From Heterodontus francisci (taxonomy: Eukaryota): DNA of 64,000 bases. The translations under genes and the position numbers were made by a program. The stretch is from contig NC_090404.1 in NCBI RefSeq assembly GCF_036365525.1, positions 11,064,550-11,128,549 on the forward strand, written 5' to 3'. The notes below the pieces were generated by a model. The model had not been told where the DNA came from. It did not search any database and saw nothing but the letters and a program-made list of their open reading frames with translations. Numbering within the stretch: position 1 is the stretch's first letter; each line of letters begins with the position of its first letter. This document shows positions 1 to 64,000 of this stretch, piece by piece.

Positions 1-2587
1 ATCTACATGTAGATTGGTCGAACCAGCTCAGTCATGGTAGCCTTGAGGAGGAATTCGTTGAGTGTATCCGTGATAGTTTTCTTGAACAGTTTGTAATGGA
101 ACCGACGAGGAAGTAAGCTATCCTAGATCTAGTCCTGTGTAATGAGACAGGAATAATTAATGACCTCATAGTTAGGGATCCTCTTGGAAGGAGTGATCAC
201 AGTATGGTTGAATTTAGAATACAGATGGAGAGCGTGAAGATAAAATCCAATACCAGGGTCCTGTGCTTGAACAAGGGGGACTACAATAGAATGAGGGAGG
301 ACTTGGCTAAAGTGGGCTGGAAACAAAGATTTTATGGTGGGACAGTTGAGCAGTGGAGGACTTTCAAAGCAATTTTTCAAAGTGCTCAGCAAAAGTATAT
401 TCCAGTGAAAAGGAAGGACTGGAAGAAAAGGGGTAATCTGCCATGGGTGTCTAAGGAAATAAGGGAGGCTATCAAATTGAAAGAGAAGGCATACAAAGTG
501 GCCAAAAGCAGCATGAAACTAGAAGATTGGGAAAACTTTAAAGGTCAACAGAAAGCCACAAAAAGAGCAAGAAAGAAAAGTAAGATAGAACATGAGAAAA
601 AACTAGCACAGAATATAAAGACAGATAGCAAAAGTTTCTATAAATATATAAAACGAAAAAGAGTGGCTAAAGTAAACGTTGGTCCTTTAGAGGATGAGAA
701 GGGGAATTTAGTTATGGGATATGATGAAATGGCAGAGGCATTGAACAGGTATTTTGTATCGGTCTTCTCAGTGGAGGACATGAATAACATGCCAGTAATT
801 GACAAAGAGACGAACATAGGTGAGGAACTGGAAACAATCATTATTACGGAAGAGGTAGTGTTGGGCAAGCTAATGGAGCTAAGGATTGATAAGTCTCCTG
901 GCCCTGATGGAATGCATCCCAGGGTACTAAAAGAGATGGCGGGAGAAATAGCAGGTGCACTGACGGTAATTTTCCAAAATTCGCTTGACTCTGGGGTAGT
1001 CCCAGCTGATTGGAAAACAGCAGATGTGACGCCACTGTTTAAAAAGGGAGGTAGACAAAAGATGGGCAATTATAGAGCGGTTAGCTTAACCTCTGTAGTG
1101 GGGAAGATGTTTGAGTCTATTATCAAGGAAGAAATAGCAGGGCATCTCGATAGAAATTGTCCCGTTGGGCAGACGCAGCATAGGTTCATGAAGGGCAGGT
1201 CATGCTTGACAAATCTTTTGGAATTCTATGAAGACATTACGAGCAAGGTGGACAATGGGGACCCAGTGGATGTGGTGTACCTAGATTTCCAAAAGGCCTT
1301 CGACAAGGTGCCGCACAAGAGGCTGCTGCATAAGATAAGGATGCATGGCGTTAGGGGTAAAGTATTAGCTTGGATAGAGGATTGGTTATTTTTGTTTAGA
1401 GATACAGCACTGAAACAGGCCCTTCGGCCCACCGAGTCTGTGCCGACCATCAACCACCCGTTTACACTAATCCTACACTAATCCCATATTCCCATGTTAT
1501 CTAACAGGAAGCAGAGAATGGGGATAAATGAGTGATAATCTGGCTGGCAATCAGTCACTAGTGGTGTGCCTCAGGGATCGGTGTTGGGACCGCAATTATT
1601 TACAATTTATATAGATGATTTGGAGTTGGGGACCACGTGTAGGGTGTCAAAGTTTGCAGATGACACTAAGATGAGTGGCAGAGCAAAGTGTGCAGATGAC
1701 TGTGAAACTTTGCAGAGGAACATAGATACATTGAGTGAGTGGGCAAAGGTCTGGCAGATGGAATACAATGTTAATAAATGTGAAGTCATTCATTTCGGTA
1801 GGAGTAACAGTAAAAAGGATTATTACTTGAATGGTAAAAAGTTGCAGCATGCTGCTATGCAGAGGGACCTGGGTGTCCTTGTGCATGAATCTCAGAAGGT
1901 TGGTCTGCAGGTACAGCAAGTAATTAGGAAGGCAAATGGAATTTTGTCCTTCATTGCTAAAGGGATTGAGTTTAAAAGCAGGGAGGTTATGTTGCAGCTG
2001 TATAAGGTACTGGTGAGGCCGCACCTGGAGTACTGTGTGCAGTTTTGGTCTCCTTACTTGAGAAAGGATATACTGGCACTGGAGAGGGTGCAGAGGAGGT
2101 TCACTAGGTTGATTCCGGAGTTGAGGGGGTTGGCTTATGAGGAGAGACTGAGTAGATTGGGATTATATTCATTGGAGTTCAGAAGAATGAGGGGGGATCT
2201 TATAGAAACATATAAAATCATGAAGGGAATAGATAAGATACAAGTAGAGAGGATGTTTCCACTGGCAGGTGAAGCTAGGACAAGAGGGCATAGCCTCAAG
2301 ATTAGAGGGAGCAGATTTAGGACTGAATTAAGAAGGAACTTCTTCACCCAGAGGGTTGTTAATCTATGGAATTCCTTTCCCAGTGAAGTAGTTGACGCTT
2401 CTTCAGTAAACGTCTTTAAAGCTAAGGTAGATATCTTTTTGAACAATAAAGGAATTAAGGGATACGGTGAGAGCGCGGGTAAGTGGATCTGAGTCCACGA
2501 AAAGATCAGCCATGATCTTATTGAATGGCGGAGCAGGCTCGAGGGGCCGGACGGCCTACTCCTGCTCCTAGTTCTTATGATCTTATG
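1..2587 (+). mobile_element. CR1 LINE ORF2 (end of endonuclease, RT, 3' UTR), disrupted by stops and a SINE fragment
   Basis: ORFs 204-1481 (KSPGPDG, YLDFQKAFDKVPH) and 1566-2492 (PQGSVLGP, FADDTK, RPHLEYCVQFW); TCTTATGA repeat tail at about 2573-2588. Confidence 0.95.
1388..1494 (-). mobile_element. 3' fragment of HE1-like SINE inserted in the CR1 RT
   Basis: TTTAGAGATACAGCACTGAAACAGGCCCTTCGGCCCACC matches the ends of the longer SINE copies at 53.0 and 63.2 kb. Confidence 0.8.
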
Positions 2588-3026
2588 ACACACCAACGTA
2601 CTCACACTGGGGAGAGGCCGTTCATCTGTTCCATCTGTGGAAAGGGATTCACTCTCATCCAACCTACAGAAACACCAGATAATTCACTGGGAGAGGCCGT
2701 TCACCTTCTCCATCTGTGGGAAGGGATTCACTCAATCATCCAGTCTGGTGGAACACCAGCGAATTCACAGTGGGGAGAGACCATTCACCTGCTTTGTGTG
2801 TCTGAAGGGATTCACCCATTCATCACACCTGCTGACACACCGACAAATTCACACTGGGGAGAGGCTGTTCTGATGCTCTCTGTGTGAGAAGAGATTTACT
2901 CTCAAATCCAGCCGAGTAGCACACCAGCGACTACACACTGGGGAGAGGCCATTCATCTGCTCCATGTGTAGGAAGGTATTCACTTGTTCATCCAACCTGG
3001 TGACTCACCAGCAAGTTCACAAGTGA
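2588..3026 (+). pseudogene. C2H2 zinc-finger exon remnant, truncated by the CR1 insertion and frameshifted
   Basis: HTGERPF-CxxC-GKGF repeats in shifting frames; stop 3024-3026; AATAAA near 3166. Confidence 0.9.
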
Positions 3027-3689
3027 CTGCAGGGATTGGATTCTGCTGTTAATGATGATAATCACATCCAGGACTGAAGCATGTTCATTCTGACAGTTGG
3101 TGTTTTTTTCTGCTGATAAACTCCAGCCCAGTTATTGGGGTTATTAATATTCGGGATAAATGTGAAATAAATCAGCATTGTTTCAAACACATTGTTTTCG
3201 ATTTTTGTCTTTCCCAACTGAGTGTTTAACATCACCTGGCTGGAGCTCAAAGAACAATCTGGGAGGAGGATCATACGGCAGGAACAGTACGTCAGCCTGG
3301 ACACAATCTTTCAGGGTCACACTGAGAGGGACAAAAGGCACTTTGGCCTTTCTCCTCTCTCTTCACTGACAGCAAAGTCCCCGTGTGGATTAATCCTGAG
3401 GTGTGTAAGAAATGTGTCCCAGTCACACTCTTCCATGATTCAGAGCTCCTGGGCAGGGAACAGAGTCTCCTTTACAACTGTGTTTAGAGTCAGGAAGAAC
3501 AACAGTGAATGCTGGAAACGTGCTGTCAAATCAGAGATTGGTGTAAAACTGTGATCTGTTCCTGACTGAAAGTGAAATGGCAGGTTTCTGTTTCCAGTCT
3601 GAAAATGAACACGGAAGTGATTGAAGATTTAACATGTTTATGTGACAGTTAGCCGTTCTAAGGCAGGTGTTAACTCATTTAAAATAAAT

Positions 3690-4025
3690 GAAAGCAAAAT
3701 ACTGCGGATGCTGGAAATCTGAAATAAGAACGGAAAGTGTTGGAATCCTCAGCAGGTCTGGCAGCATCTCTAGACAGAGAGAGACAGTTAATATTTCAGG
3801 TCAGTGACCTTTCATCAGAACCGGGAAAAGTTAGAGAGGTAACAAATACAGAGGCAGGGTAACGGGAGAGGAGGAGAGAACAAAAGGGAAGGTCAGTGAT
3901 CGGGTGGAAGGCAGGAGAGATGAAATAACAAAAGGGAGGAAGGTGCAAGGCAGAAAGAGATGGTAATGGGACAAGTGAAGAAACAAAAGATGGGCCTGGA
4001 GGAGGTGTAAATGGCAGCAGCAGCT
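3690..4025 (-). mobile_element. Penelope-like element 3'/pLTR fragment
   Basis: AAAGCAAAATACTGCGGATGCTGGAAATCTGAAA terminus shared with GIY-YIG-bearing copies at 28.2 and 32.1 kb. Confidence 0.75.
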
Positions 4026-4930
4026 GCAGTCTGAAAAACGGGGAGCTGTGGTTCTGATCTGAAATTGTTGATCTCAATGAGTCTAGAAGAGAAGATCATT
4101 GACTCATTTCTTTTGTCACTCTGCGGGTTTCTCACCATTTTCTCTCCTCCTCTCCTGAAGACACTGACTCACATTGGGGCTGTGGCTCCACAGGCTCCAC
4201 TCGAGCTCCAGGACCAGTGAAGTGGCCACTCTTACCCTGTGAGCGGGGACAGTGAGTGTTGACAGGATGTTTAGGAACAGGAGGAGACCATTCAGGTCCC
4301 CGGGTCTGCATCTCCATTCAATTAGATCAGGGCTGATCTACACCTCAGCTCCATTTACCCAACCTTAGCTTCATATCCCTTAATACCCTTACCTAACAAG
4401 AATCCATCCATCTGAGTCTGGAAATCTCCAGTTGATCCCCAGTATCTGCAGCTTTTCAGGGAGAGAGTTCCAGATTTCTGCTCTTCTGAGAGAAACTGCT
4501 TCCTGATTCTGTTACTGAATGGCCGAGTCCCCTTCTTCATTCTCCCACAGAGACAATAGTTCCTCCCTATCTACCCCAACACAGAATCATCAGAACAAGA
4601 GCAGGCCATTTAGCTCCTCGAGCCTGTTCCGCCATTCAATGAGATCAAGGCTAATCTGTGACCTTACTCTATATACCCGCCTTTGTCCCACCAAAATACA
4701 TTTGGTTCACATAAATCTATCAATCTCATTGATTTGATTCTCACTCTGCACACGGGCTGGAAAACTGAACCCAGCCAGAGTGGAGGGAGGGAGAAAACTG
4801 GCAGTGGAGGAAAGAGATGGAGCAGATGGTGCAATGGGCTTAGACTTCCAGCAAATTCAAAACGAGAGAAATGTTTGTTCTGAATTTCTATCCTGACTGA
4901 AAGTGATGGCTTTTGTAAACTCATTTTACA

Positions 4931-5540
4931 GGGGTTTAGAAGGTGAGGATTTACAAATGGGGAAACTCAAACCAAGGGATCTATTTGTCTGCTCTACCTG
5001 TGGGAAAAGATTTCAAACAGCAGTGTGACTGGAAAAGCACAGAGACACACACATCTGAGTGAGAGTGTTGCAGTGAACTAACCCTGGAGGGGGATTCACC
5101 CAGTTACACAAGCTGAAAAAACACCATTCGTATCGAGGAGAGATTGTACACGTGTGTGTGGCTGAGGCTTCAACTGACCATCCAACTTCGAGAGACACAA
5201 GGACACCTCGGAGAAACCGTGGGAATGGGGGGGACTGTGGTAAGAGATTCAATTCCGCATCCAAGTCGGAAACTCATCCGCAGTCACGCTGGGGAGAGGC
5301 TGTTCACCTGCTCCATGTGTGGGAAGGGATTCACTCAGTCACAGCAGCTGTTGAAATATTGGCAAATTCACACTGGGGAGAGACCTGCTCTGTATGTAGG
5401 AAAGAATTCACTGTCACAACTGCTGTTGAGACATTGGCAAATTCACACTGGGAGGAGGCAGTTCACTTGCTCCATGTGTGGGAAAGGATTCACCTAGTCA
5501 CAACACATGTTGAAACACCAGAGAGTTCACATGTGATGAT
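4931..5540 (+). pseudogene. C2H2 zinc-finger pseudogene exon
   Basis: Acceptor TTTTACAG at about 4930; degenerate fingers ([17 protein letters not shown]) with frameshifts/stops; upstream and 3' UTR similar to the minus-strand ZNF at 10.8-11.8 kb. Confidence 0.88.
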
Positions 5541-6310
5541 AGAGGTTGGATTCTGCTGTTAATCACATCCTTTGTTTCAGATGTTAATAACCCCTTATAA
5601 CTGGGCTGGTGTTTAATACTCTGGATCTCTGTCAAATAAATCAGTTTTGGTGGAAACACAGCATGTTGTATTCTTGGAGAAATTAAGAGGAGACTAATTG
5701 ATGGCCTGTTAGTGACTGATCCATTTATCTGCCTTTTCTCCTTTCTGACTCTACATTATTTTAGTTACTTGGTTACTCTCATGGACAAGTTCCAGCTCCT
5801 CATACCTTCCAGAGTGCCTCTCCCAGGCTTGGTATCCTGGGAAGGTATTGGTAACACGCCCAGGATCAGTGAACACAAATCCCAGTCTGTTAATCACTTT
5901 CAGCTAGGACTTAGCCTGTGTCCCACAACATCTCCCTCACCTTAAATGTGTCAATAGAGCATCACACCTGCAAACCTGGTTTAAATGTGAATCCACTCAG
6001 GAAATATATTTAACAGGAGCCTGCAGGCTGAGGAGACTCAGTTAAGCTGCCAGTGTGCTGCTGTACTGCTCTGTATTTTGCCTGCAATGGAGAATAACTG
6101 AACCTTTGTCCCAGTGTAACCTTTGCTGTTCTGAAATGTGGGTGTAGATTAATGAGCCTCACATCCTTGCTCATGTCTTCGGCAATTGCGTAGAAAGGGG
6201 ATGTGTAAAGAGATGGTCTTTGTGAACAGATGTGAAACAAGGAAACGGGATCTCTGTGTGATAGTGACACAGCCTTGTGCTCACAGTCAAAGCAACGCAC
6301 AGATATCCTT

Positions 6311-6460
6311 TTTTTTTTCTTTGACCCCGCTTTTTTTTTGATGGGGACAGTGTTGAGGGAACTTTACTCTGTATCTAACCCTGTTTTTTTTTTTTTCTTT
6401 TTTAAGGTGGCCTTTATACCCCAGGCCCCTTTTATATTTTTCATGTCGAGGGGGCCTTTA
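6311..6460 (-). mobile_element. Tx1 3' end plus 69-bp target-repeat fragment and multiple poly(A) runs
   Basis: Matches the Tx1 3' UTR at 46272-46330; flanked by GCACAGATATCCTT (6297-6310) and GCACAGATGTCCTT (6461-6474). Confidence 0.85.
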
Positions 6461-6879
6461 GCACAGATGTCCTTGTGGTTATGATTTGAGCAGGGCCAGA
6501 ACACAAATGTAGCCGCAGTTTGTTGATCAGACCTGGGGAGAAGAGAGCTCTGAATTCACTGTATTATCTGTTCTCCGGATTGGGTAACTATACTCTGTCT
6601 GTATCATTGCAGTGCTGTTAATAAAGTCAGTAAAAGACAATGTTGTTGTGGAGCTTGATTATCTGGTGTCTGAAATCAAAAGATTCAATATTTAGAGTCA
6701 ACAAGATGAACAAGGAAACACATCACAGCCCAATACTCCAGCTCGATATTCACAGAGGAAAATCTGTTATCCAACACCTCGAGTGGACAGAATAGAGAAA
6801 GATCCCAAACGTAAGAAACCATCAAATCATTTGTAAATATCTTTCAAATGCTGACAGGTTCCAACTGTCAGTTTCCATT

Positions 6880-9555
6880 AGAGTCAAAAGAGTCATTCAG
6901 CACAGATACAGGCCCTTTGGCCCATCGGGGCTGTGCCGGCCATCAAACACCTAACTATTCTAGTCCCATTTTCCAGCACTTGGCCCGTAGCCTTGTGTGC
7001 TATGGTGTTTCAAGTGCGCATCTAAATACTTGTTAAATGTTGTGAGGGTTCCTGCCTCTACCACCACTTCAGGCAGTGTATTCTAGATTCCAACCACTCT
7101 CTGGGTGAAAACATTTTTCCTCAGATCCCCCCAAAACCTCCTGCCCCTTACCTTAAATCTATGCCCCCTGGTTATTGACTCCTCTGCTAAGGGAAAAAGT
7201 CTCTTCCTATCTATTCTATCAATGCCCCTCATAATTTTGTATGTCGCAATCATGACCCCCCTCATCCTTCTCTGTTGTAAGGAAAACAACCCTAGCCTTT
7301 TCATTCTCTCTTCATAGTTGAAATTCTCCAGTCTAGGCAACATCCTGGTGAATCTCCTCTGCACCCTCTCCAGTGCAATCACATCCTTCCTACAGTGTGG
7401 TGCCCAGAACTGCACACACTACTCCAGCTGTGGCCTAACTAGCATTGTATACAGCTCCATCATAACCTCCCTGCTCTTATATTCTACGCCTCAGCTAATA
7501 AAGGCAAGTATCTCATATGCCTTCCTAACCATCTTATCTACCTGTGCTGCTGCCTTCAGTGATCTATGGACAAGTACACCAAGGTCCCTCTGACCTAGGG
7601 TCCGACCATCCATTGTATATTCCCTTGCCTTGTTAGTCCTCCCAAAATGCATCACCTCACACGTCTCAGGATTAAATTCAATTTGCCACAGCTCCACCCA
7701 TCTTACCAGCCCATCTATATCGTCCTGTAATCTAAGGCTTTCCTCCTCACTATTTACAACACCATCAATTTTCGTGTCATCTGCGAACTTACTTATCATA
7801 CCTCCTGTATTCATGTCTAAATCATTAATGTACACAACAAACAGCAAGGGTCCCAGCACCAATCCCTGTGGTACACCACTGGTCACAGGCTTCCACTCGC
7901 AAAAACAACCCTTGACCATCACCCTCTGCCTCCTGCTACCAAGCCAATTTTGGATCCAATTTGCCAAATTGCCCTGGATCCCATGGGCTCTTACCTTCTT
8001 AACCAACCTCCCATGCAGGACCTTATCAAAAGCCTTACTGAAGTCCATGTAGACTACATCAACTGCTTTACCCTCATCTACACATATAGTCACTTCCTCG
8101 AAAAATTCAATCAAGTTAGTTAGACATGATCTCCCCCTGACAAGGCCGTGCTGACTATCCCTGATTATTCCTTGCCTCTCCAAGTGGAGATTAATCCTGT
8201 CCCTCAGAATTTTTTCCAATAGTTTCCCAACCACTGATGTTAGACTCACTGGCCTGCAATTACCTGGTTTATCCCTGCTACCCTTCTTGAATAATGTTAC
8301 CACATTCGCTGTTCTCCAGTCCTCTGGCACCTCTCCCGTGGCCAGAGAGGATCTAAAAATTTGTGTCAGAGTCCCTGCTATCTCCTCCCTTGCCTCACAT
8401 AACAGCCTGGGATACATCTCATCTGGGCCTGCGGATTTATCCACTTTTAAGTCTGCTAAAACATCTAATACTTCCTCCCTTTCAATGTTAATATGTTCAA
8501 GTCTATCGCAATCCCCCTCCCTGATCTCTACACCTACATCGTCATTCTCCACAGTGAAAACAGATGAAAAGCAATCATTTAAAACCTCACCTAAGTCCTC
8601 CTGTGCCACACATAGATTGCCACTTTGGTCCCTAATGGGCCCTACTCTTTCCCTGGTTATCCTCTTGCCCTTAATATACTTATAAACGTCTTAGGATTTT
8701 CCTTTATATTGACCGCCAATGTTTTTTTCATTTCCCCTCTTCGCTCTCCTAATTACTTTTTAAAGTACCCCCTTACACTTTCTATACTCCTCTAATGCCT
8801 CCACTGTTTTCAGTGCTCCGAATCTGCCATAAGCCTCCTTTTTTTTCCTGATCCAATACTCTATATTCCTTGACATCCAGGGTTCCCTGGACTTGATGGT
8901 CCTACCCTTCACCTTAACAGGTACATGTTGGCTCTGAACCCTTACTATTTCCTCTTTGAATGACTCCCACTGGCCTGAAGTAGACTTTCCTACAAGTAGC
9001 TGCTCCCAGTCCCCTTTGGCCAGATCCTGTTTTATCAAATTGAAATCGGCCTCCCCCCAATTCAGTACCTTTATTTCTGCCCTGTCTTAGTCCTTTTCCA
9101 TAACTACCTTAAATCTTACAGAGTTATGGTCACTATGCCCGAAATGCTCCCCCACTGATACTTCTACCACTTGTCCAGCTTCGTTCCCTCGGATTAGGTC
9201 CAGTACTGCCCCTTCTCTTGTAGGACCTTCTACGTACTGGCTCAAAAAGCTCTCCTGTATGCATTTTAAGAATTCCTCCCGCTTTGAGCCTTTTGCACTC
9301 AGACTATCCCAGTTGATATTAGGTAAATTGAAATCCCCTACTATGATTACCCTATTATTTTTACACCTCTCTGAGATTTGCCTACATATCTGTTCCTCTG
9401 TCTCTCCCTGACTGTTTGGAGGCCTGTAGTACACTCCCAGCCAAGTGATTGCCCCCCTTTTGTTCTTAAGTTCTACCCATATGGCCTCATTTGAGGAACC
9501 TTCTAAGATATCATCCCTCCTTACTGCAGTAATTGACTCCTTGATCAACAGTGCA
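6880..9555 (-). mobile_element. CR1 LINE, 5'-truncated, decayed ORF2
   Basis: ORFs 9087-9680 (APE: GDFN, SDH), 7491-8609 (RT: FADD), 7083-7415. Confidence 0.95.
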
Positions 9556-9574
9556 GTTACATTGAAGTCAATGG

Positions 9575-9875
9575 ACGATGAGAGAGTGGTTATGCTAAAA
9601 CAAACAGGGGGCAGAGATTTCAGGATGAGAGGGGATTGAGGAATTTTTTCACCCAGAGGGTGTTGGGTTCTGGAACTCACTGCCTAGAAGGGTGGGAGAG
9701 GCAGAAATCCTCATCACATTAAAAAAAATACATGGATATGCACTTGAGGTGCGGTAACTTACAGGGCTATGGACAAAGAGCTGGAAAGTGGGATTGGGCT
9801 GAATAATGTTTTCGGCTGACACAGCATGATAGGCTGAATGGCCTCCTTCTGTGTTGTAAATTTCCAGAATTCTGT
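9575..9875 (+). mobile_element. CR1 3' fragment
   Basis: TTTTTCACCCAGAGGGTG...GGCTGAATGGCCTCCTTCTGTG CR1 tail motifs. Confidence 0.75.
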
Positions 9876-10227
9876 GCTGACAAATGGTCCTTGTATTTTA
9901 TCCAAGACAGGCCTCAGCCCCATCATTTGCTCCAAATGTTGATGTGATGTTTCAAGCTAAGAGATGCCAGGTATCAGGAGCAGCAGGAGCAGTGAATAAA
10001 ATCTAAATGTCAGTAAGTACCGATATAGTTTATCTGCATCTAGTTCTATTTTAATAACTAATGCTGAATGTGGCCCTCATCCAGTGCCAGGATATTGGCT
10101 CAGACCCACCATAGAAAATGAGTTTGACACCCCTGAGATAGACAATGTCAACCGGATTCCCCTCATCCACCAACACAGCCACTTCTTCACAAAACACAAA
10201 CAATGTGGCCCTCACCCAGTGTTAAAA

Positions 10228-10435
10228 CAGCCTGGGGAATAAAGGCTCCCTCGACAAAATAAAAAGGGTCTGGGGTAAAAAGGCCACCTTAAAAAAAAAG
10301 GGGTTAGATACAGAGTAAAGGTCCCTCTACACTGTCCCATCAAACACTCCCAGGGCAGGTACAGCAAGGGTTAGATACAAAGAACATAAAAAATAGGAGC
10401 TGGACTTGGCCATCTGGGGTAAAGCTCCCTCTAAA
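10228..10435 (+). mobile_element. Tx1 3' end followed by 69-bp target repeat
   Basis: CCTGGGGAATAAAGGC...AAGGCCACCTT-polyA-GGGGTTAGATACAGAGTAAAG. Confidence 0.8.
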
Positions 10436-10767
10436 CTTCATTGGCTGTAAAGTGTTTTGTGATGTCCTGATGTCATGAAAGGAGCTACAAAAATACAAGT
10501 CTTTCTTTAACAGAGGAGAAAAGGCCCAAAAATGGAACAGTTAACAGCAGCATTTCAATTAGTCTCCTCTTTTCATGGAACAAATATTCCACACACTGTG
10601 TGTTGGAAATAAAGCTGATTTATTTGATATTTATCCAGAATTTAAACTCCAGCCCAGTTATAGAGGTTATTAATATCAGTAGAAACAAACACCAACTGTC
10701 AGAATAAACATGGTTCAGTCTGGATGTGATTAACAGCAGCAATAACAGCAGAATTCAATCCCTGCAG

Positions 10768-11783
10768 TCACTTGTGAACTCGCTGGTATCTCAGCAGGGT
10801 GGATGAATTGTTGAATCCCTTCCCACACATGGAGCAGGTGAATGGCCTTTCTCCACAGTGAGTGTGTTGGTGTCTCAGTAGATAATATCAGCTTTTAAAG
10901 CTCCCCTCAGTCAGAACATTTAAAAGTTCTTTGATCAGTGTGAACTAGTTGGTGTTTCAGCAGGTTGGATGGATAAATGAATCCCTTCCCACAGTCAGAG
11001 CAGGTGAATGGCCTCTCCCCAGTGTGAGTGCGTTGGTGTTTCAGCAGATTATTTTTACTTTTAAAGCTTTTCTCACAGTCACAACATTTAAAAGGTCTCT
11101 GATCAGTGTGAACTTGCTGGTGTGTTAGCAGGGTGGATAACTGAGTGAATCCATTCCCACATACAGTGCAGGTGAACGGCCTCTCCCCAGTGTGAACTCG
11201 CTGGTATGTCAGTTGATCATTTTTTCTTTTAAATCTCTTCTTACAGTCAGAACATTTAAAAGGTCTCTGATTGGAGTGAATAAGTTCATGTCTCGTAAGG
11301 TAGGAAGATCGAGTGAATCCTATCCCACACACACAGCATGTGAATGGCCTCTCCCCAGTGTGACTACGGCAATGTATTTCCAGCTGGGATGGGTAACTGA
11401 ATCTCTTCCCACAGTCTCCACATTTGCAGGGTTTCTCCATGGTGGCAGTGTCCTTTTGTCTCTCCAGCTTGGAAGCTCACTTAAAGCCTTGTCTACACAC
11501 AGATCAGGTGTACAGTTTCTCCTTGTCGTGAATGGTGCGATGTTTTTTCAGGCTGTGTAACTGGTTAAAGCTCTTTCCACAGTCAGTGCACTGGAACACT
11601 CTCACTCGGGTGTGTGTGTGTCTCGGTGCTTTTCCAGTCACATTGATGTTTGAAATCTTTTCCCACAGAAAGAACAGACAAACATTTGATATTCAGGTCC
11701 TGATGAATTGTGTGACTCTGTCAGAGTTTGATGTCCTGCTTGGTTTGTGTTTCCTGTCTTTAAATCCTCCCCTTCTAATCCCC
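10768..11783 (-). pseudogene. C2H2 zinc-finger exon; 177-aa open segment (10907-11440) with 6 fingers (one with His->Tyr), decayed fingers on both sides
   Basis: ORF track; acceptor TTTTAACAG at about 11784; upstream stop and downstream frameshift at about 10910; could still encode a short ZNF. Confidence 0.85.
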
Positions 11784-12164
11784 TGTTAAAAGAGTTTACA
11801 AAAGCCATCACTGTCAGTCCAGGATAGAAATTCACAACATTCTCTCCTGCTGCTTCCTGGCCCAGGATGGCCGTGCAGGCACCCTACTGCACATTGCCCT
11901 CCATAAAGATGGCAGCTGTTAACCCAGGCCTGTCACTGGGAGAAGCCCCACAGCTGCCACCCTGCTCGGTGGAAACATGGGACCAGTAGCTTCTTATTCT
12001 GGGTTTGAAACCTACACTGGATATTTTAAATCAGATCATGTTCCCTGTTTTATATTGGGGGCCGGGGCTGCACTTGGTGTGTGTGAAGTCTGCGTTGCCT
12101 CCAGGTTTATGAACCCACTGCCCCAGCTTCTTCTTTTGTGTTCCAATAAAATTCCCACACTTTT

Positions 12165-12755
12165 GCAATCATCCCAGAAGCACGATAGGGTTCATCTTGT
12201 CCTCAACTTCCACATCATCCTCCATCATTTCCCCCACTTCCATTGTGATGCCACCACCAAACACATCGTCCCCTCCCCTTTCAGCATTCTGGTGGGACCA
12301 CTTCCTCTGCAACACCATGGTCCCAACCTCTATCACATCTAACACACCCTCCCCTTCCCATCCAAGCACAGGAGATATAACACCAGCCCTTTTAACTCCT
12401 CTCTTCTCAGTGTCCAAGGTTCCAAACACCCCCTGAAGGTGCAACAGCAATTTACTTGTATTTCTTTCAATTTAGCATATTGTATTCACTGCTCACAATG
12501 CGGGCTCCTCTACATCGGGGAGACCAAATGCAGAGTAGGTGACCCCTTTGTGGAACACCTCCTTTCAGCTCACAAGCATAACCCTGAGCTTCTGGCCACC
12601 TGTCATCTGAATTCTCTATTCCACTCCCTCTCTGTCCTCAGCCTCCTTACACTGTTCTAACGAAACTCAACAAAAGGTCAAGGAACAGCAGCTCATCTTT
12701 CAATTTGGCACTTCAGTCTTCTGGACTCAACACTTGAGTTCAACAAGTTCAGATC
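12165..12755 (+). mobile_element. Penelope-like element fragment (GIY-YIG endonuclease)
   Basis: AYCIHCSQCGLLYIGETKCRVGD in ORF 12439-12660. Confidence 0.88.
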
Positions 12756-13159
12756 ATTTCTGTTATAATTCAGTGGGATGCACTTACCAGCATCTTCAGG
12801 ATAGATGGTGAGAAACCCACTGTGTGCAGAATGAGAATAAAGTCAATTTCTGCAAATCATCCTCACCTGTAAAAGGAGTTTACACGTCATCACTGTAAGT
12901 ACAAGATAGAAACTCAGAACAGACAATTCTCGCCTCTAGGGAACATTTTTCCTTCTCTTGTTCCCTCAAAGCTGTAAATCCCCGTCCCACATACTCTCCC
13001 TCGTCCCTGTGCTGAAATCCAAACCCATCGCACCTTCTCTTTCCTCCACTGCCTGTTTTTTCTCTCCCTCTACTGTGGCTGGTGAATTCTCCTGCCCCTG
13101 TGTGCAGAGAGAGAATCAAATCAACGAGTCAATGATTTTCTCTCCTGGTCACTGGGACC

Positions 13160-13300
13160 CTGAAGCCCCGCCCACTCCCTGTGTCGTCACCAAGATGGCC
13201 ACGCAAGCGCTCTACACCGGACTCAGCCAAGATGGCGGCCGTTAATCTGGTGTTGTTCACGGGAAAAAGTCCCGGAGCTGCAAACGCGAGATCTATAGGT
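13160..13300. promoter_or_regulatory. CpG-rich promoter-like region upstream of the minus-strand ZNF
   Basis: GC box CCCCGCCC, two YY1-type AAGATGGC motifs, local CpG enrichment. Confidence 0.55.
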
Positions 13301-13899
13301 TCTTATTCGGGGCTTGCGGCCTATACCAGGTGTTTCTGAAGGCTTCCCGCCCACTCGGCGGCTCTATTCCTCCCCTGTAACGCGCCGACTCCCACCGGTT
13401 GCAAAAGCGTATCCAGCACCCGCGCTGCTCTGATCAAAGTGACACTACGCATGCTCCAGATTACAGTCCAACACTGCGTCTGCGTGCTGCACTCCTGTGG
13501 AGTGAATAGGGCATATTTCATTCCGCAGAGAATGCTGGGTAGAAGGCCCGCCATTGAAAGAGCTGATTAGGGAATAGGGAATGACTTTTTTGTAAAAATA
13601 GAGTTGCTTTAACAAACTATTCATACAAAAACCCAGGTGCTTGGGCGCTTTTCGATAATTGAGTCCTGCATGTAATTAATAACAGCTTTGGATATACTTG
13701 CCTAAGAGGGAGTGCAACGTAGGTGCACTAGACTGATTCTATGATTGCTCCATGAGGAGAAATTGGCTAGACTAGGCCTCTATTCGCTAGAATTTAGAAG
13801 AATTCGTGGTGATCTGATTGAAACATATCAAATTCTTAAGAGGCTTGGCAGAGTAGATCCTGGAAAGATGTTTCCCTGGCTGGGGAGCGTAGAACGAGA

Positions 13900-15320
13900 A
13901 TCATAGAATCACAGAATGTTTAAGGCACAGAAAGAGGCCACCTGGCCCATCCTGTCTGTGCCGGCTGATAAAGGATCCACCTATTCTAATCCCACCTTCC
14001 AGCCTTTAGTCCGTAGCCCTGCAGCTTATGGCACTTGAGGTGCAGATCCAGGGTCTCTGCCTCAACTACCCTTTCAGTCAGTGAGTTCCAGACCATCACC
14101 ACCCTCTGGGTGAAGAAGTTTTTCCTCCCCTCCCCTCTAATTTTTCTACCAATCACTTTAAATCTATGACCCTCGTCACTGACCTCTCTGCTAAGGTGAA
14201 TAGATCCTTTACCTCCACTCTATCCAGGCCCCTCAACATTTTGTACATTTCAATCAGATTTTCCCTCAGCCTTCTCTGTTCCAAGGCTGTTCTCTGATCC
14301 AACCTATCCAATCTTTCCTCACAGCAGCATTTTTCCAGTCCTGGCAACATCCTCGTAAATCTCCTCTGTACCCTCTCTAGTGCAGTTACATTCTTTCTGT
14401 AATGAGGTGACCAGAACTGCACACAGTACTCAAGTTGTGGCCTACCCAATGAGTTGTACAGTTCCGGCATAACCTCCCTGCTCTTGCATTCTATACCTCG
14501 GCTAATAAAGGAAAGGATTCCATATGCCTTCTTAACTACCTTATTGACCTGTCATGCTACCTTCAGGAATCTGTGGATATTCACTCGAAGGTCCCTTACT
14601 TCCTCTACACTTCCCAGTATTTTCCCATTAATTCCTTTGCCTTATATGACGCCACCCCCCCCCCCCCCAAATGCATCACCTCACACTTCTCCAAGTTGAC
14701 TTCCATTTGCCACTTTTCTGCCCATCTGACCAGACCATCAATATCTTCCTGCAGCCTACAGCTATCCTCCTCGCTAACTACCACATGGCCAATCTTTGTG
14801 TCATCCACAAACTTCTTGATCCTGCCCCCTACATGTACGTCCAAATCTTTAATAAACACCACAAAAAGCAGGGGACCCAGTACTGAGTCCTGCAGAACGC
14901 CACTGGAAACAGCCCTCCAGTTGCTAGAACTGCCATGAATAATTACCCTTTGTTTCCTGCCACTGAGCCAATTTTGTATCCACATTGCAGCATTTTCCTG
15001 GATACCATGGGATTTTATTTTTTAAACAGTCTGCCATGTGGGACCTTGTCAAAAGCCTTGCTATAATCCATGTAGACCACATCAACTGCACTATCCCAAT
15101 CTATCTTCCTTGTTACTCTTCAAAAAATTCGATCGAGTTGATCAAACAAGATCTTCCCTTAACAAATCCATGCTGACTATCCTTAATTGACCTCTGCCTT
15201 CCTAAGTGACAGTTTATCCTGTCTCTCAGAATAGATTCCAATAATTTGCCAACTACTGAGGTTAGACTGACTGGACTGTAATTATTCAGTCTATCCTTCA
15301 CTCCCTTTCTAAACAGAGGA
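13900..15320 (-). mobile_element. CR1 LINE 3' portion, decayed
   Basis: RT fragments in ORFs 14153-14470, 14605-14985, 15113-15382. Confidence 0.92.
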
Positions 15321-17239
15321 GTCACAGTCTCAGAATAAGACTCCAGCCATTGAGGACTGAGATGAGGAGAAACTTTTTTCACTCAGGATTGAAATTCTCT
15401 ATCCCAGAGGGCTGTGGATACTATGTCCCTGAGTACAGTGAAGACAGCAAGGGATAGATGTTTGGATACTCGGGGACTCAAGGAAAATGGGAAACATTTG
15501 GGAGGGTGGGTGGCAGGTAGATCAGCCACAATCTTATTGAATGACGGGACAGATGCTTTCCCTCTCACTGTCTCTCTATTTGAAATCTTTAATACATAAA
15601 AACATGCCACACAGAGAATCTGATGTCATTTTTCAACGATTAGAATGAGAAATATTTGACATCACATTTCGATTAAGACTACATCTGAGATGGAGAGGAA
15701 GAAACAGTGTTATGGACAGAAAGAGAGAGTGAAAGAGAGATGAGAAAGAGGGACAGAGGTGCAACTCAGAAAGAAATTTAGGAGAATAGAATTAGGGAGA
15801 GACAGAAACAGAGAGAGAAAGAAGAGACACAGAGAGAAAGAGGCAGAGATAGACACAGCGTGAAGGTGACTGTATTAATCTTTTATGTCCCTGGTTTATA
15901 AGTGTGACTTGGATTTGGATGTTGCTGAGAGATTGTGTAACTGAGAGAGGGAACCCTGGATTCGTGCAGTGCTATTTTGTTTGAAATATTCCTGCCTTGT
16001 CTTTTAATCAATTCCCACCAAAAGCAGATTTCTCTATTTCTGATCATATTGCTATTTGTTGGATCTTGCTGTGCACAAATTGCCTGTTACATTCCCTACA
16101 TTACAACAGTGACCACACTTAAAAATTAATCCATTGACTGTAAAGCACTCCTCAGGGCTTGACATTAACGTCGCCATCTTGAACCCGTTATAATTCCCAA
16201 CTAATGCTTGTGTTTTAGGCAGTACGATGGTGAATTTCTCTCTCCCTGTGTCTTTTCATCTTTCTGAATGAGAGAAATGGGAGAAGGAGAGAGAGAAAGG
16301 TGAGAGTGAGGGTAGCAGTGGTAGAGACAGCAAAACAGAGGGGCAGGGAGATGAAGAGACACAGGATCTGAGTCTCAAGTGTGAACTCCTAGCATCTGGA
16401 GAAAGGCTTCTCAGTCACACCCTTCCGGAAGGTTTGATTTGAAAAAATGAACGCTGGGACTGTGATTATAAAAAGTCTCTCAAAGGAATCAGCAGCTTTT
16501 TCCCAGTTTAATGAGGAATTTAGCATTTTCTGGGGGCTGAGGGGATGTCCCCAGACTTGGAATACGTGGGGCACGGTGGGTTTGCAGCAGTCGTGAGGAT
16601 GGGGAAGGAATGGGGCCCATGTCCCATCTGGATATAATCACAATGCTGCTTGCTGTGCACAAACTGTCTGAGGCGTTTCTTGCATTGCAAAAGTGACCAC
16701 ACTTTAAAATTAATTTAGAACCATAAAACCATAGAAAAATTACAGCACAGAAGGAGGCCATTCAGCTTGTCGTGTCCGTGCCAGCCGAAAAAACTAGCCG
16801 CCCAATCTAATTCCACCTTCCAGCACCTGGTCCATAGCCTTGCATGTTACTGCATTGACTGTAAAGCAATCAGGACGGTGTGAAGTAAGTCCTGAACCTG
16901 TGTAAAGTCTTGTTATAATTCCCAATTAATGCTTGTGTCTTAGGCAGTGCAATGAAATTTGAGGATTAAATGAACCCCATTTTAATTCATTTTACCGAGG
17001 CTCTGATTGTGGATTTCTCTGTCCCTCTCACTCTGTCCCTCACACTCTCTCCAGCTTTTTGTCTCTCTATTTCTCCCCCGTCTTCTAATCTTTTTTCTAG
17101 TTAAACTTTTAATAAATAATAAAATGCCACAAACAAGAATGTGATTTGTTGCTATTAGAAGTGGGAGAGGATGGGGAAGAAGTGGCTCCCATTTATCTGA
17201 TTATTATCACATTACTGCTTGTGGGATCTTAGTTTTTAG

Positions 17240-17562
17240 TTTAGTTTAGAGATACAGCACAGCCCACCGAGTCTGTGCCGACCATCAACCACCCATTTAT
17301 ACTAATCCTACACTAATCCCATATTCCTATCACATCCCCACCTGTCCCTATATATTTCCCTACCACCTACCTATACTGGGGGCAATTTATAATGGCCAAT
17401 TAACCTGCAAGTCTTTGGCATGTGGGAGGAAACCAGAGCACCCGGAGGAAACCCACGCAGACACAGGGAGAACTTGCAAACTCCACACAGGCAGTACCCA
17501 GAATTGAACCCGGGTCCCTGGAGCTGTGAGGCTGCGGTGCTAACCACTGCGCCACTGTGCTG
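17240..17562 (-). mobile_element. HE1-like tRNA-derived V-SINE
   Basis: Box A (GTGGCGCAGTGG) and box B (GGGTTCAATTC) on minus strand; V-domain GGGTTTCCTCCGGGTGCTCTGGTTTCCTCCCAC. Confidence 0.88.
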
Positions 17563-17977
17563 TGCACAAATTGTCTTCAGCCATTTGGACTTTGCAACAA
17601 TTAACACGTTTCAGAAATTAATTCATTGTCTAATCTCACAGCATCAGGAGTGCTTTCCCAAAGCTTGTGGTTTTCCCTCTCTGTCTCTATTGCTCTCTCT
17701 GAATGAGAGAAACTGGAGAGAGAAAGAAAGGAGAGAGTGAGGGAAACAGTGGGAGAGACAGCAATACAGAGGGACAAGGGAATGAAGAGGTACAGGACCT
17801 GAAGGTCTCCAGTGTGTTATCACTGCCCAGCTCCCAGCTTCTGGAGTAAATCCCCTCAGTCACACCATTTCAGAAGGTCTGATTTGCAAAAATAAATCCT
17901 GGGACGGTGATCGTAAAAGATCTCCTGAAGGAATCAGCAGTTTCTTCCCACTGTAACATTGAATGTACAAAACCCAG

Positions 17978-18312
17978 TATATCTCTGTATCTCTATCTCT
18001 CCACATCCTTTATATCTCTGTATCTCTATCTCTCGACATCCTTTATATCTCTGTATCTCTATCTCTCGACGTCCTTTATATCTCTGTATCTCTATCTCTC
18101 GACATCCTTTATATCTCTGTATCTCTATCTCTCGACGTCCTTTATATCTGTGTATCTCTATCTCTCGACATCCTTTATATCTCTGTATCTCTATCTCTCG
18201 ACATCCTTTATATCTCTGCATCTCTAGCTCTCGACATCCTTTATATCTCTGTATCTCTATCTCTCGACATCCTTTATATCTCTGCATCTCTAGCTCTCGA
18301 CATCCTTTATCT
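17978..18312. repeat. 33-bp minisatellite, about 10 copies
   Basis: Unit TATATCTCTGTATCTCTATCTCTCGACATCCTT; produces 11-aa repeat ORFs in several frames. Confidence 0.95.
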
Positions 18313-18972
18313 CTCTGCCTCTCTATATTTTTACAAGTTCTTAATCTCTTTTGTCTCTCTCCTCATCTCTTCCAGCCCTTCCATTTCTCTGTCAATTTGT
18401 CGGTATCTCGGCCTTCTGATTTCAGTCCCCATCATTGGTTCTTCCCTTGCTCTGTTTATTTCTTTCTCACTCAGTTCGGTCCTTCTCCCTGGATCTCTGT
18501 TTTCTGTGTCTCAGTGCCTCTCACTGGGGAGATTTGGACTCAGTGTTGTACAGGTAATAATGAACCGGGATCCTGCTTTCCATCTCTCCTGAGTTTTACT
18601 TGCGTTGATGTAAAAACAGGGGAGAGATACGAAATGGGTGGCTGGTTCACAACGACCTGGTTTGCACTATCCAGCATCCTCACCAGTTCAGTGGAACGGA
18701 CCCTTCAAAGAAAAACAAGTGTGACATCCGAGGCAAGCAGGTAGGTGATTGGTTTGGGCAGAAGCTAGATGTTTGGTGAGTATCTGATAAGTAGTAAAAG
18801 TCTGTTCTAATCTTGAAATGAGATTCTCTTTAATCTCCAACTCAAATTGAATTGCAAACCTGATGGACAAACAATGAAAAGCGAATCCCAAGGTGTTGAC
18901 TATTATCTGCACAACAGGCAAGGTCACGTGGCTAGGGTGATGGAGCTCAGTGCTCTGCTATGGAGTCCTAGT

Positions 18973-19276
18973 GATACAGCACTGAAACAGGGCCTGTGCT
19001 GACCAACAGCCACCCATTTATACTAATCCTGTCTTAGGACCATATTCCTTCTCACATGCCCACCTTTCTTCAATTCTCCTACCACCACTAGCAGCAATTT
19101 ACAATGACCAATTTATCTATCGACCTGCGAGGGTTTGGCTGTATGAGGAAATCTGAGTACCCAGTGGAAACCCATGCAGTCATAGAAAGAACTTGCAAAC
19201 TCCACACAGGCAGCACTCAGAACCGAACCGAGGTTGCTGGAGTTGTGAGGCTGCGGTACTAACCACTGCGCCACTA
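18973..19276 (-). mobile_element. HE1-like SINE, diverged
   Basis: Similarity to the 17240-17562 copy. Confidence 0.8.
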
Positions 19277-19806
19277 AAAAACCTCCATAGTAATCGCTTC
19301 CAGCATTTTCACTATGACAGATGTTAGACTAACTGGCCTGTAGTTTCCTGCTTTCTGTCACCCTCCTTTCCTGAAATGAGGAGACACATAAGGTGCTGAT
19401 ACGCTGTTTCCCGAGGCTGGAGAGTCGAGAACTAGGGCAGAATGTCAGGAGAAGAGGAACATCAGTTCAGTCTGAGATGAGGAGACATTTGTTCAGTCAG
19501 AGGGTTGTGAATCTTTGGAATTGTCTCTGCCAGAGAGCTGTGGATGCTCAGTCGGTGCATATATTGAAGGCTGACATGGATAGATTGTTTGGACTGGAAG
19601 GGAATCAAGCTCTTTAGGGATTTTGTGGGAAATTGTAGTTGATGTGGGGCATCAGCCATGATTGTATTAAATATCAGAGCGGACTCGAGGGAGCTTATGG
19701 CCTGATCCTGCTACAATTTTTTATGTTCTGATTGAGTACCCAGACCACCCAAACCAATGGTTATTTATGATTTTTTATAAACCACATTGCCAGCTACCAG
19801 CAGTAT

Positions 19807-19888
19807 ATAGTCATGGCCGAGTGGTTATGGTGCTAAGCTATAAATCCATGGGGGTCTCCCTGCACCAGTTTGAATCTTTCCGACTGCG
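19807..19888 (+). pseudogene. tRNA-Ser pseudogene
   Basis: ATAGTCATGGCCGAGTGGTTATGG...GGGGTCTCCC...CGACTGCG; anticodon and T arms broken. Confidence 0.85.
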
Positions 19889-20777
19889 CTCCTTGCTATT
19901 TCTAATTTTAGCTGGGACACAATTTCATAACAAGGGGGAAGTCACTTAGGACAGAGATGAGGAGAAGTTTCTTTACTCAGAGAGTTATGAATCTTTGGAA
20001 TTCTCTACCCCAGAGGGCTGTGGAAGTTCAGTCATTGAGTATATTTAAGGAAGAGATTGTCAGATTTCTAAACACCAGTGATATAAAGGAATATGAAGAT
20101 AGTGTGGGAAAAAGGCATTGAAGTGGATGATCAGCCACTATCTTATTGAATGGCGAGACAGGCTCCTATGTTCTTATCCTCAAAGAACTCTAATAAATTA
20201 GTCAAAACCGATTTCCCTTTCATAAAACCATGCTGGCTATGCCTGATTGTATAAAGAGTTTCTAAGTGCCCTGCTACAACCTCGTTAAGAATCGATTCCA
20301 GCATTTTCACTGTGACAGATGTTAGGCGAACTGGCCTGTAGTTTCCTGCTTTCTGTCACCTTCCTTTCCTGAAATGAGGAGACACATAAGGTGCTGATTG
20401 AGGTGGCTGGAGAGTCTAGAACGAGAGCAGAGTATCAGGATAAGAGGAGCATCATTTCAGTCTGAGATGAGGAGACATTTGTTCAGTCAGAGGGTTGTGA
20501 ATCTTTGGAATTGTCTCTGCCAGAGAATATATTGAAGGTTGACATGGATGGATTGTTTGGACTGGAAGGGAATCAAGTGCTTTAGGGATTGTGTCAGAAA
20601 TTGTAGTTGTTGTGGAGGATCAGCCATGATCTTATTAAATATCAGAGCAGACTCGAGGGACCTTATGTCCTGATCCAGCTGCTATTTTTTTTAATGTTCT
20701 GATTGAGTGTGCAGACCACCCAAATCAATGGTTATTTATGGTTTTGTATAAACAACCTAGTGCCACGTTTACTGCGT

Positions 20778-20859
20778 GTAGTCATGGCCGAGTGGTTAAG
20801 GCGATGGATTCGAAATCCATTGGGGTTTCCCTTCGCAGGTTCGAGTCCTGCTGACTACG
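20778..20859 (+). tRNA. tRNA-Ser(CGA)
   Basis: 82 nt; acceptor stem GTAGTCA/TGACTAC + G73; D arm TGGCCGAGTGGTTAAGGC; anticodon arm ATGGA-TTCGAAA-TCCAT; long variable arm; GCAGG-TTCGAGT-CCTGC. Confidence 0.9.
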
Positions 20860-21333
20860 TTCCTTCTTGTGTCTTCAGTTTAGCAGCGGCTTGCCGAGCA
20901 AGTTATCAATTATGTTGAAGCAAATCCTGCACATTCCAACTCCGACGGCGGGTTCACGTTTCCATTTAGCGACAAGCAGTCATTTCTTTCGATTTCAATC
21001 GGAGATAAGGAGACATGTGTTCAGTCAGAGGGTTGTGAATCTTTGCAATTGTCTCCCCCAGAGAGCTGTGAGAGCTCAGTCGCTAAGTTTATTCAAGGCT
21101 GAGGTGCTTAGACCTTTGGACTCCGACGGAAGCAAGAGATAGGGGGGACAGTGTGGTAAGGTGACATTGAGGGCAGCGATCATCCATGATCTTAGTGAAT
21201 GGCGGAGGAGGCTCGAGGGCATGTATGGGCTTCTCCTGCTCGTATTTTTATATCTTTATTTAGTTCCTTATGATCCAGAGCAATGGTTAGTTGATATTTT
21301 AATGGCGCAAAATCAACCCGGCACAGCACTGTA

Positions 21334-21397
21334 TATATCCGTGGCCGAGTAGTTAAGTCGCTGGGATGACAATTCTCTGTGTTCTCCCCATGCAGAC
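21334..21397 (+). pseudogene. Highly degenerate tRNA-Ser remnant
   Basis: CGTGGCCGAGTAGTTAAGTCG box A; same position behind a CR1 tail as the other two copies. Confidence 0.55.
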
Positions 21398-23044
21398 ATG
21401 TGGCCTATCGAATCGGGCTGTGATAATTTCAGACTTTTACCAGGTCCCTGCACATCTCATTCGCACTTCCAGGGTATAATAACCCACACCCTTCAACTCC
21501 TCCAGAGCTTTGTTATTTTCATTCATCTGCAATCATTCAAGACGTTTCTAATTCGGAAATAGAACAAAATCAGCCAAATTAGCGACTCTCTTTCTTTCTG
21601 GCTGACTATCTATCTTTAGGCCTCTATCACTCTTGGTGGATTTGTCTATGTGTTTTGCTTTATGTCTGTCAGTTTGCTTCGATTCCCTGAGGGGGGTGAA
21701 CGCAGTTTTACCATCACAAACTCTATTCATTTTAGTTATGTGGCGTCATATTAACATGTTTCAGAGAAAAATAGCAAGGTTAAAAGTGCCAAGAGGAGGT
21801 TGTCTTCTTCTGTATTTTCCTGAGTGAAGACTGTTTCACAGCTAAGTCCCCGTGAGCTGCAAAGCGGAGGATGATTGAAATTTTAACTGAGCAGCATTGA
21901 TACAAACAAACAAACAAGGAACGAAGAACAGTACAGCACAGGAACAGGCCATTCGCCCCTCCAAGCCTGCGCCGATCTTGATGCCTGCCTAAACTAACAC
22001 CTTCTGCACTTCCGGGGCTCGTATCCCTCTATTCCCTTCCTATTCATGTATTTGTCAAGATGTCTCTTAAGTACAGGCAGAGACAGTGTAGAAGTAGTCG
22101 TGGTTAAGGCAATGGGCACATCGAGAGAATGAATTAATAAATAAAATCTGAAAGTGCTCGGACATCAGGAATCGTTTCCAGCCCATTGATATCTTCCTGC
22201 AGTCTACAGCTGTCTTCCTCACTACCAAACACACAGCCAATATCAGCTGCAAATTGCTTAGTCTTGCCCCCTATATTTAAGTCTCAATCATTGATATATA
22301 CCATGAGCAGCAAGGGATCTAGTACTGACTCATGTGGAACCACACAGAAAACAGCTTTCCAGTCACAAAAACACCCGTCCACTATTACCCTTTGCGCCTG
22401 CCACTGAGCCCATTTTTGATCCAACTTGACCCTTTCCCTGACACCATGTGAGCTTTTACTTTTCTGGCCAGTCTGCCATGTGGGACCTTATCAAAATCCT
22501 TGCTGAAATCCATATAGACTACAACAAAAACGCTCCACCATCCATCCTCCTACTCACATCTTCATTAAATTCAATCAATTTATTCAAACAGTAAACTTAC
22601 AGCACAGAAAGAGGCCACTCGATCCATCGTGCTTCTGTGAAAGAGCTGCTGTGATTGGTTCACCAGGAATGATATTTGTGCCTGTTTGAAGAGAAGACAG
22701 AAAGAGCTGTCACATTACCACCCGCATTTTGCCTTGCATCATCATTCTGTTTGTTACTTTCTCCCTCATGTCTTGCAACCAGTGACAGGCCTTCCCTCTT
22801 GTTTTTTCGCTCCCCTACCTCCGCCTTTGTGTTTATTTCAGACTTTTTACACCTCTTACTTTTCCAGCTCTGATGAATGAACATTGACCTGGAAGGTTTA
22901 TGCTGTTTCTCACTTCACAGAAGCTGACAGCATCGACTATATCAAAGCTCTTAAGAACTGTACATGTTTCAATGAGGCCCCCTCTCATTCTTCCAAATTC
23001 TGGGAAATATATGCACAGTCTACTCCATCGCTCCTTTTTTGTTA

Positions 23045-26000
23045 AAAATGCATTCATGGGATGTGGGCTTCGCTGGCTAGGCCAGCATTTATTGCCCATC
23101 CCTAATTGCCCTTGAGAAGGTGGTGGTGAGCTGCCTTCTTGAACCGCTGCAGTCCATGTGGGGTAGGTACACCCACAGTGCTGTTCGGAAGGGAGTTCCA
23201 GGATTTTGACCCAGGGACAGTGAAGAAATGGCGATATAGTTCCAAGTCAGGATGGTGTGTGACTTGGAGGGGAACTTGCAGGTGGTGGTGTTCCCATTTA
23301 TTTGCTGCCCTTGTCCTCCTAGTTGGTAGAGGTCGCGGGTTTGGAAGATGCTGTCTGAGGAGCCTTGGTGCATTGCTGCAGTGCATCTTGTAGATGGTAC
23401 ACACTGCTGCCACTGTGCGTCGGTGGTGGAGGGAGTGAATGTTTGTAGATGGGGTGTCAATCAAGCGGGCTGCTTTGTCTTGGACGGTGTCGAGCTTCTT
23501 GAGTGTTGTTGGAGCTGCACCCATCCAGGCCAGTGGAGAGTATTCCATCACACTCCTGACTTGTGCCTTGTAGATGGTGGACAGGCTTTGGGGAGTCAGG
23601 AGGTGAGTTACTCGCCTCAGGATTCCTAGCCTCTGACCTGCTCTTGTAGCCACGGTATTTATATAGCTACTCCAGTTCAGTTTCTGGTCAATGGTAGCCC
23701 CTAGGATGTTGATAGTGGGGGATTCAGCGATGGTAATGCCGTTGAATGTCAAGGGGAGATGGTTAGATTCTCCCTTGTTGGAGATGGTCATTGCCTGGCA
23801 CTTGTGTGGCGTGAATGTTACTTGCCACTTATCAGCCCAAGCCTGGATATTGTCCAGGTCTTGCTGCATTTCTACACGGACTGCTTCAGTATCTGAGGAG
23901 TCACGAATGGTGCTGAACATTGTGCAATCACTAGCGAACATCCCCATTTCTGACCTTATGATTGAAGGAAGGTCATTGATGAAGCAGCTGAAGATGGTTG
24001 GGCCTAGGACACTACCCTGAGGAACTCATGCAGTGATGTCCTGGAGCTCAGATGATTGACCTCCAACAACCACAACCATCTTCCTTTGTGCTCAGTATGA
24101 CTCCAGCCAGCGGAGGGGTTTCCCCCTGATTCCCATTGACTTCAGTTTTGTCAGGGCTCCTTGATGCCATACTCGGTCAAATGCTGCCTTGATGTCAAGG
24201 GCAGTGACTCTCACCTCATCTCTTGAGTTCGACTCTTTTGTCCATGTTTCAACCAAGGCTGTAATGAGGTCAGGTGCTGAGTGGCCCTGGCGGAACCCAA
24301 ACTGAGCGTCACTGATCAGGCTGTTGCTAAGCAAGTGCTGCTTGATGGCACTGTTGATGACACCTTCCATGACTTTACTGATGATTGAGAGTAGGCTAAT
24401 GGGGCGGTAGTTGGCCGGGTTGGATTTGTCCTGCTTTTTGTGTACAGGACATACCTGGGTAATTTTCCACATTGCAGGGTAGCTACCAGTGTTGTAGCTG
24501 TACTGGAACAACTTGGCTCAGGGCGCAGCAAGTTCTGGAGCACAGGTCTTTAGTACTATTGCTGGAATATTGTCAGGGCCCATAGCTTTTGCAGTATCCA
24601 GTGCCTTCAGTTGTTTCTTGATATCACGTGGAGTGAATCGAATTGGCTGAAGTCTGGCATTTGTGATGCTGGGGACTTCAGGAGGAGGCCGAGATGGATC
24701 ATCAACTCGGCACTTCTGGCTGAAGATTGTTACAAATGCTTCAGCCTTATCTTTCGCACTGATGTACTGGGCTCCCCCATCATTGAGGATGGGGATATTT
24801 ATGGAGCCACCTCCTCCAGTTAGTTGTTTAATTGTCCACCACCATTCTCGGCTGGATGTGGCAGGACTGCAGAGCTTAGATCTGATCCGTTGGTTATGGG
24901 ATCGCTTAGCTCTGTCTATCGCATGCTGCTTACGCAGTTTGGCATGCAGATAGTCATGTGTTGTAGCTTCACCAGGTTGACACCTCATTTTGAGGTTTGC
25001 CTGGTGCTGCTCCTGGCATGCCCTCCTGCACTCTTCATTGAACCAGGGTTGGGCTCCTGGCTTGATGGTAATGGTAGAGTGGGGGATATGCCGGGCCATG
25101 AGGTTACAGATTGTGGTTGAGTACAATTCTGCTGCTGCTGATGGCCCACAGCGCCTCATGGATGCCCAGTTTTGCATTGCTAGATCTGTTCGAAATCTAT
25201 CCCATTTAGCACAGTGATAGTGCCACACAACATGATGGACGGTATCCTCAATGTGAAGGCAGGACTTCATCTCCACAAGGACTGTGCGGTGGTCACTCCT
25301 ACCAATACTGTCATTGACAGATGCATCTGCGGCAGGCAGATTGGTGAGGACGAGGTCGAGTATGTTCTTCCCTCGTGTTGGTTCCCCCACCACCTGCCGC
25401 AGACCCAGTCTAGCAGCCATGTCCTTTAGGACTCGGCCAGCTCAGTCAGTAGTGGTACTACCGAGCCACTCTTGGTGATGGACATTGAATTCCCCCACCC
25501 AGAGTACATTTTGTGCCCTTGCCACCCTCAGAGCTTCCTCCAAGTGGTGTTCAACATGGAGGAGTACTGAGTCATCAGCTGAGGGAGGGCGGTAGGTGGT
25601 AATCAGTTGGAGGTTACCTTGCCCATGTTTGACCTGATGCCATGAGACTTCATGGAGTCTAGGGTCGATGTTGAGGTCTCCCAGGACAACTCCCTCCCTA
25701 CTGTATACCACTGTACCACCACCTCTGCTGGGTCTGTCCTGCTGGTGGGACAGGCCGTACCCGGGGATAGTGATGGCAGTGTCTGGGACATTGTCTGTAA
25801 GGTATGATTCCGTGAGAATGACTATGTCAGGCTGTTGCTTGACTAGTCTGTGGGACAGCTCTCCCAACTTTGGCACAAGCCCCCAGATGTTAGTAAGGAG
25901 GACTTTGCAGGGTCGACAGGGCTGGGTTTGCTGTTGTCGTTTCCGGTGCCTAGGTCGATGCCGGGTGGTCTGTCCGGTTTCATTCCTTTTTATAGACTTT

Positions 26001-26140
26001 GTAGCGGTTAGATGCAACTGAGTGGCTTGCTAGGCTATTTCAGAGGGCATGTAAGAGTTAACCACATTGCTGTGTGTCTGGAGTCACATGTAGGCCAGAC
26101 CAGGTAAGGACAGCAGATTTCCTTCTCTAAAGGACATTAG
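23045..26140 (-). mobile_element. Non-LTR retrotransposon (CR1/L2-group; APE + RT), near-complete ORF2 with frameshifts
   Basis: ORFs 25442-26017 (TNIWGL, LTESY), 24518-25420 (SDH, GPDNI), 24092-24511 (LDIKAAFDRVWH), 23102-23947. Confidence 0.92.
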
Positions 26141-27464
26141 ACATTTGTCCTCATGGGACAAATTCCTCATTCCAGGAATCAATCTAGTGAACCTTCGCTG
26201 CTCTCCCTCCAATGTTAGTATATCCTTTCTTATGTAAGGAGACCAAACTATACACAGTACTCCAGGTGTGGTCTCACCACGGCCCTATACAATTGCAATA
26301 AGACTTCTTCACTCTCAACTCGAATCCCATTTTAATAAAAGCTGACATGCCATTTGCTTTCTTAATTGCGTGCTATATTTGAATGTTAATACTCTGTGAT
26401 TCATGTTTAAGGACACACAGGTCCGACTGAATATCAACACTTCCCAGCCTCTCTCCATATTCTACTTCTCTATTTTCCTTCCAAAGTTCATAATTGCACA
26501 TTTCCTCACATTATATTCCATCTTACATGTTTTTTTTGTCCACTCAATTAACCTGTCTATATTCATTTGAAGCCTCCATACGTCCTCTTCACAGCTTACC
26601 GTCCCACCTTAATTTGCAGCATCTACATGCTGGTGTCATAGAGTCATAGAGTTATGCAGCACAGAAACAGGCACTTCGACCCATTGCTCTGCCCATCTTA
26701 CCAGCCCATCTATATCTCCATGTAATCTTAGGATTTCCTCCTCACTATTTACAACACCATCAATTTTCGTGTCATCTGCGAGCTTACTGATCATAGCTCC
26801 TGTATTCACGTCTTTGCAACCTGTTTCCACCCGGTGGCAGTGAAACCACATCTCTGTTTCTCATACAATATGTACGTTGTGTTCAAAAAAAAACTAGACC
26901 ATGCCGTTGTTTATATTATTCGAGGCCCTCTCTCACTTATTACTGCACTAGCTAATGTCTCTGTTCATATTACACCCTATCACGTTTATCTTACACTAAG
27001 TCCTTTGAGTTATTACTGCATTAAATTAGGCCTCTGCGTATATAACACTAGGCCCTGTCTAATTTATTAACTGCACTAGACGATACCTCAGTTTATAATA
27101 CAAGAGGTCCTATCTCAGTTATACTGCACCAGATTATACTGCTGTTTGCCTTACACCCTATCTCTGATTTTAATAAACTATAACATGCCTCATGCCTCTT
27201 CGTATATAATTCGTGGCTTTGTCTCAGTTATTAATGCAGTATTCGCTGTCTCTGTCCATATTACACAATACCCTACCTCAGTTTATAGTACACCAGACCA
27301 CGTCTCTGTTTACATCACATTTCACCATATCACTGGTTACGTTCCGCTAGGCCCTGGAACAGTTATTATGGCACTTATATTACACTAGGCACTGTCTCAG
27401 TATATATTATGCAAGGTGCTTTTCATTTTTGTCCTGCACTACACCATGTTTCTGTTTATACTAC

Positions 27465-28125
27465 ACTATCAACATCCTGGGGATTGCCATTGGCCAGAAA
27501 CTGAACTGGAGCAGCCACATAAATACTGTGGCTACAAGAGCAGGTCAGAGGCTGGGAATCCTGCGGCGAGTAACTCATTTCCTGACTCCCCAAATCCTGT
27601 CCACCATCTACAAGGCACAAATCAGGAGTGTGATGCAATACTGTCCACTTGTCTGGATGAGTGTGGCTCCAACAATACTTAAGAAGCTCGACACCATCCA
27701 GGACAAAGCAGCCCGCTTGTCTGGACTCCAGCCACAAACATTCACTCCCTCCACCATGTCGCACAGGGGCAGCAGTTTTTATCATCTACAAGATGCACTG
27801 CAGCAACGCATCAAGGATCCTTCGACGGCACCTTCCAAACCCGCGACCTCTACCACCTAGAAGGACAAGGGCAGCAGATGCATGGGAACACCACCACCTG
27901 CAAATTCCCCTCCAAGCCACACACCATTCTGACTTGGAACAATATCACCGTTCCTTCGCTGTCGCTGCATCAAAATCCTGGAACTCCCTTCCTAACAGCA
28001 CACTGGGTGTACCCCATGGACTGCAGTGTTTCAAGAAGGCAGCTCACCACCACCTTCTCAAGGGCAATTAATGATGGGGAACAAATCCTGGTGCCGTTAG
28101 TGACACCCACATCCCATGAAAGAAA
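27465..28125 (+). mobile_element. 3' fragment of the same LINE family as 23045-26140
   Basis: TINILG...QKLNWSSHINTVATRAGQRLGILRRV; KKAAHHHLLKGN. Confidence 0.9.
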
Positions 28126-28242
28126 AACAAATTGTCCTGCCTTAGTTATTACTGCAGTTTATATCACGCTGGATCCCGTCTCTGACGTTATTGTATTGGA
28201 GACAGTGTCAATTCATACTGCTGTGGAACTTGCCTCTGTGTA

Positions 28243-29139
28243 GTAAAAGCATGATACTGCGGATGCTGGAAATCTGAAATAAAAAACAATAAGTGCCGGA
28301 AATACTCAGCAGGTCTGGCAGCATCTGTGGAGAGAGAAGCAGAGTTAACTTCACCATTCAAGGCCCAAAACTCTCATTCTAGATGAAGCAGCAATTTACG
28401 TGTACTTCTTTCAATTTAGTATACTGTATTCACTGCTCACAATTCGGTATCCTCTGCATTAGGGACACCTGACGCAGATTAGTGACCACTTTGCGGAACA
28501 CCTCCATTCAGTCCGCAAGCTTGGACCTCGAGTTTCTGGTCGCCTGTCATTTTAATTCACCATTCTGCTTTCACGGCCGCATTTCTGTCCTTGGCCTGCT
28601 TCAGAATTCCAATGTAGCTCAACGCAAGCTCGAGGAACAGAACTTCATCTTCTGATTAGGCACTCTACAGCCTTCTGGACTCAACGTTGTCTTCAACAAT
28701 TTCAGACTGTGACCGCCATTTTAATTTTTTAATTTAATTTAATTTTTATTTATTTATTAGTTTACTTTATTGTTTTAACCATGTGCATGTCTTAAAGTTG
28801 TTTTCATATTTTTGCTTTCGGACAGAGCTGTTCATTATTCTGTAATCAACACTCTCTCTGGACTAATGCTTTGTCTTTTACTGCAACTATTAGCATTCCC
28901 TTTGCCTTTTATTCCTTGACATCTGTGTTATTTAATCTCTCCTGCCCTCTATCCTGCCACAGACCTTCCCTGTCGTCCTTCTTCCCTCCCCCTTCCCTCC
29001 TTTCACTTGCTCAAAGCCTATTACATTTCTAACTTTTGCCAGTTCTGATGAAAGGTCACAGACCTGAAATGTTAACTCTGTTTCTTTCTCCACAGGTGCT
29101 GCCAGACCTGCTGAGTATTTCCAGCCCTTTCTGTTTTTA
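28243..29139 (+). mobile_element. Penelope-like element with inverted terminal pLTR
   Basis: GIY-YIG remnant 28380-28710; 28245-28350 is the inverted copy of 29070-29138; flanking TGCCTCTGTGTA / TGCCTCTTTGTA. Confidence 0.85.
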
Positions 29140-29582
29140 TGCCTCTTTGTAAATTCAGATTGGCCCTGTTACTGTTATTACTGCACGAGACCACTGTTTA
29201 CATTACAGTGGACCCGGTCTTAATTACAGCAGTAGACTATGTCTCTGTTGATATTACAGTAGATCAGGTCTCAGATATTTATACACTAAAGTATGCTTCA
29301 GTTTATGTTATACTAGGCCCTGATTCAGTTATTAGTGCACGCGGGTATTTCTTGGCTTATAATATACTAGACCTGTCTATCATTAAATTATTCTGGCGCA
29401 TGACTCTTCGTATGTTACTCTCGGCCCTGTCTCAGTTATTGGTGCACGGGATCATGCCGCTGTGTATAATACTTGTGGTCTTGTCCCAGTTACTGTTGCA
29501 CGAGACATTGTCTCTGTCTATATTAGACTAGACGCTCATCTGTTTATATTACATTCGATCCTGTCTCTGTTTATATTAAATA

Positions 29583-30280
29583 CAGAAACATGGAAAATAG
29601 GAGCAGGAGTAGGCCATTCGGCTCTTCGAGCGTGCACCGCCATTCAATAGGATGCCTGATCGTCCAAACTCAGTACCTAGTTCCCAGTTTCTCCCGGTAT
29701 CCCTTGATTCCTTTAGCCCGAAGAACTATATCTAACTCTTTCTTGAATATATTTAATGATTTGGCCTCAACTGCTTTCCGTGGTAGAGAATTCCACTGGT
29801 TCACCACTCTCTGGGTGAAGAAATTCCTCCTCATTTCAGTTCTAAATGGCTTACCCCTTATCCTCAGAGTGTGACCCCGCGTTCTGGACTCCCCCACCAT
29901 TGGGAACATCCTTCCTGCATCTAGTCTGTCCAGTCCTGTTCGAATTTTGTCGGTTTCTTTGAGATCCCCTCTCATTCTTCTAAACTCTAGTGAACACAAG
30001 CCTAATTGACCCAATCTCTCTTCATACATCAGTCCCGCCATCCCAGGAATCAGTCTGGCGAACCTTCGCTGCACTCCCTCCGTAGCAAGAACATCCTTCC
30101 TCAGATAAGGAGACCAAAACTGCACACAATACTCCAGATGTGGTCTCACCAAGGCCTTGTATAATTGCAGCAAGCCATCCTTGCTCCTGTACTCGAATCC
30201 TCTCGCTATGAAGGCCAACATACCATTTGCCTTCTTAACTGCCTGCTGCACCTGCATGCTTACTTTCAGCGACCGGTACA
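29583..30280 (-). mobile_element. CR1 3' fragment
   Basis: ORF 29670-30296 (RPHLEYCVQFWSPY, RRNFFTQRVV). Confidence 0.92.
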
Positions 30281-31106
30281 CAAAGAAAAAAATCATATCT
30301 GTTTATATTACACTATGTCCATCTCAGTTATTGCCACACCAGACCATGCTTTTGTTTATATTACCCAAGTCCCTGTCTCAGATATTAGTGCACTAGAGTG
30401 TGTATCATGCTATATTACACTGGTCCCAATCTCAGTTATTAGCGCTCTGGAATATGTCTCTGCTTATATTAGACTAAGACTTCCTTGCGTGTCTATTACC
30501 ATAGATCATGTATCCAGTTATATTATACTAGACCCTGTCTCAGTTATTATTACACTAGCTAATGCCTGTGTTTATATTACACTAGGATCTGTCTCAGTTA
30601 TTACTGAAATATGCCATGTCTCTGTACTAGCTAATGCCTGTGTTTATATTACACTAGGATCTGTCTCAGTTATTACTGAAATATGCCATGTCTCTGTTTA
30701 TGTTACCCTACACCATTTTCCTACTTATATCACACAATGCTCTGTTATAGTTATAATGGTTCAAAACCACATCACTGCAATATCACTATCATGCTTAATC
30801 CTGTCTCAGTTATTTCTATACTGGGCGATGCCTTTGTTTACATTACAACAGACCATGTGTCTCTTTATGTTCGGCAATCCCTGTCTCAGTTATTACTGCA
30901 CTAGACAATTTCTCTGTTTATATTACATTAGACCCTGTATCAGTTATTACTGCATTGGACAAAGTCCCTATTTATATTATACCAGGACTTGTCTGTGTTT
31001 GCATTTCGGCACACCCTGTATCAGTTTGTTCAGCACTAAACCATGGCTTTGCGTAGATTGCATTAGACGCTGTCTCAGTTTTTACAACCATAGAGCAAAT
31101 CTATGA

Positions 31107-32058
31107 GGTTATGACTGACTGCTCAAGTCAAAGCCCCCAATCAAAATAGACGATTCTGATTGTGGTGGGAGAGACGCACTGATAATTCAATCATGTTGCT
31201 CTACAGATCGCCTAACATATCATTTAAAACTTTCCAAATTAAAGAAAGACCTAGCCAAATTATACCATCTATTAACCCCCGAATGAAGCTAAGCAAACCA
31301 GGTGTCTTTAAATCAATAAATTAACTCTTTAATTAGAAGAACTAAATTCTTAAACAATATAAAGATATAAACAACATTTAAAATAGAAAAAAATAGAGTC
31401 CTTGCAAATTTACAGTCCAAAGTTGCTTGAAGTCCTCACAGGATATCGCTCGAAGTCCTCACAGGATGCTGCTCGAAGTCCTCACAGGATGTTTGTTGCT
31501 TGAAGTCCTCATGGAATATTGCTTTCCTTCTCCTGCGAGTTTCAGTAATTAATGACTTGCAAACTCTTTCAATGGAATCAAGCTGACTTTAGAGTTTTTT
31601 GAGGGATAAAAGATTGTCACAGTCCAACTTCCCTTTCTTCAATTTAAATTACCAGAGACCTCTGTTTTGGCTTGACGTTTTCTTAGAATTTTGAGATAAT
31701 AATAAAACAGACTGAAATCCCATTTCTTCAGTTTAAATGGTTGAGAGCTCCTTTTCCAGGCTCTGTCAGGCTCTCCACAGCTGTGTTCTCTGTGTCTCCC
31801 GTTAGAACAACCTGTCTTCCACTAACAGCCAGTTTAAAACTGAATTGTAACAAATGTATCGCATGAAACTCACTCCCAGGGGCTGTTTCCATGGTATCGA
31901 GAATGCACCCTTTGAATCGCAGTTTCCAAATGGCTGTTTCTAAGGCAACGAAAATGCACCTTCCTATAATTCCTAAGGCTTGCGGCTCTTAAATCAATAC
32001 TGATCCCTTGCAAGCCTTACAGGCAAACCGCATATTCTGAAAAAAAATCTACAGGACA
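31107..32058. mobile_element. Probable solo LTR
   Basis: About 950-bp block interrupting the satellite; ends (G)GTTATGA...GGACA; flanked by 4-bp ATGA (31103-31106, 32059-32062); internal 23-27-bp tandem GAAGTCCTCA repeats. Confidence 0.5.
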
Positions 32059-32071
32059 ATGATTATATCTT

Positions 32072-33110
32072 AAAAGCAAAATACTGCGGATGCTGGAAAT
32101 CTGAAACAAAAACAAGAAATGCTGGATTCACTCAGCAGGTCTGGCAGCATCTGTGGAAAGAGAAGCAGAGTTAACGTTTCGGGTCAGTGACCCTTCTTCG
32201 GAACTGACAAATATTAGAAAAGTCACAGATTATAAACAAGTGAGGTGGGGGTTGGGCAAGAGATAACAAAGGAGAAGGTGCAGATTGGACCAGGCCACAT
32301 AGCTGACCAAAAGGTCACGGAGCAAAGGCAAACAATATGTTAATGGTGTTTTGAAAGACAAAGCATTAGTACAGATTAGGTGTGAATATACTGAATATAG
32401 AACATCAGCAAGTGCAAACCTGAAGAAAAACAACCTGAAAAAAACAGTGGGTAAGCAAACTGAACAAACTAAGATGAAATGAAATAAATGCAAAAAATGT
32501 AAAAAGGAATGCAAAAAAAAGGGAGAAAAAATAACTAAAAACGACTAAAAATGAAAGTAAAGTGGGGGGCTGTCATGCTCTGAAATTATTGAACTCAATG
32601 TTCAGTCCGGCAGGCTGTAGTGTGCCTAATCGGTAGATGAGATGCTGTTCCTCGAGCTTGCGTTGATGTTCACTGGAACACTGCAGCAATCCCAGGACAG
32701 AGATGTGAGCATGAGAGCAGGGGGGAGTGTTGAAATGGCAAGCAACCGGAAGCTCAGGGTCCTGCTTGCGGACTGAGCGGAGATGTTCCGCAAAGCGGTC
32801 ACCCAGTCTGCGCTTGGTCTCCCCAATGTAGAGGAGACCACACTGTGAGCAGCGAATACAGTATACTACATTGAAAGAAGTACAAGTAAATCGCTGCTTC
32901 ACCTGAAAGGAGTGTTTGGGGCCTGGGATAGTGAGGAGAGAGGAGGTAAATGGGCAGGTGTTACACCTCCTGCGATTGCAAGGGAAGGTGCCCTGGGACG
33001 GGGACGAGGTGGTGGGGGTAATGGAGGAGTGGACCAGGGTGTCGTGGAGGGAACGATCCCTTCGGAATGCTGACAGGGGAAGGGAGGGGAAGATGCGACT
33101 GGTAGTGGCA
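32072..33110 (-). mobile_element. Penelope-like element (GIY-YIG domain, young copy)
   Basis: ORF 32573-32902 VYCIRCSQCGLLYIGETKRRLGDRFAEH; exact 11-bp TSD GATTATATCTT at 32061-32071 and 33111-33121. Confidence 0.92.
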
Positions 33111-33568
33111 GATTATATCTTGACAGACTGTCTCAGTTACTACTGCACTAGAATATGTCTCTGCTTAAATTGCACTAGACCATGTTTCTGTTTATATTGC
33201 ACTAGGCTGGCCATTGTTATTAGGGGACTAGAGCATACCTTTCTTTATATTACGCTGGACTGTATCTCTATTCATGTTACATTACTTTTTATGTCTCCTT
33301 GTACTGCACTAGGCCTAGCTTGGCTTATATTACACTAGACCCTGACGTAATCACGCATGGAGTGCTCTTTGCCATCCAACAGGACAGTTGCTAACTAAGT
33401 TTGTTTGTTGCTTACGTCTATTACGTGGCCATTTCTGCTGTTTGTAACACAACAACCTTTAGGGTATCATTGGGGCGATCTTGTCCCGAGGAAACAAACC
33501 TCAATCTGGACACGTGCTCAACAAAACTTTTACATTCGAGTCCGGAATGTATCAGCAGCATTTTAGAG

Positions 33569-34109
33569 ATGAAGCCCGTTGAGCTGGTCCTGATGTCCTT
33601 TGTACTAGGTAGATTGGGACATGTGTTCGCTCTGCTCATGTGAATTACCATGATGTTCCCTGTTGCATGTCAATATTGTGTTTCTTCATCTGGTGTGCAT
33701 ATTCCAGGCGTCCCTTGTATTATGTAAATTATAATAGATATTCCATGTGCTGGGTTGACTGCTGCCAATTAAGAAGCGGGTTAACCGATAACAATTATTT
33801 TACAGGTAAAATCCAAGGAACTTCAGTAACGCAACATCAACACGAGTTGAAGGCATCTGAAGGAGATCATCTTCAATTGAATTGTAATTACAACACCAGC
33901 TCTGATAATCCGGACCGTTACTGGTACCGTCTGTACCCGAACCAGGCACCCCAATTTATATTGTACCGTGATAACACCAGGCGAAGTGATGCCGATTTTG
34001 CGACAGGAAAATTCGCTGCCCGTCATTTCAATCAATATCAAGTTTTTCCTTTGTCGATTTCTGCAGCAGAGACTAAAGACAGTGCCGTCTATTTCTGCGG
34101 ACTGAGAGT
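33569..34109 (+). CDS. TCR alpha/delta-type V segment 1 (leader 33569-33608, V exon 33806-34109)
   Basis: Leader MKPVELVLMSFVLG with phase-1 donor GTAGAT; acceptor TTTACAG; V with LNC...YWYRL...APQFIL...DSAVYFC; RSS follows. Confidence 0.92.
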
Positions 34110-34147
34110 CACGGTGCTTGAAAACTGCTCGACTCCATACAAAAACC
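34110..34147 (+). other. Recombination signal sequence, 22-bp spacer (23-class)
   Basis: CACGGTG + 22 nt + ACAAAAACC. Confidence 0.93.
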
Positions 34148-35206
34148 TCGTCAAATCATAGAACCACCCGAGAACTAAGTCAAAGCATCTACCATCGGGC
34201 GCATCATGAAAAAAAATGTCACTGTTGGAATGATGGAAAAAAACATTTTTCACGTTTCACTACAATGGTTCTAACGATCACAGACTTTAGTTACGTGGAG
34301 TGAATGGAGAAGCTGGGATTGTTTCCCTCAGAGCTGAGAAGGTTTAAGGAGATTTAACAGACGTGACTACATTTATGAAAGGTTTTATAAAGTAGATGAG
34401 GAGAATTGTTTTTCACTGGAAGGAGAGTCGATAACGAGAGGCTACAGATTAACGATAATTCGCAAAAGAAATCGGGGGGAAGGGGGAGGCGGAGGGGATT
34501 TGGGAATTTTTTCGCAGTGAGTTGATCTGAGCAAGAAGGCACTGCCTGAAAGGGTGGTGGAAGCAGATTCAAGAACAACTTTCAAAAGAAATTGGATAAA
34601 TATTTAATAATGAAAGAGTCCAAGTCTATCGGAATAGAACAACAAAGTGGGAATTGTTGGATTGCTCTTGCACACTGCGAGCACAGACACGATTGGTTGA
34701 ATGATTTCCTGCTGTGTTGTATCATTCCGTAATTCTATAAATCACACCCAATCCTGACATTGGCATAAACTGTCGTTCCTTTATTTTCTCCAGGCCAAAA
34801 ATCCTAGACCTACTTACCTGTAGGAGCACCTTCACCACACGTTCAATTACCATATCAATCTCCCGAATAGCTATTGAACAAGAGGGGTGGGAAGGGAGGG
34901 GCGAATTATCAAACATGAACATAGCCCAGGGCGGTTTCCTTTCCTTCTCTTGCACTCTCCTCCTTTAATCTACTGAGTGACATTCTGAGTGATGTGGTAA
35001 GATGGTGTAGGAGGAAGTAGAGAGACTCCACAGACCAATCAGCACTCCTGTTCAAATACTGCGACTCGGCCAGCTCTTCATTGGAAAATAATTGCAAGAG
35101 ATACTTCCTCCTCTTCTGAGAAACAACAGTTTCTCCCTTCACTCCGCAAGGCTGATTGCAACAGTAAATATATCTGCTATTCCAAGGGGTTGTTGCTAAA
35201 CATACA

Positions 35207-35658
35207 ATGGAGCCGATGTTGTACCGTCTTCTCCTTATGTTGTGGCTAGTGTTGGGTAGGTATGGTCATGCTTTTTGTCTGTTTGTAGTATTGTGATGTT
35301 AATAGACTTTTCTACTCAGTATTGAATTCAACCTCCAGTTACCTTTTATTTCAGGGGTGATTCAGGCAGATTCGGTGTCACAACCTCAAACCTCACTGTA
35401 TATCAATGAAGGAGACACTATGAAAATAGACTGTAGCTACACAACAAGCTTAAGTGACCCCGATCTATACTGGTACCGACAGAACGTGAACCAGGCTCCG
35501 CAATTTATTTTGTATCGGGATAGTAGCAGTAAAAGGGATGCAGATTTTGCCAAGGGAAAATTCGAGGCCGGCCAGACGAACGCAGGAAAGAAGTTTCCTT
35601 TAACGATCACTCGAGCGGAAATCCAAGACACCGCTGTGTATTTCTGCGCGCTGAGAAG
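35207..35658 (+). CDS. TCR alpha/delta-type V segment 2 (leader 35207-35255, V exon 35355-35658)
   Basis: Leader MEPMLYRLLLMLWLVLG, donor GTAGGT, acceptor TTTCAG; DSVSQP...IDCSY...LYWYRQ...DTAVYFCALR. Confidence 0.95.
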
Positions 35659-35697
35659 CACAGTGCTTTAAAACTCATCTGTCCCTGTACAAAAACC
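35659..35697 (+). other. Canonical 23-RSS
   Basis: CACAGTG + 23 nt + ACAAAAACC. Confidence 0.97.
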
Positions 35698-35881
35698 TCA
35701 GTGAAACACACAACTGCCGCAGGCAGTATCTCCAGTTCAGGGGAATCCGCCGCTGTCCGTAAGTGTCAGTGGTAACTCTTGTCATCTCTCTCGTCCACTT
35801 TCTCTAAGTTAGAACATTATAGGTTCAAAGACTGGAGTGCGTAATACGAACTAACACTTCTGGTGTCAGTACTGAGGGAGT

Positions 35882-37437
35882 AGTAGTTCCACTACCGTGG
35901 AATCTCCCTGCTCAGCATAGTGGGGAAAGTCTTCACTCGTGTCGCTTTAAACAGGCTCCAGAAGCTGGCTGAGTGGGTCTATCCTGAGGCACAATGTGGC
36001 TTTCGAGCCGAGAGATCCACCATTAACATGCTGTTCTCCCTTCGCCAGCTACAGGAGAAATGCCGTGAACAACAGATGCCCCTCTACATTGCTTTCATTG
36101 ATCTCACCAAAGCCTTTGACCTCGTCAGCAGAAGTGGTCTCTTCAGACTACTAGAAAAGATTGGATGTCCACCAAAGCTACTAAGTATCATCACCTCATT
36201 CCATGACAATATGACAGGCACAATTCAGCTTGGCGGTGCCTCATCAGACCCCTTTCCAATCCTGTGCGGCGTGAAACAGGGCTGTGTTCTCGCACCTACA
36301 CTGTTTGGGATCTTCTTCTCCCTGCTGCTCTCACATGCGTTCATGTCTTCAGAAGAAGGAATTTTCCTCCACACAAGATCAGGTGGTAGGTTGTTCAACC
36401 TTGCCTGTCTAAAAGCGAAGACCAAAGTACGGAAAGTCCGCATCAGGGAACTCCTCTTTGCTGACGATGCTGCATTAACATCTCATACTGAAGAGTGTCT
36501 GCAGAGACTCATCGACAGGTTTGCGGCTGCCTGCAACGAATTTGGCCTAACCATCAGCCTCAAGAAAACGAACATCATGGGACAGGACGTCAGAAATGCC
36601 CCATCTCTCAATATCGGCGACCACACTCTGGAAGTGGTTCAAGAGTTCACCTACCTAGGCTCAACTATCACCAGTAACCTGTCTCTCCATGCAGAATTAA
36701 ACAAGTGCATGGGAAAGGCTTCCACTGCTATGTCCAGACTGGCCAAGAGAGTGTGGGAAAATGGCGCACTGACACGGAACACAAAAGTCCGAGTGTATCA
36801 AGCCTGTGTCCTCAGTACCTTGCTCTATGGCAGCGAGGCCTGGACAAGTCTCAATTCATTTCATCTTCGCTGCCTCCGGAGAATACTTGGCATCAGGTGG
36901 CAGGACCGTATCTCCAACACAGAAGTCCTCGAGGCGGCCAACATCCCCAGCATATACACCCTACTGAGTCAGCGGCGCCTGAGATGGCTTGGCCATGTGA
37001 GCCGCATGGAAGATGGCAGGATCCCCAAAGACACATTGTACTGCGAGCTTGTCACTGGTACCAGACCCACCAGTCGTCCATGTCTCCGCTTTAAAGACGT
37101 CTGCAAACGCGACATGAAGTCCTGTGACATTGATCACAAGTCGTGGGAGTCAGTTGCCAGTGATCGCCAGAGCTGGCGGGCAACCGTAAAGGCGGGGCTA
37201 AAGCGTGGCGAGTCGAAGAGACTTAGCAGTTGGCAGGAAAAAAGACAGAAGTGCAAGGAGAGAACCAACTGTGTAACAGCCCCGCCAACCAATTTTATCT
37301 GCAGCACCTGTGTAAGAGTCTGTCACTCTAGAATTACCCTTTTTAGCCACTCCAGGCGCTGCTGCACAAACCACTGACCACCTCCAGGCGCTTACCCATT
37401 GTCTCTCGAGACAAGGAGGCCAAAGAAGAAGAAGAAG
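35882..37437 (+). mobile_element. RTE-clade LINE, 5'-truncated (RT ORF 35920-37377)
   Basis: PEAQCGFR, GVKQGCVLAP, LFADD, C-terminal CxxC..H; (GAA)n tail; 11-bp TSD ACTGAGGGAGT at 35871-35881 and 37438-37448. Confidence 0.93.
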
Positions 37438-37720
37438 ACTGAGGGAGTGCTGCAGTGTTCGAAGTGCCGTCTTTCGGATGAGATGTTAAATGGAGGTTTC
37501 ACCTGGCCTCTGTGCGGGATCTGAAAGATCCCACCGCACTATTGTGTAAAAGAGCAGGGGAGTTCCCCTCTGCAGTTATTGCTAAATCGACGTCACTTAA
37601 ACAGATTATTGCATTGGCTTTTATGGGATCTTGCTGTGCGCATATTGGCTGCCGCCTTTCCTACATTCCAGTAGTGACTTGCGCCTTAAAATTATTTCAC
37701 TGGGACGTGTGGGACAGGCT
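37438..37720 (+). mobile_element. Deu-domain SINE (5' part at about 35820-35881) split by the RTE
   Basis: ACTGAGGGAGTGCTGCA...GTCTTTCGGATGAGATGTTAAA...AAAGATCCCA...GGGATCTTGCTGTGCG. Confidence 0.7.
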
Positions 37721-40385
37721 GAATGGACCCGAGCGTCCTTTGCTATATGTCCTCGTTCGTATATTCAATATCACAACTCGCGGGCCTGTCTCTTCACATT
37801 ATTTTGAGTTTCTCACTCAAGACTCGCTCAGATGACGTCAATTGCTTGACTGACCTCGAGCCCGGCCATTGGACACTGCGTCTTTCAAGGAAGCAAATGG
37901 GAGGCTTTTTGCACCAATCAGCGAACAGTACTTGATTACAGTCTCTTAAAAAAAACTCTCCAGTTCCGAGTGTACAACACAGAACCAGATTCCAGGCAGC
38001 TCGCCTTTCCCTTTAAGATTATTTGACTCATTAATCTGCTCAACCTCTCTCCTCTATCTCCTCTTTGCCCACATCGGACAAAGCAGGGCTTTTGATGACC
38101 TAATTTTTTTCAGCGAGTAAAGCGAAAACCGCAGGATGTCCGTTATACAAACGTATGAGCTATGTGAGTTTAACGAGTTCTTCTTGCGGCTTTTAACCCT
38201 GAGCAACGGTTTCCACCAATTGCCTATGAAGGCAAGGGGAATATAGCAGCACTAACCTTGCTATTATTAGTTTTCAGTAACCCTTTTGTGCTCGGTGTGT
38301 GTGAGAGTGGGAGAGGAGGTGTGATAACAGGAAAAAGAGAAAGGAGAGCAATCCTGGAAATATTACCCTAAATCAGAAAGCGATTAAAATGTAACGCAAG
38401 ACAGTTAGCATCTGAAAGTGACAGACAGGAAAAATTCCGGAGTGATCTCAGCGGCCAAGAGTTCATAGAATTGGTTAATTAACCTGTAGCTCTATGCGAC
38501 AGTTTTTAGTTTTTTTACACCATTGATGGACCCTGGGCAATACAGTCAGGTTCCGGACGATTTAGATAAAAATATTGCCATTTTATTTTATCGATTTTGG
38601 CCCTTCAACCTCAAAGTTGATTTCTGTTTATCGGGGAGACTATGCTTTTTCAGTGTATTCACATATTTGCTGACACATTTAGCGCGTTTGCTTTCTCCTT
38701 AATGCAGTATTAGTAACTATTATCACGTCATATTGGTTCTAAAATTCCCCCAATTGTATTGGATAGAATGCGCGCTTAGTAGACATTTTCACATCATCGA
38801 CACAGCGGAATTTGTACTAAATGCACCAACAGCTGGGGTAGCGATCTGAATGGACACTCCATATCGGAGCTGGAATCGATTACTTTAAAGAGAGAGAGAG
38901 AGGTGGACAAGATACTATGACTGATACTTTGCACAAAACTATTACAAATAGGTTAGAAATACTCCTGACCAAAATAAGGAGACAAATCAGGAATCTAACG
39001 GAATGCGGCAGGTCCCAGATATCACGTTCCTTTCGAAAACGTTTCATTTTTATTTTCCAAGCTACCTGATGCCACTTTATAAACATGACTGAAGTCTAAA
39101 CATTTCAATGGAAATGAAGTGACGCAGGACAACATACAAAGTGATAAAGTCCCCGCCCAAACACGAACAGAGATCTCTGTCGTTCAAGATCACAATCAAA
39201 CTCAGTTTGTAAATGCCACGGCGTAGGAAAGAGCAAGAGATTTCGACAGAAATATAACCGTAGGAAACTCAAAACTTTTCGGCTGTACCTAAAACGATTA
39301 TTTCCGAGAAAGAGAAAACAAAATTTTTTTTTTGCCGACTTTATGTTTCTGAATGTCCGTCTACACAGTTCTGGAAAAGGAACAGAGGAAGTCGGATGAA
39401 CTGCAAAAACAATTTGTTTTCGAACAATAATAATGGGAATATTTAATTTTCCAATTCTATCTGTCTATCTCACTTTCTCTGTCCCTTCTCTATTTCCATC
39501 TTTCTCTCCAAGTAAAACTCCATCCACATTGCCCAATGAAACACTCCCAGACCAGGTAAAATATGGTTCGATACAGAGTAAAGCTCCCTCTACACGGTCC
39601 CCATCAAACATTCCCAGGACAGGTACAACACGGGGATTGGCTGGTCAATTTGGAACACTTCCTGCCAGCAATCAGGGGGAGCAGCTGCACCTGTGCTGCA
39701 GCAACTGCAGAGTGGAGAGTGGAGAGTGGAGACTGCAGCAACTGGAGAGAGAGACTGGAGAAAGGTGAATACTGAGTGGAGACTGCACCAACTGGAGAGA
39801 GAGAGAGACTGGAGAAAGGTGAATACAGAGTGGAGGGAAACCATCAAGGAAGGCTGCAATTTTTCTGGAGAGGTGGGTGTCAGGGCACCTGAAAGACTAT
39901 TAAGTTTAAACTGTTTGGGGGAGGGAGAAGAGGCCTGAAGACTCAGGGGTGGGGCAGCCAATCCAGTAGGGGCCCCTGTGTTTGTATTGGTGTTTGCACA
40001 CAGGGAGCTCCCTCCCCACCCCAACTGCCTGCTCGGGACAGCTGGAGTTGCCCGGGTGAAGACTGTCTTGTTAAAATCAGAAGAGGAGAGTACCGGGCGG
40101 CTCCAGCCGTCCCGGGCGAAGAAGCCTCCCCCAACTGGAAGACAACAAACAGTTTTGGACTAATTGTTATAAAGGTGCTCCAACTGGCAGTTGGATCAAA
40201 CATCCTTTTCAGCCTTTCTCTCCCTTCCTCCACTCAGTCGCCTCAGTCACCTATCCTCCCCATTTCCTTTACCATCCTACCCCATCCTCCTCTACTCCCA
40301 CTCCACCTTGTTTAAAGTTTGCTTTTTTTAAAAAATTGTGTAAATTTGTTTTGTTTCTTGGGGGTGGACGTAGCTCTTAGACCCC

Positions 40386-42425
40386 ATGGCAAGCCCCTCT
40401 TCGCCGGTGGCGGGGCCTTCCCGTTCATATGCTGCTGCGGCTGCTGCAGCTGCACCTGTTGCCCCGTCACCTTTTGCTTTATTAACAACGAAGCATGGGG
40501 TCAAGAGCTACGTCCACCCGAACATGACTATAGAGGCATGCGTGAAAGCAATGGCCGAGGTTGTCGGCCCTTCGGCCATTGTTGCAGCCTCTAAAATGTA
40601 CGGGAAGGCAGTGTTTTTCCTGAAGACCGAGCGGGCGGTGTCCCTGGCTCTGAGCAAGGGGCTCACCGTGGGCGGGACCTTTCTGCCAGTGGACCCCCTG
40701 GAGGCCACTGCGCAAAGGCTCATTTTATCCAATGTCCCACCCTTCATCCCTGGTGAGCTCCTCCTTCCCCACCTGCACCATCTGGGGGAGGTAAAGACGG
40801 GGCTCACCCCAGTCCCGCTCGGTCTTCGGGAGAACAGCCTCCGACACGTCTACTCCTTCCGCCGCCAGTTATTCATGCAGCTGGCGCGGGAGGAGGTGAC
40901 AGAGGGCCACTTCAATGTCGAATTCCAGGGGACGGCCTACCGCGTCTTCTGGACCTTGGACGGGGTGCGGTGCCATGTCTGTAAGGGGGTGGGGCATGTT
41001 CGTAAGAACTGCCCCAACCTCCCGGCTGCCAACTCCAACTCAGCGGCCCAGGGTGGCGACGCTGCACCTCCTCCCACCCCCACTACACCACCACCAGATA
41101 CCATTCAGTCGGTACCGGAGGCTGTGGTTTTCACGGCCTCCGGCAGGGAGGGGGGTGACCGTCCAAGTGGAAGGAAGGCGCGGAGGAGAAATAAACATCG
41201 AGAGGCGCGTCCCCTGGATATCATGACACTACCCGAGCCTGAGCTCAGCCCAAGGCCCGATCTCGGGAAGTCAACTTGCCCCAGGGCTGGGCTCAGGCCC
41301 AGGGTGAATAAAAAAAAGGAGAGTGTGGAGGTGGAGGCCTCTGATGATATGGAGGTCTCTGAGCCTCCGCACACAACTGGGAAAAAGAGGAGAAGGCACC
41401 CCTCCACAGAGGTAACAAGGGGCCCTGAGGCGCAGGGCCCATCTGTTGGAGGGGAGCTGTCTCCTGTTTCGGGTCCCCAGGTTTCCCCTACCGCCACCAC
41501 CAAGGCTGCAAAGTCCGGGCAGGTGCTCCCAATTCCTCAGGATGGAGGGAAGGGGATGGCCCCGGTACATGAGGCCCCTACAGAAGGAGTAAGTGGGGCC
41601 CTGCTTGTGGTGGGGGAGCCTGGGGAAGCCGCCCATTCTGCCACTGCTACTGGGTCGGGTGTCCTGAATGAAGGGGAGGGCGAGGCCCCAGAGGGTCGGG
41701 CCTCCCAGCCGGAGTCCACTACCAACCAGGAGACACCCGACCCAGTTATAACTGAGAATGCTGCCCCACCTGCTGGGCCTGTGGGTGCTGGCGGAGCGGG
41801 AGATAGCCTCCTCCCTCCGCCTCCAATCTCGGCTCCGGCTGGTTTCCCGGAGTCGGGAACTTCTGTCTCCCCTGGACCACTCATTGCCCTGGGGACGGAG
41901 GTGGAGGGGGGTCCTGAGCCGCTGGTGCCTACAGGCTCCAGTTTCACAATAGAACCCAGAGAGGACTCCTCCGCCATCGATCCTGGGGGTGGGATCGTGA
42001 CGGAGGCGGGACCAGCTGGCGCGGCCGGGACGTCCGCCCCACAGTGTGTGGTGGATGTGTTGGCCGCTGGCGGTGACGACCCGGAGGAGGATGGGGATTC
42101 GGTGCGGGGCACGGAGGATGATCTTGATTCCATCGCCAGTGAGGTGGTGGAGTCCCTCGTGCCTCCCACCGAATCTCCTCTCATCCCCACGGCGGAACTC
42201 CGGGATTTCCTCGCGGCTTGCAGGGGTTGCCGCAATAAAGTTCAGCTGGCCCTCGACCGTTGGTCGAATCTGGCGCTGATCATCCAGTCCGTCCGTGCCG
42301 CCCTTAAGATAGCGGGTAAGCGCGCGGACGTGAAACTGGTTGAGAGGCGCCGTTTTAATGTGTTCCTCAATGGGTTGCTGGGGGAGTGGAGGGCCAGGTG
42401 CACTTCCACTCCCTCCTCACAGTGA
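40386..42425 (+). CDS. Tx1 ORF1p (RRM-like region, CCHC zinc knuckle, long Pro/Gly/Glu-rich region)
   Basis: SIVAASKMYGKAVFFL, ILSNVPPFI, CHVCKGVGHVRKNC. Confidence 0.9.
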   Translation: MASPSSPVAGPSRSYAAAAAAAAPVAPSPFALLTTKHGVKSYVHPNMTIEACVKAMAEVVGPSAIVAASKMYGKAVFFLKTERAVSLALSKGLTVGGTFLPVDPLEATAQRLILSNVPPFIPGELLLPHLHHLGEVKTGLTPVPLGLRENSLRHVYSFRRQLFMQLAREEVTEGHFNVEFQGTAYRVFWTLDGVRCHVCKGVGHVRKNCPNLPAANSNSAAQGGDAAPPPTPTTPPPDTIQSVPEAVVFTASGREGGDRPSGRKARRRNKHREARPLDIMTLPEPELSPRPDLGKSTCPRAGLRPRVNKKKESVEVEASDDMEVSEPPHTTGKKRRRHPSTEVTRGPEAQGPSVGGELSPVSGPQVSPTATTKAAKSGQVLPIPQDGGKGMAPVHEAPTEGVSGALLVVGEPGEAAHSATATGSGVLNEGEGEAPEGRASQPESTTNQETPDPVITENAAPPAGPVGAGGAGDSLLPPPPISAPAGFPESGTSVSPGPLIALGTEVEGGPEPLVPTGSSFTIEPREDSSAIDPGGGIVTEAGPAGAAGTSAPQCVVDVLAAGGDDPEEDGDSVRGTEDDLDSIASEVVESLVPPTESPLIPTAELRDFLAACRGCRNKVQLALDRWSNLALIIQSVRAALKIAGKRADVKLVERRRFNVFLNGLLGEWRARCTSTPSSQ

Positions 42426-42457
42426 GCTGTTGGTGACGGGTTTTAAGTACCTTTGAC

Positions 42458-45400
42458 ATGAAGATAACCATAGCCAGCCTCAACATCAACGGCAGCAGAG
42501 GGGCTCACCGCAGATTTCACAATCTCTCAGTCCTTAGGGAAGGGAGATACGCGGTGAGCTTTCTGCAGGAAACCCACACCGTTCCGGGAGACGAAGCCAC
42601 CTGGCTCCTGGAGTGGCAGGGTGGGGTCTACATGAGTCACCTCACCCCTATTTCTAGTGGGGTGGCTATCTTGTTGGCCCCGACTTTTCAGCCGGAGATC
42701 TTGGGGGTCAAGGAGCTAGTGCCGGGCCGCTTGCTCCACCTCGCCGTTCGCCTGGGTAGCGTGCCGCTCCACTTTGTGAACGTGTACGCGCCCAGGCCCG
42801 GCGCTTTGCAAGCGCGCTTCTTTGAAGAAGTGTCCGCTCTCTTGAGCTCCATCGATAGCGGCGAGTGCATCATCCTCGGGGGGGATTTTAACTGCACCCT
42901 CGAGGTGGGGGATCGCTCCGGTCCCCAGCGCGGCCAAGCGTCGGTGGAGAAGTTGAGGGGACTGATCAGCTCCCTTAACTTGGTGGACGTCTGGCGGAAT
43001 CTCCATCCCGACTCCAGCGCCTTCACGTGGAGGTCTGGAGGAGGGGGGTCGCGAATCGACCGCCTCTACATTTCGCAGGCGTACGTCTCCCGCGTCTCGG
43101 CGGCCTCCATACGGCTGGTGCCGTGCTCGGACCACCGCCTGGTGTGGGCGGAGTTCACTCCGCTCCGCACGCGGGCGGGGTCCGCGTACTGGCACTTTAA
43201 CAACCGGCTGCTGGAGGACGTGCGATTTCGGGACTCGTTCTGTCGATTCTGGGCCGACTGGAGAAGGAAGCAGGGGGGCTTCCCCTCCTTGAGGCTATGG
43301 TGGGATGTGGGCAAGACTCACATCCGCGTCTTCTGTCAGGAGTACGCGAAGGGGTCGACCAAAAGGCGGGAAGCCGAGATCGGGCGCCTTGAGAGGGAGG
43401 TGCTCGACTTGGAATCCCGCCTCGGTCATGCCGTCGCGGACCCGGCCCTGTGGCAGGCGTACAAAGAGAAGAAGGGCGCGCTGAGGAACCTGCAGCTCAT
43501 AGGGTCCCGAGGCGCGTACGTGAGGTCGCGGATCCAGATCCTGCAAGATTTGGACCGCGCCTCACCCTTCTTCTACTCGCTGGAAAAATGGCGGGGGGTC
43601 CGTAAGCAGCTCGTTGAGCTGCTGGCCGACGACGGATCCTCCATCACGGATCCGGAGGGAATGGGCCTCCTGGTCCGGACGTATTACAGTGCGTTGTTCT
43701 CTCCGGATCCGTCCAGTGAGGATGCGCGCAGATATTTGTGGGAGGACCTGCCGCAGGTCAGCCCGGAGGGCGCCGAAGGATTGGAGGCTCCGCTCACGTT
43801 GGCGGAGCTGACTGGCGCCCTCCACCATCTCTCGAGGGGCAAATCCCCAGGGCTGGATGGGTTGACCGTGGAGTTCCTCAGGGCGTTCTGGGATGTCCTG
43901 GGGGACGATTACGCGGGGGTCCTGGGGGAAAGCCTGGCGACCGGGGAGATGCCCCTCTCGTGGCGCAGGGCGGTCATCGTCCTGCTGCCGAAGAGGGGCG
44001 ATCTCCGCCTGCTTAAAAACTGGCGTCCGGTCTCCCTCCTCAGCACGGATTATAAGATCTTTGCCCGGGCTATGTCTACCCGCCTGGGCTCCGTGCTGGC
44101 CCACATGATCCACCCCGACCAGTCCTACACAGTCCCGGGCCGGTCCATCCAGGACAACATCCACCTGGTCCGGGACCTGATCCATCTTTCCCAGAGGACT
44201 GGTCAGTCGGTCGCCTTTCTCTCCCTCGATCAGGAGAAGGCGTTCGACAGGGTGGATCACGATTACCTTTTCGGGACTCTGCGCGCTTTCGGACTCGGAC
44301 CGCATTTCGTGGCCCGGGTCCGACTTTTATACGCCGCCGCAGAGTGTCTAATCAAGGTTAACGGGTCCTTGACGGCGCCCCTTCGATTTGGGAGAGGAGT
44401 GCGTCAGGGGTGCCCCATGTCCGGCCAATTGTATACCATCTGCGTGGAGCCCTTCCTGTGCCTGCTTCGCAGGAGGTTGACGGGATTGGCTCTGCGCGAG
44501 CCGGCCATGCGGGTCGTCCTCTCGGCTTACGCCGACGACGTGCTCCTCGCAATCACAGATCCCGTTGACTTGCGGAGGATGCGCGACTGCCAGCAGACCT
44601 TTTCTGCCGCGTCCTCCGCGAGGATCAATTGGGAGAAATGTTCTGGACTCCTGGTTGGTCAGTGGCGGGTGGACTCCCTGCCGGAGGAGATGACACCTTT
44701 TGCGTGGAGCACCACGCACCTCCTCTATCTGGGAGTCCACCTTAGCCCCGCTGAGGAAGCCTGGCTGGCAAACTGGCAGGAGTTGGAGGCGAAAGTCACC
44801 GCTCGGCTGGGGCGCTGGACAGGACTGCTCAGAGTGCTTTCCTACAGGGGCCGAGCGTTGGTCATAAACCAACTGGTGGCCTCCATGCTGTGGTACCGGT
44901 TGGTCACTTTGGCCCCGCCCCCTGTATTTGCCACCAAGATCCAGAAGAAACTCGTCGATTTCTTCTGGGGCAAGAGGAAACACTGGGTCTCTGCCGTGGT
45001 CCTGAGTCTCCCGATCGAGGAGGGCGGTCAGTCGCTGGTGTGCGTCCGCACCCAGGCTGCGACTCTCCGCCTTCGGACCCTGCAGAGATACCTGTACGTC
45101 GAGCGTCCTCCCAGATGGTGTGCGCTGGCGACGTATTTTTTCCGCCAGTGTCACTGCCTTCAAGACGACACGCAGCTCCCGGTGGAGTCCGTTAGCCGCG
45201 CCTCTCTGAGGGAGTTGCCTGTCTTTTACCGGGATCTTTTCCGAGTCTGGAACATGGTCGCCTCCAGTCAGGGCGCTCCCCCGCCGGCGGAGGAGAGCGC
45301 CTCGGCTGTCCGGGCGGCCGACTCCGGGGACGGTCCGGCGGGCGGAGGAGTAGCCGAAACCCCCGGGGCGCCCCTCACTGCGGGTGGCGAGGGGGCTCGG

Positions 45401-46195
45401 GAGTGCGGAGCGATCCCGGCCGAGTTGACCCCCGCTCGGCCGGAACTGCTCATCGGACCCAGGCCCCGAAACCCTCCTCGGGAGCCGGTCCCGCACAACC
45501 CGAGCCGCCTCTCGGAAATGCCCTCCGTGCCATTCCAATCGGCGCGGAGGGGTTTCCTGTACGGGCTGTTCCTGCACACTCTCCACTTCCTCGCCCTCGT
45601 CAGCCGGCCGGACACGCCCTGGCGGTCCGCGTTGCCATCTGGCGGCGAGGGGAAACCCCGATGGAGGTCTCTCTACGCGGGAGTCTTCCCCCTTTACATC
45701 GGGGACCTGGGGTGGAGGGTGCTGCACAGAGCAGTCCCGTGCAATAGGCTTTTAAGTAGGTTCACGGACTCCCAGGCCACCTGTACTTTCTGCGGCCTGG
45801 ACGAGTCCGTGTTCCACGTTTATACGGAGTGTGCGAGGTTGCAGCCCCTATTTGAGTATCTGAAGGGGCTGCTCCTCAAATTCTGGCTGCACTTCAGTCC
45901 CACGCTCCTGATCTTTGGGCACCCGGTGCGGAGGGGCTCGGGCCGGGAGGAGGATCTCCTCGTCGGTCTGCTCCTGGGCCTGGCCAAGGTGGCAATTCAC
46001 AGGTCCAGGTTGCGGGCCGTCGGGGGGTCCGTCCTCCCCGATTGCCTGCCCCTCTTCCGCGGTTACGTTCGCGCCCGGGTGTCCCTGGAAAAGGAGCATG
46101 CGGTATCCGCCGGTACGCTTGAGGCCTTCCGCGACCGGTGGGCACCGCAGGGACTGGAGTGCATCGTCGACGCCGAGAATGGCATTTTAATTTGA
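42458..46195 (+). CDS. Tx1 ORF2p (APE endonuclease, RT, zf-RVT), 1245 aa, intact
   Basis: SLNING, LQETH, GGDFN, SRIDR, SDH; KSPGLDG, DQEKAFD, QGCPMS, YADD; CTFC...ESVFHVYTEC. Confidence 0.96.
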   Translation: MKITIASLNINGSRGAHRRFHNLSVLREGRYAVSFLQETHTVPGDEATWLLEWQGGVYMSHLTPISSGVAILLAPTFQPEILGVKELVPGRLLHLAVRLGSVPLHFVNVYAPRPGALQARFFEEVSALLSSIDSGECIILGGDFNCTLEVGDRSGPQRGQASVEKLRGLISSLNLVDVWRNLHPDSSAFTWRSGGGGSRIDRLYISQAYVSRVSAASIRLVPCSDHRLVWAEFTPLRTRAGSAYWHFNNRLLEDVRFRDSFCRFWADWRRKQGGFPSLRLWWDVGKTHIRVFCQEYAKGSTKRREAEIGRLEREVLDLESRLGHAVADPALWQAYKEKKGALRNLQLIGSRGAYVRSRIQILQDLDRASPFFYSLEKWRGVRKQLVELLADDGSSITDPEGMGLLVRTYYSALFSPDPSSEDARRYLWEDLPQVSPEGAEGLEAPLTLAELTGALHHLSRGKSPGLDGLTVEFLRAFWDVLGDDYAGVLGESLATGEMPLSWRRAVIVLLPKRGDLRLLKNWRPVSLLSTDYKIFARAMSTRLGSVLAHMIHPDQSYTVPGRSIQDNIHLVRDLIHLSQRTGQSVAFLSLDQEKAFDRVDHDYLFGTLRAFGLGPHFVARVRLLYAAAECLIKVNGSLTAPLRFGRGVRQGCPMSGQLYTICVEPFLCLLRRRLTGLALREPAMRVVLSAYADDVLLAITDPVDLRRMRDCQQTFSAASSARINWEKCSGLLVGQWRVDSLPEEMTPFAWSTTHLLYLGVHLSPAEEAWLANWQELEAKVTARLGRWTGLLRVLSYRGRALVINQLVASMLWYRLVTLAPPPVFATKIQKKLVDFFWGKRKHWVSAVVLSLPIEEGGQSLVCVRTQAATLRLRTLQRYLYVERPPRWCALATYFFRQCHCLQDDTQLPVESVSRASLRELPVFYRDLFRVWNMVASSQGAPPPAEESASAVRAADSGDGPAGGGVAETPGAPLTAGGEGARECGAIPAELTPARPELLIGPRPRNPPREPVPHNPSRLSEMPSVPFQSARRGFLYGLFLHTLHFLALVSRPDTPWRSALPSGGEGKPRWRSLYAGVFPLYIGDLGWRVLHRAVPCNRLLSRFTDSQATCTFCGLDESVFHVYTECARLQPLFEYLKGLLLKFWLHFSPTLLIFGHPVRRGSGREEDLLVGLLLGLAKVAIHRSRLRAVGGSVLPDCLPLFRGYVRARVSLEKEHAVSAGTLEAFRDRWAPQGLECIVDAENGILI

Positions 46196-46350
46196 GTTTT
46201 TTTGTTTATTTATCTGTTTTAATAAAGTTATTTTAAAACTGTAAATATGTACATAAAGGGGGCCTGAGGGATAAAGGCCCCCTCGATGTGAAAAATATAA
46301 AAGGGGCCTGGGGTATAAAGGTCACCTTGTAAAAAAAAGAAAAAAAAAAA

Positions 46351-46968
46351 CGGGGTTAAATACAGAGTAAAGCTCCCTCTACAAAAAAAAAAAAAACGGG
46401 GTTAGATACAAGCACCGTGAAGAGCGTCTGCAGGCCAAGAAGGTAGAGATCATTAAGACTCTGTCCAAGGAAGAAGAATCTACAAAATAAGTATAGACTT
46501 GCAAGTTAATTAAAAATTACTCATCGGAAAAAAAAACGGGGTTAGATACAGAGTAAAGTTCCCTCTGCACTCTCTCCATCAAACACTCCCATGACATGTA
46601 CAGCACGGGGTTAGATACAGAGTAAAGCTCCCTCTACATTGTCCCCAACAAACACTCCCATGACAGGTACAGCACGGGGTTAGATACAGAGTAAAGCTCC
46701 CTCTGCACTCTCCCCATCAAACACTCCCATGACAGGTACAGCACGGGGTTAGATACAGAGTAAATAATAAAGAAAAAAAACGGGGTTAGACACAGAGTAA
46801 AGCTCCCTCTGCACTCTCCCCATCAAACACTCCCATGACAGGTACAGCACGGGGTTAGATACAGTGTAAATAATAAAGAAAAAAAACGGGGTTAGATACA
46901 GAGTAAAGCTCCCTCTACACTGTCCCCATCAAACACTCCCAGGACAGGTACAATACGGGGTTAAATAC
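46351..46968. repeat. 69-bp satellite (Tx1 target), continuing at 39505-39635 and 49456-49930
   Basis: Unit CGGGGTTAGATACAGAGTAAAGCTCCCTCT(A/G)CACT...AAACACTCCCA(T/G)GACAGGTACAGCA; starts at 46537, 46606, 46675. Confidence 0.93.
46411..46536 (+). pseudogene. RPL19: Processed pseudogene fragment, 3' end of ribosomal protein L19 mRNA
   Basis: HREERLQAKKVEIIKTLSKEEESTK* (stop 46488-46490), ATTAAA 46509-46514, poly(A), TSD CGGGGTTAGATACA. Confidence 0.9.
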
Positions 46969-49455
46969 TCCCCAGGGCTGGATGGGTTGACTGTGGAGTT
47001 CCTCAGGGCGTTCTGGGACGTCCTGGGGGACGATTACGCGCGGTTCCTGGGGGAAAGCCTAGCGACCGGGGAGATGCCCCTCTCGTGGCGCAGGGCGGTC
47101 ATCGGCCTGCTGCCGAAGAGGGGCAATCTCTGCCTGCTTAAAAACTGGCGTCCGGTCTCCCTGCTCAGCATGGATTATAAGATCTTTGCCCGGGCTATGT
47201 CTACCCGCCTGGGCTCCGTGCTGGCCCACATGATCCACCCCGACCAGTCCTACACGGTCCCAGGCCGGTCCATCCAGGATAACATCCACCTGGTCTGGGA
47301 CCTGATCCATCTTTCCCAGAGGACTGGTCAGTCAGTCGCCTTTCTCTCCCTCGATCAGGAGAAGGCATTCGACAGGGTGGATCACGAATACCTTTTTGGG
47401 ACTCTGCGTGCTTTCGGACTCGGGCCGCATTTCGTGTCTGGTCAATGTGTCTGGTCCTTGACAGCGCCCCTTCGCATTGGGAGAGGAGTGCATCAGGGAT
47501 GCCCCATGTCTGGCCAATTGTATACCATCTGCGTGGAGCCCTTCCTGTGCCTGCTTCACAGGAGGTTGACGGGATTGGCTCTGCGCGAGCTGGTCATGCA
47601 GGTCGTCCTCTCCTCTTACGCCGACGACCTGCTCCTCATGGTCACAGATCCCGTTGACTTGCAGAGGATGCATAACTGCCAGCAGACCTTTTCTGCTGCG
47701 TCCTCTACGAGGATCAATTGAGAGAAATGTTCCGGACTCCTGGTTGGTCAGTGGCGGGTGGACTCCCTGCCGGAGGAGATGACACCTTCTCTATCTGGGA
47801 GTCCACCTTAGCCCCGCTGCAAAAGCCTGGCCGGCAAACTGACAGGAGTTGGAGAAGAAAATCACTGCTCGGCTGGGGCGCTGGACAGGACTGCTCCGAG
47901 TGCTTTCCTATAGGGGCCGAGCGCTGGTCATAAATCAGCTGGTGGCCTCCATGTTGTGGTACCGGTTGGTCACTTGGGCCCCGCCCCCTGCATTTGCCAA
48001 CAAGATCCAGAAGAAACTCGTCGATTTCTTCTGGGGCAAGAGAAAACACTGGGTCTCTGCCACGGTCTTGAGTCTCTCAATTGAGGAGGGCGGCCAGTCA
48101 CTGGTGTGCGTCCGCACCCAGGCTACGACTCTCCGCCTTCGGACCCTGCAGAGATACCTGTACGTCGAGCGTCCTCCTAGATGGTGTGCACTGGCGATGT
48201 ATTTTTTCCGCCAGTGTTACTGCCTTCAAGACGACGTGCAGCTCCCGGTGGAGTCCGTTAGCCGCGCTTCTCTGAGGGAGTTGCCTGTCTTTTACCAGGA
48301 TCTATTCCGAGTCTGGAACATGGTCGCCTCCAGTCAGGGCGCTCCCCCGCCGGCGGAGGTGAGTGCCTCGGCTGTCTGGGCGGCCGAGTCCGGGGACGGT
48401 CCGGCGGGCGGAGGAGTAGTCGAAACCCCCGGGACGCCCCTCACTGCGGGTGGCGAGGGGGCACGGGAGTGCGGAGCGCTCCTGGCCGAGCTGACTCCCG
48501 CTCGGCCGGAACTGCTCATCAGACCCAGGCCCCAAAACCCTCCTCAGGAGCCGGCCCCGCACTACCCGAGCCGCCTCTCGGAAATGCCCTCCATGCCATT
48601 CCAATTGGCGCGGAGGGGTTTCCTGTACGGGCTGCTCCTGCACACTCTCCACTTCCTCGCCCTCGTTAGCCAGCCAGACACGCCCTGGCAGTCTGCATTG
48701 CCATCTGGCGGCAAGGGGAAACCCCGATGGAGGTCTCTCTACGCGGGAGTCTTCCCCCTTTACATCGGGGACCTGGGGTGGAGGGTGTTGCACAGGGCAG
48801 TCCCGTGCAATAGACTTTTAAGTAGGTACACGGACTCCCAGGCCGCCTGTATTTTCTGCGGCCTGGACGAGTCCGTGTTCCACATATATATGGAGTGTGC
48901 GATGTTGCAGCCCCTCTCTGAGTATTTGAAGGGGCTGCTCCTCAAGTTCTGGCTGCACTTCAGTCCCAGGCTCATGATCTTTGGCACTCGTGAGCGGAGG
49001 GGCGTGGGCCGGGAGGAGGATCTCCTCGTCAGTCTGCTCCTGGGCCTGGCCAAGGTGGCAATTCACAGGTCCAGGTTGTGGGCCGTCGGGGGGTCCGTCC
49101 TCCACGATTGCCTGCCCCTCTTCCGCAGTTATATTCGCGCCCGGGTATCCCTGGAAAAGGAGCATGCGGTGTCCGCCGGTACGCTTGAGGCCTTCTGCAA
49201 CCGGTGGGCACCGCTGGGACTGGATTGCATCCTCGACGCCGAGAATGGCATTTTAATTTGAGTTTTTTTGTTTATTTATCTGGTTTTACTAAAGTTATTT
49301 TAAAACTGTAAATATGTATATAAGGGGAGCCTGAGGAATAAAGGCCCCCTCGATGTGAAAAATATAAAAGGGGCCTGGGGTATAAAGGCCACCTTAGAGA
49401 AAAAAAAACGGGTTAAGGAAAAAAGAGAAAAGAAACCCCCCCCCCTCCAAAAAAA
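46969..49455 (+). mobile_element. 5'-truncated, frameshifted Tx1 copy
   Basis: ORFs 46987-47721 and 47849-49261 closely match ORF2; TSD ACGGGGTTAAATAC at 46955-46968 and 49456-49469. Confidence 0.95.
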
Positions 49456-50655
49456 ACGGGGTTAAATACAGAGTAAAGTTCCCTCTGCACTCTCCCCAAC
49501 ATATACACCCATGATAGGTACAGCACGGGGTTAGATACAGAGTAAAGCTCCTTCTACACTCTCCCCATCAAAAAAGAGGGAAAAAAGGGGCTTAGATACG
49601 GAATAAAACTCACTCTACACTGTGCAATCAAAGGCTCCGAGAGCTGATACATCTCGGTTAGATATAGAACAAAGCTTCCTTTACACTTTCCCGTCAATCA
49701 TTTCCAGGGGAAGCGCACATTGTGCTGGATACAAATTGAAACCTCCACCTACACTGTCCAATGAAACATCCCCAGATGAAATTCAGCATGGCTTAGATAC
49801 AGAGTAAAGCTCCATCTGCACTGTTCCATCAAACACTCCCAGAGCAGGTACAGTATGGGTCAGATACAGAATAAAGTTCGCTTGACATTGTGTCATCAAA
49901 AGGTCCCAGAGTAGCTGTAGTACGGATTATATACATCAGGACGTGTTACAGCGAACACTTACATGCCAACTGCTGCAGCTTTTAAATAAAACTCAGAGCT
50001 CCCTTTCGTCTGCCCCACAAAATACCCCCATGTCAGGTGCATCTCAGCTGACGCACGGAATATATCTGTTATCCCGTTCCACTAAATACTCCAATCTCAG
50101 GTATAATACGATTACCTGCAAACTGAAGGCACCCTTTCCCATTCAGCAATCCCAGTTAGATACAACTTGTTATAATATTCCTCTATTGCAGCCCAATAAT
50201 GCTTTTGAACCAAATACAACATCTTGTCATTATATTGTCAACTGATAAAAGTTTGAAGCGTCAGATTTCCAGTGTTGACCCGCCTATCATTCAGTTTGTG
50301 GTTCAGTGGATAAAATAATGTTTGGACATGGAAACCGAATTGAGTAAACCTGATAACTATGTCGGCTAACACCGGGGCAAATTCACCCTTAAAACTGCCT
50401 CATTGTCATATAAACCCAACGAGTTCACTGATATCCTTAACCTATATCAGGGTTATAGTTAGAATTATTCAAAGGGAAGAGTGAATTCAGAGGTGTTTTA
50501 GATTTCCAATTCCCACTTGAAGAGTGTTGCCAGTGAAAGTTTATTTTCAAATCCTCGGATACCACGGTCAGCTGATGTCGAATTGCTTTGTGTGTGAAAT
50601 CATTTACAAGTGCCTCATACGATATTAGCTATCTGCTGATGTGCTTATCTATACA

Positions 50656-50756
50656 TTACAAACAATTTAACCTTAAGTGCCACACACGCGCAGTCATGAT
50701 CACATTGACCAAGAGCAGTCTGATGAAGAGCAGGGGCAAACCCATTTCACTGAAAC
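50656..50756 (-). CDS. TCR alpha/delta-type transmembrane exon
   Basis: Pyrimidine tract + GCAG acceptor, phase 1; FSEMGLPLLFIRLLLVNVIMTARVWHLRLNCL*; matches the GxRxLxxKxxxxNxxMTxRxW pattern (not in the ORF track). Confidence 0.85.
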
Positions 50757-51072
50757 CTGCCCCACAGGAGAGAGAACAGTGAGAACTAGAATAAAAAAAA
50801 CCTTACCAAATATCGTATTTGCAACGTATCAATGCAATACGTTATTTCAAAAGATTTCGCACAATAGTCTATATTTACATGCATGCGTCTCTGTTTTGTA
50901 TGTCTTTGTGCGTGTGTTACTGCTACCTGTGTACGTGTCAGTGTGGTGTGGGTGTCGGTTATTTCTGTGCGTGCATCTCTGTGTGTCTGAGAGGGTATGC
51001 ACATCATTTAATGTGTGTCTGTGTTTGTATATGTGTCCGGCTGTGTTGTGTGTCCGGCTGTGTGTACTTTGT

Positions 51073-51228
51073 NNNNNNNNNNNNNNNNNNNNNNNNNNNN
51101 NNNNNNNNNNNNNNNNNNNNNNNNNNNNNNNNNNNNNNNNNNNNNNNNNNNNNNNNNNNNNNNNNNNNNNNNNNNNNNNNNNNNNNNNNNNNNNNNNNNN
51201 NNNNNNNNNNNNNNNNNNNNNNNNNNNN
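51073..51228. other. Assembly gap (156 N) beside a (GT)-rich tract
   Basis: Run of N. Confidence 1.
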
Positions 51229-52216
51229 TAGAATACATAATACAATATATACAAAATCCATATATTCTGTTTGAGTTTACAGATAGGTAATTCGCAAAAC
51301 ATGTTCCATTAAGTTCTTGGCGAGACTTGGAGAGAAGGAAATGAGGATATATAAACTCCTTAGCATTCTCAGATTATTGCAATGCAGGAAGATAAATAAA
51401 TAAATAAATAAATAAAAGTAGATAGCTGAAAGAAAGCGATTTCATCAGTAAATAAGGACAATGCGACGCTGGTGTAGATATTTTCTGGGGTTTTTTCCGT
51501 AGGGACATTTTCCAAAGTTTCTAAAATGACGCGTTTATTTGGTCCAGAAGCAAATTGCTCCCGCCGTCGCCAACACAACAATCGTCTCTCAGTCTTTATT
51601 AAAGGATATTATGAACTGCTCCATGGATGTTCCATCCTACTGAATATTGCATTTACAATTTTAACTGCGCTACTTTAGAAAGCACCTTTCATGAGTTCAG
51701 GATGTCCCAAAGCACGTTATATCTTTCCGTCCAACATTGGAATACATTACTGTAGGGAAACACACCAGCCAATTACGCACATAACAGGATCCAACAAACA
51801 GCAATGTGACAATGAACAGATATTCTGATTTTAAGTATGGTTCAGGGCTCAATATTGGCCCACGACACCAGAGAGAATTCTCATGTTCTTCAAAACAATG
51901 CCATTGGATGTTTTATGTCCATCTGGAAGGTCAGACAAAGGCCTCGGTTTAACTTCTCATCCGGAGAATGAACCTACGACAGTGCAGTTTTCCCTGAAAT
52001 GTCAGCCGAGATTTTATGCTGAAATCTTTGGATTGAAATCTTGGATCCTCTTATTCGATATAGTGAAAAAGGAAATTCTGCAACTGCAGCACGTAACGAG
52101 CAGACAGGTTCTCCAGTCTGTAGCTCAACAGGCTAAGGGCCCGTTTTTACCCCTGAGGCCAAACATTCAATCAGAAAATGTATGATGTTTACACCGAAAG
52201 CAACACCTAAACTCAC

Positions 52217-52300
52217 CCACAGTTTGTCGCATCCTCTCGGTTCGTCAATCGAAGGCTCCATGCCCAGGGATCTTCTCTGGACAGTTCCACACCTCAGTTC
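52217..52300 (-). pseudogene. Connecting-peptide (hinge) exon with Cys; in-frame TGA
   Basis: TTCTGTTTAG acceptor, GTGAGT donor, 84 nt, phase 1-1: (G)TEVWNCPEKIPGHGAFD*RTERMRQTV; TGA at 52247-52245. Confidence 0.6.
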
Positions 52301-53029
52301 CTAAACAGAAATGCATAGAACATTCACTGCGAAATCAAAGAAAATATCAACATTCGCAAGAGCTACTGTGTCACCTGGATGTTCTTCAATGTTTTTCTCT
52401 CTAGTCCCAGGTTCCAGTATATAACCTAGGCTGACACATCGGTGCAGAACGGGGCCAAGTGCTGTATCATCCCTGCTGTTACCTTTTGGTAAGTTTAAAC
52501 CAGTCTCCTCAGGTGGGGAGAAAGAAGTATCTCGAGGAGTCGGGAGTTGCCCCGCTTTCCTGACCTGCATGGACACCTCACTCAATGCAATGAAGACAGG
52601 TCAACGGATTATGCAAGTAACCCGCCATTTGTGGATCCTGAAGTGTGAAACACAGGCTGCAACAGTTGCCTTCAAAACAGCAGCGAATTCATTTGAAAAG
52701 TTAACACGCTGTATAAACACTTCATTCTTTCCTTTATAGCCCTTTGGTCAAGGCCGATAGTGAAATTCATTTAACGCCTTTCATGATGATCCAAAGTGCC
52801 TTATAGTCATTGACTGACGTTTGTAGTCACTATTATAATGTGCACAGAACAAGATCCCACAAACACCAATGCCCAGATCACCTGCATTATAATGATTTTT
52901 GAGAGATGAATATCCCCCAGAACACGAGGGAGAACTCACTGGAGTTCTTTGCACCAGAGGTGGCAGCATTTCCTTGCAACTAAGAGCACAGATGGAGTAT
53001 CAGTTTAATGCCTCAACTGAATTTTTTAA

Positions 53030-53352
53030 ATTAGAGATACAGCACTGAAACAGGCCCTTCGGCCCACTGAGTCTGTGCCGACCATCAGCCATCCATTTAT
53101 ACTAATCCTACATTAATCCCACATCTCCACCTTCCCTCAATTCCCCTACCACCTACCAAAACTAGGAGCAATTTTTATAACGGCCAATTTACCTACCAAC
53201 CTGCAAGTCTTTGGCTGTGGGAGGAAACCGGAGCAGCCGGCGAAAACCCACGCGGTCACAGGGAGAACTTGCAAAGTCCGCACAGGCAGTACCCAGAATC
53301 GAACCCGGGTCGCTGGAGCTGTGAGGCTGCAGTGGTAACCACTGTGCCGCCT
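53030..53352 (-). mobile_element. HE1-like SINE nested in an older Deu-type SINE
   Basis: Similarity to other copies; box B GGGTTCGATTC. Confidence 0.85.
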
Positions 53353-53507
53353 CAAAACATGACATGGCCGACAAGGGAGCACTCTATCAGTGATGCATTG
53401 AGATCTTCACCTGGCTCATGTGATTAAGTCACTGGAGTGGGTCTCGAACTTACAAACGTCTGACCGACAAGCACCAGAGCTGCCCACTGTGCCAGGCTGC
53501 TACCTAC

Positions 53508-53876
53508 GTGGTGTTTCAAGCGCACACCAATGGTTCATGAGATCCATAAAACGCGGAAACTCATCTTTTCCATAAACTGTTTGCAGGATTATCTCGTCTG
53601 GCGCCGTGACGTGATCAACTTTGCAATCAATCACATCTCCGTGTCTCCATCGATCTATCGGTAGACAAACAGCCGCTGTGAATCTGCCGTTTCCCATATA
53701 CAGCGGGGGTGAAATCAACTTCCCGATTGCGGTGGACGAAGCCTTCATGGATATGTTAATTTCTGGTGGATAGAAATCCGTCACCAAGCAAACTGCGGCT
53801 GTGTCTCCTCCCACACTCAGAGCGCCACTTGGAGGGAGGAAGAGGTGCGTCTTTGGCCTGGAATGTTTGGTGAGCT
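53508..53876 (-). CDS. Ig C1-set constant-domain exon, TCR-delta/pre-T-alpha-like
   Basis: Acceptor ATCACAG; (E)LTKHSRPKTHLFLPPSGALSVGGDTAAVCLVTDFYPPEINISM...NGRFTAAV...IDCKVDH; lacks C-strand Trp as in TCR C-delta; expected donor at 53570 reads GAAAAG, in-frame phase-1 donor GTAGGT at 53507. Confidence 0.9.
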
Positions 53877-53969
53877 CTGTGATTGGAATGAAATAATGTC
53901 AATATCTGAGACAATATTAAAATAGAAATTGAAGGAAATGATGCTTCTAACTGCCTTTCGAAAACATAC

Positions 53970-54032
53970 ATCGACACGAGGAGTTTGCACAGGAGCCACC
54001 AATAATAGCGCCAACAATATATATGTTAGGCC
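53970..54032 (-). pseudogene. Signal-peptide-like exon directly upstream of the C1 exon
   Basis: GLTYILLALLLVAPVQTPRVD then donor GTATGT; 93-nt intron; TAG where ATG is expected; phase 0 versus phase-1 acceptor. Confidence 0.5.
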
Positions 54033-56339
54033 CTACTATTGGGTGGATATTATTTACAACTGGACTGTTATTGGTGGAATAAACAAGGAAGGTAAATGAT
54101 TAGGACGTTTGCAAAACGAGTGGTGCAAGTCAGTGATATCTGAAGGAACTGAAGAGTGAAGGAACAGAGAAGCACTTTTGTTCCCGACGCATAGATGGTT
54201 ACAGGAGCTTTAGAAAAGCAAGAACAAGTGCAAAGGACGATTTTATTACGACAAATTGGAATCTGACCTTACATGGCTTAATTCTAATTACAGGATTGAA
54301 TTCTATTGAGTTTAGAAGGTTGAGGTGTGATATAATGGAGATTCAGAGTCGATAGAAAGACAACATTACCACTGGTGGGAGAATGCAGAACAAAGGTGCA
54401 CAATCGTAAAATTATAGCTGGGCCGCTGGAGAGTGAAGTCAGAAAGATTTCTTTTCTGATACAAAGAATGCTCTAAATCATGTAAGTAGAGAAATATACA
54501 TCACAGATCGAGACCATTCGGTTCATCATGTCTTTGCCCGCTCTTTGACAGAGATATCTATTTAGACCAGATCCCCATGGTAATGCATTTTCCCCACGAG
54601 TATTTATCCAATTCACCTTTCATACTGAATGTGATTCCACCATCCTTTCAGGCAGTGCATTCCAGATCATATAGACTTGCTGCATGAAAACTGAATCGAT
54701 TTGTCCGCCCTTGTTCTTTTGCTAATGACGTTAAACCAGTGTTCTCTGGTTATCAATCCTTTTGCCACTGGAATCAGTTTCTCCTTTTTTAACATACGTT
54801 ATCAAATCGGTTCATAATGGTGAACGGTTCCATCTAAACTCCTCTTAACCTTCTCTGCTCCAAAAAAAGCAAAACTACCTTCATCAGTGCCTCCACTGAA
54901 ACCCTTCTTTCCTGACACCATTCCAGTAAATACCGTTTCCATCCTTTCTAAGGCCTTGACATCCTTCCTATAGTCGATGCTTCTAAAGCTCTTCTCGCAG
55001 TCAGCACACCTAACGGCGTGGGGCCCAGAATTGAGCACAATACTCCAGCGCATGATAAAGGTTTAGCATACCTTCATTGTTTTTTGTTCTCTATGTTTCC
55101 AATAATAAGGGTAAGGATTCTGTATGCGTTTTACCAGCCTTTTCAACTTGTCCTGCCATCTGCAAAGTTTTATATACAAACAATTTTGTCATTTAAAGCA
55201 TAGTGTCTCACTCTTCCTACCAAGTTGTATCATTTCACACTTCTCTGGAGCTTTCTCCTGCAAAATGGCCGAGGATCCTTAGGATCAATTGAAATTGTCA
55301 ATCTGATATCAAGGTTTTTCTGTTTGTTTGATAACAGTATTAAGAGGGTCCAATTGAGTGATGGAAGAGCAATAATTTGGTGGACAAGGCCTGATGGACT
55401 TAACCCCATAAATCACAAAAAAAGATGCCAGAAAAATTCTGTTGTTTCTTGTTCGGCCTAAGATTCTGGGTATTATTTGACACTCGTTTTGAATTGTACA
55501 GTTGTACAGAGACCGCGTGTATTCTGTTCTCAGTGCGACGCTCAGTTGTTAAACTCGCTTTATGTTAGCTTTTAAAATCACAGTCTGATATAATACAGCA
55601 CATTGCTGATTAAATTTCCATTCACAAGGCAGGCACAGCACAGTTTAGGTGTCGGACGCAGACACAACGGGAAGCGCAAAGCCTGGGAGTGATTCCTGGA
55701 GCCTGGGGCCTATGTGACACAGAGACACGAACACACACAAAACCTGGGGCCCAGGGACACACCACAAAGCGCAAACGCTGGGCTTTATTCCCATCGACTG
55801 GGGTTGATCTGACACATCAAGGGTCCCTGGGAAGGATTTGACGTTGTAACTCTGCCCGGAACTTCTGCTTTAAACACAAACATTCTATCTCCATCTTTTC
55901 TGTTGCCCCCATTAACTCTGGCCATCTGTCACCTGTTTCGCTGACGACCTTTCACTCTGCTCTGCTCCATTCCCTCTGATATTATTTCCTACAACACCCT
56001 GAACATCACCCCAGGGTTCCTCTCTCCCTGCTCCATTCTCTCGGATACCCTCTCACTGAACTCACTGATCATCACCCAGGGATCCTCTCTCTTTGCCCCA
56101 TCTCCCTAAAAATGCTCAGGGGTCCGCGAGTGACCACCACCAGCCCCCCAACCCTCCCCTCCCGCCTCATATCTAAGGCCTCCCTCCCTCTAATCTCATT
56201 CACCGTGTCTTTGATTTCCCCCGCGCTCGGGTGGCTCAGACGATGCGAGATCACTTTAAAAGGCAAAAGTTCACTCCCGCCACCAGGGTTACAGTCCTGG
56301 GTCACGAGGCCCAGTTATGCACAAACTGAACCTCGTTAT

Positions 56340-56470
56340 CGCTGAGCTGAGGATAGTGACGCCCCTTGACCCGGAATGAATGGGAGAAACAGCCAATCGC
56401 GGCGCTGTGACGTAGAAAGGATTGTGACGTCGCCCACGATAGGGCAAACCGGTGGCCATCTTTGTGTTGT
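56340..56470. promoter_or_regulatory. CpG-rich promoter-like element
   Basis: CCGGAA (ETS), AGCCAATC (NF-Y), two GTGACGT (CRE half-sites), GCCATCTTT (YY1) within about 130 bp. Confidence 0.55.
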
Positions 56471-56907
56471 GGAACACACAGCAAATATAACCAGTTTATT
56501 TCGATAAAATACCTTTACTGAATGGAAAAGTCACTTTCAGTTTTCATAAAAAAAAACCCTCAATGTAAAAGGATAAGCGCGGAAGTTGGGTGCGAGTGAA
56601 AATTTTAAATAGTTGTTCTTAAAGCTTTGGAGTGATGCACATGTGCTGCAAATTCTCCCAGAGGTCCCGTACCACAGAATGGGGCCTTTCCTAGCCGCTC
56701 TGCATTGTGGGAGCTTCAACCCTCAATGGTCCTGTCGTAACTGAGTGAATCTCAGTTAATCTGTGAATACTCAGTGAATCTGAGTAAAAAAAACAGAAAG
56801 TGCTGGAAATACTCAGCAAGTCAGGCAGCATCTGTGGAGAGAAACACTGAGTTAACGTTTCAGGTCTGTGAACTTTATCCTCCTCCCAGGCGGGACCTGC
56901 CTGGGCC

Positions 56908-59900
56908 ATAGAGTCATCGAGGCATACATCGGTCCATCGTGTCTGTGCCGGCCATCAAGCACCTACTTATTCTAGTCCCATTTTCCAGCACTTGGCCCGT
57001 AGCCTTGTATGCTATGGGTTTCAGGTGCTAATCTAAATACTTCTTAAATGTTGTGATGGTTCCTGCCTCTACCACCTCTTCGTTCCAGATTCCAACCACC
57101 CTCTGGGTGAAATCTTTGTTCCTCAAAACCCTCTAAACCTCCTGCTCCTTAACTCAAATCTATGCCCCCTGGTTATTGACCCCTCCGCTAAGGAAAAAGT
57201 TTCTTCCTATCTAATCTATCAATGCCCCTCATAATTTTGTACACCTCAATCATGTCCCCCCTTAGCCTTCTCTGCTCCAAGGAAACAACCCTCGCCTTTT
57301 CAGTCTCTCTTCATAGCTGAAACGCTCCAGCCCAGGCAACATCCTGGTGCATTTACTCTGCACCCTCTCCAGTGCAATCTCATCCTTCCTATAGTGTGGT
57401 GCCCAGAACAGTACACAGTGCTCCAGCTGTGGTCTAACTAGCGTTTTATACAGCTCCATCAAAACTTCTCAGCTCTTATATTCTATGCCTTGGCTAATAA
57501 AGGCAAGTATCACATATGCCTTCCTAACCACCTTATCAACCTATGCTGCTGCCTTCAGTAATCTATGGACATGTACACCAAGGTCCCTCTGACCCTTTGT
57601 ACTTCCTAGGGTCCGACCATCCAATGTATATTCCCTTGCCTTGTTAGTCCTCCCAAAATGTATCACTCCACACTTCTCAGGATTAAATTCCATTTGCCGC
57701 TGCTCCGCCCATCTTATCAGCCCATCGATATCGTCTTGTAATCTATGGCTTTCCTCCTCACTATTTATGACACCACCACTTTTCACGTCATCTGCGAACT
57801 TACTGAACATACCCCCTACATTCACGTCTAAATCATTAATGTACACAACAAACAGCAAGGGTCCCAGCACCGATTCCTGTGGTACACCACTGATCACAGA
57901 CTTCCACTCGCAGAAACAACTCTCGACCATCACCCTCTGCCTCCTGCCACTAAGCCAATTTTGGATCCAACTTGCCAAATTGCCCTGGATCCCATGGACT
58001 CTTACCTTCTTAACCAATCTCCCATGCGAGACCGTAACAATAGCCTTACTGAAGTCCATGTAGACTGCATCAACTGCTTTACCTTCATCTACATATCTAG
58101 TCACCTCCTCGAAAAATACAATCAATTTACTTAGACACGATCTCTCCCTGACAAAGCCATGCTGACTATCCCTGATTAATCCCTGACTCTCCAAGTGGAG
58201 ATTACTTCTGCCCCTCAGAATTTTTTCCAATAGTTTCCCAACCACTGATGTTAGACTCACTGGCCTGTCATTACCTGGTTTATCCCTGCTACCCTTCTTG
58301 AATAAAGGTACCACATTCACTGTCCTCCAGTCCTCTGGTACTTCTCATGTGACCCGAGAGGATCTGAAAATTTGTGTCAGAGCCCCCTGTGATCACCTCC
58401 CTTGCCTCACATAATAGCCTGGGATACATCTAATCTGAGCCTGGGGATTTATCCACTTTTGAGCCCACTAAAACTGCTGATACCTCCTCCCTTTCAATAC
58501 TAATATATTCAAGTATATCGCAATCCCCCTCCCTGATCTCTACACCTACATCGTCCTTCTCCAAAGTGAACATAGATGAAAAGTAATCATTTAAAACCTC
58601 CCTGTATCCTCCAGCTCCACACACAGATTGCCACTTTGGTCCCTAATGGGCCCTACTCTTTCCCTGGTTATCCTCTTGCCCTTAATATACTTATAAAATG
58701 CCTTAGGAGTTTCCTTTATCTTGCCCACCAGTGTTTTTTCATGTCCCCTCCTCGCTCTCCTAATTACTTTTTAAAGTACTCCCCTACAATTTCTACACTC
58801 CTCTGGGGCCTCTGCTGTTTTCAGCGCTCTGAATCTGACATAAGCCTCCTTTTTTCCCAAATCCTTTATATCCCTTGACATCCAGGCTTCCCTGGACTTG
58901 TTGGTCGTACCCTTCACCTTAACGGGTACATTTTGGCTTCAAACTCTCACTATTTCCTCTTTGAATAACTCCCACTGGTCTGATGTAGACTTTCCTACAA
59001 GTAGCTGCTCCCAGTCCACTTTGGCCAGATCCTGTTTTATCATATTGAAATCGGCCTTCCCCCAATTCAGTACCTTTATTTCCGGTCCGTCTTTGTCCTT
59101 TTCCATAACTACCTTAAATCCTACCGAGTTATGGTCACTATGCCCGAAATGCTCCCCCACTGATGCTTCTACCACTTGTCCAGCTTCATTCTTATTTATT
59201 TAAAAAAAATTATTTAGAGACACAGCACTGAATCAGGCCTTTCGGCCCATCTGTGCCGACCAACAACTACCCATTTATACTAATCTTACATTAATCCCAT
59301 ATTCCCTACCACATCCTCACCATTCTCCTACCACCTACCTACACTAGGGGCAATTCACAATGGCTAATTTACCTATCAACCTGCAAGTCTTAGGCTGTGG
59401 GAGAAAACCGGAGCACCCGGTGGAAACCCACGTGGTCACAGGGAGAACTTACGAACTCTGCAAGGGCAATACCCAGAACTAAACCCGGGTTGCTGGAGTT
59501 ATGAGGCTGCAGTGCTAACCACTGCGCCACCCATTCCCTAGGGTTAGGTCCAGTACTGCCCCTTCTCTTGTAGGACTTTCTACGTGCTGGCTCAACAAGC
59601 TCTCCCGAATGCACTTTAGGAATTACACCCCATTTAAGCCTTTTGTACTAAGACTATCCCAGTTGATATTGGAGAAATTGAAATCCCCTACTATTATTAC
59701 CCTATTATTTTACAGCTCTCTGAGATTTGCCGACATTTCTGCTCCACTATCTCTCCCTGACTGTTTGGAGGCCTGTAGTACACTCCCAGCCAAGTGATTT
59801 CCCCCTTTTTGTTTTTAAGTTCTACCCATATGGCTTCCTTTGAAGAACCTTCTGAGATATCATCCCTCCTTACTGCAGTAATTGACTCCTTGATCAACAG

Positions 59901-61020
59901 TGCAATACCACCTCCTCTTCTATTCCTTCCCCTTTTACGCCTGAGGATTCTATACCCTGGAATATTGAGCTGCCAGTCCTGCCCTTTCCTCAACCTTGTC
60001 TCTGTGATAACAATAATATCATATTCCCATGTGCTAATCAATGCCCTCAATTCATCTGCTTTACTAGTGAAACTCCTTGAATTAAAATAGATGCAATCCA
60101 GACTTGCATTTTTCACTTGTGCCTTAACAGGCCTATATTTGCTCTGCCTTCCAGACTGACTCTATTTTACTTCTATATTTGACTGTGCATCACCCCTTAC
60201 TGTACCTCCACTCTGTATCCCATCCCTCTGCCAAATTAGTTTAACTTCCCCACCCCCACCCCCACCCCGCATCCAACAGCACTAGCAAACCTCCCAGCAA
60301 GGATGTTGGTCCCATTCTGGTTCAGGTGCAACCCGTCCAACTTGTACAGGTCCCACCTTTGCCAGAAACGGTCCCAGTGATCGAGGAAACTAAAGCCCTC
60401 CCTCCTGCACCATCTCCTCAGCCACGTATTCATCTGCTCTATCCTCCTATTCCTATAATCACTAGCACGTGGCAGGGGGAGTAATCCAGAGAATACAATC
60501 TTTGAGCTCCTGCTTTTTAATCTGCTACGTATCTCCCTAAATTCTTGTTGCAAGACCTCATCCCTCTTTCTACTTGTGTCGCTGGTACCAATGTGAACCA
60601 CAACCTCTGACTGTTCACCCTTCCCCTTCAGAATGTCCTGCAGCCACTCCATGACCTCCTTGGCCCTAGCACCAGGGAGGCAACATACCATCCTGGAGTC
60701 ACATTTGTGGCCACAGAAACGCCTATCTGTACCCCTTACGATAGAATCCCCTATCACTATTGGTCTTCCACTCCTTTACCTCCCCTCCTGTGCAGCTGAG
60801 CCACCCGTGGTGCCATAGACTTGGCTCTTGCTGCATTTTCCTGACAAGCGATCTCCCCCAACAGTATCCAAAGTGGAAAATCTGTTAGAAAGGGAGATGG
60901 ACCCAGGGGACTCCTGCAGCACCTGCCGAGTTCTTCTACTCTGCCTGGCGGTCATCCATTGCCTTTCTGTCTGAGCAGTCTTTACCTGCGGTGTCACCAC
61001 CTCCCTGTACATGCTGTCCA
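56908..61020 (-). mobile_element. Near full-length CR1 LINE (ORF1 SGNH esterase + decayed ORF2)
   Basis: ORF 60236-60757 GDS...DGLHLN; APE 59697-60116; RT 57541-58320. Confidence 0.95.
59205..59531 (-). mobile_element. HE1-like SINE inserted in CR1
   Basis: Similarity to other copies; CR1 resumes on both sides. Confidence 0.85.
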
Positions 61021-61492
61021 CGTGCTATCCGGGTTGCTGGGCCCGAAAGACTGCGCATGCCCTGTTGAGCGGAGAATCTCTGATTGGAGAATGAATTCAG
61101 GAAAGCGCAGGACGTGTTCATCAACGAAATCGGGAAAGATGGATTCAAACAAAGAAAAAGAATGAAACTTTACTGGTCCTTGTGGAAACCGGTGGACAAT
61201 AAATTTAACTTATACAGTGATGCATTTTTATGGAAAGAATCATAGGATGTACACAGAAGGAAGTGAAAATGTGGAGTAAATGAAGAATTAATTTTATGGA
61301 GGAATCGAATAGGAGATTAGAAAAGAGCAATGCTTGAGGGATGTGAGTAGGAAAAGGAAAGTGCAAACGTGATCAGTTTAGTTAAGTTTTATTTTCTGCA
61401 CGGTACAATTATTGAAATTAATTGAAATTGAATATGTATACACTTTTCCCGTGCTCTGTATCAGTGTGTGTCTGTAATCTCCACCGTGTTCA

Positions 61493-61531
61493 GGTTTTTG
61501 TACAGCTCTCTCCGTGTTCTGTATCACTGTG
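61493..61531 (-). other. Canonical 23-RSS
   Basis: Minus strand CACAGTG + 23 nt + ACAAAAACC. Confidence 0.97.
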
Positions 61532-61837
61532 CTGTGCGCCGACTCAGTGCACAGTAATACACAGCTGAGTCGCTCAGTTGTAGTTTGGAGATGTTTAACC
61601 GGCTGATTTTCTCGGCAGGATCGATAGATGCAGAAATTCGTCCCCCGGCTGTGTTTTCTTCATTCTGGTCTCCTGAAGTGTGTCTCTGAAGTAGGTATTT
61701 CGGAGCCTGCCCTGGGGACTGACGGTACCAGTGTACTGTGTACTGACAGAACCCAAAATATTCACAGCTTAAAGTAACCGTGTCACCGGCAGCAGAGGTT
61801 TGTAAAGGCGGATTCTGGGACACCATTGAACTAGAAT
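61532..61837 (-). CDS. TCR V-delta segment of the NAR-TCR supporting type (leaderless, CDR1 Cys)
   Basis: Acceptor TTTCATCCTACAG, phase 1; (D)SSSMVSQNPP...VTLSCEYFGFCQYTVHWYRQSPGQAPKYLL...DSAVYYCAL; extra Cys in CDR1; no hydrophobic leader exon seen upstream. Confidence 0.88.
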
Positions 61838-63179
61838 CTGTAGGATGAAAATGTGATATTATTATGTCTTTAGCTGCTGTTTACCCTGGGAGACCTGTCA
61901 ATCACGGCCATAGCTCCGCATTCCGCGATAATGCTGTTCTTTATTTGAAGCTCGTTCGAACTTTATTCACTTTAATTGGGAAATGAACAAACTAGGAGCT
62001 GCGAAGAAATTTATTTACAAAGCGAATTGTTATGATCCGGAATGCACTGCCTGAAAAGACGGTGGAAAAAGATTCAGTAATAGCTTTCAACAGGGAATTG
62101 GTTAGATAACGGAGAAGGAAGAATTGTCTTTAGGGAAAGAGCAGAGCAAGTGGAACTAACTGAATAGCTCTATCACAGAACCAGCACAGACAAGATGAAA
62201 GGAATGATTTCATTCTACGTTGCACGACTCTATAATTTCAATTAAATTTCTGTTTCTATTTTCTTGGTGAAAGACATACCACAGAAACATTTTAATGGTC
62301 TATTCTGCTCCCGGAGCCAATCACCTTCCCGCAATGTTTGACCAGGTGTAACCCAGCTGTGTTATGTTTAACTGAGCATGGAAAGTTCCAACAGGAAGCA
62401 GTGAGATTCATGAGCACAATTGGGCCAAGTGACGCTTAACATCTGTGTGTTGAAGATCAGAGTTTAACTGCAGTTTCACCCTTCAAGGGAGCTCCTGCCT
62501 GTCTCAACATCTATTTGTTTATTTTTCTCTAACAAGGGGCCTGTTTTGTTCCATTTCAATTTAATCTCAGATTTCTATGGGCACAGCATTTTATTTCGAC
62601 ATCTGGAATGTTCATTTTGTGACTGGTTTTGGATCTTGGCAACATGCGAACTTGTCCCAAAGTCTCTCAGTTGTCAGTTGGGTTCAGTCTGTGCAGTTTC
62701 CGCAATGGTTTTACTGTTACTCACTGGAAACTGGCACTTCTGGCTCTCTGACAATTTCAATTCCTTCAGCCCATTGGCTCACATCTACCCTGTTCGCAAA
62801 GCGGAGTCTCTCTAAGTTTAATATTGTGCAGAATCTGCAGAGCCGGATTTTACACACCACACGAGCTACTTCCCACTGTAATAACCTCTTACAATCCTGA
62901 CCTCTTTGTCCCTTTATTCCTTTCCTCCTCGGTATTTTTCAAGCCTTTCCTAAAGTGCATCAATCACATATTCTCCAACTACACCCTGTGGCAGCGAGTT
63001 CCACTCTGTGTAAACAAAGTCTTCCTAATGTCTTTATTTGTTCTGTCGGTGACTATCTTATATTTATGGCTCTTTGTTCTGGATTCGCGGACAAGTGAAA
63101 ACATTTTCTACACGTGTACCCTAGGGAACAACTTTAGCATTTTAATTGAGTCCACCAGGTCTCCTTGTTGTTTATTTAT

Positions 63180-63421
63180 TTATTTATTTATATTTAGAGA
63201 TACAGCACTGAAACAGGCCCTTCGGCCCACCGAGTCTGTGCCGACCAACAACCACCCATTTATACTAATCCTACATTAATCCCATATTCCCTACCACATC
63301 CCCACAACCTACCTACACTAGGGGCAATTTACAATGGCCAATTTACCTAACAACCTGCAAGTCTTTGGCTGTGGGAGGAAACCGGAGCACCCAGTGGAAA
63401 CCCACGCGCCACTGTGCTGCC
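63180..63421 (-). mobile_element. HE1-like SINE with internal deletion
   Basis: Tail and V-domain present, most of the tRNA-like head deleted. Confidence 0.8.
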
Positions 63422-64000
63422 CCAACTTTCTCTTTTCAAGAGATAAGAGCGTCTGCCCGTTCAATCTTTCCAGATAGGTGTGAATTGCTGTTGATGTCTT
63501 TTCTCAGGTGTATTAGAAATCCAAAGTTGAGGAAAAAGTCTGGAATTCAATCGCAGCCCGTCCCTCCAGTAAATCTCACTTCCCGGCTTTGGATTTTATT
63601 TGAACAGCCCTGAGATCAGTGTCTCCAGAATCCCACCTGGCCGGTGAAGTCCAGTAGGTCTCCCTTTCGGTGAATTATTTCTTACTGGTTGTAAATGGAC
63701 TTTCTTCCTGTCTGCACTCGTTCCCTCGGCTGTTCCTGTGCCCCTTTTGTAAGAACATTCGTACCTCGCCCTGACTTGTTCACTGCCACGTGTTAATTCA
63801 ATTAACAGTAACCAAGGATGCAGATGAATTCCTGCAAACCTATCTCATACATGAACAACATGTATTACATAAACTATCACAGATGTACAGCAGAACCAGG
63901 CCATTCGGCCTAACTGGTTCAGGCCGGTGTTTATGCTCCACACGAGCCACCTTACACGCTACTATATCTCACACAGTCAAGATGTCATTCCATTGTTTTC

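Follow-up and report, generated by a model that had tools for sequence, protein, structure and literature searches.

A Tx1L-lineage retrotransposon of Heterodontus francisci prefers one base of a dispersed 69-bp minisatellite and probably carries this target to new loci

Tx1L of Xenopus laevis inserts at a site within the repeat Tx1D, as described in the accessible part of PMC1950540. Further families of the Tx1 clade (Keno, Kibi, Koshi, Tx1-Mar and 'Sat') show a preference for multicopy targets and tandem insertion, with weaker specificity in some of them, and satellites are found among the Tx1 targets (Kojima 2015, available text of PMC4494074, Fig. 3 legend). According to the same text, in which no shark is named, SINEU is mobilized in trans to the same site. 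APE-type site-specific elements are also known from the R1 clade, namely R1Bm, R7Ag and SART1Bm. 3' transduction is described for R7Ag, R1Bm and L1, and annealing between RNA and target aids priming (PMC7265360, accessible part).

The window analysed here, a stretch of 64,000 nt, contains a full-length element of this kind and several associated features (Table 1); genome-wide counts refer to the 6.0 Gb searched. A sequence-only reading of the window had proposed an intact ORF2 of 1245 aa, which was confirmed and is joined by an ORF1 of 679 aa. The Pfam domains PF03372 (N-terminal APE) and PF00078 (reverse transcriptase) are found in ORF2, and the catalytic motifs are intact. Over its whole length, copy 1 ORF2 is 50% identical to Xenopus Tx1L. 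Among named proteins, those of a horn shark (93% over 28% of the query) and a stingray (74% over 35%) come nearest. In a reverse transcriptase tree (21 rows, midpoint root, named Keno, Kibi and Koshi rows absent), the stingray protein is the sister, within a seven-row clade that includes sturgeon, Xenopus Tx1L and turtles (support 100/99). The endonuclease structure predicted from an alignment of 54 rows (pLDDT 95.7) best matches the L1 endonuclease (TM 0.88). Its glycine-rich hairpin loop comprises 7 residues, where Tx1L has 11, and does not vary among the 34 intact copies; in L1, this loop probes DNA (PMC1950540, accessible part). The features expected of the Tx1 clade are all present, that is, a separate ORF1 with a CCHC knuckle, a poly(A) tail, 5' truncation and target duplication. 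The element is thus a Tx1 clade non-LTR retrotransposon of the Tx1L lineage. An Rfam search of positions 39300-50200 returned three weak matches only, all far below the cut-off, which were rejected.

Table 1 Features of the window, in order of position
Feature	Position	Strand	Remarks
Off-target transduction block: element 3' end, tail, 44 nt of repeat, second tail	6297..6472	-	12-bp duplication of ordinary DNA (6461-6472, 6297-6308)
Worn element 3' fragment, A10, one repeat unit	10230..10382	+	5' junction outside repeat
69-bp minisatellite upstream of copy 1, one worn and one good unit	39536..39630	+	target
Full-length Tx1L-lineage LINE, copy 1	39631..46330	+	opening bases resemble target just past the cut
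ORF1, 679 aa, CCHC knuckle at 196-209	40386..42425	+	zf-CCHC E 0.007, below cut-off
ORF2, 1245 aa: APE endonuclease, reverse transcriptase, C-terminal cysteine motif	42458..46195	+	
A-tail, 32 nt of repeat with rare variant, second A-tail	46331..46396	+	likely 3'-transduced piece of copy 1
Host RPL19 3' end: last 26 codons, 3' UTR, A-tail	46410..46536	+	RPL19 sequence 46410-46527; 14-bp duplications 46396-46409 / 46536-46549
Minisatellite array with 106-bp tandem duplication of unit, partial unit and A-tail	46537..46968	+	
Copy 2, 5'-truncated, broken, 91% identical to copy 1	46969..49455	+	element ends at 49395; compound tail
Minisatellite units decaying to 72-84% identity, one partial unit and A-tail near 49570	49456..49930	+	old array

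The diversity of the family was assessed in 58 loci, the best matches to either element end, a sample biased to young full-length copies. ORF2 is intact in 34 of these loci and both ORFs in 30. Copies of ORF2 are 0.13-1.4% apart (median 0.7%). Variants found in at least three copies comprise 26 silent and 20 replacement changes, and singletons 82 silent and 110 replacement changes. Near-identical ORF2 sequences carry at least three 5' UTR types, which share the same kind of start, and two ORF1 types that are ~86% alike across the first 230 residues. This pattern suggests that the family was recently active, and the Tx1 affiliation and youth proposed from the window hold genome-wide. Every 5' UTR type starts with ATTGGCT or GTTGGCT (e.g. 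window 39636-39642), which also mimics the target and presumably reads as an inverted CCAAT box.

Insertion occurs at a fixed phase of the repeat. A10 followed by the target motif forms 1,044 exact junctions genome-wide, compared to 0 for the same tail at a control phase, and 120 of 123 A8+ runs entering a unit share one phase (loci chosen by element, G-run length normalized). At the 5' end, 27 of the 30 best full-length matches abut a repeat unit, two abut another copy's tail and one lies inside a copy. The 3' ends of the 30 best copies are followed by the repeat (24), the head of another copy (2), short G-run pieces (3) or off-target DNA (1), with two rows corrected by eye. Contigs of organism B and record X8 also span the same repeat/5' junction, at low depth. 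In the window, 5' junctions within the repeat had been proposed and are found at 39631-39635 and 46968, not at the fragment ending at 10299. The proposed 14-bp target duplication of copy 2 was likewise recovered, as ACGGGGTTAAATAC at 46955-46968 and 49456-49469; between the element end and the second duplicate lie A9, a short CGGGTTAA piece and further A-rich sequence up to 49456. No outer duplication was found around the fragment at 10230..10382.

The unit at the 5' junction is regarded as target because variants of the local array are retained there, by eye up to 7, 13, 43 and 55 bases before the junction. The candidate assignment of the repeat to the element's 5' end was rejected beyond ~5 bases, since these variants persist to the junction. 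A T at the second base is present in 54 of 77 element junctions and in 11 of 281 plain units, so those junction bases come from RNA, and the first five or so bases of the element RNA probably resemble the target. From the first 100 A10+target matches listed, 98 exact junctions were classified by eye, some of which represent a single event multiplied in tandem: 39 follow an element, 43 seem to consist of a tail alone, 4 follow short element 5' fragments, 10 follow foreign sequence and 2 are ambiguous. At L086, L135, L153 and L188, 10-70-nt fragments of the element 5' end are joined directly to A-tails at the target; these may derive from very short tailed transcripts.

The repeat, a unit of which adjoins all four element pieces of the window, had been described as a satellite. 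The 69-bp unit is real; it forms a dispersed minisatellite and not a long satellite block, with a median merged array of 142 bp and a longest array of 1.9 kb (277 arrays, overlapping loci counted repeatedly). Shared flanks of these arrays were not found among the fetched loci, where the 300-bp flanks fall into 81 clusters among 85 on the left and 102 among 106 on the right. The exact empty target 27-mer occurs 2,457 times genome-wide. These empty targets, the unshared flanks and the local variants kept up to the junction speak against the view that the repeat belongs inside a DNA transposon, as an internal array, or to the element itself, as for Tx1L in Tx1D, with everything else hitchhiking. 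That the closest named relative is Tx1L and that the repeat travels with the element would fit such an arrangement, which we nevertheless consider highly improbable.

Matches to the repeat concentrate near contig ends, on both strands. More than 25 Mb from a contig end lie 6 of the first 100 A10+target matches listed and 5 of the first 100 empty targets listed; DNA at this distance makes up 79% of the four largest contigs (C1-C4). The unit opens with GGGTTAG (e.g. window 46539-46545), like the vertebrate telomere repeat. Further element copies or repeat units are absent from the 20 kb beside the window. Elsewhere in the window, C2H2 zinc-finger arrays are located at 2586-3021, 5306-5517 and 10773-11440, and an immunoglobulin V-set exon, likely an antigen-receptor V segment, at 33667-34161. 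The DNA next to the repeat, at 10368-10560, is found again in L078, which suggests duplicated segments of a zinc-finger cluster.

Since best-match samples favour young full-length copies, a target-independent sample was drawn with an exact 28-mer of the element 3' end (1,341 matches genome-wide). From the first 100 matches listed, 97 copies were analysed, all on C1-C4, with classes corrected by eye. At most 60 of them are on target, at least 35 lie off target in ordinary DNA, and 2 rows are ambiguous. Both ends were verified on target in 26 copies, and in 23 the 5' end lies outside the fetched DNA. Repeat or element head follows the tail in 62 of 66 subterminal copies (2 of these 62 are transduced). 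Truncation at the 5' end or rearrangement affects every one of the 31 mid-chromosome copies, 22 of which lie within an outer duplication of ordinary DNA. The expectation of the sequence-only reading that 5' junctions mostly fall in the repeat thus holds for full-length copies, as given above, and fails for mid-chromosome copies (0 of 31).

The off-target duplications are between 10 and 16 bp long; across 25 sites, the median is 13-14 bp if the shared A is included. This matches the two 14-bp duplications of the window. An A precedes 23 of the 25 sites, and the off-target consensus is weak. Full-length copies were seen on target only; nearly all of these occupy one site, which is not the case for the 97-copy sample. 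Of the proposed sequence specificity, the genome-wide preference for the target therefore stands, and the term 'sequence-specific' is too strong: the element is target-preferring but leaky. The suggested use as an insertion tool would have a defined short target, which at least a third of the sampled copies missed.

The motif after a tail is no proof of on-target insertion, because the RNA often carries it. In the window, the A-tail and motif reported for all four 3' ends are present at 46351, 49457, 10300 and 6384 (minus); the copy at 6383 (minus) landed outside the repeat. Among the 35 off-target copies of the sample, 16 carry a repeat piece after the tail (14 mid-chromosome, 2 subterminal), and 15 of these 16 blocks finish with a second tail and a duplication. 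L252, L276, L081 and L146 were not counted as transduced after inspection by eye. Such blocks with outer duplication are found at window 6297-6472, L073, L074, L192, C17 and C286. For C17, comparison with a paralogous site that is empty confirms the duplication of 13 bp. L074 and L273 hold whole units and supply three of the five listed mid-chromosome intact targets. It is likely that the element plants new landing sites for itself, because off-target copies often bring a repeat piece along.

The block at C286 spans 13.9 kb, opens with tail and repeat only and contains two full-length copies, which suggests seeding followed by later colonization; one long transcript is a possible alternative source at both C286 and C17. 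The case for re-use of seeds rests on these two loci, because no seed among the 31 sampled mid-chromosome copies holds a full-length copy. At L073 (C2:44.4 Mb), a ~100-nt tRNA-like piece with an intron has been joined to the 5' side of the truncated element within the duplication, probably through a template switch; ARAGORN calls it at relaxed threshold only, with uncertain anticodon.

Several insertions of poly(A) alone had been proposed for the window. A-runs do occur at the same phase at 46383, 46773, 46879 and ~49570, and were largely misread. The run at 46383 is likely the second tail of copy 1 after a transduced 32-nt piece and not a separate insertion: the nearest copy, L095, shares the rare variant of copy 1 directly after the tail, a variant present in 2 of 37, so 46351-46396 is likely a transduced piece of copy 1. 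The runs listed at 46765 and 46871 represent one event duplicated in the 106-bp tandem. Genome-wide, 59 cases of a partial unit plus tail share 3 of 27 variants with the following unit, compared to 57 of 218 between adjacent plain units, a non-significant difference (p 0.10); a true duplication should share nearly all. On this low sharing, most long 'duplications' were probably copied from another locus, and many 'tail-only' events would largely be transduced pieces and not local duplications. Short partial units, 8-13 nt long, are consistent with true duplications.

These short units, the phase lock and the worn old units of the window are also what a strictly sequence-specific element in a pre-existing satellite would leave, with A-only events as abortive starts with variable duplications. 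The off-target share of the sample, the 16 copies with repeat inside outer duplications and the mismatch of long partial units with the local target run against such strictness, which we regard as unlikely.

Host transcripts are found at the same base. An RPL19 retrocopy at 46410-46527, flanked by a 14-bp duplication of its own, had escaped the sequence-only reading. It comprises last-exon sequence only; the RPL19 parent is located on C33, and a longer spliced retrocopy with two exons joined lies inside the repeat on C19. Window and C19 copies agree across 149 bases, including a 12-bp deletion and the tail length, and the identity extends through the tail and the next 22 bases. The shared deletion and tail length mark the window copy as second-hand, via RNA or conversion. 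This complete identity would also fit ectopic gene conversion between arrays, started by a nick and copying tails, partial units and retrocopies as DNA. Off-target blocks, however, show fresh A-tails, and their 10-16-bp duplications lie in DNA that has no homology. Gene conversion may account for some on-target events and is hardly credible as the general process.

At three loci the target holds an RPL30 retrocopy in which exons of the C5 gene are joined, and two of these retrocopies are nearly full-length. Intron loss, poly(A), target duplication and a parent elsewhere, the marks of processed pseudogenes, are found for the RPL19 and RPL30 copies. For each of two other transcript ends at the target there is a single parent (99%), which possesses a poly(A) signal and neither tail nor repeat. 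One of these ends, located in the target on C6, was copied from the 3' UTR of an intronless MaoC-like dehydratase ORF at L308:1701-2312 minus (C19:54.5 Mb). Among retrocopies found independently of the target, 2 of 9 are on target (RPL30 2/5, RPL32 0/3, RPL21 0/1), and one off-target RPL32 retrocopy sits at a look-alike site. At L207 (C1:268.2 Mb), an RPL21 retrocopy outside the repeat keeps its frame open over most of the gene. Judged by their position, the host retrocopies on target were probably made by the family's ORF2p.

Targeting could instead depend mainly on RNA-DNA homology and chromatin, with a loosely specific endonuclease, RNAs with repeat-like ends and subterminal regions. The short glycine-rich hairpin loop, the weak off-target consensus, the restriction of full-length copies to the target and the identity of the window and C19 RPL19 copies beyond the tail are compatible with this, and RNA-target annealing is used by R1Bm and SART1 (PMC7265360, accessible part). 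Host transcripts without homology to the repeat nevertheless hit the exact base (RPL30, RPL19 on C19 and two others), and homology as the main determinant appears improbable.

The preferred reading, to which we assign a probability of roughly 0.8, is that a young Tx1L-lineage LINE prefers one base of the 69-bp minisatellite, that its ORF2 nicks there and primes on any poly(A), and that read-through RNA carries the repeat. Directly observed are the fixed phase, the duplications of ~13-14 bp, the host retrocopies at the same base and the repeat pieces within duplications of ordinary DNA. The enzymatic steps are modelled on established target-primed reverse transcription. The endonuclease would nick the bottom strand at CAGC/A-CGGGG, so that the 3' T meets the A-tail; the A before 23 of 25 off-target sites also fits this model. 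The top strand would be cut ~13 bp downstream. A relaxed choice of RNA would allow host mRNAs to be written in trans, and the first bases of the element, by mimicking the target, would help to join full-length copies. Transcripts would read through into the repeat, and copies made elsewhere would bring it along. Read-through RNA could thereby leave partial units with a new tail, lengthening arrays on target and seeding new ones off target.

A further-reaching reading holds that read-through is the main route by which the minisatellite spreads, that full-length copies later colonize the seeds, and that ORF2p accepts every poly(A) RNA, even full-length host mRNA, for writing at one base. It is put forward tentatively, at somewhat less than even odds. 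If true, parasite and target would form a self-amplifying pair, and a vertebrate would possess a natural writer of mRNA into DNA with a preferred site. The usual view of site-specific retrotransposons is that they are guests in a repeat which the host maintains; the shark element measurably moves its own target, and this gives a testable explanation of how the dispersed minisatellite arose and how targets are supplied. With dozens of intact copies that are almost identical, a defined short target and full-length host retrocopies at that base, the family lends itself to testing how an ORF2p of the APE type, here with an unusually short hairpin loop, can prefer certain DNA and yet be loose in its choice of RNA.

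No account of the family, the 69-bp unit or self-seeding was found in the literature searched, including the accessible parts of PMC4640811, PMC3747384 and PMC13320880, a scope that excludes Repbase/Dfam and most subscription papers. 'Tx1' is absent from the main text of the shark genome papers PMC10620051, PMC13100897 and 10.1101/2025.06.08.657570. Within this literature, the target is apparently undescribed.

Tx1L of Xenopus laevis (UniRef YTX2_X...) resembles the shark element in ORF2 (50% identity, the same 100/99 clade, APE and reverse transcriptase) and in its site within a repeat. Its target lies inside Tx1D, whereas that of the shark element is a free minisatellite without shared flanks (300-bp flanks, fetched loci). 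The bottom strand after the presumed nick is not AGTT, as given for Tx1L, the loop has 7 residues instead of 11, and many copies are off target. Human L1 primes on poly(A), generates processed pseudogenes, carries 3' transductions and has changing 5' UTRs. It resembles the shark element in the modelled endonuclease fold (TM 0.88) and differs in having a short T/A consensus only and no preferred repeat. R1Bm, R7Ag and SART1Bm belong to another clade and target rDNA or telomere repeats, and seeding of new targets is not described for them in the accessible part of PMC7265360. Compared with the families of Kojima 2015, as described in the available text of PMC4494074, the shark element has spliced host mRNA among its cargo and also transduces its target. 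Satellite targeting by Tx1 elements, trans-mobilization and 3' transduction are each already known; what appears to be new is the measured spread of an element's own target together with the capture of host mRNA at one base.

Follow-up and report, generated by a model that had tools for sequence, protein, structure and literature searches.

The short RPL19 insert of the analysed window (64,000 nucleotides of the Heterodontus francisci genome; positions below are those of the window, and the insert, Tx1 elements and repeat units around it all lie on its forward strand) is probably a second-generation retrocopy, located at the insertion base of a Tx1 retrotransposon and placed there by the Tx1 ORF2 protein from the RNA of an older RPL19 retrocopy. 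Genome-wide, copies of host mRNAs accumulated at the same base as Tx1 far above chance, a preference which was strong and not exclusive.

Tx1 Elements and Repeats around the Insert

The full-length Tx1 element A (39632–46350, with an A-rich tail at 46331–46350) had both frames open and was preceded by two repeat units, one degenerate and one near-typical (39540–39631). Its ORF1 (40374–42425, 683 codons from stop to stop) contained a CCHC knuckle recognized by eye and had no match in Pfam, and its ORF2 (42437–46195) included predicted APE endonuclease (PF03372, E 1e-16) and reverse transcriptase (PF00078, E 3e-38) domains. The best named full-length match of ORF2 was the Xenopus Tx1L ORF2 (P0004; 50% identity over 100% of the query), besides a 93% partial match labelled Heterodontus francisci. 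The 3' end of the element was 99–100% identical to the 40 copies scored among 1520 candidates. On sequence grounds, element A is assigned to the Tx1 clade of non-LTR retrotransposons: it encodes APE and RT, groups with Tx1L (by similarity, not by a tree) and is target-specific, for which Kojima 2015 (PMC4494074) gives a threshold of more than 20% of flanks of one kind.

Directly behind element A, a 32-nt piece of a repeat unit followed by A14 (46351–46396) may represent either a 3' transduction by this element or a separate mini-insertion; similar pieces were found behind many young Tx1 copies. The insert starts 46 nt behind the tail of element A and is followed by a local array of the 69-bp repeat (46537–46968), which opens with the 3' copy of the target duplication (46537–46550) and has two short A-tailed interruptions with a 106-bp period. 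The next Tx1 element B (46969–49456) was 5'-truncated and older, with 88.6% identity to element A in the first aligned piece, and its 13-bp duplication (46956–46968 and 49457–49469) had the same variant base on both sides. In a comparison made by eye, four variant positions were common to the unit following the insert and the one following element B, so that the 3' flank of the insert looks local. Very short A-tailed pieces at the phase of the insertion base (hereafter the nick) were also seen at 49409–49456, 46764–46780 and 46870–46886, and degenerate target units at 6370 and 10299–10379. Three stretches of the window with 84/168-bp periodicity (2586–3021, 5306–5517 and 10773–11363) resemble C2H2 zinc-finger arrays.

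Structure of the RPL19 Insert

The target 14-mer was present on both sides of the insert (46397–46410 and 46537–46550), and the 126 nt in between contained the last RPL19 codons, the stop, a short UTR with ATTAAA and nine A's, as had been described in the first-pass annotation. The coding end (46411–46490, stop codon at 46488–46490) included 26 codons matching residues 171–196 of eL19/RPL19, with three amino-acid-changing substitutions relative to the gene, all of which were also present in an older retrocopy on contig C19. The 3' UTR (46491–46527) lacked the 12 nt after the stop, had its ATTAAA at 46509–46514 and ended with three bases identical to the C19 copy and different from the gene, while the A9 tail (46528–46536) was of the same length as in the C19 copy. 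The identity of the insert was established in two ways: by a PDB sequence search with the 26-aa piece (best E 6e-7) and by alignment to the intron-containing RPL19 gene on contig C33, whose last exon matched in 112 of 127 columns with one 12-nt gap, the 3' UTR included, in agreement with the earlier expectation that the insert would match the RPL19 of the same species. At the position of the tail the gene continues without an A tail, which means that the tail of the insert was not templated by the gene. The window copy lies wholly in the last exon and inherits its intron-loss status from the C19 copy. Pfam gave no match for the 26-aa RPL19 piece, the C19 piece or the RPS3A and RPL17 pieces considered below; the C19 piece was named by BLAST to the RPL19 gene, and the RPL19, RPS3A and RPL17 pieces by PDB sequence search.

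The duplication itself was a weaker point than the earlier description of a perfect 14-bp target-site duplication implied. The 69-bp repeat unit begins with this 14-mer, and the window contained 15 matches to it when up to two mismatches were allowed, eight of them exact, against a chance mean of 0.2. Since it opens every repeat unit, identity of the flanks is expected for any insertion at that phase, and the duplication needs other support. In addition, base 46410 belongs to target and insert alike and was counted in both, so that the duplication is 13 or 14 bp long, and in a tandem repeat a duplication is distinguishable from a short deletion only by an empty allele. The presence of the 14-mer on both sides was confirmed, being weak proof when taken alone.

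An Older Retrocopy on Contig C19 and the Descent of the Window Copy

Three RPL19 matches were found in the genome, namely the window copy, the copy on contig C19 (100%) and the intron-containing gene on C33 (88%), the match counts of the search tool being lower bounds. The 240-nt C19 copy joins two exons that are about 690 nt apart in the gene, sits at the same repeat base as the window insert and, over 238 nt, differs from the gene by a 12-bp deletion and eight substitutions, seven of which change an amino acid as judged from the alignment. The window copy had in common with it all three substitutions in its range, the 12-bp deletion, the three terminal bases and the A9, within an identical run of 149 nt. 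The identity extended beyond the A9 for 22 further target bases, after which the window continued in local-looking units and the C19 flank broke off into a second A tail.

These derived changes, common to both copies and absent from the gene, indicate that the window insert descends from the decayed copy or has a donor in common with it, and by its sequence it is classified as a second-generation copy that did not come from the mRNA of the gene. The first-pass annotation had the insert copied straight from RPL19 mRNA, which is contradicted by this result. An independent retroposition of RPL19 mRNA at the window locus would account for the tail at the poly(A) site of the gene, the duplication and the 5' truncation, but it leaves unexplained the three substitutions, the 12-bp deletion and the three terminal bases in common with C19; moreover, seven of the eight C19 substitutions change residues, and neither a second RPL19 gene nor a third retrocopy was found with a longer query in the genome assembly. 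We regard this explanation as close to refuted. Among the features of a processed pseudogene, intron loss (in the C19 copy), an A tail after the poly(A) signal of the gene and a 13–14-bp duplication at the commonest phase were all found, while direct copying from the parent mRNA is contradicted by the changes in common with C19.

The donor may have been a C19-like locus missing from the assembly, and the C19 copy may itself be a transduced one. The latter stands in a stack (L036; C19, 89.067–89.068 Mb) consisting of repeat units, an unnamed UTR-like retrocopy with a tail, nine units, RPL19, a piece of target and a second tail, and the whole stack may have moved as one RNA. As a contrast set, ten RPS14 copies had no derived changes in common except at two sites, one where all covering copies differed from the gene and one with a C-to-T change in two copies. 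Two of the RPS14 copies (L111 and L114) were considered as products of a single transduction; this was rejected, as their 3' flanks were only 87% alike, and they were taken as independent.

The Insertion Site Genome-Wide

The exact target 13-mer occurred 11,599 times in 6.0 Gb (83 for the reversed control), i.e., at about 1e-6 per position and strand, and 2040 of these occurrences directly followed eight A's (none in the control). In each of the 30 youngest Tx1 copies examined by eye (from 1520 candidate 3' ends, 40 of them scored), the tail was followed by nick-phase sequence, a set in which five copies have one inherited junction and some carry the target piece elsewhere. The young Tx1 tails were mostly longer than A9.

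The 5' junctions, whose phases were read by eye, were variable. In truncated Tx1 copies they were mostly located from 0 to +14 of the unit and were densest from +10 to +14, and the 5' junction of the window insert, at +13/14, was on the commonest phase of truncated Tx1, which was also used by the host inserts L077, L088, L089, L098 and L103. The host inserts had the same range as Tx1, plus junctions at +30 to +65. Seven full-length Tx1 copies had one fixed repeat-derived 5' junction in common, and two short A-tailed inserts (L050 and L104) consisted of repeat and the first Tx1 bases; taken together, this suggests that transcription starts in the repeat or passes through it.

On the first large contigs, the target sites clustered within about 20 Mb of a contig end. 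A region of C19 (88.26–88.30 Mb, L060–L066) was occupied by an array of at least 38 kb made of a short target piece and an A tail, that is, by a new satellite formed from insertion junctions.

Host mRNA Copies at the Site

A search for a poly(A) signal followed by A7 and the target produced 73 matches genome-wide (1 in the control), of which 66 junctions at 65 sites were read, leaving out seven on small contigs. By eye, 15 of the 66 were coding ends of 11 host genes, 14 were UTR-like unique inserts, 13 were Tx1 ends, 20 were repeat fragments and one was another LINE, with three left without assignment; since the pattern enriches for host inserts, these shares are not valid for all 2040 junctions. 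Pfam recognized RPS16, RPS14, ferritin, RPL39, MRPS21 and EIF3M above the cut-off and ATP synthase c and RPL31 below it, and PDB names were obtained for RPL19, RPS3A and RPL17. Two UTR-only inserts were each traced to one other locus that continues without a tail, one of them lying behind an exon that is MARCKS-like by its motif.

Some inserts were present more than once. One UTR insert occurred twice on C41 (L088 and L090, at 33.62 and 33.92 Mb), 300 kb apart and with the same 5' junction, each copy differing from the parent by one base at a different position. The insert of L047/L048 was also duplicated with unchanged 5' junctions; in L047 (positions 1420–2330; C7, 5.83 Mb) a truncated Tx1 lies between two copies of the same RPS3A retrocopy with its tail and about 50–60 nt of repeat, so that some 160 bp including an earlier insertion seem to have been duplicated. 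Open full-length frames were observed at the target for RPS14 (L081, 151 aa), RPL39 (L097, 51 aa) and RPL35A (L186/L187, no stop in the match), which makes these loci candidates for expressed retrogenes inside transcribed arrays.

Retrocopies of Genes Chosen without Regard to the Site

The enrichment was assessed with RPS19, RPL37A, RPL35A, RPS7, RPL21, RPLP0, TCTP and one P-protein gene met in passing, scoring retrocopies with a visible 3' end. Five loci (L177, L194, L195, L198 and L199) were dropped for having none, L186 was merged with L187 and L140 with L142, and L130 and L132 were counted as gene exons. The retrocopies at the nick were 0/1 for RPS19, 1/6 for RPL37A, 3/11 for RPL35A, 1/1 for RPS7, 1/7 for RPL21 and 1/1 for the P-protein gene, while the family searches of the genome with RPLP0 and TCTP found no retrocopy. 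In total, 7 of 27 copies were at the nick against about 1e-6 expected by chance, and even with ten times more degenerate sites fewer than 0.001 such copies would be expected. All seven belonged to the 16 copies with at least 90% identity to the gene and none to the 11 below 90% (one-sided Fisher p about 0.013, calculated by hand), a difference to which an under-count of old on-target copies may contribute, as flanks decay. For RPS14, which had been found via the site, the proportion was 7/10, or 4/7 without the three copies that led to it. A ferritin search was left out of the tally, being swamped by a gene cluster: on C41 (31.65–32.28 Mb, L144–L172) at least 37 ferritin-like copies stand in tandem, their last exons resembling the query at about 80%.

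The predicted enrichment of retrocopies at this site was thus borne out, and the site was strongly favoured, yet it received only a minority of all retrocopies. With 20 of 27 copies off target overall and 9 of 16 among the young ones, either other machinery or relaxed cutting must also make retrocopies. Accordingly, the suggestion that host mRNAs are written into a fixed site stands with respect to the common base with Tx1 and the unbiased sample, and holds for only a part of the retrocopies. Nor were retrocopies scarce in this genome: 16 of the 18 RPL35A matches were outside the gene.

The young off-target copies also bear on the possibility that a different LINE, such as an ordinary L1, makes the host retrocopies by using nicks or open chromatin at the arrays, with Tx1 merely co-using the site. 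A non-targeted machinery may indeed exist, given these nine copies. On the other hand, the on-target copies are confined to a single base of the unit and have the 5' junction range of Tx1, the primer end is not T-rich, unlike the preference of L1, and four of the young off-target copies (L113, L178, L188 and L196) have GG or GGG directly after the tail, as relaxed cutting by the same Tx1 enzyme would give. We therefore consider another LINE as the source improbable.

Proposed Mechanism

In Tx1 copies, host mRNA copies and repeat fragments alike, the A tail ends at one and the same base of the 69-bp unit, and this common nick points to the Tx1 enzyme as the agent. From the common insertion base and from what is known of LINE biology, ORF2 would nick the bottom strand at that base and start reverse transcription on poly(A) RNA, either in cis or in trans. 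With CCCCG at its end, the primer strand is G+C-rich and cannot pair with poly(A), so that priming would proceed without the T-rich pairing used by L1. On C19, a spliced RPL19 copy stands at the nick and has decayed. The arrays are presumably transcribed in the sense of the inserts, so the embedded copy would be available for recopying, and its RNA would have ended at its own signal or read through the A9 into the target sequence. In the latter case the target sequence in the RNA could pair with the nicked strand, and reverse transcription would begin at the fresh nick. The window copy corresponds to the 3' half of this decayed sequence, joined to the unit by a new 5' junction at +13/14. Pairing of a read-through RNA with the primer would explain the unchanged A9, considering the mostly greater length of young Tx1 tails.

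The equal length of A9 in both RPL19 copies fits read-through priming and also a copy made at the DNA level. A break in the target, perhaps a Tx1 cut, could have been repaired with a C19-type locus as template, joined at the 3' side through homology between repeats and at the 5' side through a microhomology of 1 nt; the original RPL19 insertion would in that case still be a targeted retrocopy. Such a repair is consistent with the identity of A9 and the 22 further target bases, with the microhomology and with the duplication of other inserts with unchanged 5' junctions (L088/L090 and L047/L048). It does not predict that the 5' breakpoint should coincide with the phase most frequent in Tx1, which takes up 2 of the 69 possible positions, nor that the insert should be 5'-truncated like a product of reverse transcription, and the downstream unit looks local, unlike C19, which breaks off into the second tail. 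Copying at the DNA level appears unlikely on this balance, and a route through RNA for the second copy is favoured with reasonable confidence.

Comparison with Known Systems

According to the prevailing view, most LINEs with site specificity depend on their own 3' tail, and those that take any poly(A) RNA mostly show no DNA specificity. The shark Tx1 family appears to combine site specificity with the acceptance of any poly(A) RNA. Tx1L of Xenopus laevis produces a fixed 23-bp duplication. Tx1L and the target-specific LINEs of the Tx1 clade (Keno, Kibi, Koshi and satellite-targeting families) resemble the shark element in having APE and RT, a poly(A) tail and one position of a multicopy repeat as target. 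In contrast to Tx1L, the shark target is a dispersed 69-bp repeat and the 5' junctions range, as read by eye, over the unit from 0 to about 65 nt, and the shark system differs from all of these LINEs in carrying many host mRNAs to its site.

L1 copies are dispersed and primed at T-rich nicks, whereas in the shark about four in ten young copies are on one repeat base with a G+C-rich primer end. In L1/SVA 3' and 5' transduction, neighbouring sequence is carried via read-through RNA, and a retrocopy can template another; in the shark the carried flank is the target itself, so that at the nick the template may have homology to the target. According to Ohshima 2013 (PMC3747384), which distinguishes stringent from relaxed RNA recognition, L1 processed pseudogenes are similar to the shark copies: their introns are lost, their poly(A) is at the site used by the gene, they are 5'-truncated and flanked by a duplication, and they have the same bias to ribosomal-protein and other abundant messages.

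The movement of SINEs by Tx1 into its own target is already known. A figure legend of Kojima 2015 (PMC4494074) includes satellites among the Tx1 targets, and the paper infers that Tx1-Mar moves SINEU into its own target in crocodilians. As in the shark, a Tx1 with a target preference would there transport, in trans, unrelated RNAs with a poly(A) tail, and tandem insertions sandwich one duplication in both systems; the crocodilian cargo consists of snRNA-derived SINE families, while the shark cargo comprises spliced protein-coding mRNAs and one recopied decayed copy. The RPL19 insert resembles a SINE-like family in having the target of a LINE in common with it, yet it had two copies in the assembly and no RNA-gene head was seen. 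A 2026 preprint (10.64898/2026.06.26.734816) reports 14,081 retrocopies in cartilaginous fishes and ties retrocopies outside mammals to CR1 or Tx1 content; the word 'satellite' is absent from its available part. A literature search outside subscription journals, Repbase reports and supplements, where this family may be recorded, revealed no publication that describes mRNA retrocopies directed to one fixed site.

Significance

The combination of the two traits makes the shark Tx1 family a candidate for the targeted insertion of arbitrary RNA, and its fixed landing site would offer an easily mined record of germ-line or early-embryonic RNAs of the shark, in which, as the RPL19 pair demonstrates, not all entries are independent. 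Such copies may be under-counted by retrocopy pipelines with the filters described in PMC13320880, where an exon junction is demanded and repeat-overlapping candidates are dropped. More tentatively, and with doubts prevailing, the arrays might act as a self-feeding archive, into which a sequence-specific Tx1 enzyme with relaxed RNA recognition writes any abundant poly(A) RNA at one base and from which, after transcription of the arrays, RNAs with target sequence downstream of the A tract pair with the nicked strand and are re-inserted with an advantage. If this were true, dead gene copies would be mobile without a promoter or a LINE tail of their own, which would open a route to new SINE-like families, and ORF2 would be a natural site-specific writer of arbitrary mRNA.
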